Assembly: GCF_050920415.1 (NCBI RefSeq) | Contig: NZ_CP169309.1 | DNA length: 64,000 bases | Source: Escherichia coli | Lineage (GTDB): Bacteria; Pseudomonadota; Gammaproteobacteria; Enterobacterales; Enterobacteriaceae | Direction: 5' to 3' (one strand) | Shown here: positions 1 through 64,000 of the stretch, piece by piece | How the letters are laid out: the number at the start of each line of letters is the position of its first letter | Numbering within the stretch: the first letter of the stretch is position 1 | The notes under the pieces: generated by a model | The model's database searches: none | What the model saw: only the letters and a program-made list of their open reading frames with translations | Told to the model about the DNA's origin: nothing | Translations under genes and position numbers: made by a program

Positions 1-1
1 G

Positions 2-2341
2 CAACAACAGCAACTCAGCCAGCAGATAGTCGCTGCTGCCGATGAGATCGCACGCCTGGCACAAGGTCAGGCGAATAATGCGGCAACCTCCGCCGGAGCG
101 ACCCAGGCTGGGATTTACGATTTGATCGAACAACATCAGCGTCAGGCCGCAGAAAACGCACTTGATCGGCTGATTGATATCGATCTTGAGTACGTTAACC
201 AGATGAATGAACTGCGCCTTAGCGCCCTGCGGGTGCAGCAAATGGTGATGAATCTGGGGCTGGAACAGATCCAGAAAAATGCGCCAACGCTGGAAAAGCA
301 GCTCAATAATGCGGTGAAAATTCTGCAACGTCGGCAAATACGCATTGAAGATCCGGGAGTTCGTGCTCAGGTCGCAACAACGTTAACTTCCGTTAGCCAA
401 TATAGCGATTTGCTGGCGCTGTATCAGCAGGACAGTGAAATCAGCAATCACCTGCAAACTCTCGCCCAAAATAACATCGCCCAGTTCGCGCAGTTTAGTA
501 GCGAAGTCAGTCAACTGGTCGACACCATTGAGCTGCGTAATCAGCATGGCCTGGCGCATCTGGAAAAAGCCAGTGCACGCGGGCAATACAGCCTGTTATT
601 GCTGGGGATAGTTTCACTTTGTGCATTGATTCTGATCCTCTGGCGCGTAGTTTATCGCTCAGTCACGCGTCCACTTGCCGAACAAACGCAGGCGCTGCAA
701 CGACTGCTGGACGGTGATATCGACTCCCCTTTTCCGGAAACCGCTGGCGTGCGGGAGCTGGACACCATCGGGCGGCTGATGGATGCGTTTCGCAGCAGTG
801 TTCATGCGCTTAATCGCCACCGCGAACAGCTGGCGGCGCAGGTAAAAGCGCGCACAGCCGAATTGCAGGAATTGGTGGTCGAACATCGACAGGCACGGGC
901 GGAAGCAGAAAAAGCCAGCCAGGCAAAATCGGCGTTTCTGGCGGCAATGAGCCATGAGATCCGCACACCGCTGTACGGTATTCTCGGCACCGCGCAACTG
1001 CTGGCGGATAATCCCGCACTTAATGCCCAGCGTGATGATTTGCGGGCAATTACTGACTCTGGTGAATCGTTGCTGACCATCCTTAACGACATTCTCGATT
1101 ATTCGGCTATCGAAGCGGGTGGCAAGAATGTTTCGGTCAGCGATGAGCCCTTTGAACCGCGCCCGCTGCTGGAAAGTACCCTGCAATTAATGAGCGGACG
1201 GGTGAAAGATCGCCCAATTCGCCTGGCAACGGCAATTGCCGACGATGTACCAACTGCGTTAATGGGCGATCCGCGACGAATTCGTCAGGTCATTACCAAC
1301 CTGTTGAGCAACGCCCTGCGTTTCACTGACGAAGGGCACATTATCCTGCGTAGTCGCACTGATGGCGAGCAATGGCTACTCGAAGTAGAAGACAGCGGCT
1401 GCGGTATTGATCCCGCGAAACTGGCAGAAATCTTCCAGCCATTTGTTCAGGTAAGCGGCAAACGCGGCGGCACCGGGCTGGGGCTGACTATCAGTAGCCG
1501 TCTGGCCCAGGCGATGGGTGGCGAACTGAGCGCCACCAGTACGCCGGAGGTTGGAAGCTGTTTTTGTTTACGCTTGCCGTTACGTATTGCCACGGCACCC
1601 GTGCCCAAAACAGTCAATCAGGCGGTACGTCTGGACGATTTGCGTTTGCTGTTAATTGAAGATAACCCGCTAACCCAGCGAATTACCGTCGAAATGCTGA
1701 ACACCAGTGGTGCGCAGGTCGTTGCGGTAGGAAATGCCGCGCAGGCAATAGATGCATTGCAAAATAGCGAACCGTTTGCTGCCGCACTGGTGGATTTTGA
1801 TCTGCCGGATATAGACGGCATTACCCTTGCCCGGCAACTGGCACAGCAATATCCGTCACTGGTTTTGATTGGCTTTAGCGCCCATGTCATCGACGAAACA
1901 CTGCGCCAGCGTACCAGTTCATTATTTCGCGGGATTATACCTAAACCGGTGCCGCGTGAAGTGCTCGGTCAGTTACTGGCGCACTATCTCCAACTGCAAG
2001 TCAATAACGATCAACCGTTGGATATATCGCAACTCAATGAAGATGCTCAGTTAATGGGAACAAAGAAGATCCACGAATGGCTGGCATTATTTAAACAACA
2101 TGCCCTGCCGCTTCTCGATGAAATCGACATTGCCCGCGCCAGTCAGGATAGCGAGAAAATAAAGCGTGCCGCGCATCAGCTAAAAAGCAGTTGCTCAAGT
2201 CTGGGAATGCGTAGCGCCAGCCAGTTATGCGCACAACTGGAGCAGCAGCCATTATCTGCCCCCCTTCCACACGAAGAAATTACACGCAGTGTTGCCGCTC
2301 TGGAAGCATGGTTGAATAAGAAAGACCTGAACGCGATTTGA
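2..2341 (+). CDS. torS: Hybrid sensor histidine kinase TorS, 5'-truncated by window edge
   Basis: Frame is open from window start; H-box MSHEIRTPL, ATPase motifs ([15 protein letters not shown]), receiver domain ([17 protein letters not shown]), C-terminal HPt region; followed by yccM as in E. coli. Confidence 0.8.
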
Positions 2342-2412
2342 ATCAATATCAGCCAGTTAAGAACAACTAGAATAGTGGCATTTGGTATGCAACTTAACGG
2401 ACTGGCAAAATC

Positions 2413-3486
2413 ATGACAGAGAAAAGAAGAACCCGCTGGCAGCGGCGGCCAGGGACGACGGGCGGCAAATTACCGTGGAATGACTGGCGCAATGCCACGA
2501 CCTGGCGTAAAGCGACGCAATTATTACTGTTGGCAATTAATATTTATATTGCCATCACGTTCTGGTATTGGGTGCGCTATTACGAAACGGCAGGTAGTAC
2601 GACATTTGTCGCCAGGCCAGGAGGCATCGAAGGCTGGCTACCGATTGCCGGTCTGATGAATCTGAAATATAGCCTTGCAACAGGCCAGTTACCGTCCGTC
2701 CACGCCGCCGCGATGCTGTTATTGGTCGCTTTTATCGTCATCAGTCTATTACTAAAAAAGGCCTTTTGTTCATGGTTATGCCCGGTTGGTACGCTTTCTG
2801 AATTCATCGGCGATCTCGGTAACAAACTGTTTGGTCGGCAATTTGTCCTTCCCCGCTGTCTGGATATTCCTCTGCGCGGCGTGAAGTATTTGCTGTTGAG
2901 TTTTTTTCTCTATATCGCGTTATTGATGCCCGCTCAGGCTATTCACTATTTTATGTTGTCGCCCTACAGCGTGGTGATGGACGTTAAAATGCTCGATTTC
3001 TTTCGTCATATGGGGACATCGACATTAATCAGCGTGACCGTTTTGCTGATTGTCAGTCTGTTTATTCGCCATGCCTGGTGTCGTTATCTTTGCCCATATG
3101 GCGCGCTGATGGGCGTGGTTTCGCTATTGTCGCCGTTTAAGATTCGTCGCAATGCCGAAAGTTGTATCGACTGTGGCAAATGCGCAAAAAATTGCCCATC
3201 GCGGATCCCGGTCGATAAATTAATTCAGGTACGAACCGTGGAATGTACCGGTTGTATGACTTGCGTAGAGTCATGTCCGGTAGCCTCAACATTGACCTTT
3301 TCACTGCAAAAACCTGCGGCAAATAAAAAAGCCTTTGCGTTGTCTGGCTGGTTAATGACGCTACTGGTTCTGGGGATTATGTTTGCGGTGATTGGTTACG
3401 CAATGTATGCGGGAGTATGGCAAAGCCCGGTGCCGGAGGAATTGTACCGACGCTTAATTCCGCAAGCGCCAATGATTGGTCACTAA
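2413..3486 (+). CDS. yccM: Membrane-bound 4Fe-4S ferredoxin-type protein (NapH/MauN-like)
   Basis: 357-aa ORF with multiple TM segments and Cys clusters (CxxCxxCxxxCP); recognised as YccM. Confidence 0.8.
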   Translation: MTEKRRTRWQRRPGTTGGKLPWNDWRNATTWRKATQLLLLAINIYIAITFWYWVRYYETAGSTTFVARPGGIEGWLPIAGLMNLKYSLATGQLPSVHAAAMLLLVAFIVISLLLKKAFCSWLCPVGTLSEFIGDLGNKLFGRQFVLPRCLDIPLRGVKYLLLSFFLYIALLMPAQAIHYFMLSPYSVVMDVKMLDFFRHMGTSTLISVTVLLIVSLFIRHAWCRYLCPYGALMGVVSLLSPFKIRRNAESCIDCGKCAKNCPSRIPVDKLIQVRTVECTGCMTCVESCPVASTLTFSLQKPAANKKAFALSGWLMTLLVLGIMFAVIGYAMYAGVWQSPVPEELYRRLIPQAPMIGH

Positions 3487-3533
3487 ATTAGCAACAAGCG
3501 GAACATCACCTCGCACGGGGTGATGTTCACAAA

Positions 3534-3707
3534 ATCACATTATTTTGATTTTGACATCATAGCTTTCAAGCCCGGTCATTTTTTCTCGTGCGGTGAAGCG
3601 AATTTCAGAGACTTCTTTCCCTGTATTCTTGTTCAGCTCGGCGATTTTTTGCGCGATAAAGTCAGCGATTTCCGTTTCGGCTTGTTTTTTTAACTCTTCA
3701 ATATTCA
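3534..3707 (-). CDS. gnsA: GnsA, small protein (57 aa), GTG start
   Basis: Hand translation gives VNIEELKKQAETEIADFIAQKIAELNKNTGKEVSEIRFTAREKMTGLESYDVKIKIM; AAGAGG Shine-Dalgarno 6 nt upstream of GTG; below the 60-aa ORF track cutoff. Confidence 0.7.
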
Positions 3708-3928
3708 CTGTTAACCTCTTCTGGTCTTAAAAGACAGCAACACGCCAGTAAGGTGTTGGTTCCCGGTACCCTGGTCAGGTAAGAAATGTTATAAGCCATC
3801 TCCCCTAAAGATTCAATAATCAACAGGTTATCGCTTACTATACATACAGCGTTAAAGAAAAATAAGGCAGATATAAAAAAGGCTCCACGAGGGAGCCTAA
3901 TCTTATTTTGTGAAATCCAGCGGCGCAT
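3698..3928 (-). CDS. ymcE: Small protein YmcE (76 aa)
   Basis: ORF 3698..3961 contains MRRWISQNKIRLPRGAFFIS...; position between gnsA and cspG matches E. coli order; start chosen at internal Met. Confidence 0.55.
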   Translation of the reverse strand: MRRWISQNKIRLPRGAFFISALFFFNAVCIVSDNLLIIESLGEMAYNISYLTRVPGTNTLLACCCLLRPEEVNSEY

Positions 3929-4100
3929 GGTCAGTGCGTATTTGCAGCGCGACGTTATCAAAGGTGATCATCGTCGATTTACAAAAAATACACTTTGCCC
4001 CTAAAGGATTTCGCTCCGTCACATCGAATGCCGATGTGCGGTACTGTGAACCATGACAACATGGACAGCGGAAATGGAGATGTTGAGTAATAACGGCAAC
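3903..4100 (-). CDS. Small zinc-ribbon-like protein (two CxxC pairs), start uncertain
   Basis: ORF 3903..4163 encodes HFRCPCCHGSQY...KCIFCKS; the listed Met lies inside cspG, so the true start is probably downstream and non-ATG. Confidence 0.3.
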   Translation of the reverse strand, partial: VAVITQHLHFRCPCCHGSQYRTSAFDVTERNPLGAKCIFCKSTMITFDNVALQIRTDHAPLDFTK

Positions 4101-4101
4101 C

Positions 4102-4314
4102 TTAGAGCGTAACAACGTTCGCTGCCGCGGGACCACGTTGCCCCTGCTCAATAGAAAATTCAACTTTCTGATTTTCGTTCAGCGTGCGGAATTCATTGCT
4201 CTGGATGGCGGTGAAATGGACGAAAACGTCTTTGCTGCCATCATCAGGAGTGATAAAGCCAAAACCTTTATCTGCGTTAAACCATTTTACTAAACCAGTC
4301 ATTTTATTAGACAT
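4102..4314 (-). CDS. cspG: Cold shock protein CspG
   Basis: 70-aa [37 protein letters not shown]... with RNP1/RNP2 cold-shock-domain motifs. Confidence 0.92.
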
Positions 4315-4599
4315 ATTTTACTTCCTTCATTTTGGGCCTTTCGGCAAACAGGGCTTTAATACAGAAACTACTTAGTGTTCAGGAGAGAGACTCAAAAGAA
4401 GGGGATAATGCCTGATAATGAGAACTGCTTTAGTAAACTACTTTGTATGCTGTCTGTCTTTCAAACCGACGCAGCTATTAACGCATGATAATTGAGATTA
4501 AGCAATTTTTATTTTAGCCGTCCGGCGGTCTTAAATATCGCTGGCTTTATTTTATTAACCCCGTATAGTGCAGCGCAGTATTTTCAGTAAGGAATTTGT

Positions 4600-4812
4600 T
4601 TGTCCCGTAAAATGACAGGAATTGTCAAAACCTTTGATCGCAAAAGCGGCAAAGGATTCATTATCCCCTCCGACGGTCGTAAAGAAGTCCAGGTCCATAT
4701 TTCCGCATTCACTCCCCGCGACGCAGAAGTGCTTATACCAGGATTACGCGTGGAATTTTGCCGCGTAAATGGCCTACGCGGACCAACAGCGGCAAATGTT
4801 TATCTCTCTTAA
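4600..4812 (+). CDS. cspH: Cold shock-like protein CspH
   Basis: 70-aa [40 protein letters not shown]...; divergent from cspG. Confidence 0.9.
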
Positions 4813-5253
4813 GATGACGCAGCTTGTTTAAAGCTGGCTGTTTTTATTAAAAAAGCTCAATAGTCAACATCGCACATTATAACAAAAGTTACTTTCACCC
4901 CAGAAAACAAATCCATTTAGCCGAATATCTCTGCACCTAATAGTTATAAATGCTACTTAACAGTCAATCATAGTACCGCTTGAAACTATATCACCAACAA
5001 TAGTTAATAGCTTTCTTAACAATTTTCTTATCTTTAATTTGTATTTTTCTAAGATTTATCTTATGCTCACAAGTCGTATTTCCAGAGGGAAATCGTTAAC
5101 AATCTTATATTTCTCTCTGCGCGCCTTTCCCACTCGCGGTATATAGTACCGACGGTATGCGGAAAGGGAGATTTCACAAGGATGTTATACTCAAAGTAGA
5201 CAATCCTGATCTCAAGCGTACGTATTGTCCATGCGATGAATAAAGGAAAAGTT

Positions 5254-5559
5254 ATGAAACACAAGCTTTCTGCAATCCTTATGGCCTTCATGTTGACGAC
5301 GCCAGCTGCGTTTGCTGCACCAGAAGCAGCAAACGGGACCGAGGCAACGACGGGTACTACTGGCACCACAACGACCACTACTGGTGCCACTACGACTGCT
5401 GCTACCACCGGTGGCGTAGCTGCTGGCGCTGTCGGCACGGCGACGGTTGTCGGTGTGGCAACGGCTGTTGGTGTGGCGACTTTGGCAGTAGTTGCAGCAA
5501 ATGACAGTGGCGATGGCGGTTCTCATAACACCTCAACCACCACGTCCACTACGCGCTAA
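5254..5559 (+). CDS. gfcA: GfcA, Thr-rich small secreted/membrane protein (group 4 capsule operon)
   Basis: MKHKLSAILMAFMLTTPAAFA signal peptide followed by Thr/Gly/Ala-rich low-complexity region; first gene of gfc operon. Confidence 0.75.
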   Translation: MKHKLSAILMAFMLTTPAAFAAPEAANGTEATTGTTGTTTTTTGATTTAATTGGVAAGAVGTATVVGVATAVGVATLAVVAANDSGDGGSHNTSTTTSTTR

Positions 5560-5665
5560 TACTGCTTTAACGCGTCAAAATTAAAGTTAAATGATACCCG
5601 GTTGCGATATTCGTACCGGGCTTTAGAGATTTGCATTTTTTTAATTAACCTTTCAAGGATTAAAG

Positions 5666-6310
5666 GTGCGCCCTCTTATTTTATCGATTTTCGCACTATT
5701 TCTTGCGGGATGTACACACAGCCAGCAAAGTATGGTCGATACATTTCGCGCCAGCCTTTTCGATAATCAGGATATCACCGTAGCGGATCAGCAGATCCAG
5801 GCGTTGCCTTATTCCACGATGTATTTACGCCTTAATGAAGGGCAACGAATCTTTGTGGTACTGGGATATATAGAACAAGAACAAAGCAAATGGTTATCCC
5901 AGGATAACGCCATGCTGGTTACCCACAATGGACGTCTTTTAAAAACCGTCAAACTTAATAATAATCTGCTGGAAGTGACAAATTCCGGGCAGGACCCTCT
6001 GCGTAACGCGCTGGCAATAAAAGACGGCAGCCGCTGGACGCGCGATATTCTCTGGAGTGAAGACAATCATTTTCGCTCTGCGACCCTGAGTTCCACTTTT
6101 TCCTTTGCTGGATTAGAGACGCTGAATATTGCGGGTCGCGATGTGCTGTGTAATGTCTGGCAGGAAGAGGTGACTTCCACGCTGCCAGAAAAACAGTGGC
6201 AAAACACATTCTGGGTCGATTCGGCTACTGGCCAGGTTCGTCAAAGTCGGCAAATGTTAGGCGCAGGGGTTATTCCCGTAGAAATGACGTTTCTTAAACC
6301 CGCACCATGA
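5666..6310 (+). CDS. gfcB: GfcB lipoprotein (YjbF family)
   Basis: 214-aa ORF with lipoprotein signal LFLAGC; operon position. Confidence 0.8.
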   Translation: MRPLILSIFALFLAGCTHSQQSMVDTFRASLFDNQDITVADQQIQALPYSTMYLRLNEGQRIFVVLGYIEQEQSKWLSQDNAMLVTHNGRLLKTVKLNNNLLEVTNSGQDPLRNALAIKDGSRWTRDILWSEDNHFRSATLSSTFSFAGLETLNIAGRDVLCNVWQEEVTSTLPEKQWQNTFWVDSATGQVRQSRQMLGAGVIPVEMTFLKPAP

Positions 6311-7053
6311 ATAAATTACAGTCGTATTTCATTGCCAGCGTACTTTACGTAATGACACCCCATGCCTTTGCGCAAGGAACGGTGACTATTTATCTGCCTG
6401 GCGAACAACAGCCCCTTTCCGTTGGCCCCGTGGAGAATGTTGTCCAGTTGGTGACACAACCGCAACTGCGCGATCGCCTCTGGTGGCCTGGAGTCTTGCT
6501 GACCGACTCCGCGGCGAAAGCTAAAGCGCTTAAAGACTACCAACATGTCATGGCACAGCTTGCTTCCTGGGAAGCAGAAGCTGACGACGATGTGGCGGCA
6601 ACGATTAAATCCGTGCGCCAGCAGTTACTCAATCTCAATATCACTGGTCGCTTACCGGTCAAACTGGACCCTGATTTTGTACGAGTGGATGAGAACAGCA
6701 ATCCCCCGCTGGTCGGGGACTATACGCTCTATACCGTACAGCGCCCAGTGACTATTACTCTGCTGGGTGCGGTTACTGGGGCTGGGCAATTGCCCTGGCA
6801 GGCAGGCCGTAGCGTTACCGATTATCTGCAAGATACCCCCCGTCTTGCAGGCGCGGACAAGAATAACGTTATGGTGATTACGCCTGAGGGTGAGACTGTC
6901 GTCGCCCCTGTTGCCCTGTGGAATAAAAGACATGTGGAACCACCGCCTGGCAGCCAGCTTTGGTTGGGCTTTTCTGCGCATGTACTGCCCGAAAAATATG
7001 CTGATTTAAATGACCAGATTGTGTCTGTTTTAACGCAACGTGTTCCTGACTGA
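6307..7053 (+). CDS. gfcC: GfcC, capsule biosynthesis periplasmic protein
   Basis: 248-aa ORF with signal peptide; 4-nt overlap with gfcB stop; operon position. Confidence 0.8.
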
Positions 7054-9149
7054 TGAAGAAGAACTCTTATCTTTTAAGCTGCCTGGCCATTGCCGTCTCC
7101 AGTGCCTGTCATGCTGAAGTATTAACCTACCCGGATCCGCTGGGGTCGTCGCAATCAGACTTTGGCGGCACAGGATTGTTGCAGATGCCAAATGCGCGCA
7201 TCGCACCGGAAGGTGAATTCAGCGTCAACTACCGGGATAACGATCAATACCGTTTCTACTCCACGTCCGTGGCGCTGTTCCCATGGCTGGAAGGCACCAT
7301 TCGTTATACGGATGTGCGCACGCGCAAATATAGCCAGTGGGAAGATTTCAGCGGCGATCAGTCATACAAAGACAAATCTTTCGATTTTAAACTTCGCCTG
7401 TGGGAAGAAGGTTACTGGCTACCGCAAGTGGCGTTTGGTAAACGTGATATTGCTGGTACGGGTCTGTTTGACGGTGAATATTTGGTGGCCAGCAAGCAAG
7501 CGGGGCCATTTGATTTCACCCTCGGGATGGCGTGGGGCTACGCCGGTAATGCGGGCAATATTACCAACCCGTTTTGCCGGGTGAGCGATAAATATTGTCA
7601 TCGCGCAGAGTCTCACGATGCGGGAGATATCAGCTTTAGCGATATCTTTCGTGGCCCGGCTTCCATCTTTGGCGGCATTGAGTATCAAACGCCGTGGAAT
7701 CCCCTGCGTCTGAAACTCGAATACGATGGCAACAATTACCAGAATGATTTTGCGGGCAAATTGCCGCAGGCAAGCCATTTCAATTTCGGTGCTGTGTATC
7801 GTGCTGCCAGCTGGGCAGATCTTAACCTTAGCTACGAGCGCGGTAACACATTGATGTTTGGCTTCACGTTACGGACCAATTTCAACGATCTGCGCCCTGC
7901 CCTGCGCGATACGCCAAAACCGGCATATCAACCTGCGCCGGAATCTGAAGGATTGCAGTACACCACAGTAGCGAACCAACTTACCGCGCTGAAGTACAAC
8001 GCAGGTTTTGAAGCACCGGAAATTCAGCTGCGCGATAAGACGCTGTATATGTCTGGTCAACAATACAAATACCGTGATTCTCGCGAAGCGGTCGATCGTG
8101 CCAACCGGATTCTGGTGAATAACCTGCCGCAAGGCGTTGAGAAGATTAGCGTGACGCAAAAGCGCGAGCATATGGCGATGGTGACGACCGAAACCGACGT
8201 AGCCAGCCTGCGCAAACAGCTCGCCGGTACCGCGCCTGGTAAAGCAGAGCCACTGCAACAACAACGTGTTGAAGTAGAAGATCTTTCTGCCTTTGGTCGG
8301 GGCTACCGTATTCGTGAAGATCGCTTTAGCTATTCTTTCAACCCAACACTTTCGCAGTCGCTGGGCGGTCCGGAAGATTTTTATATGTTCCAGTTGGGGC
8401 TGATGTCCAGTGCCCGCTACTGGTTTACCGACCACCTGCTGCTTGATGGCGGTATTTTCACCAATATTTACAACAACTACGACAAGTTTAAGTCTTCGCT
8501 GTTACCCGCGGACTCTACCTTGCCCCGCGTGCGCACGCATATCCGTGATTACGTTCGCAATGACGTTTATCTCAACAACTTACAGGCGAACTATTTTGCC
8601 GACTTAGGCAACGGTTTCTATGGCCAGGTGTACGGCGGTTATCTGGAAACGATGTATGCCGGTGTTGGTTCCGAGCTGCTTTATCGCCCGCTCGATGCCA
8701 GCTGGGCGCTGGGGGTGGACGTTAACTACGTGAAGCAGCGTGACTGGGACAACATGATGCGCTTCACCGATTATTCCACGCCAACAGGTTTCGTGACGGC
8801 TTACTGGAACCCGCCGACGCTCAATGGCGTACTGATGAAACTCAGCGTTGGGCAATATCTGGCAAAAGATAAAGGGGCAACCATCGACGTCGCCAAACGC
8901 TTTGACAGCGGTGTGGCAGTAGGAGTATGGGCGGCAATCAGTAACGTATCTAAAGATGACTACGGCGAAGGCGGCTTTAGTAAAGGGTTTTATATCTCGA
9001 TTCCGTTTGACTTGATGACCATTGGACCTAACCGCAACCGCGCGGTGGTTTCGTGGACACCATTGACGCGTGATGGTGGACAAATGCTGTCACGCAAATA
9101 CCAGCTCTATCCAATGACGGCAGAGCGAGAAGTACCGGTTGGACAATAA
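7053..9149 (+). CDS. gfcD: GfcD, outer-membrane beta-barrel protein (YjbH family)
   Basis: 698-aa ORF with signal peptide; start overlaps gfcC stop. Confidence 0.8.
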
Positions 9150-9194
9150 CCTGACGTAATTCATAACATTACAATGACTGATAAATATAAACCA

Positions 9195-10334
9195 ATGAAA
9201 AAGAACATTTTTAAGTTTTCGGTACTGACATTGGCTGTTCTGTCTTTGACAGCATGTACCCTTGTTCCTGGTCAGAATTTATCGACCAGTAACAAGGATG
9301 TCATTGAACTACCTGACAATCAGTATGACCTGAACAAAATGGTCAATATCTATCCCGTCACGCCAGGATTGATTGATCAGCTGCGCGCCAAACCGATTAT
9401 GTCGCAGGCTAACCCGGAGCTGGAGCAACAAATCGCGAACTATGAATATCGCATCGGCATTGGCGATGTGTTGATGGTGACGGTCTGGGATCACCCGGAA
9501 CTAACCACACCCGCAGGGCAATATCGTAGCGCCAGTGATACTGGCAACTGGGTTAACGCTGATGGTGCAATTTTCTACCCTTATATTGGTCGCCTGAAAG
9601 TGGCCGGGAAAACGCTTACCCAAGTACGCAACGAGATTACAGCGCGTCTGGACTCAGTCATTGAAAGCCCGCAAGTCGATGTCAGCGTCGCGGCGTTCCG
9701 ATCGCAAAAAGCGTACGTCACCGGCGAAGTCAGCAAATCGGGTCAGCAGCCGATTACCAATATTCCTCTGACCATCATGGATGCGATTAACGCCGCGGGC
9801 GGTCTGACCGCAGATGCAGACTGGCGCAACGTGGTGCTCACCCAGAATGGCGTAAAGACCAAAGTGAACCTCTATGCGCTGATGCAGCGTGGCGACTTGC
9901 GCCAGAACAAACTGCTGCACCCGGGCGATATTTTATTTATTCCGCGCAACGATGATCTGAAAGTCTTCGTGATGGGTGAAGTGGGTAAACAGAGCACGCT
10001 GAAAATGGACCGCAGCGGTATGACCCTGGCGGAAGCACTGGGTAACGCTGAGGGTATGAATCAAGATGTCGCTGATGCGACGGGGATTTTTGTTATTCGT
10101 GCAACGCAAAACAAGCAGAATGGCAAAATCGCCAATATTTATCAGCTGAATGCGAAGGACGCATCGGCAATGATACTCGGAACGGAATTCCAGCTTGAAC
10201 CTTACGACATTGTTTATGTCACTACCGCGCCGCTGGCTCGTTGGAACCGTGTGATTTCTCTGCTGGTACCGACGATTTCCGGGGTGCATGACCTGACAGA
10301 GACTTCACGGTGGATTCAAACATGGCCCAACTAA
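9195..10334 (+). CDS. gfcE: GfcE, Wza-like outer-membrane polysaccharide export lipoprotein
   Basis: Lipoprotein signal [21 protein letters not shown]; Wza-family sequence; start taken at internal Met of ORF 9174..10334. Confidence 0.8.
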
Positions 10335-10768
10335 AATTTAACTCAATCCTGGTGGTTTGTACCGGCAACATTTGCCGTTCGCCCATTGGCGAACGCTTGC
10401 TGCGTAAACGTCTGCCAGGCGTAAAAGTCAAATCGGCAGGTGTTCATGGTCTGGTAAAGCACCCTGCAGATGCAACAGCGGCAGATGTTGCCGCTAATCA
10501 TGGCGTATCTCTTGAAGGACATGCCGGACGTAAGCTTACTGCTGAGATGGCACGAAATTACGATCTGATTCTGGCAATGGAGTCGGAACATATTGCTCAG
10601 GTTACGGCAATCGCTCCCGAGGTCCGCGGGAAGACAATGCTGTTTGGGCAATGGCTGGAACAGAAAGAGATCCCTGATCCCTATCGTAAAAGCCAGGACG
10701 CATTTGAACATGTTTACGGCATGTTGGAGCGCGCCAGTCAGGAATGGGCGAAGCGCCTTAGCCGGTAA
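10322..10768 (+). CDS. etp: Etp, low-molecular-weight protein-tyrosine phosphatase
   Basis: [10 protein letters not shown]-loop motif; overlaps gfcE 3' end by 13 nt. Confidence 0.85.
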
Positions 10769-10787
10769 TTTGAGTTTATAAAATACG

Positions 10788-12968
10788 ATGACAACTAAAA
10801 ATATGAATACGCCACCAGGCAGCACTCAGGAGAATGAGATCGATCTGCTTCGTCTGGTCGGCGAGTTATGGGATCACCGTAAGTTTATTATCAGCGTGAC
10901 TGCGTTATTCACGCTGATCGCTGTCGCTTACTCGCTGTTAAGCACGCCAATTTATCAGGCAGATACTCTGGTCCAGGTTGAGCAGAAACAGGGCAACGCC
11001 ATTCTCAGCGGCCTGAGCGATATGATCCCTAACTCATCGCCCGAGTCAGCACCGGAGATCCAACTGCTGCAATCGCGCATGATTCTCGGTAAAACCATTG
11101 CTGAACTGAATCTGCGCGACATAGTTGAGCAAAAGTATTTTCCGATTGTGGGTCGCGGCTGGGCGAGATTAACCAAAGAGAAACCAGGTGAGCTGGCGAT
11201 CAGTTGGATGCACATTCCACAACTGAATGGCCAGGATCAACAACTGACACTCACAGTTGGGGAAAACGGCCACTATACGCTGGAAGGTGAAGGGTTCACC
11301 GTCAATGGTATGGTCGGCCAGCGTCTGGAAAAAGACGGCGTTGCTCTGACTATCGCGGACATTAAGGCCAAACCAGGAACGCAGTTTGTCCTGAGCCAGC
11401 GTACCGAACTGGAAGCGATTAACGCGTTGCAGGAAACCTTTACCGTTAGCGAACGCAGTAAAGAAAGCGGGATGCTGGAACTTACCATGACCGGTGATGA
11501 TCCCCAGTTGATTACTCGTATTCTGAACAGCATCGCTAACAACTATTTGCAACAGAATATCGCTCGCCAGGCGGCGCAGGATTCACAAAGCCTTGAATTC
11601 TTACAGCGCCAGTTGCCAGAAGTGCGCAGCGAGCTGGACCAGGCGGAAGAAAAACTCAACGTTTATCGCCAGCAGCGCGATTCGGTTGACCTTAACCTGG
11701 AAGCCAAAGCCGTTCTTGAGCAGATTGTTAACGTTGATAATCAACTCAATGAGCTGACCTTCCGCGAGGCCGAGATCTCCCAGCTGTATAAGAAAGATCA
11801 CCCAACTTATCGTGCGCTGCTGGAAAAACGCCAGACGCTGGAGCAAGAACGCAAACGCCTGAATAAGCGGGTATCGGCAATGCCTTCCACTCAACAGGAA
11901 GTATTGCGTTTAAGCCGTGACGTAGAAGCGGGCCGTGCGGTATATCTGCAATTACTTAACCGCCAGCAGGAGTTGAGTATTTCGAAATCCAGTGCGATTG
12001 GTAACGTGCGGATTATCGACCCGGCAGTCACTCAGCCGCAGCCAGTAAAACCGAAAAAAGCGTTGAATGTGGTGCTTGGTTTTATTCTTGGCCTGTTTAT
12101 TTCGGTGGGTGCCGTGCTGGCGCGTGCGATGTTGCGTCGTGGTGTAGAAGCACCGGAACAACTGGAAGAGCACGGCATCAGCGTTTATGCCACTATCCCG
12201 ATGTCCGAGTGGCTGGATAAGCGTACCCGTCTGCGTAAGAAAAATTTATTTTCTAATCAGCAGCGCCATCGTACTAAAAATATCCCCTTCCTGGCGGTGG
12301 ATAACCCGGCGGATTCTGCTGTGGAAGCCGTACGTGCGCTACGAACCAGTCTGCACTTCGCTATGATGGAGACAGAGAATAACATTCTGATGATCACCGG
12401 TGCGACGCCAGACAGTGGTAAAACGTTCGTCAGTTCAACTCTGGCGGCGGTGATCGCCCAGTCCGATCAAAAAGTGTTATTTATTGATGCTGACTTACGT
12501 CGTGGTTATTCGCATAACCTGTTTACCGTGAGTAATGAACATGGCTTGTCGGAATATCTGGCAGGGAAAGATGAGCTCAACAAAGTGATCCAGCATTTTG
12601 GCAAAGGAGGCTTTGATGTGATTACTCGCGGTCAGGTGCCACCTAACCCGTCTGAACTGCTGATGCGCGATCGGATGCGTCAATTACTGGAATGGGCGAA
12701 CGACCATTACGATCTGGTGATTGTCGATACGCCGCCGATGCTGGCGGTGAGCGATGCTGCGGTCGTGGGGCGCTCTGTCGGCACCAGCCTGCTGGTTGCG
12801 CGTTTTGGCTTGAACACCGCCAAAGAGGTGAGCTTGTCAATGCAGCGTCTGGAACAGGCTGGCGTTAATATTAAAGGCGCAATCCTCAATGGTGTGATTA
12901 AACGCGCCAGCACCGCTTACAGTTATGGCTATAACTATTACGGTTATAGTTACTCCGAGAAAGAGTAA
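10788..12968 (+). CDS. etk: Etk, BY-kinase (Wzc paralog) tyrosine autokinase
   Basis: 726-aa ORF; Walker A GATPDSGKT; C-terminal Tyr cluster YSYGYNYYGYSYSEKE. Confidence 0.88.
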   Translation: MTTKNMNTPPGSTQENEIDLLRLVGELWDHRKFIISVTALFTLIAVAYSLLSTPIYQADTLVQVEQKQGNAILSGLSDMIPNSSPESAPEIQLLQSRMILGKTIAELNLRDIVEQKYFPIVGRGWARLTKEKPGELAISWMHIPQLNGQDQQLTLTVGENGHYTLEGEGFTVNGMVGQRLEKDGVALTIADIKAKPGTQFVLSQRTELEAINALQETFTVSERSKESGMLELTMTGDDPQLITRILNSIANNYLQQNIARQAAQDSQSLEFLQRQLPEVRSELDQAEEKLNVYRQQRDSVDLNLEAKAVLEQIVNVDNQLNELTFREAEISQLYKKDHPTYRALLEKRQTLEQERKRLNKRVSAMPSTQQEVLRLSRDVEAGRAVYLQLLNRQQELSISKSSAIGNVRIIDPAVTQPQPVKPKKALNVVLGFILGLFISVGAVLARAMLRRGVEAPEQLEEHGISVYATIPMSEWLDKRTRLRKKNLFSNQQRHRTKNIPFLAVDNPADSAVEAVRALRTSLHFAMMETENNILMITGATPDSGKTFVSSTLAAVIAQSDQKVLFIDADLRRGYSHNLFTVSNEHGLSEYLAGKDELNKVIQHFGKGGFDVITRGQVPPNPSELLMRDRMRQLLEWANDHYDLVIVDTPPMLAVSDAAVVGRSVGTSLLVARFGLNTAKEVSLSMQRLEQAGVNIKGAILNGVIKRASTAYSYGYNYYGYSYSEKE

Positions 12969-12985
12969 AACTGAAGGTAAGGTGG

Positions 12986-13020
12986 CCGGATGCGGCGTGA
13001 ACGCCTTTTCCGGCCTACGC
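12986..13020. repeat. REP (repetitive extragenic palindromic) element
   Basis: GCCGGATGCGGCGTGAACGCCTTTTCCGGCCTACG matches the REP consensus pattern; lies between convergent etk and appA. Confidence 0.6.
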
Positions 13021-13051
13021 ATCAGACAGTTCTTCGTTTGTCATCAGCTTC

Positions 13052-13083
13052 AGAGCATTCAGGTAACTGAATGCTCTTTTTTT
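13052..13083 (+). terminator. Intrinsic terminator downstream of etk
   Basis: Hairpin AGAGCATTCAG-GTAA-CTGAATGCTCT followed by T7 run. Confidence 0.65.
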
Positions 13084-13088
13084 ATGCA

Positions 13089-14387
13089 TTACAAACTGCA
13101 CGCCGGTATGCGTGCTTCATTCACGATTTGCGTAAAACCGGCCAACGAACACATACCCTGCGCGTTTCGCTCTTCACATCCTGCCAGAGTCAGCTTCACC
13201 TCTCCGGGCGGCGACTTTAATGATAGCGGCGTTTTATCACGCATCTGCTGTAAAGTCTGGAATACCACCGAAACCTGAATCCACTGGCTGTTATCGCTTA
13301 GCCGACGCCAGCGTTCAAACACCAGTTCACCACCTGGCGGCGTGTTATCCGGCTGACCTGGAAGCGTCCAGTTGAGCTCCAGTGCGCCGCCGAGATTTGC
13401 CAGATTAGTATCGTGTCCGGCGATAAACAGCACTGAAGTGGGTAATGTCACACCATACACCTGTTTTTGCGGTGGATGGGGCATCAACGCTGTCATGATC
13501 AAATCCAACAACGGGGTGGCACGACTGCGGGCAACCTCTGGCGTGCGTTGTAGCAAATAAAACTGCGCGTTATGCAGGCTTAGCAAGGTGTTCCACTGGT
13601 GTGAATCGGTGATCCTTCCCCACCCCGGCTCCGGCATTCCCTGTGCTTGTTGCAGGAGAAATATCTCCGTCAGCATTGACGCCAGGCTTACCGCACCGGT
13701 TAATGAGACATTGTCGGCGCTCACCTTGAGTTCCGATGGTAATACCTGCGTTAATGAACAGCTTTCGTCCTGTTTCTCACGGTTAAGGCACAAGTTTGAT
13801 TGTGGGAAATTAAGCACCTGTTCCAGTTCGCGAAACGCCGTTTGCCGATGCCCGGTAAAGTCAGCAATTGACCCTCCTGCCCTGCTGAGGATCGCGTCAG
13901 TCACGTTCGCGTTATCCAGTTGGCAAATGCCAGTTTTTAGAGGATTAAATAACGGATCGGGACTGGACGTATCTGCCTGGGTATGTACGGTTATTGCACA
14001 GTCAGGTGCCAGCCCGGCAGCGAAGGCTTCGCCTGTTTTACGGGTACGCTCGTCGACATCAGCAATAATCGCGACCTGACCAGGCTGCGGGCAGCCCTTT
14101 TTCGCCAGCAATCCGTCAGCCACCAGACGCTGGCGTTGGTAATGTCCGAGATAAGCGATTAGCTCACCACCGCGCGGTGTCAGCCACCCCAGTTTTACCG
14201 GCCATGTTGGCCATGCGTCTGGGGTGACATCCTGCATCAGTTGCGTGGCCTTGGTTGGGGCACGCACACCATGACGACTGACAATCACCACACTTTCCAG
14301 CTTCAGCTCCGGCTCACTCTGAGCGAATGCAGATTGCGGGGTGAACGGAATCAGAAGAGATAAGAATGGGATCAAGATCGCTTTCAT
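13089..14387 (-). CDS. appA: AppA, periplasmic acid phosphatase/phytase
   Basis: MKAILIPFLSLLIPFTPQSAFA signal peptide, histidine acid phosphatase RHGVRAP motif; start at internal Met of ORF. Confidence 0.9.
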   Translation of the reverse strand: MKAILIPFLSLLIPFTPQSAFAQSEPELKLESVVIVSRHGVRAPTKATQLMQDVTPDAWPTWPVKLGWLTPRGGELIAYLGHYQRQRLVADGLLAKKGCPQPGQVAIIADVDERTRKTGEAFAAGLAPDCAITVHTQADTSSPDPLFNPLKTGICQLDNANVTDAILSRAGGSIADFTGHRQTAFRELEQVLNFPQSNLCLNREKQDESCSLTQVLPSELKVSADNVSLTGAVSLASMLTEIFLLQQAQGMPEPGWGRITDSHQWNTLLSLHNAQFYLLQRTPEVARSRATPLLDLIMTALMPHPPQKQVYGVTLPTSVLFIAGHDTNLANLGGALELNWTLPGQPDNTPPGGELVFERWRRLSDNSQWIQVSVVFQTLQQMRDKTPLSLKSPPGEVKLTLAGCEERNAQGMCSLAGFTQIVNEARIPACSL

Positions 14388-14425
14388 CGATATGTTTCCG
14401 CTTTTCATATCCGACATTATTGATT

Positions 14426-14457
14426 GCCTGATGCGACGCTAATGCGCCTCATCAGGC
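14426..14457. repeat. Palindromic REP-like hairpin between appX and appA
   Basis: GCCTGATGCGACGCTAATGCGCCTCATCAGGC, an imperfect palindrome in the intergenic region. Confidence 0.4.
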
Positions 14458-14466
14458 TTACGTTCG

Positions 14467-14559
14467 TTAACTTTTCAGACGCGGGTCCAGCCATACCAAC
14501 ACAAGGGTGGAGAGCGAACACATCAACAAAATGCCGACGAACCAAAGTAAATACCACAT
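14467..14559 (-). CDS. appX: AppX (CbdX), 30-aa cytochrome bd-II accessory peptide
   Basis: Hand translation MWYLLWFVGILLMCSLSTLVLVWLDPRLKS immediately downstream of appB; below ORF track cutoff. Confidence 0.7.
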   Translation of the reverse strand: MWYLLWFVGILLMCSLSTLVLVWLDPRLKS

Positions 14560-14571
14560 TGTTCCTGCTCC

Positions 14572-15708
14572 TTAGTACAGCTCGTTTTCGTTACGGCGGA
14601 GAGTTTCTGTCGTCATGCGCCCCCACATTTTGTAGTAGCTCCAGAGAGTGTAGAGCAACACAATGGGCAAAAATATCAGCACGATTACCAACATAATGCT
14701 CAGCGTCAACTGGCTGGAAGTGCTGTCCCACAACGTCAGGCTGGAGATCGGACTTACGCTCGAAGGCATGACAAAAGGGAACAGCGTGATGCCTGCCGTG
14801 AAAATTACGCCAAATTGCATCAATGACGCCATCAAAAATCCCCATCCCGGGCGACCACGATAAATCGCCATCACCGTCAGCAATGGACAGAAGAACCCCA
14901 GCAGCGGGAAGATCCACAAAACAGGCGATTCGACGAAATTATTCATCCAGGCACCAGGTAGCACTGCCACCAGTTTCATTAACGGGTTGGAAGGACCGTT
15001 CACATCCTGGGCGAGCAGTACAAAGCCATCAATACCGACCCACAGCCAGTAACCCGCCAGTAAAAAGCACAGCATCACCAGTAGAGCAGCACGTTTGGTC
15101 GCCAACTGAGAACGCAGATGAATAACACCAACGGTTTTCAACTGTAACCAAACGCCACCTTGCAAAATCACCATCCCAAGGCTGAGCAAGCCGCACAATA
15201 AAGGGAATGGCGTCAACAGTTGCCAAAAGCTGCCGAGATACTCCACGCGTAATTGTGGTGTGAAGGCAAACGGCACGCCGAGTAACAAGTTGCCGAATAC
15301 GATACCAAAGACGACCGGCGGCACCAGACTGCCGATGACCAGGCCGGCATCCCACATTTTACGCCAGCGTGCATTGGCGATTTTTCCTCGATAATCAAAG
15401 GCCAGCGGGCGGAAGAACAGCGAGCACAGCACCAGGATCATCGCCACATAAAAACCGGAAAACGCTGCTGCATACACTCTGGGCCAGGCGGCAAATAATG
15501 CCCCACCTGCGAGGATTAACCAGACCTGATTGCCTTCCCAGTGCGCGCCAACGCTGTTTATCACTATCCGGCGTTCATCATCATTACGCGCCACCAGCGG
15601 CAGCAGACAGCCGATCCCCATGTCAAATCCATCGGAGATCATAAAGACCACCAGGATCACGCCAATCAGCAGCCACCAGATGAAGCGCAATGTTTCATAA
15701 TCAAACAT
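14572..15708 (-). CDS. appB: Cytochrome bd-II oxidase subunit II
   Basis: 378-aa polytopic membrane protein, CydB-like; follows appC. Confidence 0.9.
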
Positions 15709-15719
15709 GATTTTCTCCT

Positions 15720-17264
15720 TTACCCCTGTTGCTGCGTCGGTTGTTCACTCTGCATCGCGCTCGGCCCCAGACGGGCATATTTCTGCATCAGGTAGACTTC
15801 GGCGATTAAGAACAGGGTGTAAAGCCCTACGATCATGATCAGTGAGAAAGCCAGTTGTCCTGTGGTTAAAGCGGAGTGCGCGGAGTATGTCGGTAAGATG
15901 TCCTGTATCGCCCACGGCTGACGACCAAACTCGGTCATAAACCACCCGGCTTCAATCGCAATCCACGGCAGCGGCAAACTCCAGAGCGCCATTTTCAGTA
16001 CCCAGCGATGCTGGTCGATTTTGCCACGCAGCGTCTGGACAAGCGCAATCAGCATCACCAGTAGCAGCAGAGAACCACAGCCCACCATGATGCGGAAACT
16101 CCAGAATACCGGCGCAACCTGAGGTATCGCGCCACGCATCGCCGCCTGGTACTGTGCAGCTGTGACATGGTTCATATCCGGCGCATAGCGGGAGAGCAAC
16201 ATGCCGTAACCAAGGTCGCCTTCCAGCTCCCGGAATGCCTGCAACACATGCGGCTCACGATTGCCTTGCGATATTTCCTGCATTAACAGCCAGGCCATAC
16301 GTCCGCGTTGCAAGCGTGGGTAGGTTTCAGCCATCAAATTCTTCAGACCCGGCACGGGTTTATCTAATGAGTGAGTGGCGAGGATCCCTAGCAGCGCAGG
16401 AATTTTGATGGCAAAGGCGTTACGCTCTTGATCCTGTTCCGGCCAGGCAACTACATGGAACGGTGCAGGTGCAGGTTCCGTTTGCCACTCCCCTTCCATT
16501 GCCGCCAGTTTTACCGGTTGTACTTGCGCGACTTCATACGCAGAACTGTCTCCGAGTTGCAGCGTACCGATAATCGCCAGAGTACCGAAGACGGAACCGA
16601 TGGCAAACGAGCGTAATGCAACATCGCGCTCCCGTCCGCGCAGTAAATACCAGGCGCTGATCGCCATAATAAACATGGCCCCGGTCACGTAGCCCGCCAT
16701 TACGGTGTGCACAAATTTCACCTGGCTGACCGGGTTAAAGACCAGCTCGCTGAAGCTGGTCATTTCCATACGAAGGGTGTCGATATCAAAATGCGCACCG
16801 GTCGGGTATTGCATCCAACCGTTGGCATTCAATATCCACAACGCAGAGAGATTTGAACCGAACGCCACCAGCCACGTCACCAGCAGGTGCTGGTATTTAT
16901 TCAGCCGTTGCCAGCCGAAGAAGAATAGCCCGACAAAGGTGGATTCGAGGAAGAAGGCCATTAACGCTTCCATTGCCAGCGGTGCACCAAAAATATCGCC
17001 CACATAGTTGGAATAGAATGACCAGTTAGTACCAAACTGAAACTCCATCGTCAGGCCGGTAGCCACGCCAAGAGCAAAGTTGATACCGAAGAGCTTACCC
17101 CAGAAGCGCGTCATATCGCGGTAGATTGTTTTGCCGGTGACCACGTAAATGGTTTCCATGATAGCCAGCAAAAAAATCAGCCCCAGGGTAAGGGGTACAA
17201 ATAAAAAGTGATACAGCGCGGTCAGAGCAAACTGCCAGCGCGATAAATCAATGACATCCCACAT
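15720..17264 (-). CDS. appC: Cytochrome bd-II oxidase subunit I
   Basis: CydA-like sequence ([28 protein letters not shown]...); start chosen at third codon of ORF. Confidence 0.9.
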
Positions 17265-17397
17265 GCGCACTCCTGTAGGCGAAGAGAGAAAAATAACCCG
17301 TTAATGGTAGATCTCCCTCTTTATCCTGAAACTCTACGACCAGAGGTATTCGCCGATTGCGATATTCATAAGCCTGAAAGCGATACTTACCGTCTTT

Positions 17398-18255
17398 TTA
17401 CGTCGATGCACCTTCCGCCAGCCACTGACATACCTCACTAAGCCGCTGCGCAGAGTCGACCAAATCTTCTGGCGCTGCCAGCACCACTTCAGGTATTGGG
17501 CAGATTTCGTAACTCTCAAGTAACGGGCCTTTTAAGGTGTCCGTACAGCGTAAATGCCAGACATGCCGCAGGCCGGTCGCGTTGATATAGCTCTCGCCGT
17601 AGCCAATGGTGCGAATCTGAATATTTCCCGGCCCACAGAGACGTGAGAGAAAAAGCCGATCAGCCTCGCTGATAGGTAATTGCGTCAGATTAATGCTGTG
17701 CGGCTGCGCGTCAGGATTACGTACATGTGCTAGTAATTCATGCGCCAACGGTAGGCCATTCATCAGGCCATCAATGGGCGGCGGTAACAGCGAATCTGTC
17801 GGCAAGACGTTTTGCGTTGCCGCCTGCCACAATGCCAGCGGCGCGCAGCCAGCCTCCAGTTTGTCCTCCAGCAACTGTTCGCCGCAACGTCTGCGCACCC
17901 GCCATAATCCGCAGAAGATCGCCTCCTGTATTTCACTTTCACTGTCGTCAGCCTGCTGAATGCGCACTGACACTTCCCCTTCCCCGAGAAGCGTATTGAT
18001 AAAGTGACGATCGTCGGCGTTGAGATTTAACAGATCGACTGCCAGCACCTCGCCCAGCGGCGGCTGGCGCTCGCTTAGCTGATGTTGTAACTCGTTTAAT
18101 AGCGCAATCACCTGCGGGCTGTGAGCACATTGCTCCAGGGCCGCCATACTCGGTTCATCATTCACCTGACAGGTGATCGGCAGTGGATTCATGCTGAAAC
18201 TGTCATCGTTCGGTTGGGTTCCTGGCCCCAGCAGATGGAAAAAAGTTTCGCTCAT
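17398..18255 (-). CDS. hyaF: HyaF, hydrogenase-1 operon protein
   Basis: Last gene of hya operon; start at internal Met [12 protein letters not shown]; overlaps hyaE 3' end. Confidence 0.85.
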
Positions 18256-18650
18256 GAGGCACGCTCCTGTTGCGGTTCGACAAGCCCGCGCATCAGGTTT
18301 ATCAGTTCCGCCCACGGGTGAATACCATTCAGCACGCCGCGATAGCTACCACCGGTAAACACCAGTGTGGCGGGAAAACGAAATACGCCAAAACGATCAC
18401 CGATGGCTTCGCTTTGCTCAAGGTCGGCAATCGCTACCTGCCATGTATAATCAGGAAACTCGCGCAGTAATTCGCCAATCATTACCGGATTATCGCTGAC
18501 CTCTGGCGTGCGTTTCGGGTCACTGCTTAATAACACCACACCGTCTGGCGCTTGCGTAAGCCAGTCGTCAAGACGGGATTCACTGATCGGCGTCCAGCCG
18601 CGCGCCAGCATACGTTGCCACAACGCATCAAATGGCGTGTCGTTGCTCAT
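18252..18650 (-). CDS. hyaE: HyaE, hydrogenase-1 Tat-proofreading chaperone
   Basis: 132-aa ORF, operon position, overlaps hyaD stop. Confidence 0.85.
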
Positions 18651-19234
18651 TCCTGCTCCTCCAGCGTCATCCGGTACTGGCGCAAGCGAACGCCTTCGTA
18701 GTTTTCCATCGACAGACAGTCATAATTGAGACAGCGCGATTCATTAGCCGGTTGCGGCTCAATTCCCCACGCAGCCAGTTGCGCCAGCGCCCCCTGTTCC
18801 GCGGCGGGCAGTTGCTCCCGAGCCAGTTCGCTCAGGCTACCGCCGTAGTCGTCGAGCATCGCGGGTTGCAGGCCGACGAGGGCAATATGTGCTGGCAGAT
18901 TTCCGCGGATATCTGCCAGCGCCAGTACTTCGGAGAAACTGTTCTGGTGCAGGCTCATTTTCTTCGCGCTGAGATAGGCCGGAATGCGTTCTCCGGCATA
19001 CGTTCGTAGCGTTCCGGGTTCCAGCCCGTAATCAATGGCGTCGAGAATCAGCAAGTGGCTGGCGCTTTCGACATACCCCAGCAAGTTCAGTCCCTGAGTG
19101 CCGCCATCAACAATCTCGACTTCATCGGGCCAGTGGTAATGGGCATACAACCGTTCCGCCACCCGCACGCCGAAGCCTTCATCGGCCCACAGCAGATTGC
19201 CCAGCCCCATTACCACCACGCGTTGCTCGCTCAT
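18647..19234 (-). CDS. hyaD: HyaD, hydrogenase-1 maturation endopeptidase
   Basis: 195-aa ORF, HybD/HycI-like; operon position. Confidence 0.88.
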
Positions 19235-19938
19235 GAACGCTCCTTGTTACTTATTTTGCCAAATTTGTGGCTACGGTAGCCGTTGACCATGGTGGAGATC
19301 ACTGTGTCGTCGGACATGATGTCTTCACGCAGCGCCATGTAGACATGACCGATAACAAACGCGCCAATCAGCCACATCCCCAGCCGATGCAAGCTGTGAA
19401 TGTCCATTGAGTTGCCGCCCGTCCAGTAGAAAAATTCCACCACATAACGGAACGGCGCAAAAATAGCGTACTGACTATGTTCGCTGTACAGCGCAAAGCC
19501 GGTGACGATCATAAATACCGACATCAGGAAATAGCCGAACATTGCCGCCTGAGCGATGGGGTTATGGCCTATATCGGCACTCGGACGTTTTGCCAGAAAC
19601 AGATACCAGCGGATTTCATACCACACGCCCTGCCACCAGCTTTTACGCCATACCGGCACGATAAACAGCTCGCGGGAGTAGCGATTGCCGACAAAAGCCC
19701 AGTAGATCCGCATCAGCAAGACCACGGTAAAAACCATCCCGGCGCTGAAGTGAATTAACCTGATGTAGCCCATATAAAACAGATACGTCGCCTCACCGCT
19801 GACCGAAGGCAGCGGCTTGCCAATAAAGTAACCGGTGACCATCAACACCGCCATGCATAACACCGTCAGCCAGTGCCATATTCGCACGGGTGCTTCAAAG
19901 ACATAGTGACTGACAACGTTGTCGCTTTTCTGTTGCAT
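19231..19938 (-). CDS. hyaC: HyaC, hydrogenase-1 cytochrome b subunit
   Basis: 235-aa membrane protein with His ligands; operon position. Confidence 0.9.
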
Positions 19939-19956
19939 GATGATTCTCCTTCGCTG

Positions 19957-21750
19957 TTAACGCACCTGCACGGAGATCAGCTCGCTACCGTCGTCACCTA
20001 ACACATGAGTTGAACAGGCGAGGCACGGGTCAAAGCTGTGCAGAGTACGAAGGATCTCCAGCGGTTGCTCGGGGATCGCCATTTTGGTGTTCATCAGAGC
20101 CGCTTCATAAGCGCCAATCTGCCCTTTGGGATCGCGCGGGCTGGCGTTCCAGGTGGTCGGCACCACACACTGGTAGAGATCAATCTTGCCGTCACGAATG
20201 GCGGCCCAGTGGCCTAGCGCTCCGCGCGGCGCTTCGGTAAAACCGACACCATGGCACTCTGTCGGCCAGGTTGCAGGTTCCCATTTTTCAGTGGAGGCGG
20301 TGGCGAGATTGCCGTTTTTAAGGTTGGTCATCAACTTGTCGAAGAAGTATTGCAACTTGCTTGCGGCCCACTGCGCTTCGTGCGCGCGGCACAAAATGCG
20401 GCCCAAAGTCGACTGGATGCCGGAAAGCGGCAGGTTCAGCGCCGACATCATGCGATCAACTGACTCAACGGTCGCAGCATCGCCTTTGTGATAAGCAATT
20501 AACGTGCGTGCCAGCGGCCCCACTTCCATCGCGTTACCGCGCCAGCGTGGCGCTTTGATCCACGAGTAGCGTTCCTGTTCATTCAGTTGCTGAATGTTGG
20601 TGTCGCTGCCTTTGACATCGCCGGGGTTGTACCACGGGTCGGTAATGCCATCGAATGGATGACGACCGACCTGATCATTGGGATAACGATACCAGGCGTG
20701 ATCGACAAATTCCTGCACCTGTTGCGGATCGACTAAATCCACTGGCAGCACATTTTTGAAGTCGCCGTTGATCACCGCGCCGCCAGGCATTAGCAGACTT
20801 TTCTCGCCAAAGTCGTTGGCAATATCCGGGAACGCCCCGTAACTGAGGACACATTTATCAGAAAGACCAGTGCCGATTTCGCTCCACGGTTTGTTGAACT
20901 GACCGATGGCTAAAGCGTCGGGGATCATCACGTTATTAATGAAATCCGCCGTGCGGGTAATGATCGACTGCACCAGATTCAGGCGCTCCATATTGACCGC
21001 CCCGACCGCGCCACTTTCGTCAATGTTGATAGCGCACGGCATCCCGCCAACAATCCAGTTTGGATGTGGGTTTTTACCACCAAAGACCGCGTGGATTTTG
21101 ACAATTTCACGCTGGAAATCGAGAGCTTCAAGATAGTGAGCAAAGCCCATCAGGTTGGCTTCTGGCGGCAGTTTGTACTGCGGGTGCCCCCAGTAACCGT
21201 TACGGAAGATCCCCAACTGGCCGCCTTCAACGAATTTCTTCAGGCGGTTTTGTACGTCGAAGAAATAGCCAGGTGATGATTTCGGCCATGAGGAGAGACT
21301 TTGCGCCAGTTCGGAGGTTTTCCGCGGATCGGCTTTCAGCGCATCTAACACATCGATCCAGTCCATCCCGGCAAGCTGATAAAAGTGCACCAGATGGTCA
21401 TGGCACCAGAGCGTCGCCAGCATAATGTTGCGGATGATATTAGCGTTGTCCGGCACTTTAATTCCGATAGCATCTTCGATGGCATAGACCGAAGCCAGAG
21501 CGTGTACGCCGGTACAGACGCCGCAAATACGTTCCACGAATGCCCACGCATCGCGCGGGTCGCGCCCTTGCAGAATGATCTCCAGCCCGCGAAACATGGT
21601 GCCGCAGGAGACGGCATTGGTGATCACATTCTGATCGTTAATATTCACTTCACAGCGCATGTGGCCTTCAATGCGCGTAATCGGGTCGACCACCAGGCGG
21701 CGTCCGGCATTGTTGATGGTGTATCCCTGAGTTTCGTACTGAGTGCTCAT
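19957..21750 (-). CDS. hyaB: HyaB, [NiFe] hydrogenase-1 large subunit
   Basis: 597 aa; N-terminal RxCGxC and C-terminal DPCxxCxxH Ni-binding motifs. Confidence 0.93.
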
Positions 21751-22865
21751 GCCTGTTTATCCTCATTGCCTGGCTGTTGTTCGGTTTCTGTAGGTTGCTG
21801 GTTATGACGTCTGCGCTGATCAACGGCGCTGGCGACCGCATGTACACCAACAGCCGCAGCCACCACGCCAAGCGCGGTTAAGCCGACGGTATCAGCGGTG
21901 GAATGGGTACCCATTTGTGGAATATCGACTACGCGACTGTAGAACGAACCGCGATCCCAGAAACCATTTTCCGCACAGCCCAGGCAGCCGTGACCAGACT
22001 GGATTGGGAAAGAAACGCCATCATTCCAGCGTGTGGAGGAACAGGCGTTATAGGTGGTAGGCCCTTTGCAGCCCATTTTGTACAGGCAGTAACCTTTGCG
22101 GGCAGCGTCATCATCCCAACTCTGGACGAACTCTCCGGCGTCAAAGTGAGCGCGGCGATAACATTTATCGTGAATACGCTGACCATAGAACATCAATGGA
22201 CGGCCCATTCTGTCGACATCCGGCAGACGATCAAACGTCACCATGTAAGTAATGATGGCGCTCATCACATCCGGGATCGGCGGGCAGCCAGGTACTTTGA
22301 TAATGGGTTTGTCGGTGATGACTTTGTCGATAGGCGTTGCCTGCGTCGGATTGGGCCGCGCGGCCTGCACGCAGCCCCAAGACGCGCAGGTTCCCCAGGC
22401 GATAATCGCACTGGCTCCGGCGGCGGCACGTTTGAGTTTCTCAATAAACGGTCGACCGCTGCTGATACAGAACATCCCCTGCTCGCCCAGCGGCGGATTA
22501 CCTTCTACTGCGAGGATATATTTGCCATTGTATTGCGTGATGATGTCTTCAAAGACTTCTTCCGCCTGGGTTCCGGCAGCAGCCATCAGGGTATCGTCGT
22601 AATCGAGGGAAATCAGGGAAAGGATGACGTCCTTCGCCAGTGGGTGAGCGGAGCGGATAAAAGATTCGGTACAGCAGGTACATTCCAGACCGTGGATCCA
22701 TACCACCGGAATGCGCGGTTTGTTCTCCAGCGCCCAGGCAATCTTTGGTGCCATTCCCGCGCCTAATCCCAGCGACGTGGCAGCCAGACTGCAATATTTG
22801 AGAAAGCTGCGTCGGGTAACACCCTGACGCCGCATGGCCTGGTAAAATGTTTCCTCGTTATTCAT
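21747..22865 (-). CDS. hyaA: HyaA, [NiFe] hydrogenase-1 small subunit (Tat signal)
   Basis: Twin-arginine signal [12 protein letters not shown]; Fe-S cluster cysteines; start at internal Met MNNEETFYQ. Confidence 0.92.
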
Positions 22866-23291
22866 ATCGCACGTCTCTTCTCCTTGCGACACCGGCAGGA
22901 CACCGGGCGCTTATGGTCGGCAAGCGACGTCCCTGTAGCAAGGCAAACCATCGCTTCACGTGAGATGCTGAAAACGAAAGCTCATCCTTCTGCACTGGCG
23001 CACGTCGCCAGAAAGTATTGTTCATAAAGCGTAGTGAAACTTTTGCACAAAACAATACAAACTGTGTGGATTTGTCTTTTAGCGATAAAAATGGACCTAT
23101 TTTTCTTTTTGCCGGGCGGTGGGGATGTTTAGCCGGTTGCTAAACGAGTAAAAGAGAAGGAATTCATGGTGATGAAATGATCAATCTGCTGTTATTTCAC
23201 GCTATCAATGCACTTTTGGCTGTTTTTCAGTCAAACAAACAAATTAGGGGTTTACACGCCGCATCGGGATGTTTATAGTGCGCGTCATTCC

Positions 23292-23379
23292 GGAAGTGTG
23301 GCCGAGCGGTTGAAGGCACCGGTCTTGAAAACCGGCGACCCGAAAGGGTTCCAGAGTTCGAATCTCTGCGCTTCCGCCA
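23292..23379 (+). tRNA. serT: tRNA-Ser (anticodon UGA)
   Basis: 88-nt GGAAGTGTGGCCGAGCGG...TTCGAATCTCTGCGCTTCCGCCA; anticodon loop CTTGAAA; long variable arm; encoded CCA. Confidence 0.92.
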
Positions 23380-23387
23380 AATAAGAT

Positions 23388-23421
23388 AAGGGGTTACCAA
23401 ATGGTAACCCCTTAGTTTTTT
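23388..23421 (+). terminator. Intrinsic terminator after serT (islet-side variant)
   Basis: Palindrome AAGGGGTTACCA/TGGTAACCCCTT followed by T-run. Confidence 0.6.
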
Positions 23422-31129: not shown

Positions 31130-33184
31130 CTACGGTTTTCTCGCCACCGGCACATCCAGATTTTTCAGTATTTCGACAAAGGGAGAGGGATTCTCTTTGT
31201 TAAACAATGCCCATACCCGATGGCGTGCCCGGGTCAGCGCCACGTACATTAACCGCCGTTCTTCAGCGTCCGGAAAATCCTCAACCGGGGGTAGTAGCGC
31301 CTCTTCCATAATCGACTCCCGCGCCGCAGCCGGAAAACCATCACTCCCCTCCTGCAAGCCAACGATGATGACGTAATCCGCCTGTTGCCCTTTGCTGGCA
31401 TGAATGGTCATAAAATCGATTTGCAACTTCGGCCAGCGTGTTGCCGCTTTTTCCAGGCTGGCAGGCCTCATGTGATGGTAACGCGCCAGGATCAGAATGC
31501 GCTCTTCCGGTTTGGCATAACCAGAGAGCTTATCCAGCAAAGCATCAAGTTGACTCTCATCCAATAACGTGACGGCTTTTTTGTCTCCATTGGTTAAGCT
31601 GTTTAGCGGCTTTTTCAGCTGGCCAGGGTTCTGCTGAATAAAACGGTTTGCCACCTCACCGATACGACTGTTAAAACGGTAAGTCGTGTCTAAATCACAG
31701 CGATCGCCTTCACCAAAGTTTTCATGGAAAGCGGTGGTGAGCGACATTTGCGCACCGCTGAAACGGTAAATCGCCTGCCAGTCATCGCCAACGGCGAACA
31801 ACGTCGTTTGACTGTTTTGCTTGCGTAATGCCGCTAACAACGCTGCACGCTGCGGCGAGATATCCTGAAATTCATCAACCAGAATATGCTTCCACGGGCT
31901 GATAAAGCGACCTTTCTCCAGAATCACAATCGCCTGGTGAATAAGGCCGGAAAAATCGACAGCGTTTTCTGCCTTCAGCGCACCTTTCCAGGCTTTTAAT
32001 AACGGGGCCATCAACTTGATACGTTTACTGAATAGATCGCGAATCTCTTCGGGCGCACTGGCAATCATTTCTGCCTGTGCACCGCCGTGCATTCGCATCA
32101 GACTTACCCAGCGATCGAGGCGAGAAGCAAGACGACGCTGTAATTTCTCATCATCCCAGAAGTTACCTTCTGGCACTGACCACTGCATTTCTTCCGTCAG
32201 CCATTGCCGCCAGCCCTTCGCCTGCGCTTTCTTTTCGCTGCATTGCTTACGCCACTCAGCAATAAAGAGTTCATGACGGGCAGCGGTATCATTTTCTAGT
32301 TTGCTGACTGTCGGCACTTTTTTGCTGCCCTGCTGAATAATATGCAGCGCCAGCGCATGAAACGTGCGCGCGGTAATGTCTTCGGTATGTAGCCGTTCGC
32401 GAATACGCTCATCCATCTCTTCAGCAGCTTTGCGACCAAAAGCCAGCAATAAAATTTGTTCAGGAGCGGCGTCACCTCGCGCCAGCAACCAGCCTGCACG
32501 GGCCACCAGCACCGACGTTTTTCCGCTTCCTGCACCGGCCAGCACTAACAGAGAATGCTCGCCGTTAACGACTGCCCGGGCCTGCGCCGGATTCAGCGGT
32601 GAAGACTCAACCTGACGGAAAAAATCCGCATACTCGGTAAGCATAGCTTCGGTATACGCCTGATTATGCTGCAACCGAGCGCCTTCAATATCTTTTAACC
32701 AGGCCTGACATTTACGCCACGCCTCACGGCAGTTATCGAATTCTTCCAGTCGGTTGACCGGCAACGGCAACGCCAACAAAGCCTGGCGGATTTGTTGCTG
32801 CACGCCAGAAGTTTGCTCACGCGTCAGCCATTTATTTTCTCCGGTGCGCGTGGCAATCAAATCCAGTTGCTGCTGTAAAACACCTGCCGCAATTTCGCTC
32901 ATCTCCGCACTCCACCGCCGCCAGTGAGCATCAAGATGATGGTAAAAACGCTGCGTCTCGCCCCATTCGGTGCCGTGCAGACGCACCACTTTTTCGTCCG
33001 GCAGTACAAATTCCAGCTCGCCCCATACCAGACCGCGCTTACAGTGAATTGCCAGTAATTGATTGAAAGGAATAAGGTATTCGTGGCGATCGCCGGAGAC
33101 TTTAATCCCGGCATTGAGGATCACCGCCCGATCGTAAGGGTGCTGTGCCAGACGTTTTCCAAGCGTTGTCGCTTTCAGTTCCAT
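31130..33184 (-). CDS. helD: DNA helicase IV
   Basis: 684 aa; Walker A GAGSGKT, UvrD-like motifs; start at internal MELKATTLG. Confidence 0.92.
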   Translation of the reverse strand: MELKATTLGKRLAQHPYDRAVILNAGIKVSGDRHEYLIPFNQLLAIHCKRGLVWGELEFVLPDEKVVRLHGTEWGETQRFYHHLDAHWRRWSAEMSEIAAGVLQQQLDLIATRTGENKWLTREQTSGVQQQIRQALLALPLPVNRLEEFDNCREAWRKCQAWLKDIEGARLQHNQAYTEAMLTEYADFFRQVESSPLNPAQARAVVNGEHSLLVLAGAGSGKTSVLVARAGWLLARGDAAPEQILLLAFGRKAAEEMDERIRERLHTEDITARTFHALALHIIQQGSKKVPTVSKLENDTAARHELFIAEWRKQCSEKKAQAKGWRQWLTEEMQWSVPEGNFWDDEKLQRRLASRLDRWVSLMRMHGGAQAEMIASAPEEIRDLFSKRIKLMAPLLKAWKGALKAENAVDFSGLIHQAIVILEKGRFISPWKHILVDEFQDISPQRAALLAALRKQNSQTTLFAVGDDWQAIYRFSGAQMSLTTAFHENFGEGDRCDLDTTYRFNSRIGEVANRFIQQNPGQLKKPLNSLTNGDKKAVTLLDESQLDALLDKLSGYAKPEERILILARYHHMRPASLEKAATRWPKLQIDFMTIHASKGQQADYVIIVGLQEGSDGFPAAARESIMEEALLPPVEDFPDAEERRLMYVALTRARHRVWALFNKENPSPFVEILKNLDVPVARKP

Positions 33185-33306
33185 GACTCTGTAGATCCAC
33201 ACGAAATGATTTCTTATCAGTGTAACCGTCAGAGAAAACGTGCTCCAGCCCAAAAAAACGTTACAATTGCCGCCCATTACTGAAAACCACAGTAAAGCGA
33301 GGTTTT

Positions 33307-33753
33307 ATGCGTACCGTTTTGAACATTCTGAACTTTGTGCTTGGCGGATTTGCCACCACTCTGGGCTGGCTGTTGGCGACTCTGGTCAGTATTGTGCTAA
33401 TTTTTACCTTACCGCTGACACGATCCTGCTGGGAGATCACTAAACTGTCTCTGGTGCCTTATGGCAATGAAGCTATTCATGTCGATGAACTGAACCCGGC
33501 TGGCAAAAATGTGCTGCTGAATACTGGCGGTACGGTATTGAATATTTTCTGGCTGATTTTCTTTGGCTGGTGGTTATGCCTGATGCACATTGCAACGGGC
33601 ATCGCACAATGTATTTCCATCATTGGCATTCCTGTCGGCATTGCGAACTTTAAAATTGCCGCTATTGCACTATGGCCGGTCGGTCGTCGCGTGGTATCGG
33701 TAGAAACAGCGCAAGCTGCGCGTGAAGCCAATGCACGTCGTCGTTTTGAATAA
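33307..33753 (+). CDS. yccF: Inner-membrane protein YccF
   Basis: 148-aa hydrophobic ORF; synteny. Confidence 0.88.
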   Translation: MRTVLNILNFVLGGFATTLGWLLATLVSIVLIFTLPLTRSCWEITKLSLVPYGNEAIHVDELNPAGKNVLLNTGGTVLNIFWLIFFGWWLCLMHIATGIAQCISIIGIPVGIANFKIAAIALWPVGRRVVSVETAQAAREANARRRFE

Positions 33754-33771
33754 TCCACTAATATGGCCTTT

Positions 33772-35925
33772 ATGCTAAGTCCTTTGCTCAAACGCTATAC
33801 CTGGAACAGCGCCTGGCTGTATTACGCGCGTATTTTTATTGCGCTTTGTGGAACCACAGCGTTTCCGTGGTGGCTGGGTGATGTAAAACTGACGATTCCG
33901 CTGACGCTGGGGATGGTGGCAGCGGCGCTGACAGATCTCGATGACCGGCTGGCGGGACGTTTGCGTAACCTCATCATTACGCTGTTCTGCTTTTTTATCG
34001 CCTCGGCCTCAGTAGAATTGCTGTTTCCCTGGCCCTGGCTATTTGCAATTGGTTTAACGCTCTCTACCAGCGGCTTCATTTTGCTCGGCGGTCTGGGTCA
34101 ACGCTATGCAACAATTGCCTTCGGTGCGTTACTGATCGCCATTTACACTATGTTGGGGACGTCACTGTATGAGCACTGGTATCAGCAGCCGATGTATCTG
34201 CTGGCCGGTGCCGTCTGGTACAACGTCCTGACACTTATTGGTCATCTACTGTTCCCGGTCCGCCCGCTGCAGGACAACCTGGCGCGTTGCTATGAACAAC
34301 TGGCGCGTTACCTTGAGCTCAAGTCACGCATGTTTGATCCTGATATTGAAGATGAAAGCCAGGCACCGCTGTACGATTTGGCTCTCGCCAACGGTCAGCT
34401 GATGGCGACATTGAATCAGACGAAACTCTCGCTGCTGACCCGCTTACGTGGCGATCGTGGTCAACGGGGAACGCGTCGCACGCTGCATTATTACTTTGTC
34501 GCGCAGGATATTCACGAGCGTGCCAGCTCTTCTCATATTCAGTATCAAACATTGCGTGAACATTTTCGCCACAGCGACGTGCTGTTCCGTTTTCAGCGAC
34601 TGATGTCGATGCAGGGCCAGGCGTGCCAGCAACTGTCACGCTGTATTTTGCTGCGTCAGCCTTATCAACATGATCCGCATTTTGAGCGCGCTTTTACGCA
34701 TATTGATGCTGCGCTAGAGCGGATGCGCGATAACGGCGCGCCTGCCGATTTACTCAAAACACTGGGATTTTTGCTGAACAATTTACGCGCTATTGATGCC
34801 CAACTGGCAACAATTGAATCAGAACAGGCCCAGGCACTGCCCCATAATAATGACGAAAATGAGCTCGCTGATGACAGCCCGCACGGATTGAGTGATATCT
34901 GGCTGCGTCTTAGCCGTCACTTCACACCGGAATCCGCCCTCTTCCGTCATGCGGTAAGAATGTCGCTGGTGTTGTGCTTCGGCTACGCCATCATTCAGAT
35001 AACCGGAATGCATCACGGGTATTGGATCTTGCTGACAAGTTTGTTTGTCTGCCAGCCAAACTATAACGCCACGCGCCACCGCCTGAAGTTAAGGATTATT
35101 GGTACGCTGGTAGGTATCGCCATTGGCATTCCTGTGCTGTGGTTTGTGCCGTCACTGGAAGGGCAGCTGGTGCTGCTGGTTATTACCGGCGTGCTCTTTT
35201 TTGCCTTCCGTAACGTGCAATATGCCCATGCAACGATGTTCATCACACTTTTGGTGCTACTTTGTTTTAACTTGCTGGGTGAAGGTTTCGAAGTGGCGTT
35301 ACCTCGCGTAATCGATACGCTGATTGGTTGTGCCATTGCGTGGGCGGCGGTGAGCTACATCTGGCCTGACTGGAAGTTTCGCAATCTGCCGCGCATGCTC
35401 GAACGTGCCACCGAGGCCAACTGTCGCTATCTCGATGCCATACTGGAGCAATACCATCAGGGGCGTGATAACCGTCTGGCGTATCGTATTGCCCGCCGCG
35501 ATGCACACAACCGTGATGCTGAACTGGCGTCGGTGGTATCAAATATGTCCAGCGAGCCGAACGTTACCCCGCAAATTCGCGAGGCCGCGTTTCGGTTGCT
35601 GTGCCTTAACCATACGTTTACCAGCTATATCTCAGCCCTCGGTGCTCACCGGGAGCAGTTAACTAATCCTGAAATTCTGGCGTTTCTTGATGACGCAGTT
35701 TGCTATGTTGATGACGCGCTACATCATCAACCTGCTGATGAAGAACGCGTCAATCAGGCATTAGCTGACCTGAAACAGCGGATGCAGCAACTTGAACCAC
35801 GGGCAGACAGCAAAGAACCTCTGGTCGTACAACAAGTCGGGTTATTGATTGCATTACTGCCAGAGATTGGTCGTCTGCAACGCCAGATTACTCAAGTTCC
35901 GCAGGAAACTCCTGTTTCGGCGTAA
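33772..35925 (+). CDS. yccS: Inner-membrane protein YccS (FUSC/YccS family)
   Basis: About 717-aa polytopic ORF; start uncertain by a few codons. Confidence 0.85.
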   Translation: MLSPLLKRYTWNSAWLYYARIFIALCGTTAFPWWLGDVKLTIPLTLGMVAAALTDLDDRLAGRLRNLIITLFCFFIASASVELLFPWPWLFAIGLTLSTSGFILLGGLGQRYATIAFGALLIAIYTMLGTSLYEHWYQQPMYLLAGAVWYNVLTLIGHLLFPVRPLQDNLARCYEQLARYLELKSRMFDPDIEDESQAPLYDLALANGQLMATLNQTKLSLLTRLRGDRGQRGTRRTLHYYFVAQDIHERASSSHIQYQTLREHFRHSDVLFRFQRLMSMQGQACQQLSRCILLRQPYQHDPHFERAFTHIDAALERMRDNGAPADLLKTLGFLLNNLRAIDAQLATIESEQAQALPHNNDENELADDSPHGLSDIWLRLSRHFTPESALFRHAVRMSLVLCFGYAIIQITGMHHGYWILLTSLFVCQPNYNATRHRLKLRIIGTLVGIAIGIPVLWFVPSLEGQLVLLVITGVLFFAFRNVQYAHATMFITLLVLLCFNLLGEGFEVALPRVIDTLIGCAIAWAAVSYIWPDWKFRNLPRMLERATEANCRYLDAILEQYHQGRDNRLAYRIARRDAHNRDAELASVVSNMSSEPNVTPQIREAAFRLLCLNHTFTSYISALGAHREQLTNPEILAFLDDAVCYVDDALHHQPADEERVNQALADLKQRMQQLEPRADSKEPLVVQQVGLLIALLPEIGRLQRQITQVPQETPVSA

Positions 35926-36517
35926 GAGAGTCAGCCCATTCTGCAAGCTCCTGGCGGCGTGCCACCGGGAGCGCAGCTTCATGAATGCCGATAATGGCCC
36001 CTTCAAGCATAAACAGAATCTTTTCTGTCACCAGACTGTTTTGCTGCCGCAGTCGCAACCAACACATTTTTGCCCCAAGTATACGTAACGCCCGTACATC
36101 CTTAATCCCCACCTCCCCGAGTATCGCTTCCAGATGAAAAGACATATTGGGCAAATCTTTCAGTCTTTCCCGGGTATTGCGCGTGCTTTTCTCTTTCAGC
36201 GCTGCATCGAGAGAATATTTCGACAGACGCACCAGCTTCAGTTGATTTCGCCATAGACTTTCATCAACCCGATAGTAATTGAGGGTAACGGATCGGCCAC
36301 ACTTTTTATATGTCAGCCAGACAGGCGGATGTTTTACACAGTACTGTGCACTTTGCTCACAAGCCCGAAGATACAACTCACCATCAGAAACCATCGCAAA
36401 CACCGTGTCGTCAACGGTCAGGCTGTAACTACCAAACAATGATCGGTATTCAATTGTGCCCAACGTTGCCAGGTATTCTTGTGATTTATAGATCCGCTTA
36501 TAGGAGAGGCTTTTCAT
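35888..36517 (-). CDS. sxy: Sxy/TfoX competence regulator
   Basis: 209 aa MKSLSYKRIYKSQEYLATLGTIEYRSLFGSYSL...; 3' end overlaps yccS 3' end by 38 nt. Confidence 0.9.
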   Translation of the reverse strand: MKSLSYKRIYKSQEYLATLGTIEYRSLFGSYSLTVDDTVFAMVSDGELYLRACEQSAQYCVKHPPVWLTYKKCGRSVTLNYYRVDESLWRNQLKLVRLSKYSLDAALKEKSTRNTRERLKDLPNMSFHLEAILGEVGIKDVRALRILGAKMCWLRLRQQNSLVTEKILFMLEGAIIGIHEAALPVARRQELAEWADSLTPKQEFPAELE

Positions 36518-36693
36518 AAAATTCCTTTTAAAATCATAACATAAAAGAATGATTCACATTAACGGATCCGTTAACTACGAAAATAGGCAACTTATTCTTA
36601 AGGGGCAAGATTAATTTATGTTTTCCCGTCACTAACGACAAAATTTGCGAGGCTCTTTCCGAAAATAGGGTTGATCTTTGTCGTCACTGGATG

Positions 36694-36713
36694 TACTGTA
36701 CATCCATACAGTA
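36694..36713. promoter_or_regulatory. LexA (SOS) box in sulA promoter
   Basis: TACTGTACATCCATACAGTA, palindromic CTGT-N8-ACAG, 23 nt upstream of sulA start. Confidence 0.85.
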
Positions 36714-36735
36714 ACTCACAGGGGCTGGATTGATT

Positions 36736-37245
36736 ATGTACACTTCAGGCTATGCACATCGTTCTTCGTCGTTCTCATCCGCAGCAAGTAAAATTGCGCG
36801 TGTCTCTACGGAAAACACTACAGCCGGGCTTATCAGTGAAGTTGTCTATCGCGAAGATCAGCCCATGATGACGCAACTTCTACTGTTGCCATTGTTACAG
36901 CAACTCGGTCAGCAATCGCGCTGGCAACTCTGGTTAACACCGCAACAAAAACTGAGTCGGGAATGGGTACAGGCATCTGGGCTACCCTTAACGAAAGTGA
37001 TGCAGATTAGCCAGCTCTCCCCTTGCCACACTGTGGAGTCAATGGTTCGCGCTTTACGCACGGGCAATTACAGTGTGGTGATCGGTTGGTTGGCAGATGA
37101 TTTGACTGAAGAAGAGCATGCTGAACTTGTTGATGCGGCAAATGAAGGTAACGCTATGGGGTTTATTATGCGTCCGGTAAGCGCATCCTCTCACGCAACG
37201 AGACAACTTTCCGGGCTAAAAATTCACTCTAATTTGTATCATTAA
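36736..37245 (+). CDS. sulA: SulA, SOS cell-division inhibitor
   Basis: 169 aa [38 protein letters not shown]... Confidence 0.93.
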
Positions 37246-37601
37246 GTAAATTTAGGAGTAATCCTGGAACTTTTTTTGTCGCCCAGCCAATGCTTTCAGT
37301 CGTGACTAATATTCCTTGCGAAGTCTTGTCTGAAGCGGTTTCCGCGATTTTCCTCTGTAAATTGCCGCTGACAAAAAAGATTAAACATACCTTATACAAG
37401 ACTTTTTTTTCATATGCCTGACGGAGTTCACACTTGTAAGTTTTCAACTACGTTGTAGACTTTACATCGCCAGGGGTGCTCGGCATAAGCCGAAGATATC
37501 GGTAGAGTTAATATTGAGCAGATCCCCCGGTGAAGGATTTAACCGTGTTATCTCGTTGGAGATATTCATGGCGTATTTTGGATGATAACGAGGCGCAAAA
37601 A

Positions 37602-38654
37602 ATGAAAAAGACAGCTATCGCGATTGCAGTGGCACTGGCTGGTTTCGCTACCGTAGCGCAGGCCGCTCCGAAAGATAACACCTGGTACACTGGTGCTAAA
37701 CTGGGCTGGTCCCAGTACCATGACACTGGTTTCATCAACAACAATGGTCCGACCCACGAAAACCAACTGGGTGCAGGTGCTTTTGGTGGTTACCAGGTTA
37801 ACCCGTATGTTGGCTTTGAAATGGGTTACGACTGGTTAGGTCGTATGCCGTACAAAGGCGACAACATCAATGGCGCATATAAAGCTCAGGGCGTTCAACT
37901 GACCGCCAAACTGGGTTACCCAATCACTGACGATCTGGACATCTACACTCGTCTGGGTGGTATGGTATGGCGTGCAGACACCAAGGCTAACGTACCTGGT
38001 GGCGCATCCTTTAAAGACCACGATACCGGTGTTTCTCCGGTCTTCGCTGGCGGTGTTGAGTACGCGATCACTCCTGAAATCGCTACCCGTCTGGAATACC
38101 AGTGGACCAACAACATCGGTGACGCACACACCATCGGTACTCGTCCGGACAACGGCCTGCTGAGCCTGGGTGTTTCCTACCGTTTCGGTCAGGGCGAAGC
38201 AGCTCCAGTAGTTGCTCCGGCACCAGCTCCGGCACCGGAAGTACAGACCAAGCACTTCACTCTGAAGTCTGACGTTCTGTTCAACTTCAACAAAGCAACC
38301 CTGAAACCGGAAGGTCAGGCTGCTCTGGATCAGCTGTACAGCCAGCTGAGCAACCTGGATCCGAAAGATGGTTCCGTAGTTGTTCTGGGTTACACTGACC
38401 GCATCGGTTCTGACGCTTACAACCAGGGTCTGTCCGAGCGTCGTGCTCAGTCCGTTGTTGATTACCTGATCTCCAAAGGTATCCCGGCAGACAAAATCTC
38501 TGCACGTGGTATGGGTGAATCCAACCCGGTTACTGGCAACACCTGTGACAACGTGAAACAGCGTGCTGCGCTGATCGACTGCCTGGCTCCGGATCGTCGC
38601 GTAGAGATCGAAGTTAAAGGCATCAAAGACGTTGTAACTCAGCCGCAGGCTTAA
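37602..38654 (+). CDS. ompA: Outer membrane protein A (variant surface-loop allele)
   Basis: [21 protein letters not shown] signal, beta-barrel, [13 protein letters not shown] hinge, C-terminal OmpA-like domain; preceded by long 5' UTR. Confidence 0.93.
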
Positions 38655-38670
38655 GTTATCGTCTGATAGA

Positions 38671-38698
38671 AAAACCCCGCAGCTGCGGGGTTTTTTTT
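38671..38698 (+). terminator. ompA intrinsic terminator
   Basis: AAAAACCCCGCAGCTGCGGGGTTTTTTTT. Confidence 0.85.
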
Positions 38699-38730
38699 CG
38701 CCTTGCGTAAATTGAACTGACTTTCGACAG

Positions 38731-39183
38731 TTATTCCTTACCCAGCAATGCCTGCAGATCCTGCTTTAGAGAAGACATTTTATTCGCGTATTTCTCTTTG
38801 TTTTCCGCATCTTCAATCAGCTGAACAATCGTTTCAGAAAGCGTTTTACCGCGACGCTGCGCAAGACCAGCCAGACGTTGCCAGACAATAAATTCCAGAT
38901 CGATCGATTTTTTGCGCGTATGCTGGTGTTCCGCATTAAAATGGCGCTTCCGTCTGGCCCGAATGGTTTGCTTCATGCGATTGACCAGTTCCGGATTCAT
39001 ATGCTTGTCAATCCAGCCATTTACCAGCACGGGTTCATTTTCCAGCGAGAGCAACACATCGACGGCTTCCTGGGCGGCACTGGCTTCTATGTAACGGGTG
39101 ATTAACTCCCCTTCGCGGTGCTTCTTCACCAGATACTTCCATTTCCAACCGCTTTCAAGATTTTCAAGTTGTTGATATTTCAT
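38731..39183 (-). CDS. matP: MatP, Ter macrodomain organiser
   Basis: 150 aa [41 protein letters not shown]... Confidence 0.9.
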
Positions 39184-39368
39184 AGCGATCTCAATGTTAC
39201 CGTGTAACTCTTTACAGAATATCAGCTTTTTAGGCCAGTGAAGAAAAGAATCTCCATCCTGTGAGCTTTAACGCCCATGCCAGGAGTATTGTCGGTGCTT
39301 TCTACGTGTGCTGCAGTGCCGGTTACGGTATAATCGCGGCTTTGACAACAGACTAAAAAACATCAACT

Positions 39369-41129
39369 TTGACCATTACGAAACTTGCATGGCGTGACCT
39401 GGTTCCTGATACCGATAGCTATCAGGAAATATATGCTCAGCCACATTTGATTGACGAAAACGATCCTATATTCAGTGATACTCAACCGCGACTGCAATTT
39501 GCGCTGGAGCAGTTGCTGCATACGCGAGCATCCTCCTCTTTTATGCTGGCGAAGGCCCCGGAAGAGTCTGAGTATCTGAATCTTATTGCCGATGCCGCGC
39601 GTGCGCTACAAAGCGATGCAGGCCAACTGGTGGGCGGTCACTATGAGGTTTCCGGCCACACCATCCGCTTACGTAACGCAGTGAGTGCAGATGATAATTT
39701 TGCGACTTTAACGCAAGTTGTCACTGCCGACTGGGTAGAAGCGGAACAACTCTTTGGCTGCCTGCGCCAGTTTAATGGTGACATTACCCTGCAGCCAGGT
39801 CTGGTGCATCAGGCAAATGGCGGTATTCTCATCATCTCTTTGCGTACACTGCTGGCGCAACCTCTGCTGTGGATGCGGCTGAAAAATATCGTTAACCGCG
39901 AGCGTTTTGACTGGGTTGCGTTTGACGAGTCGCGCCCTCTCCCCGTCTCTGTGCCTTCGATGCCATTGAAGCTGAAAGTCATTCTGGTAGGCGAACGCGA
40001 ATCATTAGCTGATTTCCAGGAGATGGAGCCAGAGCTTGCTGAGCAGGCTATTTATAGCGAATTTGAAGATACTCTGCAGATTGTCGATGCGGAGTCAGTA
40101 AACCAGTGGTGTCGTTGGGTGACATTTACCGCCAGACATAACCACTTACCTGCACCGGGAGCGGATGCCTGGCCGGTACTTATTCGCGAAGCCGCACGCT
40201 ACACCGGTGAACAAGAAACACTGCCGCTTAGCCCGCAGTGGATCCTCCGCCAGTGTAAAGAGGTCGCCTCACTGTGTGATGGCGACACCTTCTCCGGCGA
40301 GCAGCTAAACTTAATGTTACAGCAGCGTGAATGGCGCGAAGGTTTCCTCGCTGAACGCATGCAGGATGAGATCCTTCAGGAGCAAATCCTGATTGAAACC
40401 GAAGGCGAACGCATCGGGCAAATTAACGCCCTTTCGGTCATTGAATTTCCGGGTCATCCGCGCGCTTTTGGCGAACCTTCTCGCATTAGCTGCGTTGTAC
40501 ATATTGGCGATGGTGAATTCACTGACATCGAACGCAAAGCGGAGCTTGGCGGCAATATCCATGCGAAAGGGATGATGATCATGCAGGCGTTCCTGATGTC
40601 GGAACTTCAGCTTGAGCAACAGATCCCCTTCTCAGCATCGCTGACATTTGAGCAGTCATATAGCGAAGTGGATGGCGATAGTGCCTCAATGGCTGAACTC
40701 TGCGCCCTGATAAGCGCCCTCGCCGATGTGCCGGTGAATCAGAGTATTGCTATCACAGGTTCAGTCGATCAATTCGGTCGCGCCCAGCCAGTCGGTGGTT
40801 TAAATGAGAAAATCGAAGGCTTCTTTGCTATTTGCCAGCAACGTGAGTTAACGGGGAAACAAGGTGTCATTATCCCCACTGCTAACGTTCGCCATTTAAG
40901 TCTTCACAGTGAACTGGTGAAAGCAGTAGAGGAAGGCAAATTCACCATCTGGGCAGTAGACGATGTGACTGAAGCACTGCCGTTATTATTAAATCTGGTG
41001 TGGGATGGCGAAGGCCAAACGACGCTGATGCAAACCATCCAGGAACGTATCGCGCAAGCATCGCAACAGGAAGGACGTCACCGTTTTCCATGGCCATTAC
41101 GTTGGCTGAACTGGTTTATTCCGAACTGA
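39369..41129 (+). CDS. ycbZ: Lon-like protease homolog YcbZ
   Basis: 586-aa ORF; C-terminal Lon protease domain with Ser-Lys dyad region. Confidence 0.85.
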
Positions 41130-41197
41130 TCGGACTTGTTCAGCGTACACGTGTTAGCTATCCTGCGTGCTTCAATAGAATAAGGCTTACAGAGAAC

Positions 41198-41716
41198 ATG
41201 GTAGATAAACGCGAATCCTATACAAAAGAAGACCTTCTTGCCTCTGGTCGCGGTGAACTGTTTGGCGCTAAAGGCCCGCAATTGCCAGCACCGAACATGC
41301 TGATGATGGACCGTGTCGTCAAAATGACCGAAACGGGGGGGAACTTCGACAAAGGGTATGTTGAAGCAGAACTGGATATCAATCCGGATCTGTGGTTCTT
41401 CGGATGCCACTTCATTGGCGATCCGGTTATGCCGGGATGCCTGGGTCTGGACGCAATGTGGCAGCTGGTAGGGTTCTACCTCGGCTGGCTGGGCGGCGAA
41501 GGTAAAGGCCGCGCACTGGGTGTTGGCGAAGTGAAATTCACTGGTCAGGTTCTGCCGACAGCAAAAAAAGTGACCTACCGTATTCACTTTAAACGCATTG
41601 TTAATCGTCGTCTGATTATGGGTCTGGCAGATGGCGAAGTGCTGGTTGATGGTCGTCTGATTTACACCGCCAGCGACCTGAAAGTCGGTCTGTTCCAGGA
41701 TACGTCTGCCTTCTGA
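41198..41716 (+). CDS. fabA: 3-hydroxydecanoyl-ACP dehydratase/isomerase FabA
   Basis: 172 aa [40 protein letters not shown]...; start inside longer ORF 41000..41716. Confidence 0.93.
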
Positions 41717-41743
41717 TTGAAATCAGACAGAGTATAAAAAGGC

Positions 41744-41775
41744 GAAACCTCCGCATTGCGGAGGTTTCTTTTTAA
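41744..41775. terminator. Bidirectional intrinsic terminator between fabA and rmf
   Basis: GAAACCTCCGCATTGCGGAGGTTTC flanked by A-run and T-run. Confidence 0.8.
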
Positions 41776-41785
41776 AGAGACAGAA

Positions 41786-41953
41786 TCAGGCCATTACTAC
41801 CCTGTCCGCCATGGCTTCTCGCCAGCCTCCCAGCCATTGTGACCTTTGATTCAGCGTCTGATAGGGACACATTTCTTTTGAGCGTCCGGCGATGCCGGCC
41901 TGATAACCACGTTGATGTGCCCGTTCCAGGCGATCTCGTTTTTGTCTCTTCAT
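41786..41953 (-). CDS. rmf: Ribosome modulation factor
   Basis: Hand translation MKRQKRDRLERAHQRG...DRVVMA (55 aa); below ORF track cutoff. Confidence 0.85.
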   Translation of the reverse strand: MKRQKRDRLERAHQRGYQAGIAGRSKEMCPYQTLNQRSQWLGGWREAMADRVVMA

Positions 41954-42208
41954 GCCTCGTTTCCCTCATACTGGTTTCTGGTGGAAAAGAAAACAGTGAT
42001 TACTAAATGTGCAATCACAGTTAAGCAATACCGCGAATCATAACTGCCGTCAATGCGCAAAATTCACGCCACTGTCATATTTGTGAGCTACACGGGCATG
42101 TCGGTTGTACAAAAAATGTGAAGAGGAACAACTTTTTCCGCATGTTAGAAACAAAAAAACCGCCTCAGGCTACATACCGGAGACGGTCATATTTACAAAT
42201 CTTTATAA

Positions 42209-42772
42209 TTAAGGTAGACGCTTTATCTCTTGCGCAATAGAAGCGGCTTCCTGACTCCAGATACTGGCCAGCACCTTAACCATCTCATCGTAACCATCCT
42301 GAGTTTGCACTCCTTCCAGACGGAACGGACGTTTGATCAGTTGTCCCTGGTGGTTCAACAGCCACTCACCACTGACAATGACCTTGCCATCATAGCGCCC
42401 GTTAAACTCCGTTACGGTAACATTGAGCGTATCCTGGGCGCTTCCCAGAGGCTGGGAGGCAACCACCCAGCCAGGCAGTTGCGTGCTCAGGTTGGCAACC
42501 AGAGTGTTGCGCAACTGTTGATCCAACGGGCTGGCCCACAAGTTGTTGTTGGCAATCACATACTTCACATCACTGGTTTGATAAACCACACCATTCCCCG
42601 CCAAATAGTCAGGAACAGCGACCTGCTCTACCCATAACAGGTGATTACCCTGGCTGGCGGTACTTTGTGTACCGCTCTGCACCACAGGTAGCTGGTAATA
42701 GTTTTTATTGATCTCGCCGGAGCTGCATCCGGCCAGCCACAGTGCCGCAATCGTTACTAGCCACTTTTTCAT
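42209..42772 (-). CDS. pqiC: PqiC (YmbA), lipoprotein of the PqiABC envelope transport system
   Basis: 187-aa ORF, lipoprotein signal LWLAGCSS; overlaps pqiB stop. Confidence 0.85.
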   Translation of the reverse strand: MKKWLVTIAALWLAGCSSGEINKNYYQLPVVQSGTQSTASQGNHLLWVEQVAVPDYLAGNGVVYQTSDVKYVIANNNLWASPLDQQLRNTLVANLSTQLPGWVVASQPLGSAQDTLNVTVTEFNGRYDGKVIVSGEWLLNHQGQLIKRPFRLEGVQTQDGYDEMVKVLASIWSQEAASIAQEIKRLP

Positions 42773-44409
42773 TGTTTCGCCCTCTTCGGCTCTGGATCTT
42801 TTTTGTCCTTCGCTTCAAATACCAGCGCGTTACTCTTCTCGTTGAGCGTTTTCAGCACCGGCTGCAGTTCACGCAACACCTGATCAAGGCGCTGCATATC
42901 CGCCACCATCTTGTTGTAGGCTGCGGAGCCAGGCTGGAAGCCCTGCATACTGCGATTCAACTCACGTAATGTAGACTGCATATCGGTCGGCAACTGCTGC
43001 ATCGACTGGCTGGCGAGGATCTTGTTCATGCTATCCAGCGTCGTTTGCAGGTTTTTCATGGTGCGCTGACTTTCAGAAAGCGTACTGGTCGCCTGCTCAA
43101 TCATCGGATTCAATGGCAGTTTGTTGATCTTATCCAACGCTTCCATCAGACGCTGCTGGATTTGCGCCAGGCCACCGCTAACGGTCGGGATAATCTGATA
43201 ACCATTAAACTCACGAATACCGGTAATAGCAGGGCTATTTGGATAGAAATCGAGATCAACATACAGTGCGCCAGTGACCAGATTTCCGGTCTTCAGCGAT
43301 CCGCGTAAACCACGTTTCAACAATTCGCCAAGGTGCTCAACAACATCCGCATTTTCACCAAGCTGCATTTTCAGCCGCTCTGGTTCGATACGAATCAGTA
43401 CCGGAATACGGTAATCATCGTTAAATGTCTGACGCATATTCGGCGCAAAGAATGGCACTTTGCTTACGGTACCCAGGCGAATACCCCGGAATTCTACCGG
43501 AGCTCCCGGTTGCAGACCGCGTACCGAATCTTTAAAGAACATCAGATAATCAATGTGATCGGTGTACAACGAATCCTGAATGCTCTTCTGATCATCATAC
43601 AAAACGAAAGCTGTTTTCGGTGCCACTGGCTGCCCTAAATCCAGACCTTCCGGCACATCAAAGCTGACACCGCCACTAAGCAGCGTTGTCAATGAGCCCA
43701 TCTCCACACGCATTCCCGCTGACGTCAAATCAACCGCAATGCCACTATCTTTCCAGAAGCGAACATTGCTGGTCACCAGTCGGTCATAAGGTGCATTGAT
43801 GAACAGTTGATAGCTGATATTGCGTTTTTGCGTATCGAAGGTGCTGGTTTCAACCGAACCTACCCGATAGCCACGGAACAGCACGGGATCTCCTGGCGAG
43901 AGCTGCCCGGCTTTTTTGCTATCGAGAATCACACGGATACCTTTCGCATCAGGCGGGGCCAACGGTGGCGAGTCCAGCAAATCGTATTTATCCATTTTGC
44001 TGCCTTTCGCGCCTGGCTGCAGTTCGATATAAACCCCAGACAGCAGCGTTCCCAGGCCGCTAATCCCTTCTCGACCAATCTGCGGTTTCACCACCCAAAA
44101 GACGGTATCTTTATGCAGCAATTTTTCCATACCGGAATTCAGCCGCGCTTTGATTTCAACGTGCGTCAAATCATCAGCCAGTGTGGCGCTTTCAACCACG
44201 CCGACGTCAACGCTACGGCTTTTAATGGTGGTTTTACCACCTTCTATTCCTTCCGCATTCGCGGTGATCAGGGTCACTTCCGGCCCCTGATGGCTGTAAT
44301 GATAAAAAAGAACCCAGGCCCCAATGAGCGCCGTGACGATAGGAAATATCCACACGGGAGACCAGTTCTTCACTTTCTGGATTTTGGCTTCCCCATTATT
44401 AGATTCCAT
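42769..44409 (-). CDS. pqiB: PqiB, MCE-domain envelope-spanning protein
   Basis: 546 aa from MESNNGEAKIQKVKNWSPVWIFPIV; start at internal Met of ORF. Confidence 0.88.
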   Translation of the reverse strand: MESNNGEAKIQKVKNWSPVWIFPIVTALIGAWVLFYHYSHQGPEVTLITANAEGIEGGKTTIKSRSVDVGVVESATLADDLTHVEIKARLNSGMEKLLHKDTVFWVVKPQIGREGISGLGTLLSGVYIELQPGAKGSKMDKYDLLDSPPLAPPDAKGIRVILDSKKAGQLSPGDPVLFRGYRVGSVETSTFDTQKRNISYQLFINAPYDRLVTSNVRFWKDSGIAVDLTSAGMRVEMGSLTTLLSGGVSFDVPEGLDLGQPVAPKTAFVLYDDQKSIQDSLYTDHIDYLMFFKDSVRGLQPGAPVEFRGIRLGTVSKVPFFAPNMRQTFNDDYRIPVLIRIEPERLKMQLGENADVVEHLGELLKRGLRGSLKTGNLVTGALYVDLDFYPNSPAITGIREFNGYQIIPTVSGGLAQIQQRLMEALDKINKLPLNPMIEQATSTLSESQRTMKNLQTTLDSMNKILASQSMQQLPTDMQSTLRELNRSMQGFQPGSAAYNKMVADMQRLDQVLRELQPVLKTLNEKSNALVFEAKDKKDPEPKRAKQ

Positions 44410-44413
44410 ACTG

Positions 44414-45667
44414 TCAGGACTCCTCATGCTCTGATTCAGGTTGACGATCCCACGACAAACGCGGGTCAAACGTCATCGCAGAAAACATTGTCATTATGAC
44501 GACTAAAGCAAACATTAATGCACCCATTGCTGGATAAATACTCATTAAACCTCCCATACGCACCAGCGCCGAGAGCACCGCGATGACGAAAACGTCAATC
44601 ATTGACCAGCGGCCTACAAACTCTACAACTTCGTAAATCAAATGCATTCTTTCACTGTCGCGCTTGCCATGCCCTTTGGCATCCCAGCACAGCCAGCCAA
44701 TCGCAATCATCTTTAACGTTGGCACCATAATACTGGCCAGGAAGATAACCGCAGCGACGGGATAAGAGCCTTCACTCCATAATAAGATGACACCAGCAAG
44801 AATCGTCGACGGCATTTTCGAGCCTAATAAATCCGTCACCATGATGGGCAAAATATTCGCCGGGAGATACAGCATGATGGACGTAACAAGCAGTGCGAGT
44901 GTCCATTGCAGGCTGTTTCTACGTCGAACGTATCCTTTCGTGCCACAGCGTGGGCACACTGGATCACCAGCTGGAAGAATTGCCGTGCAACAGGAGCACG
45001 AACGCAGCCCCTGACGTATCCCCGTGACGCCCGGTTTTAGCGGCTGACGCAATTCTGGCATTGGGGCGATATCGTCCCATAACCAGCGACGATCAACGCA
45101 CTGAAAGGCGCGCAGTTGCAGGACACAAAATAAACACCATGGGAGAAAGCTGCTGCCTACACCAATGCTGCCGTAGGCCATCAGTTTAACGAAACTCACC
45201 AGCACACCGGCGAGGAAAATCTCCGCCATTCCCCATGTTTTGAGTTGAAAAAGCACCCGTGCCAGTTGCTCTTTTAAACGGACCGGTAATTGTGCGCGAT
45301 TAACCAGTAACAGAATAGTTATCAGGCAAAAAGCGGGAACCAGTTGCACAAACAACAGGAAAAAGGTGCCGAGGCTGGCGTAGTCCTCAGAAAAAAGCAC
45401 GCTGGGAATTTCCAGTAATGTAATTTCACTGGTGACTCCTGCAACGTTCATTTTCACAAAAGGAAACAAGTTGGACAGCAACAGCATGAACAGTGCAGCC
45501 AACGCATAGGCGGTGGGACGCTGCCGAGGGGCATCCCACGCCACGGTTAACGTTGTGCCACACCGGGGACATGCCGCTTTCTGACCATGCTCAAGGCGCG
45601 GTAACGCCACCAGCATGTCACACTGCGAGCACAGGATGTGCTTCGCGGCATGATGATGTTCGCACAT
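44414..45667 (-). CDS. pqiA: PqiA, paraquat-inducible inner-membrane protein
   Basis: 417-aa polytopic ORF with CxxC zinc-ribbon pairs. Confidence 0.88.
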   Translation of the reverse strand: MCEHHHAAKHILCSQCDMLVALPRLEHGQKAACPRCGTTLTVAWDAPRQRPTAYALAALFMLLLSNLFPFVKMNVAGVTSEITLLEIPSVLFSEDYASLGTFFLLFVQLVPAFCLITILLLVNRAQLPVRLKEQLARVLFQLKTWGMAEIFLAGVLVSFVKLMAYGSIGVGSSFLPWCLFCVLQLRAFQCVDRRWLWDDIAPMPELRQPLKPGVTGIRQGLRSCSCCTAILPAGDPVCPRCGTKGYVRRRNSLQWTLALLVTSIMLYLPANILPIMVTDLLGSKMPSTILAGVILLWSEGSYPVAAVIFLASIMVPTLKMIAIGWLCWDAKGHGKRDSERMHLIYEVVEFVGRWSMIDVFVIAVLSALVRMGGLMSIYPAMGALMFALVVIMTMFSAMTFDPRLSWDRQPESEHEES

Positions 45668-45796
45668 TGGTACTCCTTAATGATGCGCTATTATACAGAT
45701 TGCTAACAAAGCGCTGGTTTTCGTGCCAGATAAACGTTACACATCTGGCAATTTTACCGTTGTCAGCAGCCTCTGTTTAAATCGACTATTTTGCGA

Positions 45797-47704
45797 TCAG
45801 CCACCATTTTTTAACGCTTCAAGATACTCCCAGCGTTCAAAGGCTTGCTCCAGCTCCTGCTCCGCAGCAGCCATATCAGCGAGCACTTTTTGCGTCTGCT
45901 CATGCGGCTGACTAAAGAAGGCAGCATCCGCCACCTGCGTCTGTAGGGCTTCCAGCTTCGCCTCCAGCTCTTCGAGCAATTGCGGCAGTTGCTCCAATTC
46001 GCGCTGCAATTTATAGCTTAGTTTGCTACTGCTGCGTTTTACAGTTTCTGCTTTTGGCGCGGCGGCTTCTTCGGTTTTTTTCACCGCAGGCTGTTTAAGC
46101 GCCACATACTGTTCTTGCTGACCACGGGCATCATGATAACCGCCGACATAACGACCAATTTTACCGCCGCCTTCGAAGATCCAGCATTCTGTAACCGTGT
46201 TATCGACAAACTGACGATCGTGGCTCACCAGCAATACCGTGCCCTGGTAGCTGTCGATCAGTTCTTCCAGCAATTCCAGCGTTTCGACATCAAGGTCGTT
46301 GGTCGGTTCGTCAAGAATCAATAAGTTGCTTGGTTTGAGGAACAAACGCGCCAACAACAAGCGGTTACGCTCACCGCCAGATAGCGCACGTACCGGCGTC
46401 ATCGCCCGTTTCGGATGGAACAGGAAGTCCTGCAAATAACCCAGTACATGGCGTGGTTTGCCATTTACCATCACCTCTTGTTTGCCTTCGGCCAGGTTAT
46501 CCATCACCGTTTTATCGGGATCCAGTTCCGCGCGGTGCTGATCGAAATAAGCCACTTCCAGTTTGGTACCGACGTGAATACGTCCGCTATCTGGTTGAAG
46601 TTGATCTAGCATCAGTTTCAGCAGCGTGGTTTTGCCGCAGCCGTTCGGACCAATCAAGGCAATTTTGTCGCCACGTTGAACCTGGGCAGAAAAATCTTTC
46701 ACCAGTTGCTTACCGTCAACCTGGTAGCAAACGTCTTCCATTTCGAAAACGATCTTACCGGAGCGGCTGGCCTCTTCCACCTGCATCTTCGCCGTCCCCA
46801 TGACCTCACGGCGCTGGCTACGTTCACGGCGCATTGCTTTCAGGGCGCGTACGCGGCCTTCATTACGGGTACGGCGCGCTTTGATCCCCTGGCGGATCCA
46901 CACCTCTTCCTGCGCCAGTTTGCGATCGAACTCGGCATTTTGTAGTTCTTCCACGCGCAGGGCTTCTTCTTTTTCCAGCAGGTACTGGTCGTAATTGCCA
47001 GGATAGGTCACCAGCTTGCCGCGATCGAGATCGACAATGCGCGTCGCCATATTGCGGATAAACGAACGGTCGTGGGAGATGAAAATAATCGTCCCATTGA
47101 AGGTTTTGAGGAACCCTTCCAGCCAGTCGATGGTTTCGATATCCAGGTGGTTGGTGGGTTCATCAAGCAACAGCACGCGCGGATTACTCACCAGCGCACG
47201 TCCCAACGCCGCTTTACGCAGCCAGCCGCCGGAAAGCGATGACAGCGCAACGTTAGGATCTAACCCCAGCTGTGCCAGCACTTCGTTAATGCGGTTTTCC
47301 AGCTGCCACAGGTTGTGGTGATCCAACTGTTCCTGAACCTTCGCCAGTTCGTTGAGATTTTTCTCGCTCGGGTCGTTCATCACCAGGCGCGAAATATCGT
47401 GATAGCGTTTCAGGTATTCCGCTTGTTCTTCAATGCCTTCGGCAACGAAATCATAAACGCTACCCTCAACGTTACGCGGCGGATCCTGTTGCAGACGAGC
47501 GACAATCAAATCTTGCTCGTAAATAATGCGACCGTCATCCAGCCCTTGTTCACGGTTGAGGATTTTCATTAACGTCGATTTGCCTGCGCCGTTACGGCCT
47601 ACCAGACAAACACGTTCGTTATCTTCGATATGCAGTTCTGCGTTATCGAGAAGCGGCGCGTCGCTGAACGACAGCCATGCGCCATGCATACTGATTAATG
47701 ACAT
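45797..47704 (-). CDS. uup: Uup, ABC-F family ATPase
   Basis: 635 aa, two ABC cassettes (GRNGAGKST, GPNGCGKTT), C-terminal coiled coil. Confidence 0.92.
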   Translation of the reverse strand: MSLISMHGAWLSFSDAPLLDNAELHIEDNERVCLVGRNGAGKSTLMKILNREQGLDDGRIIYEQDLIVARLQQDPPRNVEGSVYDFVAEGIEEQAEYLKRYHDISRLVMNDPSEKNLNELAKVQEQLDHHNLWQLENRINEVLAQLGLDPNVALSSLSGGWLRKAALGRALVSNPRVLLLDEPTNHLDIETIDWLEGFLKTFNGTIIFISHDRSFIRNMATRIVDLDRGKLVTYPGNYDQYLLEKEEALRVEELQNAEFDRKLAQEEVWIRQGIKARRTRNEGRVRALKAMRRERSQRREVMGTAKMQVEEASRSGKIVFEMEDVCYQVDGKQLVKDFSAQVQRGDKIALIGPNGCGKTTLLKLMLDQLQPDSGRIHVGTKLEVAYFDQHRAELDPDKTVMDNLAEGKQEVMVNGKPRHVLGYLQDFLFHPKRAMTPVRALSGGERNRLLLARLFLKPSNLLILDEPTNDLDVETLELLEELIDSYQGTVLLVSHDRQFVDNTVTECWIFEGGGKIGRYVGGYHDARGQQEQYVALKQPAVKKTEEAAAPKAETVKRSSSKLSYKLQRELEQLPQLLEELEAKLEALQTQVADAAFFSQPHEQTQKVLADMAAAEQELEQAFERWEYLEALKNGG

Positions 47705-47715
47705 TACTATTCCTT

Positions 47716-49824
47716 TCAGGCTGCGGTAATCAGCCAGCAGTTGTGGATCTGGCGGTTACGGGCGAAATCCTGGGAGAGCGTTTTTTGCGTAATTTCTTGT
47801 GCTTTCAGCCCCAGTTTTGCCAGTCCGTCAAGATCCATTCGGAAGCCACGTTTGTTGTTCGAGAACATGATCGTCCCACCAGCACGCAGCAGACGTTTCA
47901 AATCTTTCATCAGCGCCAGATGATCGCGCTGAACATCAAACGCATCTTCCATTCGTTTTGAGTTAGAGAAGGTTGGCGGATCGATAAAGATCAGATCGAA
48001 CTGTTCATTTGCCTCACGCAGCCACGCCAGGCAATCGGCCTGAATCAGGCGATGCGCACGCCCGGTTAGGCCATTCAGACGCAGGTTGCGTTCTGCCCAC
48101 TCCAGATAAGTACGCGACATATCCACGGTGGTAGTGCTGCGTGCACCGCCTAATCCCGCGTGCACGGTGGCGCTCCCGGTATAAGAGAACAGGTTGAGGA
48201 AATCTTTGCCTTTGCTCATCTGACCGAGCATACGACGGGCGATACGGTGATCGAGGAACAGACCGGTATCGAGGTAATCCGTCAGGTTCACCCACAAGTG
48301 AGCGTTATATTCGGTGACTTCGAGAAACTCGCCCTTCTCGCCCAGTTTCTGGTACTGATTTTTGCCCTTCTGGCGTTCACGGGTTTTCAGCACCAGTTTG
48401 TTTGGCGCAATCCCCAGTACAGAAATGGTTGCAGCGATAATATCGAACAGACGCTGACGCGCTTTGTGCGCATCAATCGTTTTTGGCGGTGCATACTCCT
48501 GCACCACCACCCAGTCGGCATAACGGTCAACGGCAACGTTATACTCCGGCAGATCGGCATCATACAGGCGATAACATTCAATCCCTTCCTGACGTGCCCA
48601 CTTCTCGAATTTTTTGAGGTTCTTACGCAGGCGGTTGGCGTAGTCTTCCGCTACCATTGCCGGTTTGCTGTCTGGTGTGCTTTCGGCAACGTGATAATTT
48701 TTCTGTACGCAGTCCAGCGGGCCGTTTTTCGCCTTGTACTGTTTGTCTGCACGCAGCTGCAGGCAGCTTAGCAGATCCGGCGAGGCACTAAACAAAGAGA
48801 GATTCCAGCCACCGAACTGGTTTTTCATGATTCGGCCCAGCAGGCTATGCAGTGCAATCAGCGCCGGTTCGCTGTCCAGACGTTCACCGTATGGCGGGTT
48901 GCTCAACACTGTACCGTACGGCCCTTTCGGCAGCGGATTGGTCAGTTGCGCAACATCTTTCACCTCAAAGGTAATCAGTTCACCAATCCCCGCAAGACGT
49001 GCGTTAGTGCGCGCACGTTGAATCACCCGGGCGTCGCTGTCCGAACCGTAAAAATGAGAGCTATACTCTGCCAGTCCTTTACGGGCGCGAGCTTGCGCTT
49101 CCGCTTTCACTTCCTGCCAGATAGCTTCATCATGCTGCGCCCAGCCGCTAAAGCCCCAACGCCCACGGTGCAAGCCTGGTGCGCGATCGGTCGCCAGCAT
49201 CGCCGCTTCAATCAGCAACGTACCAGAACCACACATTGGATCGAGCAGCGGTGTTCCCGGCTGCCAGCCGGATCGCATCACAATCGCGGCTGCCAGTGTT
49301 TCTTTGATCGGCGCAATACCAGCACGATCGCGATAGCCACGCAGATGTAAACCATCACCACTGAGATCAAGGGCGATACTGGCAGTTTCTTTATGCAGCC
49401 AGACGTTAACGCGGATATCCGGCGCATCGCGATCAACATTTGGACGCGGCAAATTTTTCCGCGTGAAAGCATCGACGATCGCGTCTTTCACTTTCATCGC
49501 GCCGTACTGGCTGTTGCGAATGGTGTCATTTAAACCACTGAAATGGACAGCGAAGGTCGCGCCAGGATTAAACATCTCTGTCCAGTTGATCGCCTGAACG
49601 CCGAGATAGAGGTCTAAATCACTGTAAACCTTACACTCGCCCAGCGGCAACATAATACGCGAGGCCAGGCGGCTCCACATCAGGCTCTGGTAAACAAGCC
49701 GTGTGTCGCCCTTAAAATGGACCCCACCCTGAACCACCTGGCATTCAACGGCCCCCAGGTTTTCCAGTTCAGTTTTTAACAGCTCTTCCAGCCCACGGGC
49801 CGTACTGGCAAACAGAGAATTCAT
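47716..49824 (-). CDS. rlmL: Bifunctional 23S rRNA methyltransferase RlmKL
   Basis: 702-aa ORF, THUMP plus two MTase domains. Confidence 0.9.
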
Positions 49825-49921
49825 ATCGTCACTTTTACTCTAAGAAAATTGTTGCGCATTATAGCTAATAAGCGCGTCATGTCATAAAGTTGAGGGCTTA
49901 TTTTCATTTGAGGACCGCACC

Positions 49922-51031
49922 GTGGCGACATTAACCCGGCTTTTTATTCATCCTGTTAAATCGATGCGCGGCATTGGTCTTACACATGCTCTGGCAGATG
50001 TCAGTGGTCTGGCCTTCGATCGCATCTTTATGATCACGGAACTTGACGGTACGTTTATTACCGCTCGCCAGTTTCCCCAGATGGTACGGTTTACTCCTTC
50101 ACCTGTGCATGATGGCTTGCATCTCACCGCACCAGATGGCAGTAGCGCATATGTTCGTTTTGCTGATTTCGCCACACAAGACGCACCAACCGAAGTTTGG
50201 GGCACACATTTTACCGCGCGAATTGCGCCAGACTCGATCAACAAATGGTTAAGTGGATTTTTCTCCCGCGAAGTGCAATTGCGCTGGGTGGGGCCACAAA
50301 TGACCCGGCGCGTGAAACGCCACAACACTGTACCTCTGTCATTTGCTGATGGCTATCCTTACCTTCTTGCTAACGAAGCCTCGTTACGTGATCTCCAACA
50401 ACGTTGTCCGGCCAGTGTAAAAATGGAGCAATTCCGCCCCAATCTGGTGGTTTCCGGCGCGTCAGCCTGGGAAGAAGATAGCTGGAAAGTGATTCGTATT
50501 GGTGATGTGGTGTTTGATGTGGTTAAACCTTGTAGCCGCTGTATTTTCACCACCGTCAGTCCAGAAAAAGGGCAAAAACATCCGGCAGGCGAACCATTAA
50601 AAACATTGCAATCTTTCCGTACTGCCCAGGATAACGGCGATGTCGATTTTGGTCAGAATTTAATTGCCCGTAATAGCGGCGTGATTCGCGTTGGCGATGA
50701 GGTGGAAATTCTGGCAACGGCTCCGGCTAAAATTTACGGCGCAGCTGCCGCTGATGATACCGTCAACATCACGCAACAACCGGACGCAAATGTAGATATT
50801 GACTGGCAGGGACTGGCATTTCGTGGAAATAACCAACAGGTGCTGCTGGAGCAATTAGAAAATCAGGGAATTCGTATCCCTTATTCTTGCCGCGCGGGCA
50901 TTTGTGGAAGCTGCCGTGTTCAGCTTTTAGAAGGCGAAGTCACACCGCTCAAAAAATCAGCAATCAGCAATGATGGCACCATTCTTTGCTGTAGTTGTGT
51001 GCCGAAGACTGCGCTTAAACTAGCGCGTTAA
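49922..51031 (+). CDS. ycbX: YcbX, MOSC-domain protein with C-terminal 2Fe-2S ferredoxin domain
   Basis: 369-aa ORF; C-terminal CRAGICGSC ferredoxin motif. Confidence 0.88.
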
Positions 51032-51570
51032 ACTGCCTGTTCGAGGCTGAAACTGTCAACATTAACCTGCGGTTTCAGCCTGTCATTCATGATTTTGATG
51101 GCGTCCCCCAACTGCATCGCGCGACCCGCAATAACAACGCAGGGTTGCGCCAACAGGCACAGTGCAGCATTTTCGCCAGATTCAACGACCAGCAAATTGA
51201 CTTGCTCGTGAGTGTCGCTCAACCAAACGCAGGCCGCATCGCCCGGCATGGGCACCCACATTTCACCATGGGAAACAAAATGCCAGCTTTTCGGCATTTG
51301 CGGTTTGAGATAACGAATTGCTACCAGCGCATTAAGCACCAGTTCGGCTTTTTGTTCTTTAGATAAATTAAAATCGCGGCATTTTTCTTCAAATGAGAAA
51401 TAGAGCGCGGCGTCGTCAACGCAAAAGCCTGCGGGAGAAAAGGCATCTGGAGTCAACATTTTGCGCGCAAAACGTGAGCGAAATAGCATACCATTGGCTA
51501 AATCGAGCATCATTCGATCGTGCTCTTCATCGTAATACCAACGCCAGTTATCGTCTGGTTTAATTCGCAT
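51028..51570 (-). CDS. zapC: ZapC, FtsZ-associated cell-division protein
   Basis: 180 aa [30 protein letters not shown]...; start at internal Met. Confidence 0.88.
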
Positions 51571-51743
51571 TTGCCTCTCCCCTACCCTATAAAACCGCAG
51601 CAACACAATCCATTGTCGCTTCGCTTAATAACCTCAACAATAAAAGTACAAAATGTCTAAATAAGCAACAGCGATGAATATAAAACAACCAGGGCTTAAA
51701 ATAAAGCCCTGATTATCTTATAAAGAGAAATTCAAAGAAATAA

Positions 51744-52754
51744 TTAGATATGGTTAACGATTTCTTTAATCAGCGGCGGTCCTTTAAAAATAAAACCAGA
51801 ATAAATTTGCACCAGTGAGGCCCCCGCAGCAATCTTTTCACGCGCAGCGATAACCGAGTCAATGCCGCCAACACCGATGATCGGTAAGCGACCGTTTAAT
51901 TCCTGAGACAAACGGCGAATAATTTCGGTGCTTTTTAACTGTAGCGGACGACCACTTAAGCCCCCAGTTTGATCGCAATTTTTCATACCCTGTACCAAAG
52001 AACGATCGAGCGTGGTATTGGTTGCAATAACGCCATCAATATTATGGCGAACTAAACTATCGGCAACCTGGATCAATTCTTCTTCAGAAAGATCCGGCGC
52101 GATCTTCACTGCGATCGGCACATATTTATGGTGCATCGCTTGCAAATCATTTTGCTTATTTTTAATCGCGGTTAAGAGATCATCCAGCGCTTCGCCATAT
52201 TGCAGTGTGCGTAGTCCTGGGGTATTCGGCGATGAAATATTGATGGCGATATATCCCGCATAAGCATAGATTTTTTCCATACAAATCAGATAGTCATCTT
52301 TACCCTGCTCCACCGGCGTATCTTTATTTTTGCCGATGTTAATACCCAGGACGCCATCATAATGGGCTTTTTTTACGTTCTCTACGAGGTTATCAACGCC
52401 AAGATTATTAAAGCCCATACGGTTGATCAAACCTTCGGCATCTACCAGACGAAAGAGACGCGGCTTGTCATTACCTGGCTGTGGACGTGGCGTGACGGTA
52501 CCGATCTCGATAGATCCAAACCCCATCGCGCCTAACGCGTCAATGCACTCCCCGTCTTTATCAAGACCGGCTGCCAGACCAAGCGGATTTTTAAACGTCA
52601 GGCCCATGCAGTTAACAGGTTTCGCAGGCACTTTCTGCCGCACCAGTGCTTCAAACGGCGTTCCTGTAATACGGCGTAATTGCTGAAAAGTAAACTCATG
52701 AGCGCGCTCTGGATCGAGCTGGAAAAGGGCTTTACGAACGAAGGGGTAGTACAT
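51744..52754 (-). CDS. pyrD: Dihydroorotate dehydrogenase (quinone)
   Basis: 336 aa [21 protein letters not shown]...; start at internal Met. Confidence 0.93.
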
Positions 52755-52864
52755 GAACTCTCCTGGATTCCCGGTGTGCAAACCGGGGGCGTATTATGTG
52801 CGAGTTCGGACCAAAAGGGAATTGACCTGCGGCAAAAAAAACGCAAACGTTTTCAGAACCTGTT

Positions 52865-53575
52865 TCAGGGCAGATCTTGCTCCTTCTTTGCACTCAAACC
52901 GCCGTAATCATTTATCGCCCGCCAGGCGACATGACACGGTGCTATTGCCTGACACCAGCTTGTCTGACGCTGGCTTTTAGGCGGTACAACTCCCGCATTA
53001 CTTAACGCTTTACCATTTACGCTCACCTGAATCAGGTTAATATAGTACGGCGTTGGGTTAGTGAGTTGCAAACCCTGCGAATTCCGTGACCAGCGTAATT
53101 GTTGATAAGCTTCCAGCGGGTCGCCCGGCAAACCTTCGGGTCGCCAGAACAGTTTAAATACCGAGCGCATCGCTACTTTTACGTTCTGATTTTCTACTTT
53201 GCCGGATGGCACGCTGGCAATGTTTAGTTCAAATAGCGTTTCGCGATCCACAGGCAACATGTCACTTTCCGTTCTCAGTAAGCGCAATGTGCCTGTAGTA
53301 CTTGGCTTCAGAAAAACAAGCGGCGGAGCGGCCAGTAATGGTACTGGCACTGTCGACGCTTCACCCCCGGCCCAACGAGTTGAGCGATTGATTTTACTGT
53401 TAATAAGCCAGGATTCCTGACTGGTATTAGTCAGTGAGATAGATATCGATTCTCTGTGTGCCGGGAAGATAAATCGCGTTCCTCCAACCACCACGCCAGC
53501 CTGCAGTTCACCCGCCACCAGCAGCGATAAAACGGCAAAAATAGAGAGCGTCAATCTGTTCCACGGATTAGTCAT
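52865..53575 (-). CDS. ycbF: Fimbrial periplasmic chaperone (PapD family)
   Basis: PapD-like chaperone sequence; last gene of elf/ycb cluster; start at internal Met. Confidence 0.8.
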   Translation of the reverse strand: MTNPWNRLTLSIFAVLSLLVAGELQAGVVVGGTRFIFPAHRESISISLTNTSQESWLINSKINRSTRWAGGEASTVPVPLLAAPPLVFLKPSTTGTLRLLRTESDMLPVDRETLFELNIASVPSGKVENQNVKVAMRSVFKLFWRPEGLPGDPLEAYQQLRWSRNSQGLQLTNPTPYYINLIQVSVNGKALSNAGVVPPKSQRQTSWCQAIAPCHVAWRAINDYGGLSAKKEQDLP

Positions 53576-54086
53576 AATGAAGTACAAATGTCGCGCTGGC
53601 ATTTACTTTACCCGACTGCACATCGCTATTGACAGGTCGCAATTGCGCATAAAAAGTTAATGGCACCTTACCACTGTGTAAGATGTAGTCTTTACTCGCC
53701 TGGTTAAGCGGAATCAATATCTTCGCATCATCCAGAATCGCAATCGCTAACCCACTGGCGGTATCCGTACCACTTTCAATGGACAACATTTCGCTCTTCA
53801 TTCCGTCGGGTGTTCCTGAAAAAGTGACGTCAACGGTGCTGACATCTGTTCCGCAATCCTGCAAATTAATGATGAAAGATTTCTCCGGGCCATAATTCCC
53901 ATGAGAAAAACGTGTCAGTGAGACATCGCCTAACTGCACATTGCTTTGCTTGCTATCCTGTGCAAGCACGCATGTATTACGGCGAAACGATCCGCTGATG
54001 TTAACCGTGCCATCATGGGCAAACACCTCACAGCTCCCCATCCATCCCACCAGGCACAGAATCCAGATTATTCGTTTCAACGTCAC
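53568..54086 (-). CDS. ycbV: Fimbrial-like adhesin subunit
   Basis: 172-aa ORF with signal peptide and fimbrial subunit C-terminus. Confidence 0.8.
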   Translation of the reverse strand: MTLKRIIWILCLVGWMGSCEVFAHDGTVNISGSFRRNTCVLAQDSKQSNVQLGDVSLTRFSHGNYGPEKSFIINLQDCGTDVSTVDVTFSGTPDGMKSEMLSIESGTDTASGLAIAILDDAKILIPLNQASKDYILHSGKVPLTFYAQLRPVNSDVQSGKVNASATFVLHYD

Positions 54087-54089
54087 TCC

Positions 54090-54632
54090 TTACTGATAAA
54101 CCAGATCAAAATAGAGAACCGCCGTCGCATTACCGCCCGTTGCTCCCGCCTTAGTGGACTTATAACGAAGTTGATATTTGAGTGTGTTATCCCCCGCTTT
54201 TAAAGGTGTAAGAGGTTGGACCTGATTGAGCGGGATTTCTTGTTGACTTTGCGCATCAAGAATTTGCACAGCAATCCCCGTTGCCATACCACCACTTCCG
54301 TCTGTGTCAGTTAGTTTGAGTAGTGTCGGCGCAAGGGGGTCAGCCTCGCCGCTAAAAAGGACGTCCGCGCCAGCAATACCAGCGGCACAACCGGTGATAT
54401 CGATACTCAAATCAGCAGCAGTGCTTACGGTATTCGCGGTCTGAAAATCACTGATATTAAAATCACCAATATGAATATTTTGTAATGCGCTTTTGGTGGC
54501 GACATCACAGCCCTGATCGACCACATTACCATAAATATGCATACTGACTTGTTCAGGCCCAGCCATCCCTACATGGGTGTTAAGAAGGCTAAAGAACAAG
54601 ATAACGCACTGAGATATAGTTTTTTTCTTCAT
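54090..54632 (-). CDS. ycbU: Fimbrial-like protein
   Basis: 180-aa ORF, signal peptide, C-terminal LYFDLVYQ beta-strand. Confidence 0.8.
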   Translation of the reverse strand: MKKKTISQCVILFFSLLNTHVGMAGPEQVSMHIYGNVVDQGCDVATKSALQNIHIGDFNISDFQTANTVSTAADLSIDITGCAAGIAGADVLFSGEADPLAPTLLKLTDTDGSGGMATGIAVQILDAQSQQEIPLNQVQPLTPLKAGDNTLKYQLRYKSTKAGATGGNATAVLYFDLVYQ

Positions 54633-54643
54633 ACGTTCACGCG

Positions 54644-58305
<3,662 letters not shown>

Positions 58306-58329
58306 CTCGCTCTCTTAACTGAAGACGGC

Positions 58330-64000: not shown

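Follow-up and report, generated by a model that had tools for sequence, protein, structure and literature searches.

The group 4 capsule operon (ymcDCBA-yccZ-etp-etk, here written gfcABCDE-etp-etk) was defined in EPEC O127:H6 E2348/69 by Peleg et al. (2005, J Bacteriol 187:5259), as that work is related in later papers (PMC3853201; PMC8592465; PMC2516531). In Escherichia coli K-12, an IS1 element lies between this operon and the gene upstream, cspH. The locus described here, part of a 64-kb stretch of E. coli DNA (the window), raises the question of whether the same interval is interrupted in this strain, and of what its state would mean for expression of the operon and for the capsule. An unbroken cspH-gfcA control region, without the IS1 of K-12, was confirmed. 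Very probably the interval is the operon's own regulatory region in uninterrupted form, and the window shows the state before insertion. The interruption in K-12 has been in the literature since 2005 and other strains with an intact, IS-free spacer have been reported; what is seen here is the usual wild-type form of a well-studied locus and, as such, is already known. Its practical value lies in annotation, and no new question is opened by it.

The cspH-gfcA spacer and the IS1D site

The interval 4813-5253 is the entire spacer, because cspH ends at 4812 and the annotated ATG of gfcA begins at 5254 (Table 1). The original prediction, made from the sequence alone, had described about 440 bp of unbroken AT-rich DNA before gfcA, had seen no IS1 ends by eye and had placed an IS1 copy in the corresponding interval of K-12. 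The spacer proved to be exactly 441 bp long, with a G+C content of 35.6% vs 50.2% for the whole window, and its alignments with the spacers of EPEC E2348/69 and EHEC EDL933, likewise 441 bp each, were gapless. A search of all 64 kb with up to three mismatches found no IS1 terminal repeat, and IS-like inverted repeats were likewise absent from 4700-5400. A hidden IS fragment in the spacer was ruled out by these two results together with the gapless alignments. The copy in K-12 was confirmed: in MG1655, IS1D (768 bp, 1049778-1050545) is annotated between gfcA and cspH. The element sits 24 nt before the start codon of gfcA, with a copy of the 9-mer CGTATTGTC on either side of it. A target duplication of 9 bp is the signature of IS1. 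A 2025 study also located IS1D in the gfcA promoter region (PMC12428005).

Pairwise and multiple alignments placed the K-12 insertion between the equivalents of window positions 5229 and 5230, and the K-12 and window spacers were gapless apart from IS1 and one extra copy of the 9-mer. The window holds neither a 768-bp IS1 with terminal inverted repeats nor a duplicated CGTATTGTC; with a single copy of the 9-mer and no IS1 end, it therefore represents the empty, pre-insertion site. Alignment with K-12, which had been suggested as the check on the original prediction, thus returned an interrupted spacer for K-12, an uninterrupted one for the window and no IS fragment.

Table 1. Features of the cspH-gfcA interval and of the genes on either side of it (positions in the window)
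Feature	Position	Strand	Description	Basis or remark
cspH	4600-4812	+	Cold-shock-like protein, 70 aa, TTG start	NCBIfam NF012008 CspH equivalog, E = 1e-52
cspH-gfcA spacer	4813-5253		441 bp, 35.6% G+C	Complete, uninterrupted
Variable distal half of spacer	4813-5000		31 of the 45 differences from EDL933	Aligns poorly with E. albertii
Terminator-like hairpin and T-run	4820-4846	+	Stem CAGCTTGTTTAAAGCTG, then GCTGTTTTTA	Consensus scan, pattern match only
Putative distal sigma-70-type promoter	5039-5067	+	-35 TTGTAT (5039-5044), 17-nt spacer, -10 TATGCT (5062-5067)	Would serve start G5076
Palindrome, candidate operator	5050-5063		TAAGATTTATCTTA	Between distal -35 and -10
Near-consensus CsrA-like motif	5176-5185		ACAAGGATGT	Overlaps TG of proximal extended -10; within leader of distal transcript
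Putative proximal promoter	5183-5191	+	Extended -10 TGTTATACT	Would serve start A5198, 56 nt before ATG
Empty target site of K-12 IS1D	5221-5229		Single copy of CGTATTGTC	Alignment with K-12
Shine-Dalgarno of gfcA	5243-5247	+	AAGGA, 6 nt before ATG	Read from sequence
gfcA	5254-5559	+	Threonine-rich inner-membrane protein, 101 aa	Identical to O157 protein
gfcB	5666-6310	+	Lipoprotein, 214 aa	
gfcC	6307-7053	+	248 aa	
gfcD	7053-9149	+	Outer-membrane YjbH-domain protein, 698 aa	
gfcE	9195-10334	+	Wza-like polysaccharide export protein, 379 aa	NCBIfam NF011658, E = 1.5e-211
etp	10322-10768	+	Phosphotyrosine phosphatase, 148 aa	NCBIfam NF008486, E = 1.6e-100
etk	10788-12968	+	Tyrosine autokinase, 726 aa, full length	NCBIfam NF007350, positions 1-726 of 726, 1593 bits

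Genes of the operon and their surroundings

Between cspH and appA, the latter on the opposite strand after etk, all seven genes read in the same direction. Their order, gfcA, B, C, D, E, etp, etk, and their setting are those of the group 4 operon, and the locus is syntenic with those of K-12, O157 and EPEC. None of the seven open reading frames has an internal stop; their lengths equal those in K-12 and O157, with amino-acid identities of at least 97%, and both CspH and Etp are identical to the K-12 and O157 proteins. Positions 1-14700 of the window are 100% identical to E. coli MFDS1022581 (NZ_CP169399.1), in which RefSeq calls all seven genes intact and also annotates cspH. In EPEC, each of the seven operon genes is reportedly essential for the capsule. 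In Z0117EC0005, whose haplotype is closely related to that of the window, etk contains an internal stop; gene integrity therefore needs checking strain by strain, and in the window it holds.

Several other features were seen in and around these genes. An in-frame ATG lies 18 nt upstream of the annotated gfcA start (5236-5253), and translation from it would yield 107 aa (MNKGKV-MKHK...). The Shine-Dalgarno sequence is better spaced from the annotated start, and the IS1 of K-12 lies 6 nt upstream of the alternative ATG. Within gfcA, imperfect 21-nt tandem repeats (5345-5389) encode a Thr/Gly-rich segment of the protein; among the coding sequences of the operon this gene varies most, its nucleotide identity to K-12 being 95.4%. 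Farther downstream, next to tRNA-Ser(tga) (23292-23379), about 2.5 kb (23422-25973) is absent from K-12 and Z0117EC0005. The annotation of the identical genome treats this segment as the remains of a decayed prophage or island, with an integrase fragment, a Lom fragment, hypothetical genes, tRNA-Gly(tcc) (24786-24856) and tRNA-Arg(tct) (24860-24936). In O157, effector-gene remnants lie downstream of the same tRNA-Ser.

Transcription starts and promoters

Start sites of gfcA in EDL933 were determined by Cappable-seq under eight conditions, at 191, 178, 128, 99, 82, 56, 30 and 2 nt before the ATG (PMC10469882, Table S5, supplementary file 8). The 56-nt start was found in all eight conditions, the 128-nt start in seven and the 178-nt start in six, the last being the strongest gfcA start in five of the eight (PMC10469882). 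These starts can be transferred to the window because both spacers are 441 bp long and align without gaps. Once the EDL933 gene coordinates had been confirmed, they mapped to positions 5063, 5076, 5126, 5155, 5172, 5198, 5224 and 5252 respectively, of which 5155, 5172, 5224 and 5252 are minor sites. The outcome is a base-level map of the published EHEC starts on the window's allele.

From their spacing, judged by inspection, the distal hexamers and the extended -10 in Table 1 would belong to the starts at 5076 and 5198. The distal promoter matches only seven of the 12 consensus positions, and a generic consensus scan found no sigma-70 promoter on the + strand of the spacer; as a guide to promoters, the scan was superseded by the experimental start sites. 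The distal hexamers TTGTAT and TATGCT are identical in the window, EPEC E2348/69, EHEC and K-12, and the extended -10 TGTTATACT is identical to that of EDL933. Sequence around the -178, -128 and -56 starts is conserved, with no difference from EDL933 anywhere in 5161-5253 and with two differences near the -178 promoter, both outside its hexamers. Upstream, the terminator-like hairpin probably ends the cspH transcript, in which case gfc transcription should start downstream of 4820-4846. The original prediction had read a complete gfcABCDE-etp-etk operon behind an intact promoter region, and both parts of that reading are supported: all seven genes are uninterrupted and full length, the starts mapped in EDL933 fall inside the interval, and the promoter elements are kept.

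The same start-site study reported gfcA starts in MG1655 at 958 and 90 nt before the ATG (PMC10469882). Subtraction of the 777 bp of IS1 and duplication from the former leaves 181 nt, the equivalent of window position 5073; in K-12, too, the distal promoter is therefore active and reads into IS1. The latter lies 57 nt inside the end of IS1D. Except for the minor start 2 nt before the ATG, every start mapped in EDL933 is upstream of the K-12 insertion point. As every main native start is upstream of the insertion, IS1 splits the promoters from the ribosome-binding site and destroys no promoter. This position of the K-12 element, downstream of every main start, is part of what the map adds.

These MG1655 starts bear on whether IS1D silences the K-12 operon, as the original prediction had supposed, or rewires it through an outward promoter in the IS1 end or through read-through, so that the difference from the window would be quantitative or regulatory and not on/off. 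We regard rewiring as somewhat unlikely. The start inside IS1D and the distal native start across IS1 speak for it, as does the RpoD holoenzyme site that Genomic SELEX detected in the gfcA/insA4 spacer, with the predicted promoter TGGAGA-18-TACACT (PMC3946193); this promoter was located in the gfcA-proximal end of the K-12 IS1. K-12 etk mutants, moreover, have polymyxin and heat-shock phenotypes, which implies that etk is expressed to some extent despite IS1 (PMC2516531). On the other side stands the accepted view, given by Lacour et al., that K-12 grown in LB does not express the operon (PMC2516531), and in the literature searched no quantitative comparison of K-12 with and without IS1D was found. 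Silencing agrees with the accepted view for LB, but full silencing does not fit the etk-dependent phenotypes and the start inside IS1.

Taken as the native regulatory region of gfcABCDE-etp-etk, the interval 4813-5253 would comprise the cspH terminator, a fast-evolving AT-rich distal half and a conserved proximal part, some 200 bp long, in which several promoters and the gfcA leader lie. Transcripts from the native promoters could enter gfcA directly and extend over etk. The K-12 IS1D, inserted at CGTATTGTC, puts 777 bp between all the main promoters and the gfcA ribosome-binding site.

Conservation and divergence of the spacer

Differences between the window and EDL933 amount to 45 of the 441 spacer positions and are unevenly spread: 31 in 4813-4993, 14 in 5048-5160 and none in 5161-5253. 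The last stretch is identical in the window, EDL933, K-12 and SS17. The distal half also aligns poorly with Escherichia sp. MOD1-EC7003; in both that genome and E. albertii, 5028-5090 and 5155-5253 hardly vary. The gfcA Shine-Dalgarno AAGGA is invariant in all aligned alleles. This pattern fits a functional proximal control region joined to an apparently unconstrained distal part.

In the 23 kb of synteny, the spacer is the most divergent 400-bp stretch, at 89.6% identity to K-12 and 89.8% to O157 vs a median of 96.75%; next to it, the spacer between cspG and cspH reaches 99.6%. Spacers at least 95% identical to it occur in only 27 of 3712 genomes. A spacer that differs by about 10% from the common E. 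coli alleles could be a regulatory variant that alters control of the capsule operon in this lineage, and, besides its divergence and rarity, the stretch 5125-5165, in which the window agrees with E. albertii and MOD1-EC7003 and not with K-12, O157 or EPEC, points that way. We nevertheless hold this to be very unlikely. The window's form of gfcD is rare as well, being matched at 99% identity or more in only two of 5426 genomes, and the same strains top the spacer and gfcD lists; the whole gfc locus is therefore a rare haplotype, not the spacer alone. By our estimate, divergence of about 10% is roughly what would be expected at unconstrained sites when coding DNA differs by 3.3%, and neither the core hexamers nor the last 93 nt have changed. 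Import of the spacer allele from another Escherichia species was ruled out: at 79.5% identity to E. albertii and 88.6% to MOD1-EC7003, it is no closer to these than to other E. coli, and the whole locus is rare. The divergent allele is accordingly not regarded as a feature in its own right, and the native regulatory region remains the preferred reading of the interval.

Candidate regulatory motifs and the leader RNA

Two short motifs in the proximal 200 bp were considered as possible control sites. The multiple alignment shows the palindrome TAAGATTTATCTTA without any change across E. coli, E. albertii and Escherichia sp. MOD1-EC7003. Its pattern occurs at this one site in the 64-kb window vs 0.03 sites expected, for a pattern that was picked after the sequence had been seen. 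It resembles what we take to be the consensus of the RcsAB/RcsB box. The second motif, ACAAGGATGT, agrees at 10 of 12 positions with what is presumably the SELEX consensus for CsrA. Motifs of this type number two in the window (5176-5185, and 9292-9301 inside gfcE) vs 0.16 expected, an excess that might be chance. The literature search found no paper linking gfcA regulation to RcsB and none linking gfcA and CsrA.

The 202 nt from about the distal start into gfcA (5074-5275) fold at -55.3 kcal/mol (z = -3.15). Across six alleles, a compensatory change was seen in one of 55 pairs and the covariation term was +0.14, a comparison that is uninformative since almost all pairs are invariant. No Rfam family matched the spacer at E values up to 1. 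Beyond the spacer, the only matches were to the cspA-type thermoregulator, in the leader of cspG, and to isrG inside gfcA, the latter at chance level. The former (4300-4470, minus strand; RF01766, 37 bits, E = 1.3e-7) is expected for a cspA-family gene, and its score falls below the gathering threshold because the queried stretch cut the match.

On these grounds the proximal 200 bp might be read as a multi-promoter control region with two undescribed features, an Rcs-type box formed by the palindrome TAAGATTTATCTTA and an unusually well-folding 178-nt leader that bears the CsrA-like ACAAGGATGT and the GGA of the Shine-Dalgarno sequence; we consider this quite unlikely. If it were true, group 4 capsule export would come under envelope-stress and Csr control, it would be the leader, not the promoter, that is cut by IS1 in K-12, and the CsrA-like site would share bases with the proximal extended -10 promoter.

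Distribution of the unbroken spacer

A census of 5426 complete E. coli genomes was made for the gfc locus. The gfcD gene was present in 3714 of them (68%), and the remaining third or so lacked the operon. A 100-bp probe centred on the K-12 insertion site matched 3610 genomes and was unbroken in 3194 of these (88%, or 59% of all 5426); up to 416 (8% of all) were split or truncated at the site. Evenly spaced sampling of the ranked spacer matches put the K-12-type split at about 370 genomes. A probe for the K-12 junction matched 704 genomes at 80% coverage or more, part of them through other loci, and was set aside in favour of the empty-site probe. Other disruptions were seen in individual strains: IS421 lies in the same spacer of MS 124-1, an independent IS1 lies elsewhere in the spacer of FG92-1, and in CFT073-like strains cspH abuts appA, the operon and spacer being gone. 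The census, itself a by-product of the analysis, identifies the unbroken spacer as the ancestral and majority state, not one peculiar to this strain.

Expression and capsule formation

A capsule requires an intact promoter but is not assured by it; permissive regulation and a Wzy-dependent O-antigen cluster are needed as well, the latter located elsewhere on the chromosome and outside the window. EHEC has the same unbroken arrangement and yet gave about 30-fold less gfcA mRNA than EPEC, with no visible capsule in N-minimal medium (PMC3853201), and one O26 EHEC was non-capsulated (PMC10932389). EHEC shows that the capsule cannot be predicted from genotype alone. It is possible, though not probable, that the region in the present strain is intact but the operon effectively silent, for example through nucleoid proteins on AT-rich DNA or through Ler-type or other regulators, or that a suitable O-antigen is lacking, so that the absence of IS1 would have no phenotypic meaning. 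The low gfcA mRNA of O157 and the non-capsulated state of the O26 strain, in an EHEC group in which the operon is present, both favour such silence, as do the AT-richness of the spacer and the placement of the O-antigen cluster outside the window. Yet gfcA starts were found in EDL933 in all eight conditions, with strengths of the strongest start per condition of 35-387 vs 78-894 for cspG in the same table (PMC10469882), so that transcription is not off even in EHEC; all seven genes, besides, have been kept intact.

Regulation in the present strain could also differ from that in EDL933, because 14 of the differences between the two fall in 5048-5160, among the mapped starts, and 31 further upstream. 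Reading the interval as a native, uninterrupted control region, we infer from the sequence that the promoters may fire in this strain and that a capsule may form. The strain has a complete gfc-etp-etk export system that looks transcription-competent, like those of EPEC, EHEC, Shigella sonnei and most E. coli of phylogroups A, B1 and E. It could therefore form an O-antigen capsule, which is associated with resistance to serum, defensins and complement.

Comparison with known systems

The locus of EPEC E2348/69 resembles that of the window in gene order between cspH and appA, in its unbroken 441-bp spacer and in the candidate hexamers, and its last 93 nt equal those of the window except for one base, at the equivalent of 5201. 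It differs by many substitutions in the spacer, mostly in the distal half. Capsule production has been demonstrated for E2348/69, the capsule-positive reference strain. EHEC O157:H7 EDL933 shares with the window the gapless 441 bp, an identical GfcA, the identical stretch 5161-5253 and identical distal hexamers. Its 45 substitutions include those at 5048, in the promoter spacer, and at 5072, in the discriminator; at both positions the window agrees with EPEC and K-12 and not with EHEC.

For E. coli 26561, a variant O89 strain, the same observation as the one made here was published earlier (PMC6128206), a likeness drawn from the description of that strain. K-12 MG1655 has the same flanking genes as the window, the same class of spacer sequence up to the insertion point and seven intact genes. 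It differs in carrying IS1D with the duplicated CGTATTGTC, for which the window presents the empty site.

Follow-up and report, generated by a model that had tools for sequence, protein, structure and literature searches.

Spurious reading frames and length conservation at the low-complexity capsule gene gfcA of Escherichia coli

We conclude with high confidence that positions 5254-5559 of the window (the whole 64,000-nucleotide stretch of Escherichia coli DNA analysed here) are the coding sequence of gfcA, an already-known small gene of the group 4 (O-antigen) capsule, that the further open reading frames (ORFs) overlapping it are by-products of its composition, and that its length is effectively fixed. 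The plus strand of 5254-5559 matches, with 100% identity, the RefSeq CDS WP_001299283.1 in NZ_CP169399.1, annotated as 'threonine-rich inner membrane protein GfcA', and a megablast query with positions 5100-5700 against 5,426 complete E. coli genomes returned a 100% match. The gene stands first in an intact gfcABCDE-etp-etk group 4 capsule operon annotated at 5254-12968, with cspH upstream and, directly 3' of it, gfcB, which encodes a lipoprotein (Pfam match PF11102, E = 4e-69); gfcC has Pfam matches to PF20616 and PF06251. The gene for GfcA (YmcD) in K-12 and in EPEC O127:H6 is the same one and has the same place, with cspH and gfcB on either side, and its product has 101 aa; the operon downstream is the same as in those strains, and the GfcA proteins of K-12 and E2348/69 are 98% identical to that of the window. 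The RefSeq identity and the operon context thus bear out the gene name proposed in the original prediction, and both peptide strings quoted there, TTGTTGTTTTTTGATTTAATTGG and VGVATAVGVAT, are present in the ORF at 5236-5559.

Composition, architecture and transcription of gfcA

The plus-strand ORF at 5236-5559, with annotated start at 5254, translates to MKHKLSAILMAFMLTTPAAFAAPEAANGTEATTGTTGTTTTTTGATTTAATTGGVAAGAVGTATVVGVATAVGVATLAVVAANDSGDGGSHNTSTTTSTTR. The annotated start is favoured over the ATG at 5236 because of the AGGA at 5244-5247. The gene and the parts of its product are as follows.

5244-5247, plus strand: Shine-Dalgarno sequence AGGA, 6 nt ahead of the ATG at 5254, read from the sequence
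5254-5559, plus strand: gfcA coding sequence, 101 aa plus stop, first gene of gfcABCDE-etp-etk, by RefSeq identity
5254-5316, plus strand: signal-peptide-like N-terminus, residues 1-21 (MKHK, a hydrophobic core, A-F-A then A), by sequence features
5317-5409, plus strand: Thr/Gly/Ala low-complexity tract, residues 22-52, differing in length between species
5410-5499, plus strand: Gly/Ala/Val hydrophobic segment, residues 53-82, a putative membrane helix by hydropathy, with a conserved TTGG(V/L)AAG entry motif
5500-5556, plus strand: polar acidic Thr-rich C-terminal tail NDSGDGGSHNTSTTTSTTR, by its (N/S)D.GDG motif and Thr-rich tail

Threonine makes up 28 of the 101 residues (27.7%; 29.7% in the K-12 allele), and threonine, alanine, glycine and valine together account for 81% of the 80-residue mature part. 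At the codon level, purines fill 84% of first positions and C fills 55% of second positions, each of the four codons for Thr and of the four for Ala is in use, and the GC content of 5300-5540 is 0.61 vs. 0.50 for the 64-kb window. The window carries a rare allele, matched at an identity of at least 99% in only 8 of 3,607 genomes; the majority allele, that of K-12, is 95.4% identical to it, with mainly synonymous changes. The two differ at 14 positions, of which 12 are synonymous third-position differences and 2 are Ala/Thr swaps, a preponderance consistent with purifying selection on the gfcA frame. K-12 also has an IS1 in the gfcA promoter region, whereas the window has none there.

GfcA comprises a signal-peptide-like N-terminus, a disordered Thr/Gly/Ala tract, a Gly/Ala/Val hydrophobic segment and a short acidic Thr-rich tail. 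In alignments, the signal-peptide-like N-terminus is kept in all orthologues, where it ends in A-x-A, and in YjbE, a protein considered below; signal-peptide cleavage and membrane topology are both inferred. The tract at residues 22-52 ranges from ~13 to 30 aa across orthologues and, in an AlphaFold2 model, is without secondary structure (pLDDT <50). The hydrophobic segment (~30 residues) has zero indels within Escherichia; its Kyte-Doolittle 19-residue maximum is 2.16, at residues 63-82, and the AlphaFold2 model, a low-confidence one (7-sequence alignment, pLDDT 45), has a helix at residues 59-84 and nothing elsewhere. The (N/S)D.GDG motif and Thr-rich tail are common to orthologues and YjbE, and the tail has one 3-nt indel relative to E. 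albertii. With a tail that is without positive charges and a model that is weak, GfcA may reside in the inner membrane or may be fully exported, both locations being possible.

Searches with the protein returned little. Pfam and NCBIfam gave no family for GfcA, the sole match being a sub-threshold, signal-peptide one to the WGxxGxxG family; tblastn against plasmids gave no match; and exact cluster look-ups of the 101- and 107-aa forms of GfcA and of the antisense ORFs gave no match. Word-indexed searches and HMMER searches against representatives found 15-37 proteins, mostly frameshift or fusion artefacts, the small number of matches being due to low complexity. A scan for GfcB in one genome per species gave 5 loci, adequate for architecture and too few for covariation analysis of the leader.

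Published accounts present GfcA as a protein of 101 aa with ~30% Thr, 'inner membrane or secreted', of unknown function (PMC8592465), and as 'entirely uncharacterized' (PMC11494523). In EPEC, the capsule is lost on deletion of gfcA and regained with gfcA in trans; the complementing plasmid carries both DNA strands (PMC3853201). A speculation in PMC8592465 is that GfcA is possibly modified with O-antigen and exported by GfcD. According to a fuller form of this hypothesis, a periplasmic Thr-rich tract would be the O-antigen acceptor, and GfcA would be the carrier or anchor of the group 4 capsule, passed to GfcBC and exported via GfcD. We regard this as unlikely; were it true, the tract would owe its near-invariant length in E. 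coli, despite its repeat origin, to selection for a certain spacing or a certain count of acceptor sites. The contribution of the present results on GfcA is a conserved architecture, and no mechanism.

A further hypothesis gives the gene a role in addition to coding: that the C-rich, G-poor RNA from ACN codons is a strong rut site, such that untranslated gfcA RNA would lead to Rho-dependent termination of the operon. As excerpted, a survey of Rho-dependent termination in E. coli includes a 'terminator zone' for gfcA, whose RNA stimulated the Rho ATPase more than any other natural template assayed, and gfcA and gfcB have the largest positive values among the genes excerpted from the supplementary expression table (PMC9160355). 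In the window, there is more C than G at 5320-5437 (C 0.33-0.36, G 0.26-0.28), and most markedly so at 5520-5597 (C 0.29, G 0.10). However, the middle of the gene, 5400-5517, is G-rich; the IS1 upstream of gfcA in K-12 may be what exposes untranslated RNA; and the zone of the survey is matched to the window by gene name. We consider a Rho-related role possible, if doubtful, and one that would stand beside the coding function of gfcA.

The flanks of the gene were also inspected. The leader upstream of gfcA is conserved and strongly folding. A candidate intrinsic terminator between gfcA and gfcB was rejected, the hairpin at ~5597-5620 having no directly following T-run and a z of only -1.6. A candidate RfaH ops element in the E. 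coli gfcA leader was likewise rejected, since no more than 7-8 of 12 positions match; a better ops-like sequence, GCGGTAGCG, is found in the leader of Cedecea.

Tandem repeats and the length of gfcA

Within 5300-5540, the region in which repeats had been predicted, TRF detects periodicity beyond composition (scores 61 and 58), in the form of two arrays.

5356-5396, plus strand: degenerate tandem duplication, 21 nt x 2.0, encoding TTGTTTT and TTGATTT (TRF score 61, 85% matches)
5428-5477, plus strand: degenerate tandem repeat, 18 nt x 2.8, encoding AVGTAT, VVGVAT and AVGVAT (TRF score 58, 78% matches)

TRF gives only three matches in the whole 64 kb, and these arrays are two of them. Codon shuffles (n = 400) reach a score of at least 58 in 0.3-1.5% of trials, and two separate arrays occur in 0 of 400 shuffles restricted to mature-protein codons; the absence of double arrays from the shuffles shows that the periodicity exceeds composition. 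No exact direct repeat in gfcA is longer than 8 nt, vs. a codon-shuffle mean of 8.7 for the longest. The nucleotide periodicity of gfcA is real but weak. The 18-nt array is old, since it recurs in E2348/69, Escherichia sp. MOD1-EC7003 and E. albertii. The 21-nt array overlaps the region in which E. coli gfcA exceeds E. albertii gfcA by 12 + 3 + 3 nt, which points to either a duplication in the E. coli lineage or a loss in the other one.

These observations would fit a history, inferred from the arrays, in which the tract carries what erosion has left of two old duplications in tandem within the gene, one with a 7-aa and one with a 6-aa unit. The old duplications, together with small indels of 3n nt, would have changed the length of the tract between Escherichia species, and the copies, with their mixed synonymous codons and a longest exact repeat of 8 nt, are now too degenerate to slip at the DNA level. 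We attribute the lack of slippage to the shortness of that longest exact repeat and to the mixing of all Thr and Ala codons.

The length of gfcA within E. coli was surveyed with several alleles as queries. The CDS query found a match in 3,607 genomes, nearly full length in 3,591. In a survey that combines evenly spaced samples with identity-band counts, and from which indels of 3-6 nt below ~2-3% frequency may escape, all 58 of the 58 full-length rows sampled evenly down the ranking for the window allele are 306 nt, and so again are 58 of 58 sampled full-length rows for the K-12 (majority) allele. A query with the K-12 allele gives 2,511 records at an identity of at least 99%, 1,068 at 95-99%, 26 at 90-95% and 2 at 80-90%, only 28 of the 3,607 being below 95%. 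The alleles opened one by one (K-12, AST85, TUM18780, Res13, E2348/69, B771 and AW1.7) are all 306 nt. The sole in-frame variant found is a 15-nt deletion adjoining short repeated ACGAC/ACCAC motifs. When the deletion allele is used as query, 3 records match at 99% or above and 6 at 95-99%, corresponding to ~9 of 3,606 genomes (0.25%), and all other records align to it with a 15-nt gap. In strain CAVP773 the CDS with this deletion is 291 nt and has an IS5 directly upstream; the deletion is also found in draft assemblies in which the rest of the operon is partly deleted. Two further sets of suspected gfcA indels proved to be intergenic: those of 1-2 nt lie in the gfcA-gfcB spacer, and one of 23 nt lies upstream of gfcA.

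Between species the length does change. E. albertii gfcA encodes 94-95 aa and differs from E. coli gfcA by indels of 3, 12, 3 and 3 nt, all within Thr-rich parts; three of them (-3, -12 and -3 nt) are in the tract at 5317-5409, and the remaining one is in the C-terminal tail. More distant orthologues have 86-105 aa. We conclude that E. coli gfcA has an effectively constant length of 306 nt and that indels in the tract occur mainly between species.

The results largely refute the hypothesis that the tract is a hypermutable, slippage-prone repeat that gives frequent gfcA length polymorphism or phase variation in E. coli, which we judge very improbable. In its favour are the two tandem arrays beyond compositional expectation, the in-frame 15-nt deletion near ACGAC/ACCAC motifs in ~9 genomes, the 3n indels relative to E. 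albertii, and the frameshifted gfcA products scattered through protein databases, mostly from single low-coverage assemblies. However, the arrays have only 2.0 and 2.8 copies, 78-85% matched; the longest exact repeat, 8 nt, is what codon shuffles lead one to expect; every sampled full-length E. coli copy and each inspected allele is 306 nt; the one length variant is at ~0.25%; and the database frameshifts are at scattered positions, with no single hotspot. The original prediction had described the tract as prone to slippage and to length polymorphism. Neither part survives: the arrays are 2-3 degenerate copies with no exact repeat longer than codon shuffles give, and across E. coli strains 116 of 116 sampled full-length rows are 306 nt, against one 15-nt deletion in ~9 of 3,606 genomes. 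We conclude that the Thr-rich tract of this capsule gene, repeat-derived as it is, makes no contingency locus of it.

What does vary at the gfc locus in E. coli is insertion of IS elements and presence or absence of the whole operon. In addition to the IS1 in the K-12 promoter region, we find an IS1 within the gfcA 3' end, an IS1-linked deletion spanning gfcA into etk, an IS5 with most of gfcA lost, and insertions of IS5, ISVsa5 and IS3 near gfcA. The gfc operon is missing in about one-third of complete E. coli genomes, ST131 included, and cspH there abuts appA.

Reading frames that overlap gfcA

Five ORFs in addition to gfcA overlap its coding sequence.

5212-5526, minus strand: antisense ORF, 104 aa, in the codon-aligned frame, spurious, with a single stop-giving codon in gfcA
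5067-5438, minus strand: antisense ORF, 123 aa, in the frame in which wobble faces wobble, spurious, reaching 184 nt into the gfcA leader
5402-5536, minus strand: antisense ORF, 44 aa, of ordinary length, in a stop-rich frame (7 stops)
5312-5419, plus strand: out-of-frame sense ORF, 35 aa, from the ORF list
5492-5584, plus strand: out-of-frame sense ORF, 30 aa, from the ORF list

The positions of stops account for the antisense pattern codon by codon. In the codon-aligned antisense frame, only a sense TTA, CTA or TCA codon can give a stop, and gfcA has one such codon, a TCA (5533-5535). The wobble-to-wobble frame is closed only by sense codons beginning with TA or CA, and the sole source is the His codon at 5524. 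The third antisense frame has 7 stops, which occur at NCT|A and NTT|A junctions, abundant in Thr runs. Across the three frames in this order, gfcA gives 1, 1 and 7 antisense stops per 101 codons, whereas the means for other long genes in the window are 2.6, 3.7 and 4.6. Shuffling the gfcA codons gives 1.0, 0.67 and 10.3 stops vs. the observed 1, 1 and 7; the shuffles reproduce the pattern, and composition alone therefore explains it. The mechanism is that, with ~80% of the mature protein drawn from ACN, GCN, GGN and GTN codons, stop triplets are scarce in two antisense frames, leaving these open across gfcA as long 'shadow' ORFs, and that ACT|A and GCT|A junctions close the third.

The same effect is seen at related genes. 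Long antisense ORFs, of 144 and 82 aa, are also present over the paralogue yjbE, and the effect extends to the genes in the gfcA position of Cedecea colo, Citrobacter sp. JGM124, a gammaproteobacterial MAG and Escherichia sp. MOD1-EC7003. On the sense strand, the frame of the ORF at 5312-5419 is open for 95 codons in the K-12 allele, and this open frame accounts for the 109-aa frameshift chimeras of gfcA, of which metagenome-derived protein databases have many. Stop positions and codon shuffles alike agree with the original prediction that a low-complexity tract in gfcA generates spurious ORFs on both strands. The prediction also placed three overlapping antisense ORFs at 5067-5526 and ascribed them to the tract. 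All three are present, with an outer limit that is really 5536; composition explains the parts that lie inside gfcA, but 62 of the 123 codons of the ORF at 5067-5438 are upstream of the gene, in the conserved leader, and these the tract cannot explain.

A remaining hypothesis is that one of the antisense ORFs is a genuine overlapping gene, for which the best candidate is the 123-aa ORF at 5067-5438. Its frame is open to an upstream end, at gfcA-184, that is kept in E. coli, E. albertii and Escherichia sp. MOD1-EC7003, and inside gfcA the 14 nucleotide differences between the window and K-12 alleles change just 3 of its residues. The same 14 differences alter 12-14 residues in each of the four other non-gfcA frames, including 12 of 14 that alter amino acids in the 104-aa codon-aligned frame. 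However, few residue changes are what is expected where wobble faces wobble, and are hence uninformative; we therefore examined the 184 nt upstream of gfcA separately. There, the frame is open in E. albertii only through leader DNA that is ~90% or more identical, and in comparisons with E2348/69 and E. albertii the first, second and third positions of the antisense codons have 6-7, 2-3 and 3-5 substitutions, with none of the third-position bias typical of coding sequence and with an amino-acid change in most cases. The first start codon is at +184, but at +109 or +46 in E. albertii-type loci, and the upstream end of the ORF is removed by IS1 in K-12, by IS5 in AW1.7 and by a 23-nt deletion in B771. 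It is on the leader portion, the start-codon variation and the IS disruption that rejection of the 123-aa ORF rests. For the antisense ORFs as a set, there is no Pfam family above the threshold of E = 0.01, RefSeq annotates nothing on the minus strand over gfcA, and antisense ORFs of equal length lie over yjbE and over unrelated orthologues. An overlapping antisense gene is thus exceedingly unlikely. We conclude that all five extra ORFs are spurious, that none is a gene, and that the 62 codons which the 123-aa ORF has in the leader stay open by accident, in non-coding DNA that is conserved. The lesson for annotation is that six-frame ORF tracks over low-complexity genes are untrustworthy, and gfcA provides a clean worked example.

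Comparison with known systems

YjbE (PF11106) is encoded by the first gene of yjbEFGH, upstream of a YjbF-family lipoprotein, and gfcA is in the equivalent position: GfcB is 39% identical to YjbF, and gfcA, like yjbE, encodes a small, low-complexity, putatively secreted product upstream of homologues of YjbF, YjbG and YjbH. The architecture of YjbE is as that of GfcA, with a signal peptide, Ser/Thr/Ala/Gly low complexity, AVGVA..GDG and a Thr-rich tail; YjbE differs in having 80 aa, more Ser and a shorter hydrophobic stretch. Direct comparisons of the two proteins gave mixed results. GfcA has no match to the PF11106 profile even at E = 10 and no BLASTP alignment to YjbE, and in hhalign the signal peptides alone align. 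An 86-aa protein in the GfcA position of a complete gfc-like operon reaches 24.0 bits against PF11106, below the 27.9 cut-off, and local alignments of GfcA with YjbE have z = 2.9-4.6 vs. composition-preserving shuffles, a modest similarity beyond composition.

'Shadow' ORFs arise opposite genes with a strong purine-N-pyrimidine-like or GC-rich codon bias. In general, as at gfcA, the antisense frames are free of stops purely from the composition of the sense codons. The gfcA case differs from the general one in that its source is amino-acid low complexity in a genome of ~50% GC, rather than genome-wide GC, and in that one of the shadow ORFs is additionally lengthened by an adjoining conserved leader.

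Contingency loci and genes for surface proteins with in-frame repeats share with gfcA low-complexity coding sequence, location at a surface-polysaccharide locus, and tandem units that are a multiple of 3. Unlike those loci, gfcA has copies that are few and degenerate, no exact repeat longer than 8 nt, and a length that is near-invariant in E. coli.

The leader upstream of gfcA

The stretch around the 5' end of the gfc operon contains the following features (window positions):

4048-4470 (-): cspA thermoregulator, full-length Rfam match, 157 bits
5004-5253: proximal cspH-gfcA intergenic region, ~250 nt upstream of gfcA
5254-5559 (+): gfcA
5320-5437: C-rich, G-poor stretch
5520-5597: C-rich, G-poor stretch
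5597-5620: hairpin CCCGGU...ACCGGG in the gfcA-gfcB spacer

Comparison of E. coli, Escherichia sp. MOD1-EC7003 and E. albertii indicates that the ~250 nt 5' of gfcA are ~90% or more identical in all three, and that the last ~90 nt of the leader, which show no differences among them, are more conserved than gfcA synonymous sites. The region upstream of the gene in gfcA's place in Cedecea and Citrobacter is unrelated to the Escherichia gfcA leader. The predicted fold of window positions 5075-5260 is more stable than the folds of shuffled sequences (-52.4 kcal/mol vs. -39.3 +/- 4.0 kcal/mol; z = -3.3). In the consensus fold of the leader, the Shine-Dalgarno sequence GGAAA (5245-5249) is paired with UUUCC (5079-5083), and compensatory changes are found at only one pair. 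We suggest, from conservation and predicted folding, that the conserved stretch 5' of gfcA may be a structured regulatory leader. The cspA thermoregulator match extends from upstream of cspG into the 5' part of that gene, as expected for the cspG locus.

Variation in gfcA and its surroundings

The window allele of gfcA is rare, being present at 99% or more identity in 8 of 3,607 genomes, and differs from the majority, K-12-type, allele by 4.6%; over the surrounding 3.3 kb, most genomes are ~97% identical to the window. Seven of the 14 differences between the two alleles lie at gene positions 129-165, a 37-nt part of the Thr tract. Local recombination and an elevated synonymous rate are both candidate sources of the clustered differences.

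Many predicted "proteins" of 107-120 aa that match GfcA in protein databases (P0008-P0012, P0017-P0018 and P0023-P0027) are gfcA frameshift chimeras, all of which share the C-terminal end ...QQMTVAMAVLITPQPPRPLHANTALTRRN. The +1 frame of the K-12 allele runs for 95 codons without a stop. Most chimeras come from single low-coverage assemblies, and therefore they likely reflect sequencing error.

Comparison with other E. coli genomes shows that the cspH-gfcA region (window 4813-5559) is recurrently hit by insertion sequences.

Insertion sequences and associated deletions at the cspH-gfcA region
IS1: promoter region of gfcA, in K-12
IS1: 3' end of gfcA
IS1-linked deletion: gfcA to etk
IS5: adjoining gfcA or in place of gfcA
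ISVsa5 and IS3: near the cspH-gfcA region

The entire gfcABCDE-etp-etk operon (window 4813-12968 compared) is missing from approximately one-third of complete E. coli genomes; in these genomes, e.g. O25b:H4-ST131, the match stops at the end of cspH and appA follows. Elsewhere in the window, positions 23292-25869, between hyaA and yccA, contain tRNA-Ser, tRNA-Gly and tRNA-Arg, together with an integrase fragment, an Ail/Lom fragment and the sRNA STnc100; this segment looks like a decayed integrated element.

Rho, the gfcA-gfcB spacer and an ops-like element

The two C-rich, G-poor stretches, the second of which has a C content of 0.29 and a G content of 0.10, arise from ACN codons. In published work surveying Rho-dependent terminators, the Rho ATPase rate was reported to be higher with RNA from the gfcA "terminator zone" than with any other natural template assayed; in an excerpt of the survey's supplementary expression table, no gene has larger positive values than gfcA and gfcB (PMC9160355).

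The spacer hairpin was not called as a terminator in a terminator scan, and a T-run occurs only ~15 nt beyond it. The predicted fold of the spacer is only a little more stable than those of shuffles (z = -1.6), and some strains carry 1-2-nt indels there.

The resemblance of the E. coli gfcA leader to ops is weak. In the gfc-like operons of Cedecea colo (L024, ~1900-1925) and of a metagenome contig (L019), the leader of the gene in gfcA's place contains GCGGTAGCG, which resembles the RfaH ops element.

Follow-up and report, generated by a model that had tools for sequence, protein, structure and literature searches.

The window analysed here, a 64-kb stretch of Escherichia coli DNA (64,000 nucleotides), carries the appCBX-appA genes on its minus strand and etk on its plus strand. 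Genes were called from the list of open reading frames (ORFs) together with the RefSeq annotation of strain MFDS1022581 (NZ_CP169399.1) and of K-12. The region 13000-14700 is 100% identical to MFDS1022581; K-12 and most other strains match it at about 97%. The annotation of both K-12 and the identical strain agrees with the gene order and strands that had been read from the sequence beforehand. The features of the locus are listed below; the five genes come from the ORF list and RefSeq.

15720-17264, minus strand: appC, cytochrome bd-II subunit I, which opens the operon (coordinates from the annotated length, 514 aa)
14572-15708, minus strand: appB, cytochrome bd-II subunit II
14467-14559, minus strand: appX (cbdX), 30-aa accessory subunit of cytochrome bd-II
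14426-14461, minus strand: REP element, consisting of a 32-nt imperfect palindrome (14426-14457) and the 5' tetranucleotide GTAA (14458-14461)
13089-14387, minus strand: appA, periplasmic acid phosphatase/phytase, distal gene of the operon
13052-13077, both strands: bidirectional terminator hairpin common to appA (minus) and etk (plus), from folds and terminator scan
12985-13018, plus strand: second REP, GCCGGATG type with 3' CTAC, in the etk 3' UTR before the terminator
10788-12968, plus strand: etk

The start of appA presents three in-frame ATG codons on the minus strand, at 14417, 14408 and 14387, the last being the annotated one. All three are conserved and in frame in the seven Escherichia lineages compared below, with a 4-nt indel just upstream. 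The signal peptide of AppA is cleaved, so the mature protein does not tell which of them is the true start. An inverted repeat, GAUAUG...CAUAUC (14388-14411, minus strand), flanks the likely ribosome-binding region of appA. It is found in the window, in K-12 and in lineage L006, and it is missing in L003, L004, L005 and E. albertii; its absence from four lineages indicates that it is probably without function. The appA allele of the window is rare, as identity of at least 99% over 13000-14700 was found in only 5 of 5419 E. coli genomes, most being about 97% identical. Set against the appX-appA spacer, which is common at the same level of identity (1379 genomes, see below), this rarity suggests that appA is mosaic or recombinant in this strain.

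The palindrome at 14426-14457 had been picked out from the sequence as REP-like and placed between appX and appA, and both points hold. The ORFs set the limits of the spacer at the appX stop codon (14467-14469) and the appA ATG at 14387, and the element lies wholly inside these 79 nt, extragenic and just past the 3' end of a gene. The stop codon of appX is separated by 9 nt from the stem and by 5 nt from the tetranucleotide, and 38 nt lie between the stem and the appA ATG at 14387. On the plus strand the palindrome reads GCCTGATGCGACGCTAATGCGCCTCATCAGGC; in the sense of the mRNA (minus strand) the element is GUAA-GCCUGAUGAGGCGCAUUAGCGUCGCAUCAGGC. Folded as RNA, which was the check proposed with the original prediction, the mRNA sense forms a stable hairpin in which one A.G mismatch separates an outer stem of 8 bp from an inner stem of 5 bp, capped by a loop of 4 nt. 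Its energy is -23.8 kcal/mol, compared with -9.5 +/- 2.5 kcal/mol for 200 dinucleotide shuffles, none of which was equally stable (0/200; z -5.7). The plus strand folds less well (-19.5 kcal/mol, z -4.1).

This palindrome is a bona fide REP repeat, and an ordinary one, of a family of imperfect palindromes of about 30-40 nt that has long been known. It is of the GCCTGATG...CATCAGGC type and matches exactly both arms of the REP consensus, GCC(G/T)GATG and CATC(C/A)GGC. A search of the whole 64-kb window with a variable-gap regular expression built on these arms returned only two true REPs, this one and that at 12985-13014. The window contains no gene for a REP-associated tyrosine transposase (RAYT), the cognate enzyme of the family. 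The K-12 orthologue occupies the same site with a GTAG flank and differs at three positions of the element, flank included; in the parts of the K-12 record consulted (the version of NC_000913.3 used here), no REP is annotated as a repeat_region. At the foot of the hairpin the tetranucleotide is GTAA in the window, GTAG in K-12, L003, L004 and E. albertii, ATAG in E. whittamii and TTAG in E1V33; GTAG is the ancestral flank at the site and one of its bases has decayed in the window strain. In 5425 E. coli genomes the 41-nt element has a median of at least 40 matches per genome, and 5208 records show at least 40, so that the real copy number of the REP lies above 40. This abundance is a second reason to consider that the palindrome exceeds chance. 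Rfam contains no REP family as such, but it does include naRNA4, a REP-derived RNA family, and both REPs of the window match it below threshold (31.5 and 35.2 bits, the gathering score being 59.5).

In its anatomy the appX-appA REP does not differ essentially from the intercistronic REPs of E. coli, such as those of malE-malF and hisJ-hisQ. Like them, this imperfect palindrome measures about 35 nt, belongs to a multicopy family, lies outside genes between two members of one operon and forms a strong hairpin without a U-tract. The flanking tetranucleotide of the GTAG/CTAC kind is GTAG in K-12 and GTAA in the copy studied here, which is single rather than clustered.

The mRNA flank on the 3' side of the REP, AAUCAAUAAUG, is A-rich rather than U-rich; as taken in the terminator test it reads AAUCAAUAAUGUCGG. 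The terminator scan found no GC-rich hairpin followed by a U-tract at 14420-14465 on either strand, and an intrinsic terminator at the REP was rejected for want of both a U-tract and a terminator call. A promoter in or beside the REP is likewise unsupported, since a promoter scan of 12900-15000, which reaches sigma-70-like sites and not those of the sigma-S type, made no call on either strand.

The other REP of the window, also part of the original prediction, was located between etk and appA with its coordinates shifted by 1-2 nt (12986-13020 predicted, 12985-13018 found). It consists of GCCGGATGCGGCGTGAACGCCTTTTCCGGC plus CTAC, begins 16 nt past the etk stop codon (12968) and folds at -22.7 kcal/mol. 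The hairpin at 13052-13077 beyond it has an 11-bp stem with T/A runs on both sides and gives folds of -17.7 and -16.7 kcal/mol. In a published Term-seq table, RNA of the etk strand has a 3' end on this hairpin, at K-12 position 1041921 (minus), and the second REP is thus inside the etk 3' UTR and not past the terminator. The corresponding spacer of E. albertii (L008 3850-3935) carries two REPs in opposite orientations, in a cluster-like arrangement, against one in E. coli.

Conservation of the appX-appA REP was followed at two scales. Within the species, coverage of a 103-nt stretch that takes in the spacer reaches 80% or more in 5400 of 5426 complete E. coli genomes. Identity to the window is 99% or higher in 1379 genomes and 95-99%, the K-12 type, in 4033. 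Across the genus, we compared seven lineages: the window, K-12, the species-level Escherichia representatives L003, L004 and L006, E. whittamii (L005) and E. albertii (L008). Each of the seven has a REP hairpin at this site, with folds of -15.6 to -24.5 kcal/mol. By script count the outer eight pairs are standard in every lineage (100% paired), and they include three two-sided changes, C-G to U-A at position 2, U-A to G-C at position 4 and G-C to A-U at position 8. The inner stem and the loop vary freely between lineages, with indels. Such compensation in the outer stem is in keeping with a hairpin that has been maintained; gene conversion by other copies of the REP could give the same changes, and the pattern is therefore not proof of selection at this site.

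The distance from the appX stop codon to the stem differs between lineages. It is 9 nt in E. coli (window and K-12), L003 and E. albertii, and 21 nt in L004, L005 and L006; in the fold of L003, pairing extends into the GTAG flank, which brings the distance down to 4 nt. The difference corresponds to a 12-nt indel between the appX stop codon and the REP (window 14458-14469; about 2905-2935 in L004-L006). The stop codon itself is TAA in E. coli, L003 and E. albertii and TGA in L004, L005 and L006. In another sequence, L014 (Logan ERR5430165, 1501-2595), the gene call joins appB to part of appA and the appB-etk distance is reduced, which is consistent with a natural deletion of appX, the REP and most of appA.

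Among the genomes sampled, linkage of appCBX to appA was seen only in Escherichia; protein searches and contig look-ups placed the AppA homologues of Citrobacter braakii and Kosakonia among unrelated genes. A scan of genome contigs with AppA recovered five loci, all from Escherichia but one. The exception, L007, is a 317-bp contig labelled Nocardioides antri whose fragment is 99% identical to E. coli AppA and is almost certainly a contamination of that assembly. In Salmonella enterica (L013 3736-3790) the order is hyaEF-appCBX, then a hairpin with a U-rich tract, then a gdhA-like (glutamate-dehydrogenase-like) gene; this locus has no appA, and no REP was found past appX. The Salmonella hairpin looks like a terminator by eye, although a simple terminator scan makes no call there. 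It shares with the Escherichia REP its position right after appX and its GC-rich character; in contrast, its sequence is unrelated, it has a U-rich tail and it ends the operon, whereas the Escherichia REP has no U-tract and is followed by appA. An appCBX locus of the E. fergusonii type (L012 3650-3815) lies between kch-like and torS-like genes, without appA. Its appX call is 43 aa long because the reading frame continues into a REP-like palindrome (GCCTGATG...ATCAGGC) at the end of the gene and stops at a TGA belonging to that palindrome. The site of the REP is thus the end of the operon in these relatives and the seam to appA in Escherichia.

Expression of the locus could be approached through published RNA-seq of an rpoS mutant overexpressing AppY (PMC10057817, supplementary file 2), from which we computed reads per nucleotide as mean counts divided by gene length:

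appC (cbdA): counts 3865, 2792 and 3064; length 1545 nt; 2.1 reads/nt
appB (cbdB): counts 4559, 5346 and 5609; length 1137 nt; 4.5 reads/nt
appX (cbdX): counts 455, 604 and 690; length 93 nt; 6.3 reads/nt
appA: counts 2949, 3502 and 3787; length 1299 nt; 2.6 reads/nt

According to these counts (PMC10057817), read density climbs from appC to appX and then drops about 2.4-fold into appA, the drop being 2.2-2.5 in all three replicates. Density in appA (2.6) is not below that in appC (2.1), and it is only the appB-appX segment that is over-represented. Such a profile fits a 3'-protected appB-appX decay intermediate superimposed on full-length transcripts; an internal promoter combined with partial termination could give a similar one. 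Upon overexpression of YdeO, appA was induced less than appC and appB, both on arrays (log10 1.33 against about 1.7) and by RT-qPCR (1.72 against 2.64) (PMC4222967), differences in fold induction that are confounded by basal expression of appA. One published Term-seq table lists no 3' end at the appX-appA REP, from cultures in which the app operon was barely expressed, and it gives a single 3' end in this region, the one of the etk strand on the bidirectional hairpin. The app genes are absent from the RepRanger supplements.

Stabilization of upstream mRNA, or differential expression of the distal gene, is the textbook role of REPs located inside operons, and one of the earliest functions to be assigned to them. 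The original prediction suggested this role for the appX-appA REP. The proposal agrees with the anatomy of the spacer and with the RNA-seq densities, and as a function of this particular locus it is plausible. We regard as probable, with some reserve, that the REP is an intra-operon hairpin which protects the upstream appB-appX RNA and thereby shifts the ratio of oxidase to phytase mRNA. A single Escherichia REP copy would have gone to fixation between appX and appA within the appCBXA operon. Upon transcription from the appC promoter, the REP would fold into a stable stem-loop just past appX. RNA polymerase would not be stopped there, because the U-tract is missing, and appA would still be co-transcribed. 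Once the message had been cut downstream, the hairpin would block 3'-to-5' exonucleases, so that fragments ending at the REP, which hold the appB-appX oxidase part, would outlive the appA part and the ratio of the two mRNAs would shift accordingly. REPs are known to impede 3'-to-5' decay, their degradation requiring RhlB/PNPase or polyadenylation (reviewed in PMC10100675). The identity of the REP, its hairpin, its conservation and the absence of terminator and promoter signals were established directly; an exonuclease barrier at this very locus is what we infer.

Several other explanations have to be weighed against such 3' protection. The repeat might be a tolerated selfish or neutral one, probably deposited by a REP-associated transposase and never removed, with no meaningful effect on app expression. 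We consider this possible but rather unlikely. The abundance of REPs, with at least 40 matches per genome, is in its favour, and the number of REPs in the appA-etk spacer, one in E. coli and two in E. albertii, speaks for turnover without obvious consequence; the decay of GTAG to GTAA in the window and the free variation of the loop and inner stem, indels included, point the same way. Yet the site is occupied throughout the genus sample, three double substitutions have left every pair of the outer stem intact, 5400 of the 5426 E. coli genomes carry the element, and the step in read density at the REP suggests some effect on the RNA. Alternatively, the hairpin could act as a translational damper of appX, ribosomes terminating at its stop codon being stalled on the stem, with lower AppX output and rescue by trans-translation, an action that would be compatible with a stabilizing role. 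Liang, Rudd and Deutscher (2015), as cited in PMC12306157, described REPs within 15 nt (<16 nt) of a stop codon as lowering translation of the upstream gene. The 9 nt between stop and stem in the window, K-12 and E. albertii fall within this limit as that citing article gives it (PMC12306157), and to this extent the E. coli and E. albertii elements resemble the damping REPs described there. Unlike those REPs, at least as the same article presents them (PMC12306157), the upstream gene here is a small ORF of 30 codons, and the 12-nt insertion extends the spacing to 21 nt in three Escherichia lineages (L004, L005 and L006), so damping of AppX is not a conserved function of the REP. Specific damping would also have no obvious logic for AppX, which is annotated as an oxidase subunit, and we are doubtful that this explains the element.

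Partial attenuation of transcription is a further candidate: the REP would stop some polymerases, in a factor-dependent manner or as a weak intrinsic terminator, and yield fewer appA transcripts. Read density would fall between appX and appA in just the same way in that case, and the Salmonella hairpin with its U-rich tract lies at the equivalent place, the end of the operon. Some REP clusters (BIMEs) have been reported to attenuate transcription, but the appX-appA REP is single and not a cluster, and the rise in density from appC to appX would be left unexplained. Attenuation is disfavoured because no U-tract follows the stem, where no terminator was called either, and because the untranslated stretch between the two translated genes, 79 nt, is short and leaves little room for Rho loading; we therefore judge it highly unlikely. 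The REP might also have a role in the 5' UTR of a transcript carrying appA only, a candidate that depends on appA having its own promoter, as Atlung and Brondsted reportedly found in 1994; such a promoter would also count against the favoured 3' protection. There is, lastly, an evolutionary extension of the favoured 3' protection. The REP may be the old 3' end of appCBX, kept as a 'leaky end' when appA arrived downstream in the Escherichia lineage, so that the oxidase message would retain a protected 3' end with read-through into appA, and the 12-nt difference in spacing, by putting the REP within reach of ribosomes at the appX stop codon, would add translational tuning of AppX in E. coli and E. 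albertii. This scenario is speculative, and we think it improbable as a whole.

Thus, the appX-appA REP is an element of an already known kind, and its operon has long been studied. K-12 and nearly all E. coli genomes carry this copy, whose importance beyond annotation is small. Its comparative value is modest and lies in its position, a REP standing where the appCBX operon of Salmonella ends in a terminator-like hairpin and where Escherichia attaches appA. The locus is a possible test case for the effect of a REP on translation of a very small ORF, appX. It also offers a tidy natural case of how a hairpin devoid of a U-tract may set the ratio of an oxidase to a co-transcribed phosphatase.

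Follow-up and report, generated by a model that had tools for sequence, protein, structure and literature searches.

The genes yccS and sxy (tfoX) converge in the window analysed here, which is a stretch of 64,000 nt of E. coli DNA. At this chromosomal locus the gene order is helD / yccF-yccS / sxy / sulA-ompA / matP, where yccS comes second in the yccF-yccS unit and sxy is the sole minus-strand gene between yccFS and sulA-ompA. The features of the junction are as follows.

33763 to 35925, + strand: yccS coding sequence, 720 aa, a YccS/FUSC-like putative inner-membrane transporter (ORF list and RefSeq CDS with identical ends)
35888 to 36517, - strand: sxy (tfoX) coding sequence, 209 aa, a coactivator of the CRP-S regulon (ORF list, RefSeq CDS and orthologues)
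35888 to 35925, both strands: the overlap, 38 nt read both ways, both stop codons included
35923 to 35925, + strand: yccS stop codon, TAA
35888 to 35890, - strand: sxy stop codon, TAA (TTA on the + strand)
35890 to 35923: variable stretch, about 34 nt long, separating the conserved core of YccS (up to about residue 709) from that of Sxy (from about L198/W194) (alignment, junction table, conservation bins and simulation)
35901 to 35915, + strand: 6-bp hairpin GCAGGA-AAC-UCCUGU followed by UU only, Escherichia-specific and not a canonical terminator

The stop codon of each gene falls within the last 12 codons of its partner, and the shared segment encodes the last 11-12 residues of both YccS (...TQVPQETPVSA) and Sxy (...TPKQEFPAELE). 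The two lie on opposite strands with 3' ends that share nucleotides, i.e. they form a convergent overlapping protein-coding gene pair. Pfam domains, homologues and RefSeq CDS annotation showed that both are genuine genes. Sxy matched TfoX_N (residues 14-106) and TfoX_C (116-194), and 394 Sxy homologues were found; YccS matched FUSC-like (69-348), FUSC_2 (408-528) and FUSC (413-685), and its orthologues were 78-99% identical across all loci. The identical 38-nt overlap was annotated by RefSeq/PGAP in three E. coli strains, including one 91.6%-identical E. coli and one identical over the 1201-nt query, and the locus was found at an identity of at least 90% in 5425 of 5426 complete E. coli genomes.

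Since the 3' end of an open reading frame is set by its stop codon, the overlap carries none of the ambiguity that attaches to start codons. It is hardly credible, then, that one of the two proteins truly ends earlier and that the coding overlap is an artefact of annotation or sequencing. Such an artefact would agree with the variable length of orthologous tails (Salmonella Sxy has 201 aa vs 209 aa in E. coli) and with surveys that attribute many long convergent overlaps to 3'-extension misannotation. In the published survey, however, misannotation dominated at a threshold of 60 nt, above the 38 nt found here. The same stops were present in every Escherichia locus examined and in the RefSeq annotations, the wide presence of the locus among E. 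coli genomes argues the same way, and 76 of 80 species show an overlap independently of the E. coli stops. The original prediction of a 38-nt overlap at 35888-35925 was thus borne out by the sequence, the ORF list and the RefSeq annotation; it had named both genes and both stop codons correctly, and no orthologue showed either E. coli gene ending earlier.

Packing of the junction across Enterobacteriaceae

Fifteen Sxy proteins were aligned, and the alignment was used to fetch 80 species-level Enterobacteriaceae loci. Overlap length was determined by starting at the conserved codons for YccS P700 and Sxy W194 and reading on in frame until a stop was met. The results showed an overlap in 76 of the 80 species, so the E. 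coli overlap is not a strain-specific 3' extension. Together with one locus in which the genes abut (0 nt) and one with an 11-nt gap, a compact junction was present in 78 of the 80 loci, and the P700 and W194 codons lay 79 nt apart in 50 loci, with a range of 69-80 nt over the 78 compact junctions. Overlap length spanned 4 to 80 nt, the common values being 44, 23, 16, 7, 47 and 38 nt. It was 38 nt in E. coli and the cryptic Escherichia clades, 41 nt in E. albertii, 14-23 nt in Salmonella, 11-47 nt in Citrobacter, 44 nt in most Enterobacter and Lelliottia loci, 7 nt in Kosakonia, 4 nt in Buttiauxella and 80 nt in Trabulsiella. The remaining two loci carry insertions between yccS and sxy, of 249 nt (L049) and 2.3 kb (L051). 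The latter belongs to Superficieibacter electus, where two ORFs (200 and 425 aa) are inserted, and its Sxy and YccS still end in short tails despite the separation. As judged from these loci, the conserved feature is the tight packing, and neither the sequence nor the length of the overlap.

The control junction ompA/matP kept a non-coding spacer of 59-110 nt in 72 of 73 species and overlapped in none. The near-invariant length of the yccS-sxy junction was considered as a sign of selection, and was judged a weak one given that the ompA/matP spacer is also restricted in length. Separately, a junction with neither spacer nor terminator has been kept in about 95% of the 80 species; this is itself a form of conservation and speaks against a passive origin of the arrangement.

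The overlap expected at this packing was simulated by keeping the real E. coli flanks and shuffling or randomising the 34-nt spacer (35890-35923) in 20,000 trials. An overlap greater than zero arose in 92% of trials with shuffled and 91% with random spacers, its median length was 107 and 104 nt, and it reached at least 38 nt in 75% and 73%, respectively. With the conserved cores so tightly packed, the overlap is therefore not beyond chance and is the default outcome. Furthermore, the observed overlaps did not exceed 47 nt in all but three Trabulsiella loci and were mostly shorter than the simulated null, which fits selection against long C-terminal extensions and not selection for overlap.

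Constraint and RNA structure at the shared segment

In neither protein does a Pfam domain reach the overlap. Conservation of Sxy stops after W194, where TfoX_C ends, and the tails beyond it differ in sequence and length; in YccS, conservation reaches about residue 709 (PEI[CG]RLQ.Q.) and variation follows, the Pfam matches having finished by residue 685. Only about 34-46 nt separate the two conserved ends. Across the 80 species, the fraction of loci carrying the majority base was 0.54 in the overlap, compared with 0.77 where yccS alone is encoded and 0.72 where sxy alone is (junction +/-150 nt), and the overlap was the least conserved stretch within this range. The third-codon positions of the flanks gave 0.54 and 0.57, matching the overlap, and no 3-nt periodicity was found in the overlap in the 80-species alignment (0.49 / 0.58 / 0.54). 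In pairwise comparisons with Salmonella, Citrobacter and Enterobacter, the overlap diverged by 0.40-0.60, third positions of the flanks by 0.46-0.61 and the flanks as a whole by 0.26-0.41. Within Escherichia, two comparisons each gave 2 substitutions among the 38 overlap positions, counts too small to judge constraint. Conservation of the overlap above the neutral, third-codon level was not found in these comparisons, and at the level of sequence the shared segment appears to be without detectable constraint.

We next consider RNA structure. No terminator-like site was detected in or beside the overlap, and the regional motif count was at the level of shuffled sequence. The terminator scan gave no + strand site between 35696 and 36900, and the nearest - strand site (35562..35547) was weak. 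Fold z-scores at the E. coli junction were between -0.15 and -0.87 in 101-nt and 56-nt windows on either strand, with means over the 80 species of -0.03 (yccS sense) and -0.24 (sxy sense). RNAalifold predicted 0 consensus pairs at the junction, and Rfam returned no credible match, its only hit being snoZ168 at 36491-36568 at chance level (E 0.56). The hairpin at 35901-35915 has no U-tract, was missed by the terminator scans and differs in sequence in Salmonella, Citrobacter and Enterobacter. An intrinsic or bidirectional terminator at the junction was rejected on the scans and the weak fold z-scores, and a stable or conserved cis-regulatory RNA element on the z-scores, RNAalifold, Rfam and the neutral level of conservation.

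Three neighbouring convergent junctions, placed in the window by exact matching and compared as segments of equal size (56 nt), served as positive controls. Strong hairpins were present at helD/mgsA (z -3.2), yccU/hspQ (z -5.7) and ompA/matP (z -4.0), whereas sxy/yccS (z -0.7 and -0.9) has no terminator hairpin, and no structure is conserved there. The yccU/hspQ hairpin lies at 29252-29295. The missing hairpin is a real difference from the neighbours, one for which a passive origin of the overlap offers no mechanistic explanation.

Any mRNAs that cover both full coding sequences are complementary over at least 38 nt as a matter of logic. Without a terminator hairpin at the junction, the 3' end of a full-length yccFS mRNA is bound to be complementary to that of a full-length sxy mRNA, and each transcript presumably ends inside the partner gene.

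Origin of the overlap and its bearing on sxy

The arrangement has been described before. A catalogue of 165 convergent excludons drawn from 58 MG1655 RNA-seq samples, at least 50% of which had to show the excludon in question, includes the pair sxy-yccS (ExcludonFinder, Nucleic Acids Res 2025, PMC12288877). The listed pairs have short intergenic distance and conserved synteny, and 146 of the 165 have overlapping predicted terminators; the synteny of excludon pairs has been argued to be a sign of function, and p19 dsRNA capture is stated to be unfeasible as a validation for convergent excludons. Conway et al. (mBio 2014, PMC4161252) described the sxy and yccFS operons as converging and found complementary 3' ends in 276 of 370 E. 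coli convergent operons (75%), with a mean overlap of 286 nt, while Huvet & Stumpf (2014) counted 75 convergent CDS overlaps in E. coli. A closely matching strain has 11 convergent pairs in the 64 kb whose annotation was compared, and four of these overlap, namely zapC/ycbX (4 nt), yccX/tusE (4 nt), torT/torR (28 nt) and sxy/yccS (38 nt). Of the four, torT/torR lies just outside the window and the others inside it, and all are in the excludon list. The yccS/sxy overlap is thus real, ordinary, and already annotated and published.

When compared with known classes, yccS/sxy resembles convergent overlapping CDS pairs at large in that real opposite-strand genes share their last codons through stop-codon movement. 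Its 38 nt exceed the commonest overlaps, those of 4 nt at palindromic stops, but fall short of the 'long' class of 60 nt; unlike such pairs generally, it persists family-wide with variable length. An excludon in the full sense involves expression of one gene at the expense of the other and processing by RNase III, both of which would be hypothetical for sxy-yccS. Most catalogued excludons have overlapping predicted terminators, whereas no terminator-like hairpin was seen here. The convergent E. coli pair mscL-arfA also has complementary 3' regions and is in the excludon list; a regulatory effect is reported for it (PMC10070815), and none is reported for sxy-yccS.

A working convergent excludon was weighed as an explanation. 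In such a case yccF-yccS read-through antisense to sxy, or sxy read-through into yccS, would keep sxy low, and the absence of a spacer and a terminator would have been selected. We regard this as unlikely. The presence of the pair in the E. coli excludome might seem to favour it, but detection is automatic for overlapping coding sequences and silent on effect; the operons do converge, but so large a share of E. coli convergent operons overlap likewise that this is no distinction. As sxy is the only minus-strand gene before sulA-ompA, read-through from yccFS would be antisense to all of sxy, and an antisense brake would agree with PMC3330819, according to which no natural inducing condition is known for E. 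coli sxy. The tight junction, retained in 78 of 80 species, and its lack of a terminator hairpin near the stops, unlike the three neighbouring junctions, fit as well. Against this stand an overlap sequence that is unconstrained and the separation of the genes by 2.3 kb in one species and by 249 nt in another. Such an effect would come about through interference between polymerases or through cleavage of the RNA duplex by RNase III. That the terminator-less junction in particular was selected, so that yccF-yccS read-through or head-on polymerase collision helps to keep the competence coactivator Sxy silent, is in our judgement improbable; the pair would then be a working excludon in charge of a cryptic competence regulon. 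Were a selected antisense or collision brake of this kind real, the explanation of why E. coli sxy and the competence regulon stay off in laboratory conditions would gain a cis-antisense layer.

It is also very unlikely that head-on RNA polymerases define both 3' ends by collision-driven, non-canonical bidirectional termination. A preprint describing Ju et al. 2019 (bioRxiv 10.1101/2022.10.23.513370) reports such terminators as prevalent between convergent E. coli pairs, dissimilar to intrinsic terminators and independent of Rho, and the overlapping bidirectional terminators described there share with sxy/yccS the lack of room for two separate terminators. The junction indeed has no canonical terminator, and a small E. 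coli hairpin lies at 35901-35915. The stem-loop that this mechanism requires is nevertheless absent, as none at the junction is stable or conserved. Collision would moreover call for transcription from both sides, and sxy is assumed to be poorly expressed, from the same statement in PMC3330819. The published Term-seq 3' ends in the supplements of Adams et al. 2021 (PMC7815308) include no entry for sxy, yccS or yccF, and a literature search linking sxy and bicyclomycin gave nothing relevant.

Most probably, the overlap is a passive by-product of extreme packing and drifting stops, which leaves the two genes with a generic 3' complementarity that has no demonstrated consequence. YccS and Sxy have conserved parts that end close together, with neither a non-coding spacer nor a terminator hairpin between them, so that each reading frame runs on through a short variable segment until the first stop. 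Each protein thereby carries a short, poorly conserved C-terminal tail encoded opposite the tail of its partner. Stop codons would drift among lineages and the length of the overlap would change with them, while purifying selection would mainly keep the tails from lengthening. The transcripts would then end inside the partner gene through Rho acting on untranslated antisense RNA, polymerase collision or unspecific decay. Any antisense or interference effect would probably be generic and weak, as at most convergent E. coli operons, and not a dedicated control of sxy.

E. coli sxy is said, in the title of a 2015 paper by Jaskolska & Gerdes, to be under CRP-dependent autoregulation and proteolytic degradation. 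In our own scan, no CRP-S consensus site (TGCGA-N6-TCGCA, at most one mismatch) was found upstream of sxy, and matches elsewhere were at chance level. In Haemophilus influenzae, a 5' mRNA stem limits translation of sxy and is modulated by purine nucleotides (PMC2248739, PMC3739930). This is control at the RNA level within the same sxy/tfoX family, but it acts at the 5' end and involves neither the 3' end nor a convergent neighbour.

The original prediction had proposed that the overlap implies transcriptional interference or antisense pairing. The 3' complementarity stands, and RNA-seq studies report converging and overlapping transcription; the regulatory role does not follow. Its suggestion that the overlap may matter for the control of sxy was unsupported. 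Substitution in the shared segment keeps pace with that at third-codon positions, the length of the overlap among species lies anywhere between 4 and 80 nt, no conserved or stable structure was seen, and in one species two genes are inserted between sxy and yccS. Tight post-transcriptional regulation of sxy had been offered as the reason why the overlap might matter, but the documented mechanisms do not involve the 3' end. With no known control of sxy acting there, a regulatory link of the overlap is speculation, and 3' transcript overlap at 75% of E. coli convergent operons singles out nothing about sxy.

The outcome is negative, and cleanly so: the overlap is a consequence of packing, the codons that the two genes share belong to unconstrained tails, and the sequence gives no sign of 3'-end control of sxy. 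As a single member of the roughly 75 annotated convergent coding overlaps of E. coli, and of its 165 catalogued convergent excludons, the overlap matters little as it stands.

Variation of the sxy/yccS junction among Enterobacteriaceae

Among the 80 species of Enterobacteriaceae compared, the longest sxy/yccS overlap was found in Trabulsiella (loci L047, L065 and L073), reaching 80 nt. Here Sxy carries a tail of 26 residues, which is read antisense across the conserved end of yccS, and YccS reaches nearly to the codon of Sxy W194, the conserved anchor at the end of TfoX_C. The tight junction was broken in only 2 of the 80 species. Superficieibacter electus carries two genes between sxy and yccS (L051 4616-6901), one for a protein of 200 aa and the other for a membrane permease-like protein of 425 aa, and the Enterobacteriaceae MAG UBA5654 has a sxy-yccS spacer of 249 nt (L049 4625-4873).

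Other convergent gene pairs nearby

Three further convergent coding overlaps lie in the vicinity, and each is present in the published list of convergent excludons of E. coli (ExcludonFinder, NAR 2025, PMC12288877). The torT/torR pair falls just outside the window because the window starts in torS, so its position is given on L084, the reference-strain stretch used for annotation.

Convergent coding overlaps
window 27313-27316, yccX/tusE, 4 nt (CTAA), within the window
window 51028-51031, zapC/ycbX, 4 nt (TTAA), within the window
L084 30835-30862, torT/torR, 28 nt, just outside the window start

Compared with NZ_CP098223.1, which matched the 1.2-kb query at 100%, yet is not collinear with the full 64-kb window, offsets were observed at both ends, for example at the window start within torS, and therefore indels or strain-specific segments are present elsewhere in the window. 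In the reference strain (L084), etk (16381-18561) is annotated as a pseudogene with an internal stop, and ymcE (25421-25650) as frameshifted.

Transcription context of sxy

Three neighbouring convergent junctions have very short spacers filled by strong hairpins (z, RNA fold z-score), which look like bidirectional terminators, whereas the sxy/yccS junction is without a strong hairpin.

Convergent junctions with hairpins
window 29252-29295, yccU/hspQ, spacer 44 nt, z -5.7
window 31099-31129, helD/mgsA, spacer 31 nt, z -3.2
window 38655-38730, ompA/matP, spacer 76 nt, z -4.0

Within window 33307-38654, yccF-yccS and sulA-ompA all lie on the + strand, sxy between them is the sole gene on the - strand, and scanning the + strand 3' of yccS revealed no terminator-like site. 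Therefore, a transcript reading through from yccFS would cover sxy over its full length in antisense before entering sulA in the sense direction. A stationary-phase antisense transcript across sulA has also been mentioned (Conway 2014, PMC4161252), and this transcript would head towards sxy.

Follow-up and report, generated by a model that had tools for sequence, protein, structure and literature searches.

An Escherichia coli ompA allele of the 'OmpA-long' (ompA2-like) type with a K-12-type loop 1

The ompA gene and its product

The sequence considered here, which we call the window, is a stretch of 64,000 nucleotides of E. coli DNA, and it carries the gene for the porin OmpA on its forward strand. 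Across the 24 kb that were compared, the window is 100% identical to record NZ_CP169399.1 (strain MFDS1022581, approximately 3,130,702-3,194,701), a strain from animal-source food in South Korea, and the RefSeq annotation of that record gives the ompA product as 'porin OmpA', WP_000750415.1. The gene and the parts of its product are as follows, with the boundaries of the loop peptides (61 residues in four loops) as defined in PMC13108393.

37602..38654, + strand: ompA CDS, 350 codons plus stop (open reading frame and translation; the protein is WP_000750415.1, 'porin OmpA')
37602..37664, + strand: signal peptide of 21 aa, the same as in K-12 (translation)
37668..38198, + strand: N-terminal eight-stranded beta-barrel (Pfam PF01389 OmpA_membrane, residues 23-199, E = 1.2e-79)
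37707..37763, + strand: loop 1 region, of K-12 type (N25, FINNNG) and not with the P25 of common long alleles
37839..37886, + strand: loop 2 region, with DNI at 37860-37868 in place of the K-12 SVE
37983..38018, + strand: loop 3 ('loop 3b') of 12 aa, the K-12 KSNVYGKN plus four residues, with the extra 12 nt at about 38000-38011
38106..38159, + strand: loop 4 region, with H149 as in K-12 and L161 (38157-38159) replacing M
38202..38237, + strand: proline-rich hinge of 12 aa, the same as in K-12 (translation)
38277..38564, + strand: C-terminal periplasmic peptidoglycan-binding OmpA domain (Pfam PF00691, residues 226-321)

The reading frame is intact on translation of 37602..38654, and the gene begins with the ATG at 37602, a start that yields a canonical signal peptide and agrees with RefSeq. 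The GTG at 37530 was rejected as a start, being a mechanical upstream extension produced by the ORF listing, and the other ORFs that overlap ompA within 37508-38505, including antisense ones, were disregarded as products of the same mechanical listing.

The initial annotation had assigned the barrel and the C-terminal domain to OmpA, and the family searches agree: besides the two Pfam domains, the whole protein (residues 1-350) matches the NCBIfam equivalog NF008071 'porin OmpA' with 676.1 bits against a cut-off of 277. The amino acids of the periplasmic domain equal those of K-12 and are of the alpha type (A175, N203, and G251). The gene order sxy-sulA-ompA-matP-ycbZ is conserved in the window, K-12, EC958, PBP5, 504211, D9, and ATCC 11775, and the orthologous position of ompA, between sulA and matP, is confirmed in the window.

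Differences from K-12 OmpA

As the K-12 reference we used MG1655 OmpA (NC_000913, b0957), and both the protein and the DNA were aligned. The initial annotation had described a surface-loop variant relative to K-12, with two differing segments within 37840-38120; the alignment bears this out, the two loops concerned not being identical to those of K-12, and both segments are found inside that interval.

In loop 2, the K-12 stretch KGSVENGAYK corresponds to window positions 37854-37883, and SVE has been replaced by DNI (S87D, V88N, and E89I in precursor numbering; residues 66-68 of the mature protein). In loop 3, K-12 TKSNVYGKNHDTG corresponds to a 17-residue segment of the window encoded at 37980-38030, with S129A and Y132P in precursor numbering (mature S108A and Y111P), mature N114D, and an insertion of the four residues GASF encoded by the additional 12 nt; the earlier estimate of about four extra residues is therefore exactly right. 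What had been missed is a third difference, M161L in mature numbering, at the foot of loop 4. The remaining OmpA residues all equal those of K-12 in the protein alignment.

At the DNA level, 40 nucleotide substitutions and the 12-nt indel separate the gene from that of K-12. All seven amino acid substitutions, together with the insertion, fall within the 61 loop residues, and none is found among the other 264 mature residues (Fisher p = 6e-6). The 264 non-loop codons do carry 18 synonymous differences from K-12, and the contrast between replacement and synonymous differences has p = 0.0015. The clustering of differences in the loops is not due to chance, and the restriction of replacements to these regions could reflect either relaxed constraint or diversifying selection.

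Flanking regulatory DNA

Upstream of the ompA start, every base of the window from 37400 to 37601 equals K-12 in the alignment. Positions 37469..37601 (+ strand) are presumably the 5' untranslated leader, if one applies the 133-nt length of the K-12 ompA leader. Strain 2013C-4282 has an ompA that is 100% identical to the one in the window, yet it shows eight differences in the window kilobase 37000-37999; given the identity of the gene, these must lie upstream of 37602, that is, in the 3' end of sulA or in the sulA-ompA spacer.

Downstream, direct reading of the DNA between ompA and the convergent matP gives one feature.

38675..38698, + strand: GC-rich palindrome CCCCGCAGCTGCGGGG followed by T8

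We read this palindrome with its run of T8 as the putative ompA terminator; a single central base distinguishes the palindrome from that of K-12. A consensus scan for promoters and terminators returned chance-level matches only and missed the palindrome at 38675..38698, because the hairpin is without a loop of three or more bases. An Rfam scan placed no RNA family within or adjoining ompA.

Other features of the window

A degraded integrative element or prophage remnant of about 2.65 kb is inserted at serT (tRNA-Ser, UGA), in window positions 23292-26070. It contains an Ail/Lom fragment, a hypothetical gene, STnc100, tRNA-Gly(tcc), tRNA-Arg(tct), and an integrase fragment. The element is absent from the same site in K-12, 2013C-4282, and 100117, where the tRNA adjoins yccA directly. 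Its landmarks, along with two expected features detected by Rfam, are listed below.

23292-23379: intact tRNA-Ser serT
23325-23421 and 25974-26070: 97-nt direct repeat, 85% identical, which duplicates the 3' part of the tRNA
24284-24476: STnc100 sRNA match inside the serT element (Rfam)
4048-4470, - strand: cspA thermoregulator, upstream of cspG (Rfam)
52749-52822, - strand: PyrD leader (Rfam)

Between 26000 and 50000, divergence from the closest other genomes varies in patches: there are zero to three differences in some 1-kb blocks, but 20-45 differences from 2013C-4282, N96, and 100117 in those at 26-27, 28-29, 32-33, and 44-48 kb. Besides the window's own genome, no complete genome is more than 98.8% identical over these 24 kb (26-50 kb). 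Such block-wise divergence is typical of recombination mosaicism.

Frequency of the allele

The frequency of the allele was assessed in 5,426 complete E. coli genomes, all but one of which possess ompA. When the 281-nt segment spanning loops 2 and 3 is used for comparison, 2,124 of the 5,426 records reach 95% identity or more at equal length (the long type), 3,210 match at 80-90% with a match 12 nt shorter (the K-12 type), and 92 are intermediate. The long type is thus found in approximately 39% of the complete genomes, including the ST131 strain EC958. That such allelic variation is well known in E. coli, as the initial annotation had remarked, agrees both with this figure and with the published ompA2, or 'OmpA-long', class.

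The exact DNA allele is rare among complete genomes. Over the whole gene, an identity of 99% or more is reached by 14 of the 5,426 records, counting that of the window itself, and 100% identity is restricted to three genomes, namely MFDS1022581 (the window's own), 2013C-4282, and WL297. The other records at or above 99% include a set of human stool isolates (one of them, strain 100117, from the Gambia), one bovine isolate, and one canine isolate. In a collection of 15 billion proteins, at least 1,000 contigs encode exactly this protein, which is described there as 'porin OmpA [Escherichia coli]' (UniRef A0A0L7AK12).

Five ompA-like matches in the genome collection sit on plasmids. One of them, at 635-978 of the 4,668-bp plasmid NZ_CP097216.1 of strain BE311, is an 89.9% match to ompA codons ~66-184 and is annotated as 'outer membrane beta-barrel protein'.

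Placement among published allele classes

Several naming schemes for OmpA loop variants are in use. Liao et al. 2017 (PMC5413513) sequenced ompA from 78 environmental isolates and tabulated their loop patterns: pattern I (N, SVE, SNVYGKN, H), which is that of K-12, accounted for 33%, pattern II for 20.5%, and pattern III for 14%. In Liao et al. 2022 (PMC9560509), the ompA1 of Power et al. is equated with patterns I, IV, and VII, and ompA2 with patterns II and III; Power 2006, as cited in that paper, reported ompA2 isolates to be less sensitive to phage lysis. A 2025 study (PMC12259851) named the classes OmpA-short and OmpA-long, recorded 179 loop combinations across 85,680 genomes, solved crystal structures for both isoforms, and described the strictly isoform-specific nanobodies Nb01 and Nb39, which touch all four loops. 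A 2026 paper (PMC13108393) used loop 3a (KSNVYGKN) and loop 3b peptides for the titration of anti-OmpA IgG.

The window allele has the long loop 3 that characterizes OmpA-long in PMC12259851 and corresponds to loop 3b in PMC13108393. Its barrel is identical to PDB 9FZD at 172 of 174 aligned residues, the exceptions being P25N and M161L. Its loops 2 and 3 are those of the ompA2 patterns II and III, with ompA2 defined according to PMC9560509, but P25 is absent. The window allele is not filed as Liao pattern II or III, because residue 25 is N instead of P. At residues 25, 66-68, 108-114, and 149, as well as at A175, N203, and G251, it matches instead an unnamed pattern: Table 3A of PMC5413513 lists this four-loop combination, with an alpha C-terminus, in isolates 110 and 307.

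The gene in the window is, we are confident, the chromosomal ompA of an ordinary E. coli, present as a natural 'OmpA-long' (ompA2-like) allele. The class is known, and the exact four-loop combination is rare yet already in print. The main value of the comparison lies in the correct annotation of the gene, as OmpA-long with a K-12-type loop 1, and it raises no new question.

Recombination within ompA

Site-by-site comparison of twelve E. coli ompA alleles shows that 506 site pairs fail the four-gamete test, with Rm = 12. The gene is reticulate and recombines often in the population, and individual strains display the outcome. In FDAARGOS_497 (positions 882-1922 of the locus compared), DNI is paired with a short, K-12-type loop 3, which makes this a shuffled allele with respect to these two loops; according to Supplementary Fig. 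8 of PMC12259851, the same pairing is among the variants that the nanobodies do not detect. A change of another kind is seen in D9 (NZ_CP010152.1; positions 1222-2268 of the locus compared), whose K-12-type ompA has 6 nt duplicated in frame, so that the beginning of loop 2 reads MPYPYKG and OmpA has 348 aa.

One might therefore suspect that the window allele is itself a recent intragenic recombinant, in which a K-12-type loop 1 has been joined to a loop 2/3 cassette from a common pattern II or III allele. The pervasive recombination of ompA and the existence of recombinants such as FDAARGOS_497 speak for this reading, as does the fact that the window equals K-12 at gene sites 132-138 and the long alleles at sites 147 to 174. 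However, long alleles with D25 (042 and N96) also possess an N/D-type loop 1, flanked by those same synonymous sites, so this loop 1 is not confined to alleles of the K-12 type. PMC5413513 reports no combination of P25 with SVE, and the three loop 1/loop 2 combinations that are left can be explained without recombination.

The window allele also possesses approximately 10 private synonymous states spread across the gene (gene sites 270, 279, 306, 423, 429, 621, 768, 900, 915, and 969). These include T423 and T429, which adjoin loop 3, and they occur in no pattern II or III allele of the 5,426 genomes. These sites give the allele the look of an old, separate lineage and not of a fresh chimera.

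The closest relatives, 2017-02-2CC and N96, share a window-like backbone and have an 042-like loop 3 (SNVPGGASTKD). Of the 10 differences between the window and 2017-02-2CC, seven are concentrated in the 90 nt surrounding loop 3 (p about 2e-4), a cluster that fits an import of the 042-like loop 3 into 2017-02-2CC and N96 and is better explained in that way than by recombination in the window allele. On balance, we regard a recent recombinant origin as unlikely.

Functional meaning

T-even-like phages use the OmpA loops as receptors, and the literature names the loops as colicin targets too; they are also targeted by natural and vaccine-induced antibodies and by diagnostic nanobodies. The initial annotation had accordingly called the allelic variation biologically meaningful, and this view is upheld. 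Since the loops are phage and antibody targets, knowledge of the allele helps to predict phage host range and the coverage of antibodies and nanobodies. In the phage tests of PMC12032242 (2025), eight natural ompA alleles were swapped into MG1655: one group of Gp38 adhesins can use every allele, and type 2 needs particular loop 2/3 variants.

The window allele is altered on the extracellular face only; its barrel strands, its signals for expression, and its cell-wall anchor are those of K-12. Barrel folding, regulation, and cell-wall anchoring should stay unaltered. Judging from the literature, loops 2 and 3 would be the surfaces that phage adhesins, antibodies, and nanobodies contact, and a cell with the window allele would display the 'long' epitope and receptor surface. 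Because the loops are touched by these binders, the allele should change recognition by phages, antibodies, and nanobodies. It would be expected to escape binders specific for K-12-type loops, such as Nb01 and the type 2 Gp38 phages that need a K-12-type loop 2/3, and binders of the long form would be expected to recognize it.

The opposing view is that the differences are neutral drift in unconstrained loop residues, with no effect on phage or immune recognition. Loops do tolerate change, and in PMC5413513 patterns I and II, the two commonest, which differ in all four loops, showed no significant difference in attachment to corn stover among the isolates. We nevertheless consider neutrality improbable. 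The isoform-specific nanobodies of PMC12259851 separate short from long completely, and the type 2 Gp38 phages of PMC12032242 infect certain loop 2/3 combinations only, even though the alleles were swapped in one background. Within the gene itself, three adjacent loop 2 codons are changed at eight of nine nucleotides, the 12-nt length difference has been kept in frame, and both allele classes persist, at about 40% and 60%.

A more speculative proposal, in which we place little confidence, goes beyond the expected change of recognition shared with other long alleles. The combination of N25, DNI, long loop 3, H149, and L161 might confer a distinct receptor or antigen specificity, or might represent the near-ancestral source of the K-12-type short allele. 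A distinct specificity might mean escape from binders that contact P25, for example, Nb39 or some Gp38 adhesins. If the proposal holds, the rare lineage would be a useful natural intermediate for mapping the loop determinants of phage and antibody recognition. In the supplement of PMC12259851, the text of which is partly garbled, the N25-long variant does not appear among the five commonest undetected variants as far as these are legible.

Ancestry of the loop states

Salmonella enterica ompA has the same nine DNI nucleotides and the same following AAT codon as the window; its loop 3 is as long as that of the long form, and residue 161 is L. Because of the DNI codons and the long-length loop 3 in Salmonella, and on the basis of a few Salmonella sequences out of one 90% cluster, DNI with a long loop 3 is probably the ancestral-like condition, and the SVE of K-12, with its loop 3 shorter by 12 nt, is probably derived.

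The same likeness might be taken to indicate that the loop 2-3 segment was recently acquired from another species, for example, Salmonella or Shigella. This is very improbable. Whole-gene identity to Salmonella ompA is 90.4% for the window and 90.5% for K-12, all E. coli alleles falling between 90.3% and 91.4%, so the window stands no closer to Salmonella than the other E. coli alleles do. The loop 3 DNA of the window differs from that of Salmonella at many positions, and the Salmonella loop 3 sequences are unlike it (e.g., SNTLGGESTKN or SNVPGGPSTKD). Salmonella differs further in having approximately 9.6% nucleotide divergence and several substitutions in the barrel and C-terminal domain, and the flanks and the remainder of the window ompA are typical of E. 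coli. Import from another species, like recent recombination within E. coli, is thus an unlikely source of the allele.

A sequencing or assembly artefact, or a pseudogene, can be dismissed: the frame is intact, three complete genomes that were sequenced independently share the same DNA, 14 records (the window's own genome included) are at least 99% identical, and the exact protein is on at least 1,000 contigs.

Comparison with known OmpA forms

The laboratory form with which the natural OmpA-long allele of the window is compared is K-12 OmpA (P0A910; Liao pattern I, alpha; 'OmpA-short'; PDB 1BXW, 1QJP, and 9FZC). The two share the signal peptide, barrel strands, loop 1, H149, hinge, periplasmic domain, 5' leader, and genomic context. 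They are distinguished by DNI versus SVE in loop 2, by the four residues added to KSNVYGKN in loop 3, and by L161 versus M161.

The reference for OmpA-long is that of the clinical strain CS#11, crystallized with Nb39 (PDB 9FZD), which is of Liao pattern III and is exemplified by EC958 and CFT073. Loops 2 and 3 and H149 are the same in the window, in keeping with the 172 of 174 barrel residues noted earlier, whereas N25 and L161 of the window stand against P25 and M161 of the reference. As for EC958 in particular, residues 203 and 251 are T and A there but N and G (alpha) in the window, and the two genes are separated by 26 nucleotide substitutions.

Liao pattern II with an alpha C-terminus is the ompA2 of Power 2006 (bird isolate B194), found, for example, in 504211 and in the O15:H12 strain 2273-PO3. 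It agrees with the window in loops 2-3, at residue 161, and in the alpha C-terminal domain, and is unlike it in having P25 where the window has N25 and N149 where the window has H149; 504211 additionally has V93.

The unnamed Liao pattern of isolates 110 and 307 agrees with the window in all four loop states and in the alpha type, a match that holds for the tabulated residues, which do not cover 93, 129, and 161.
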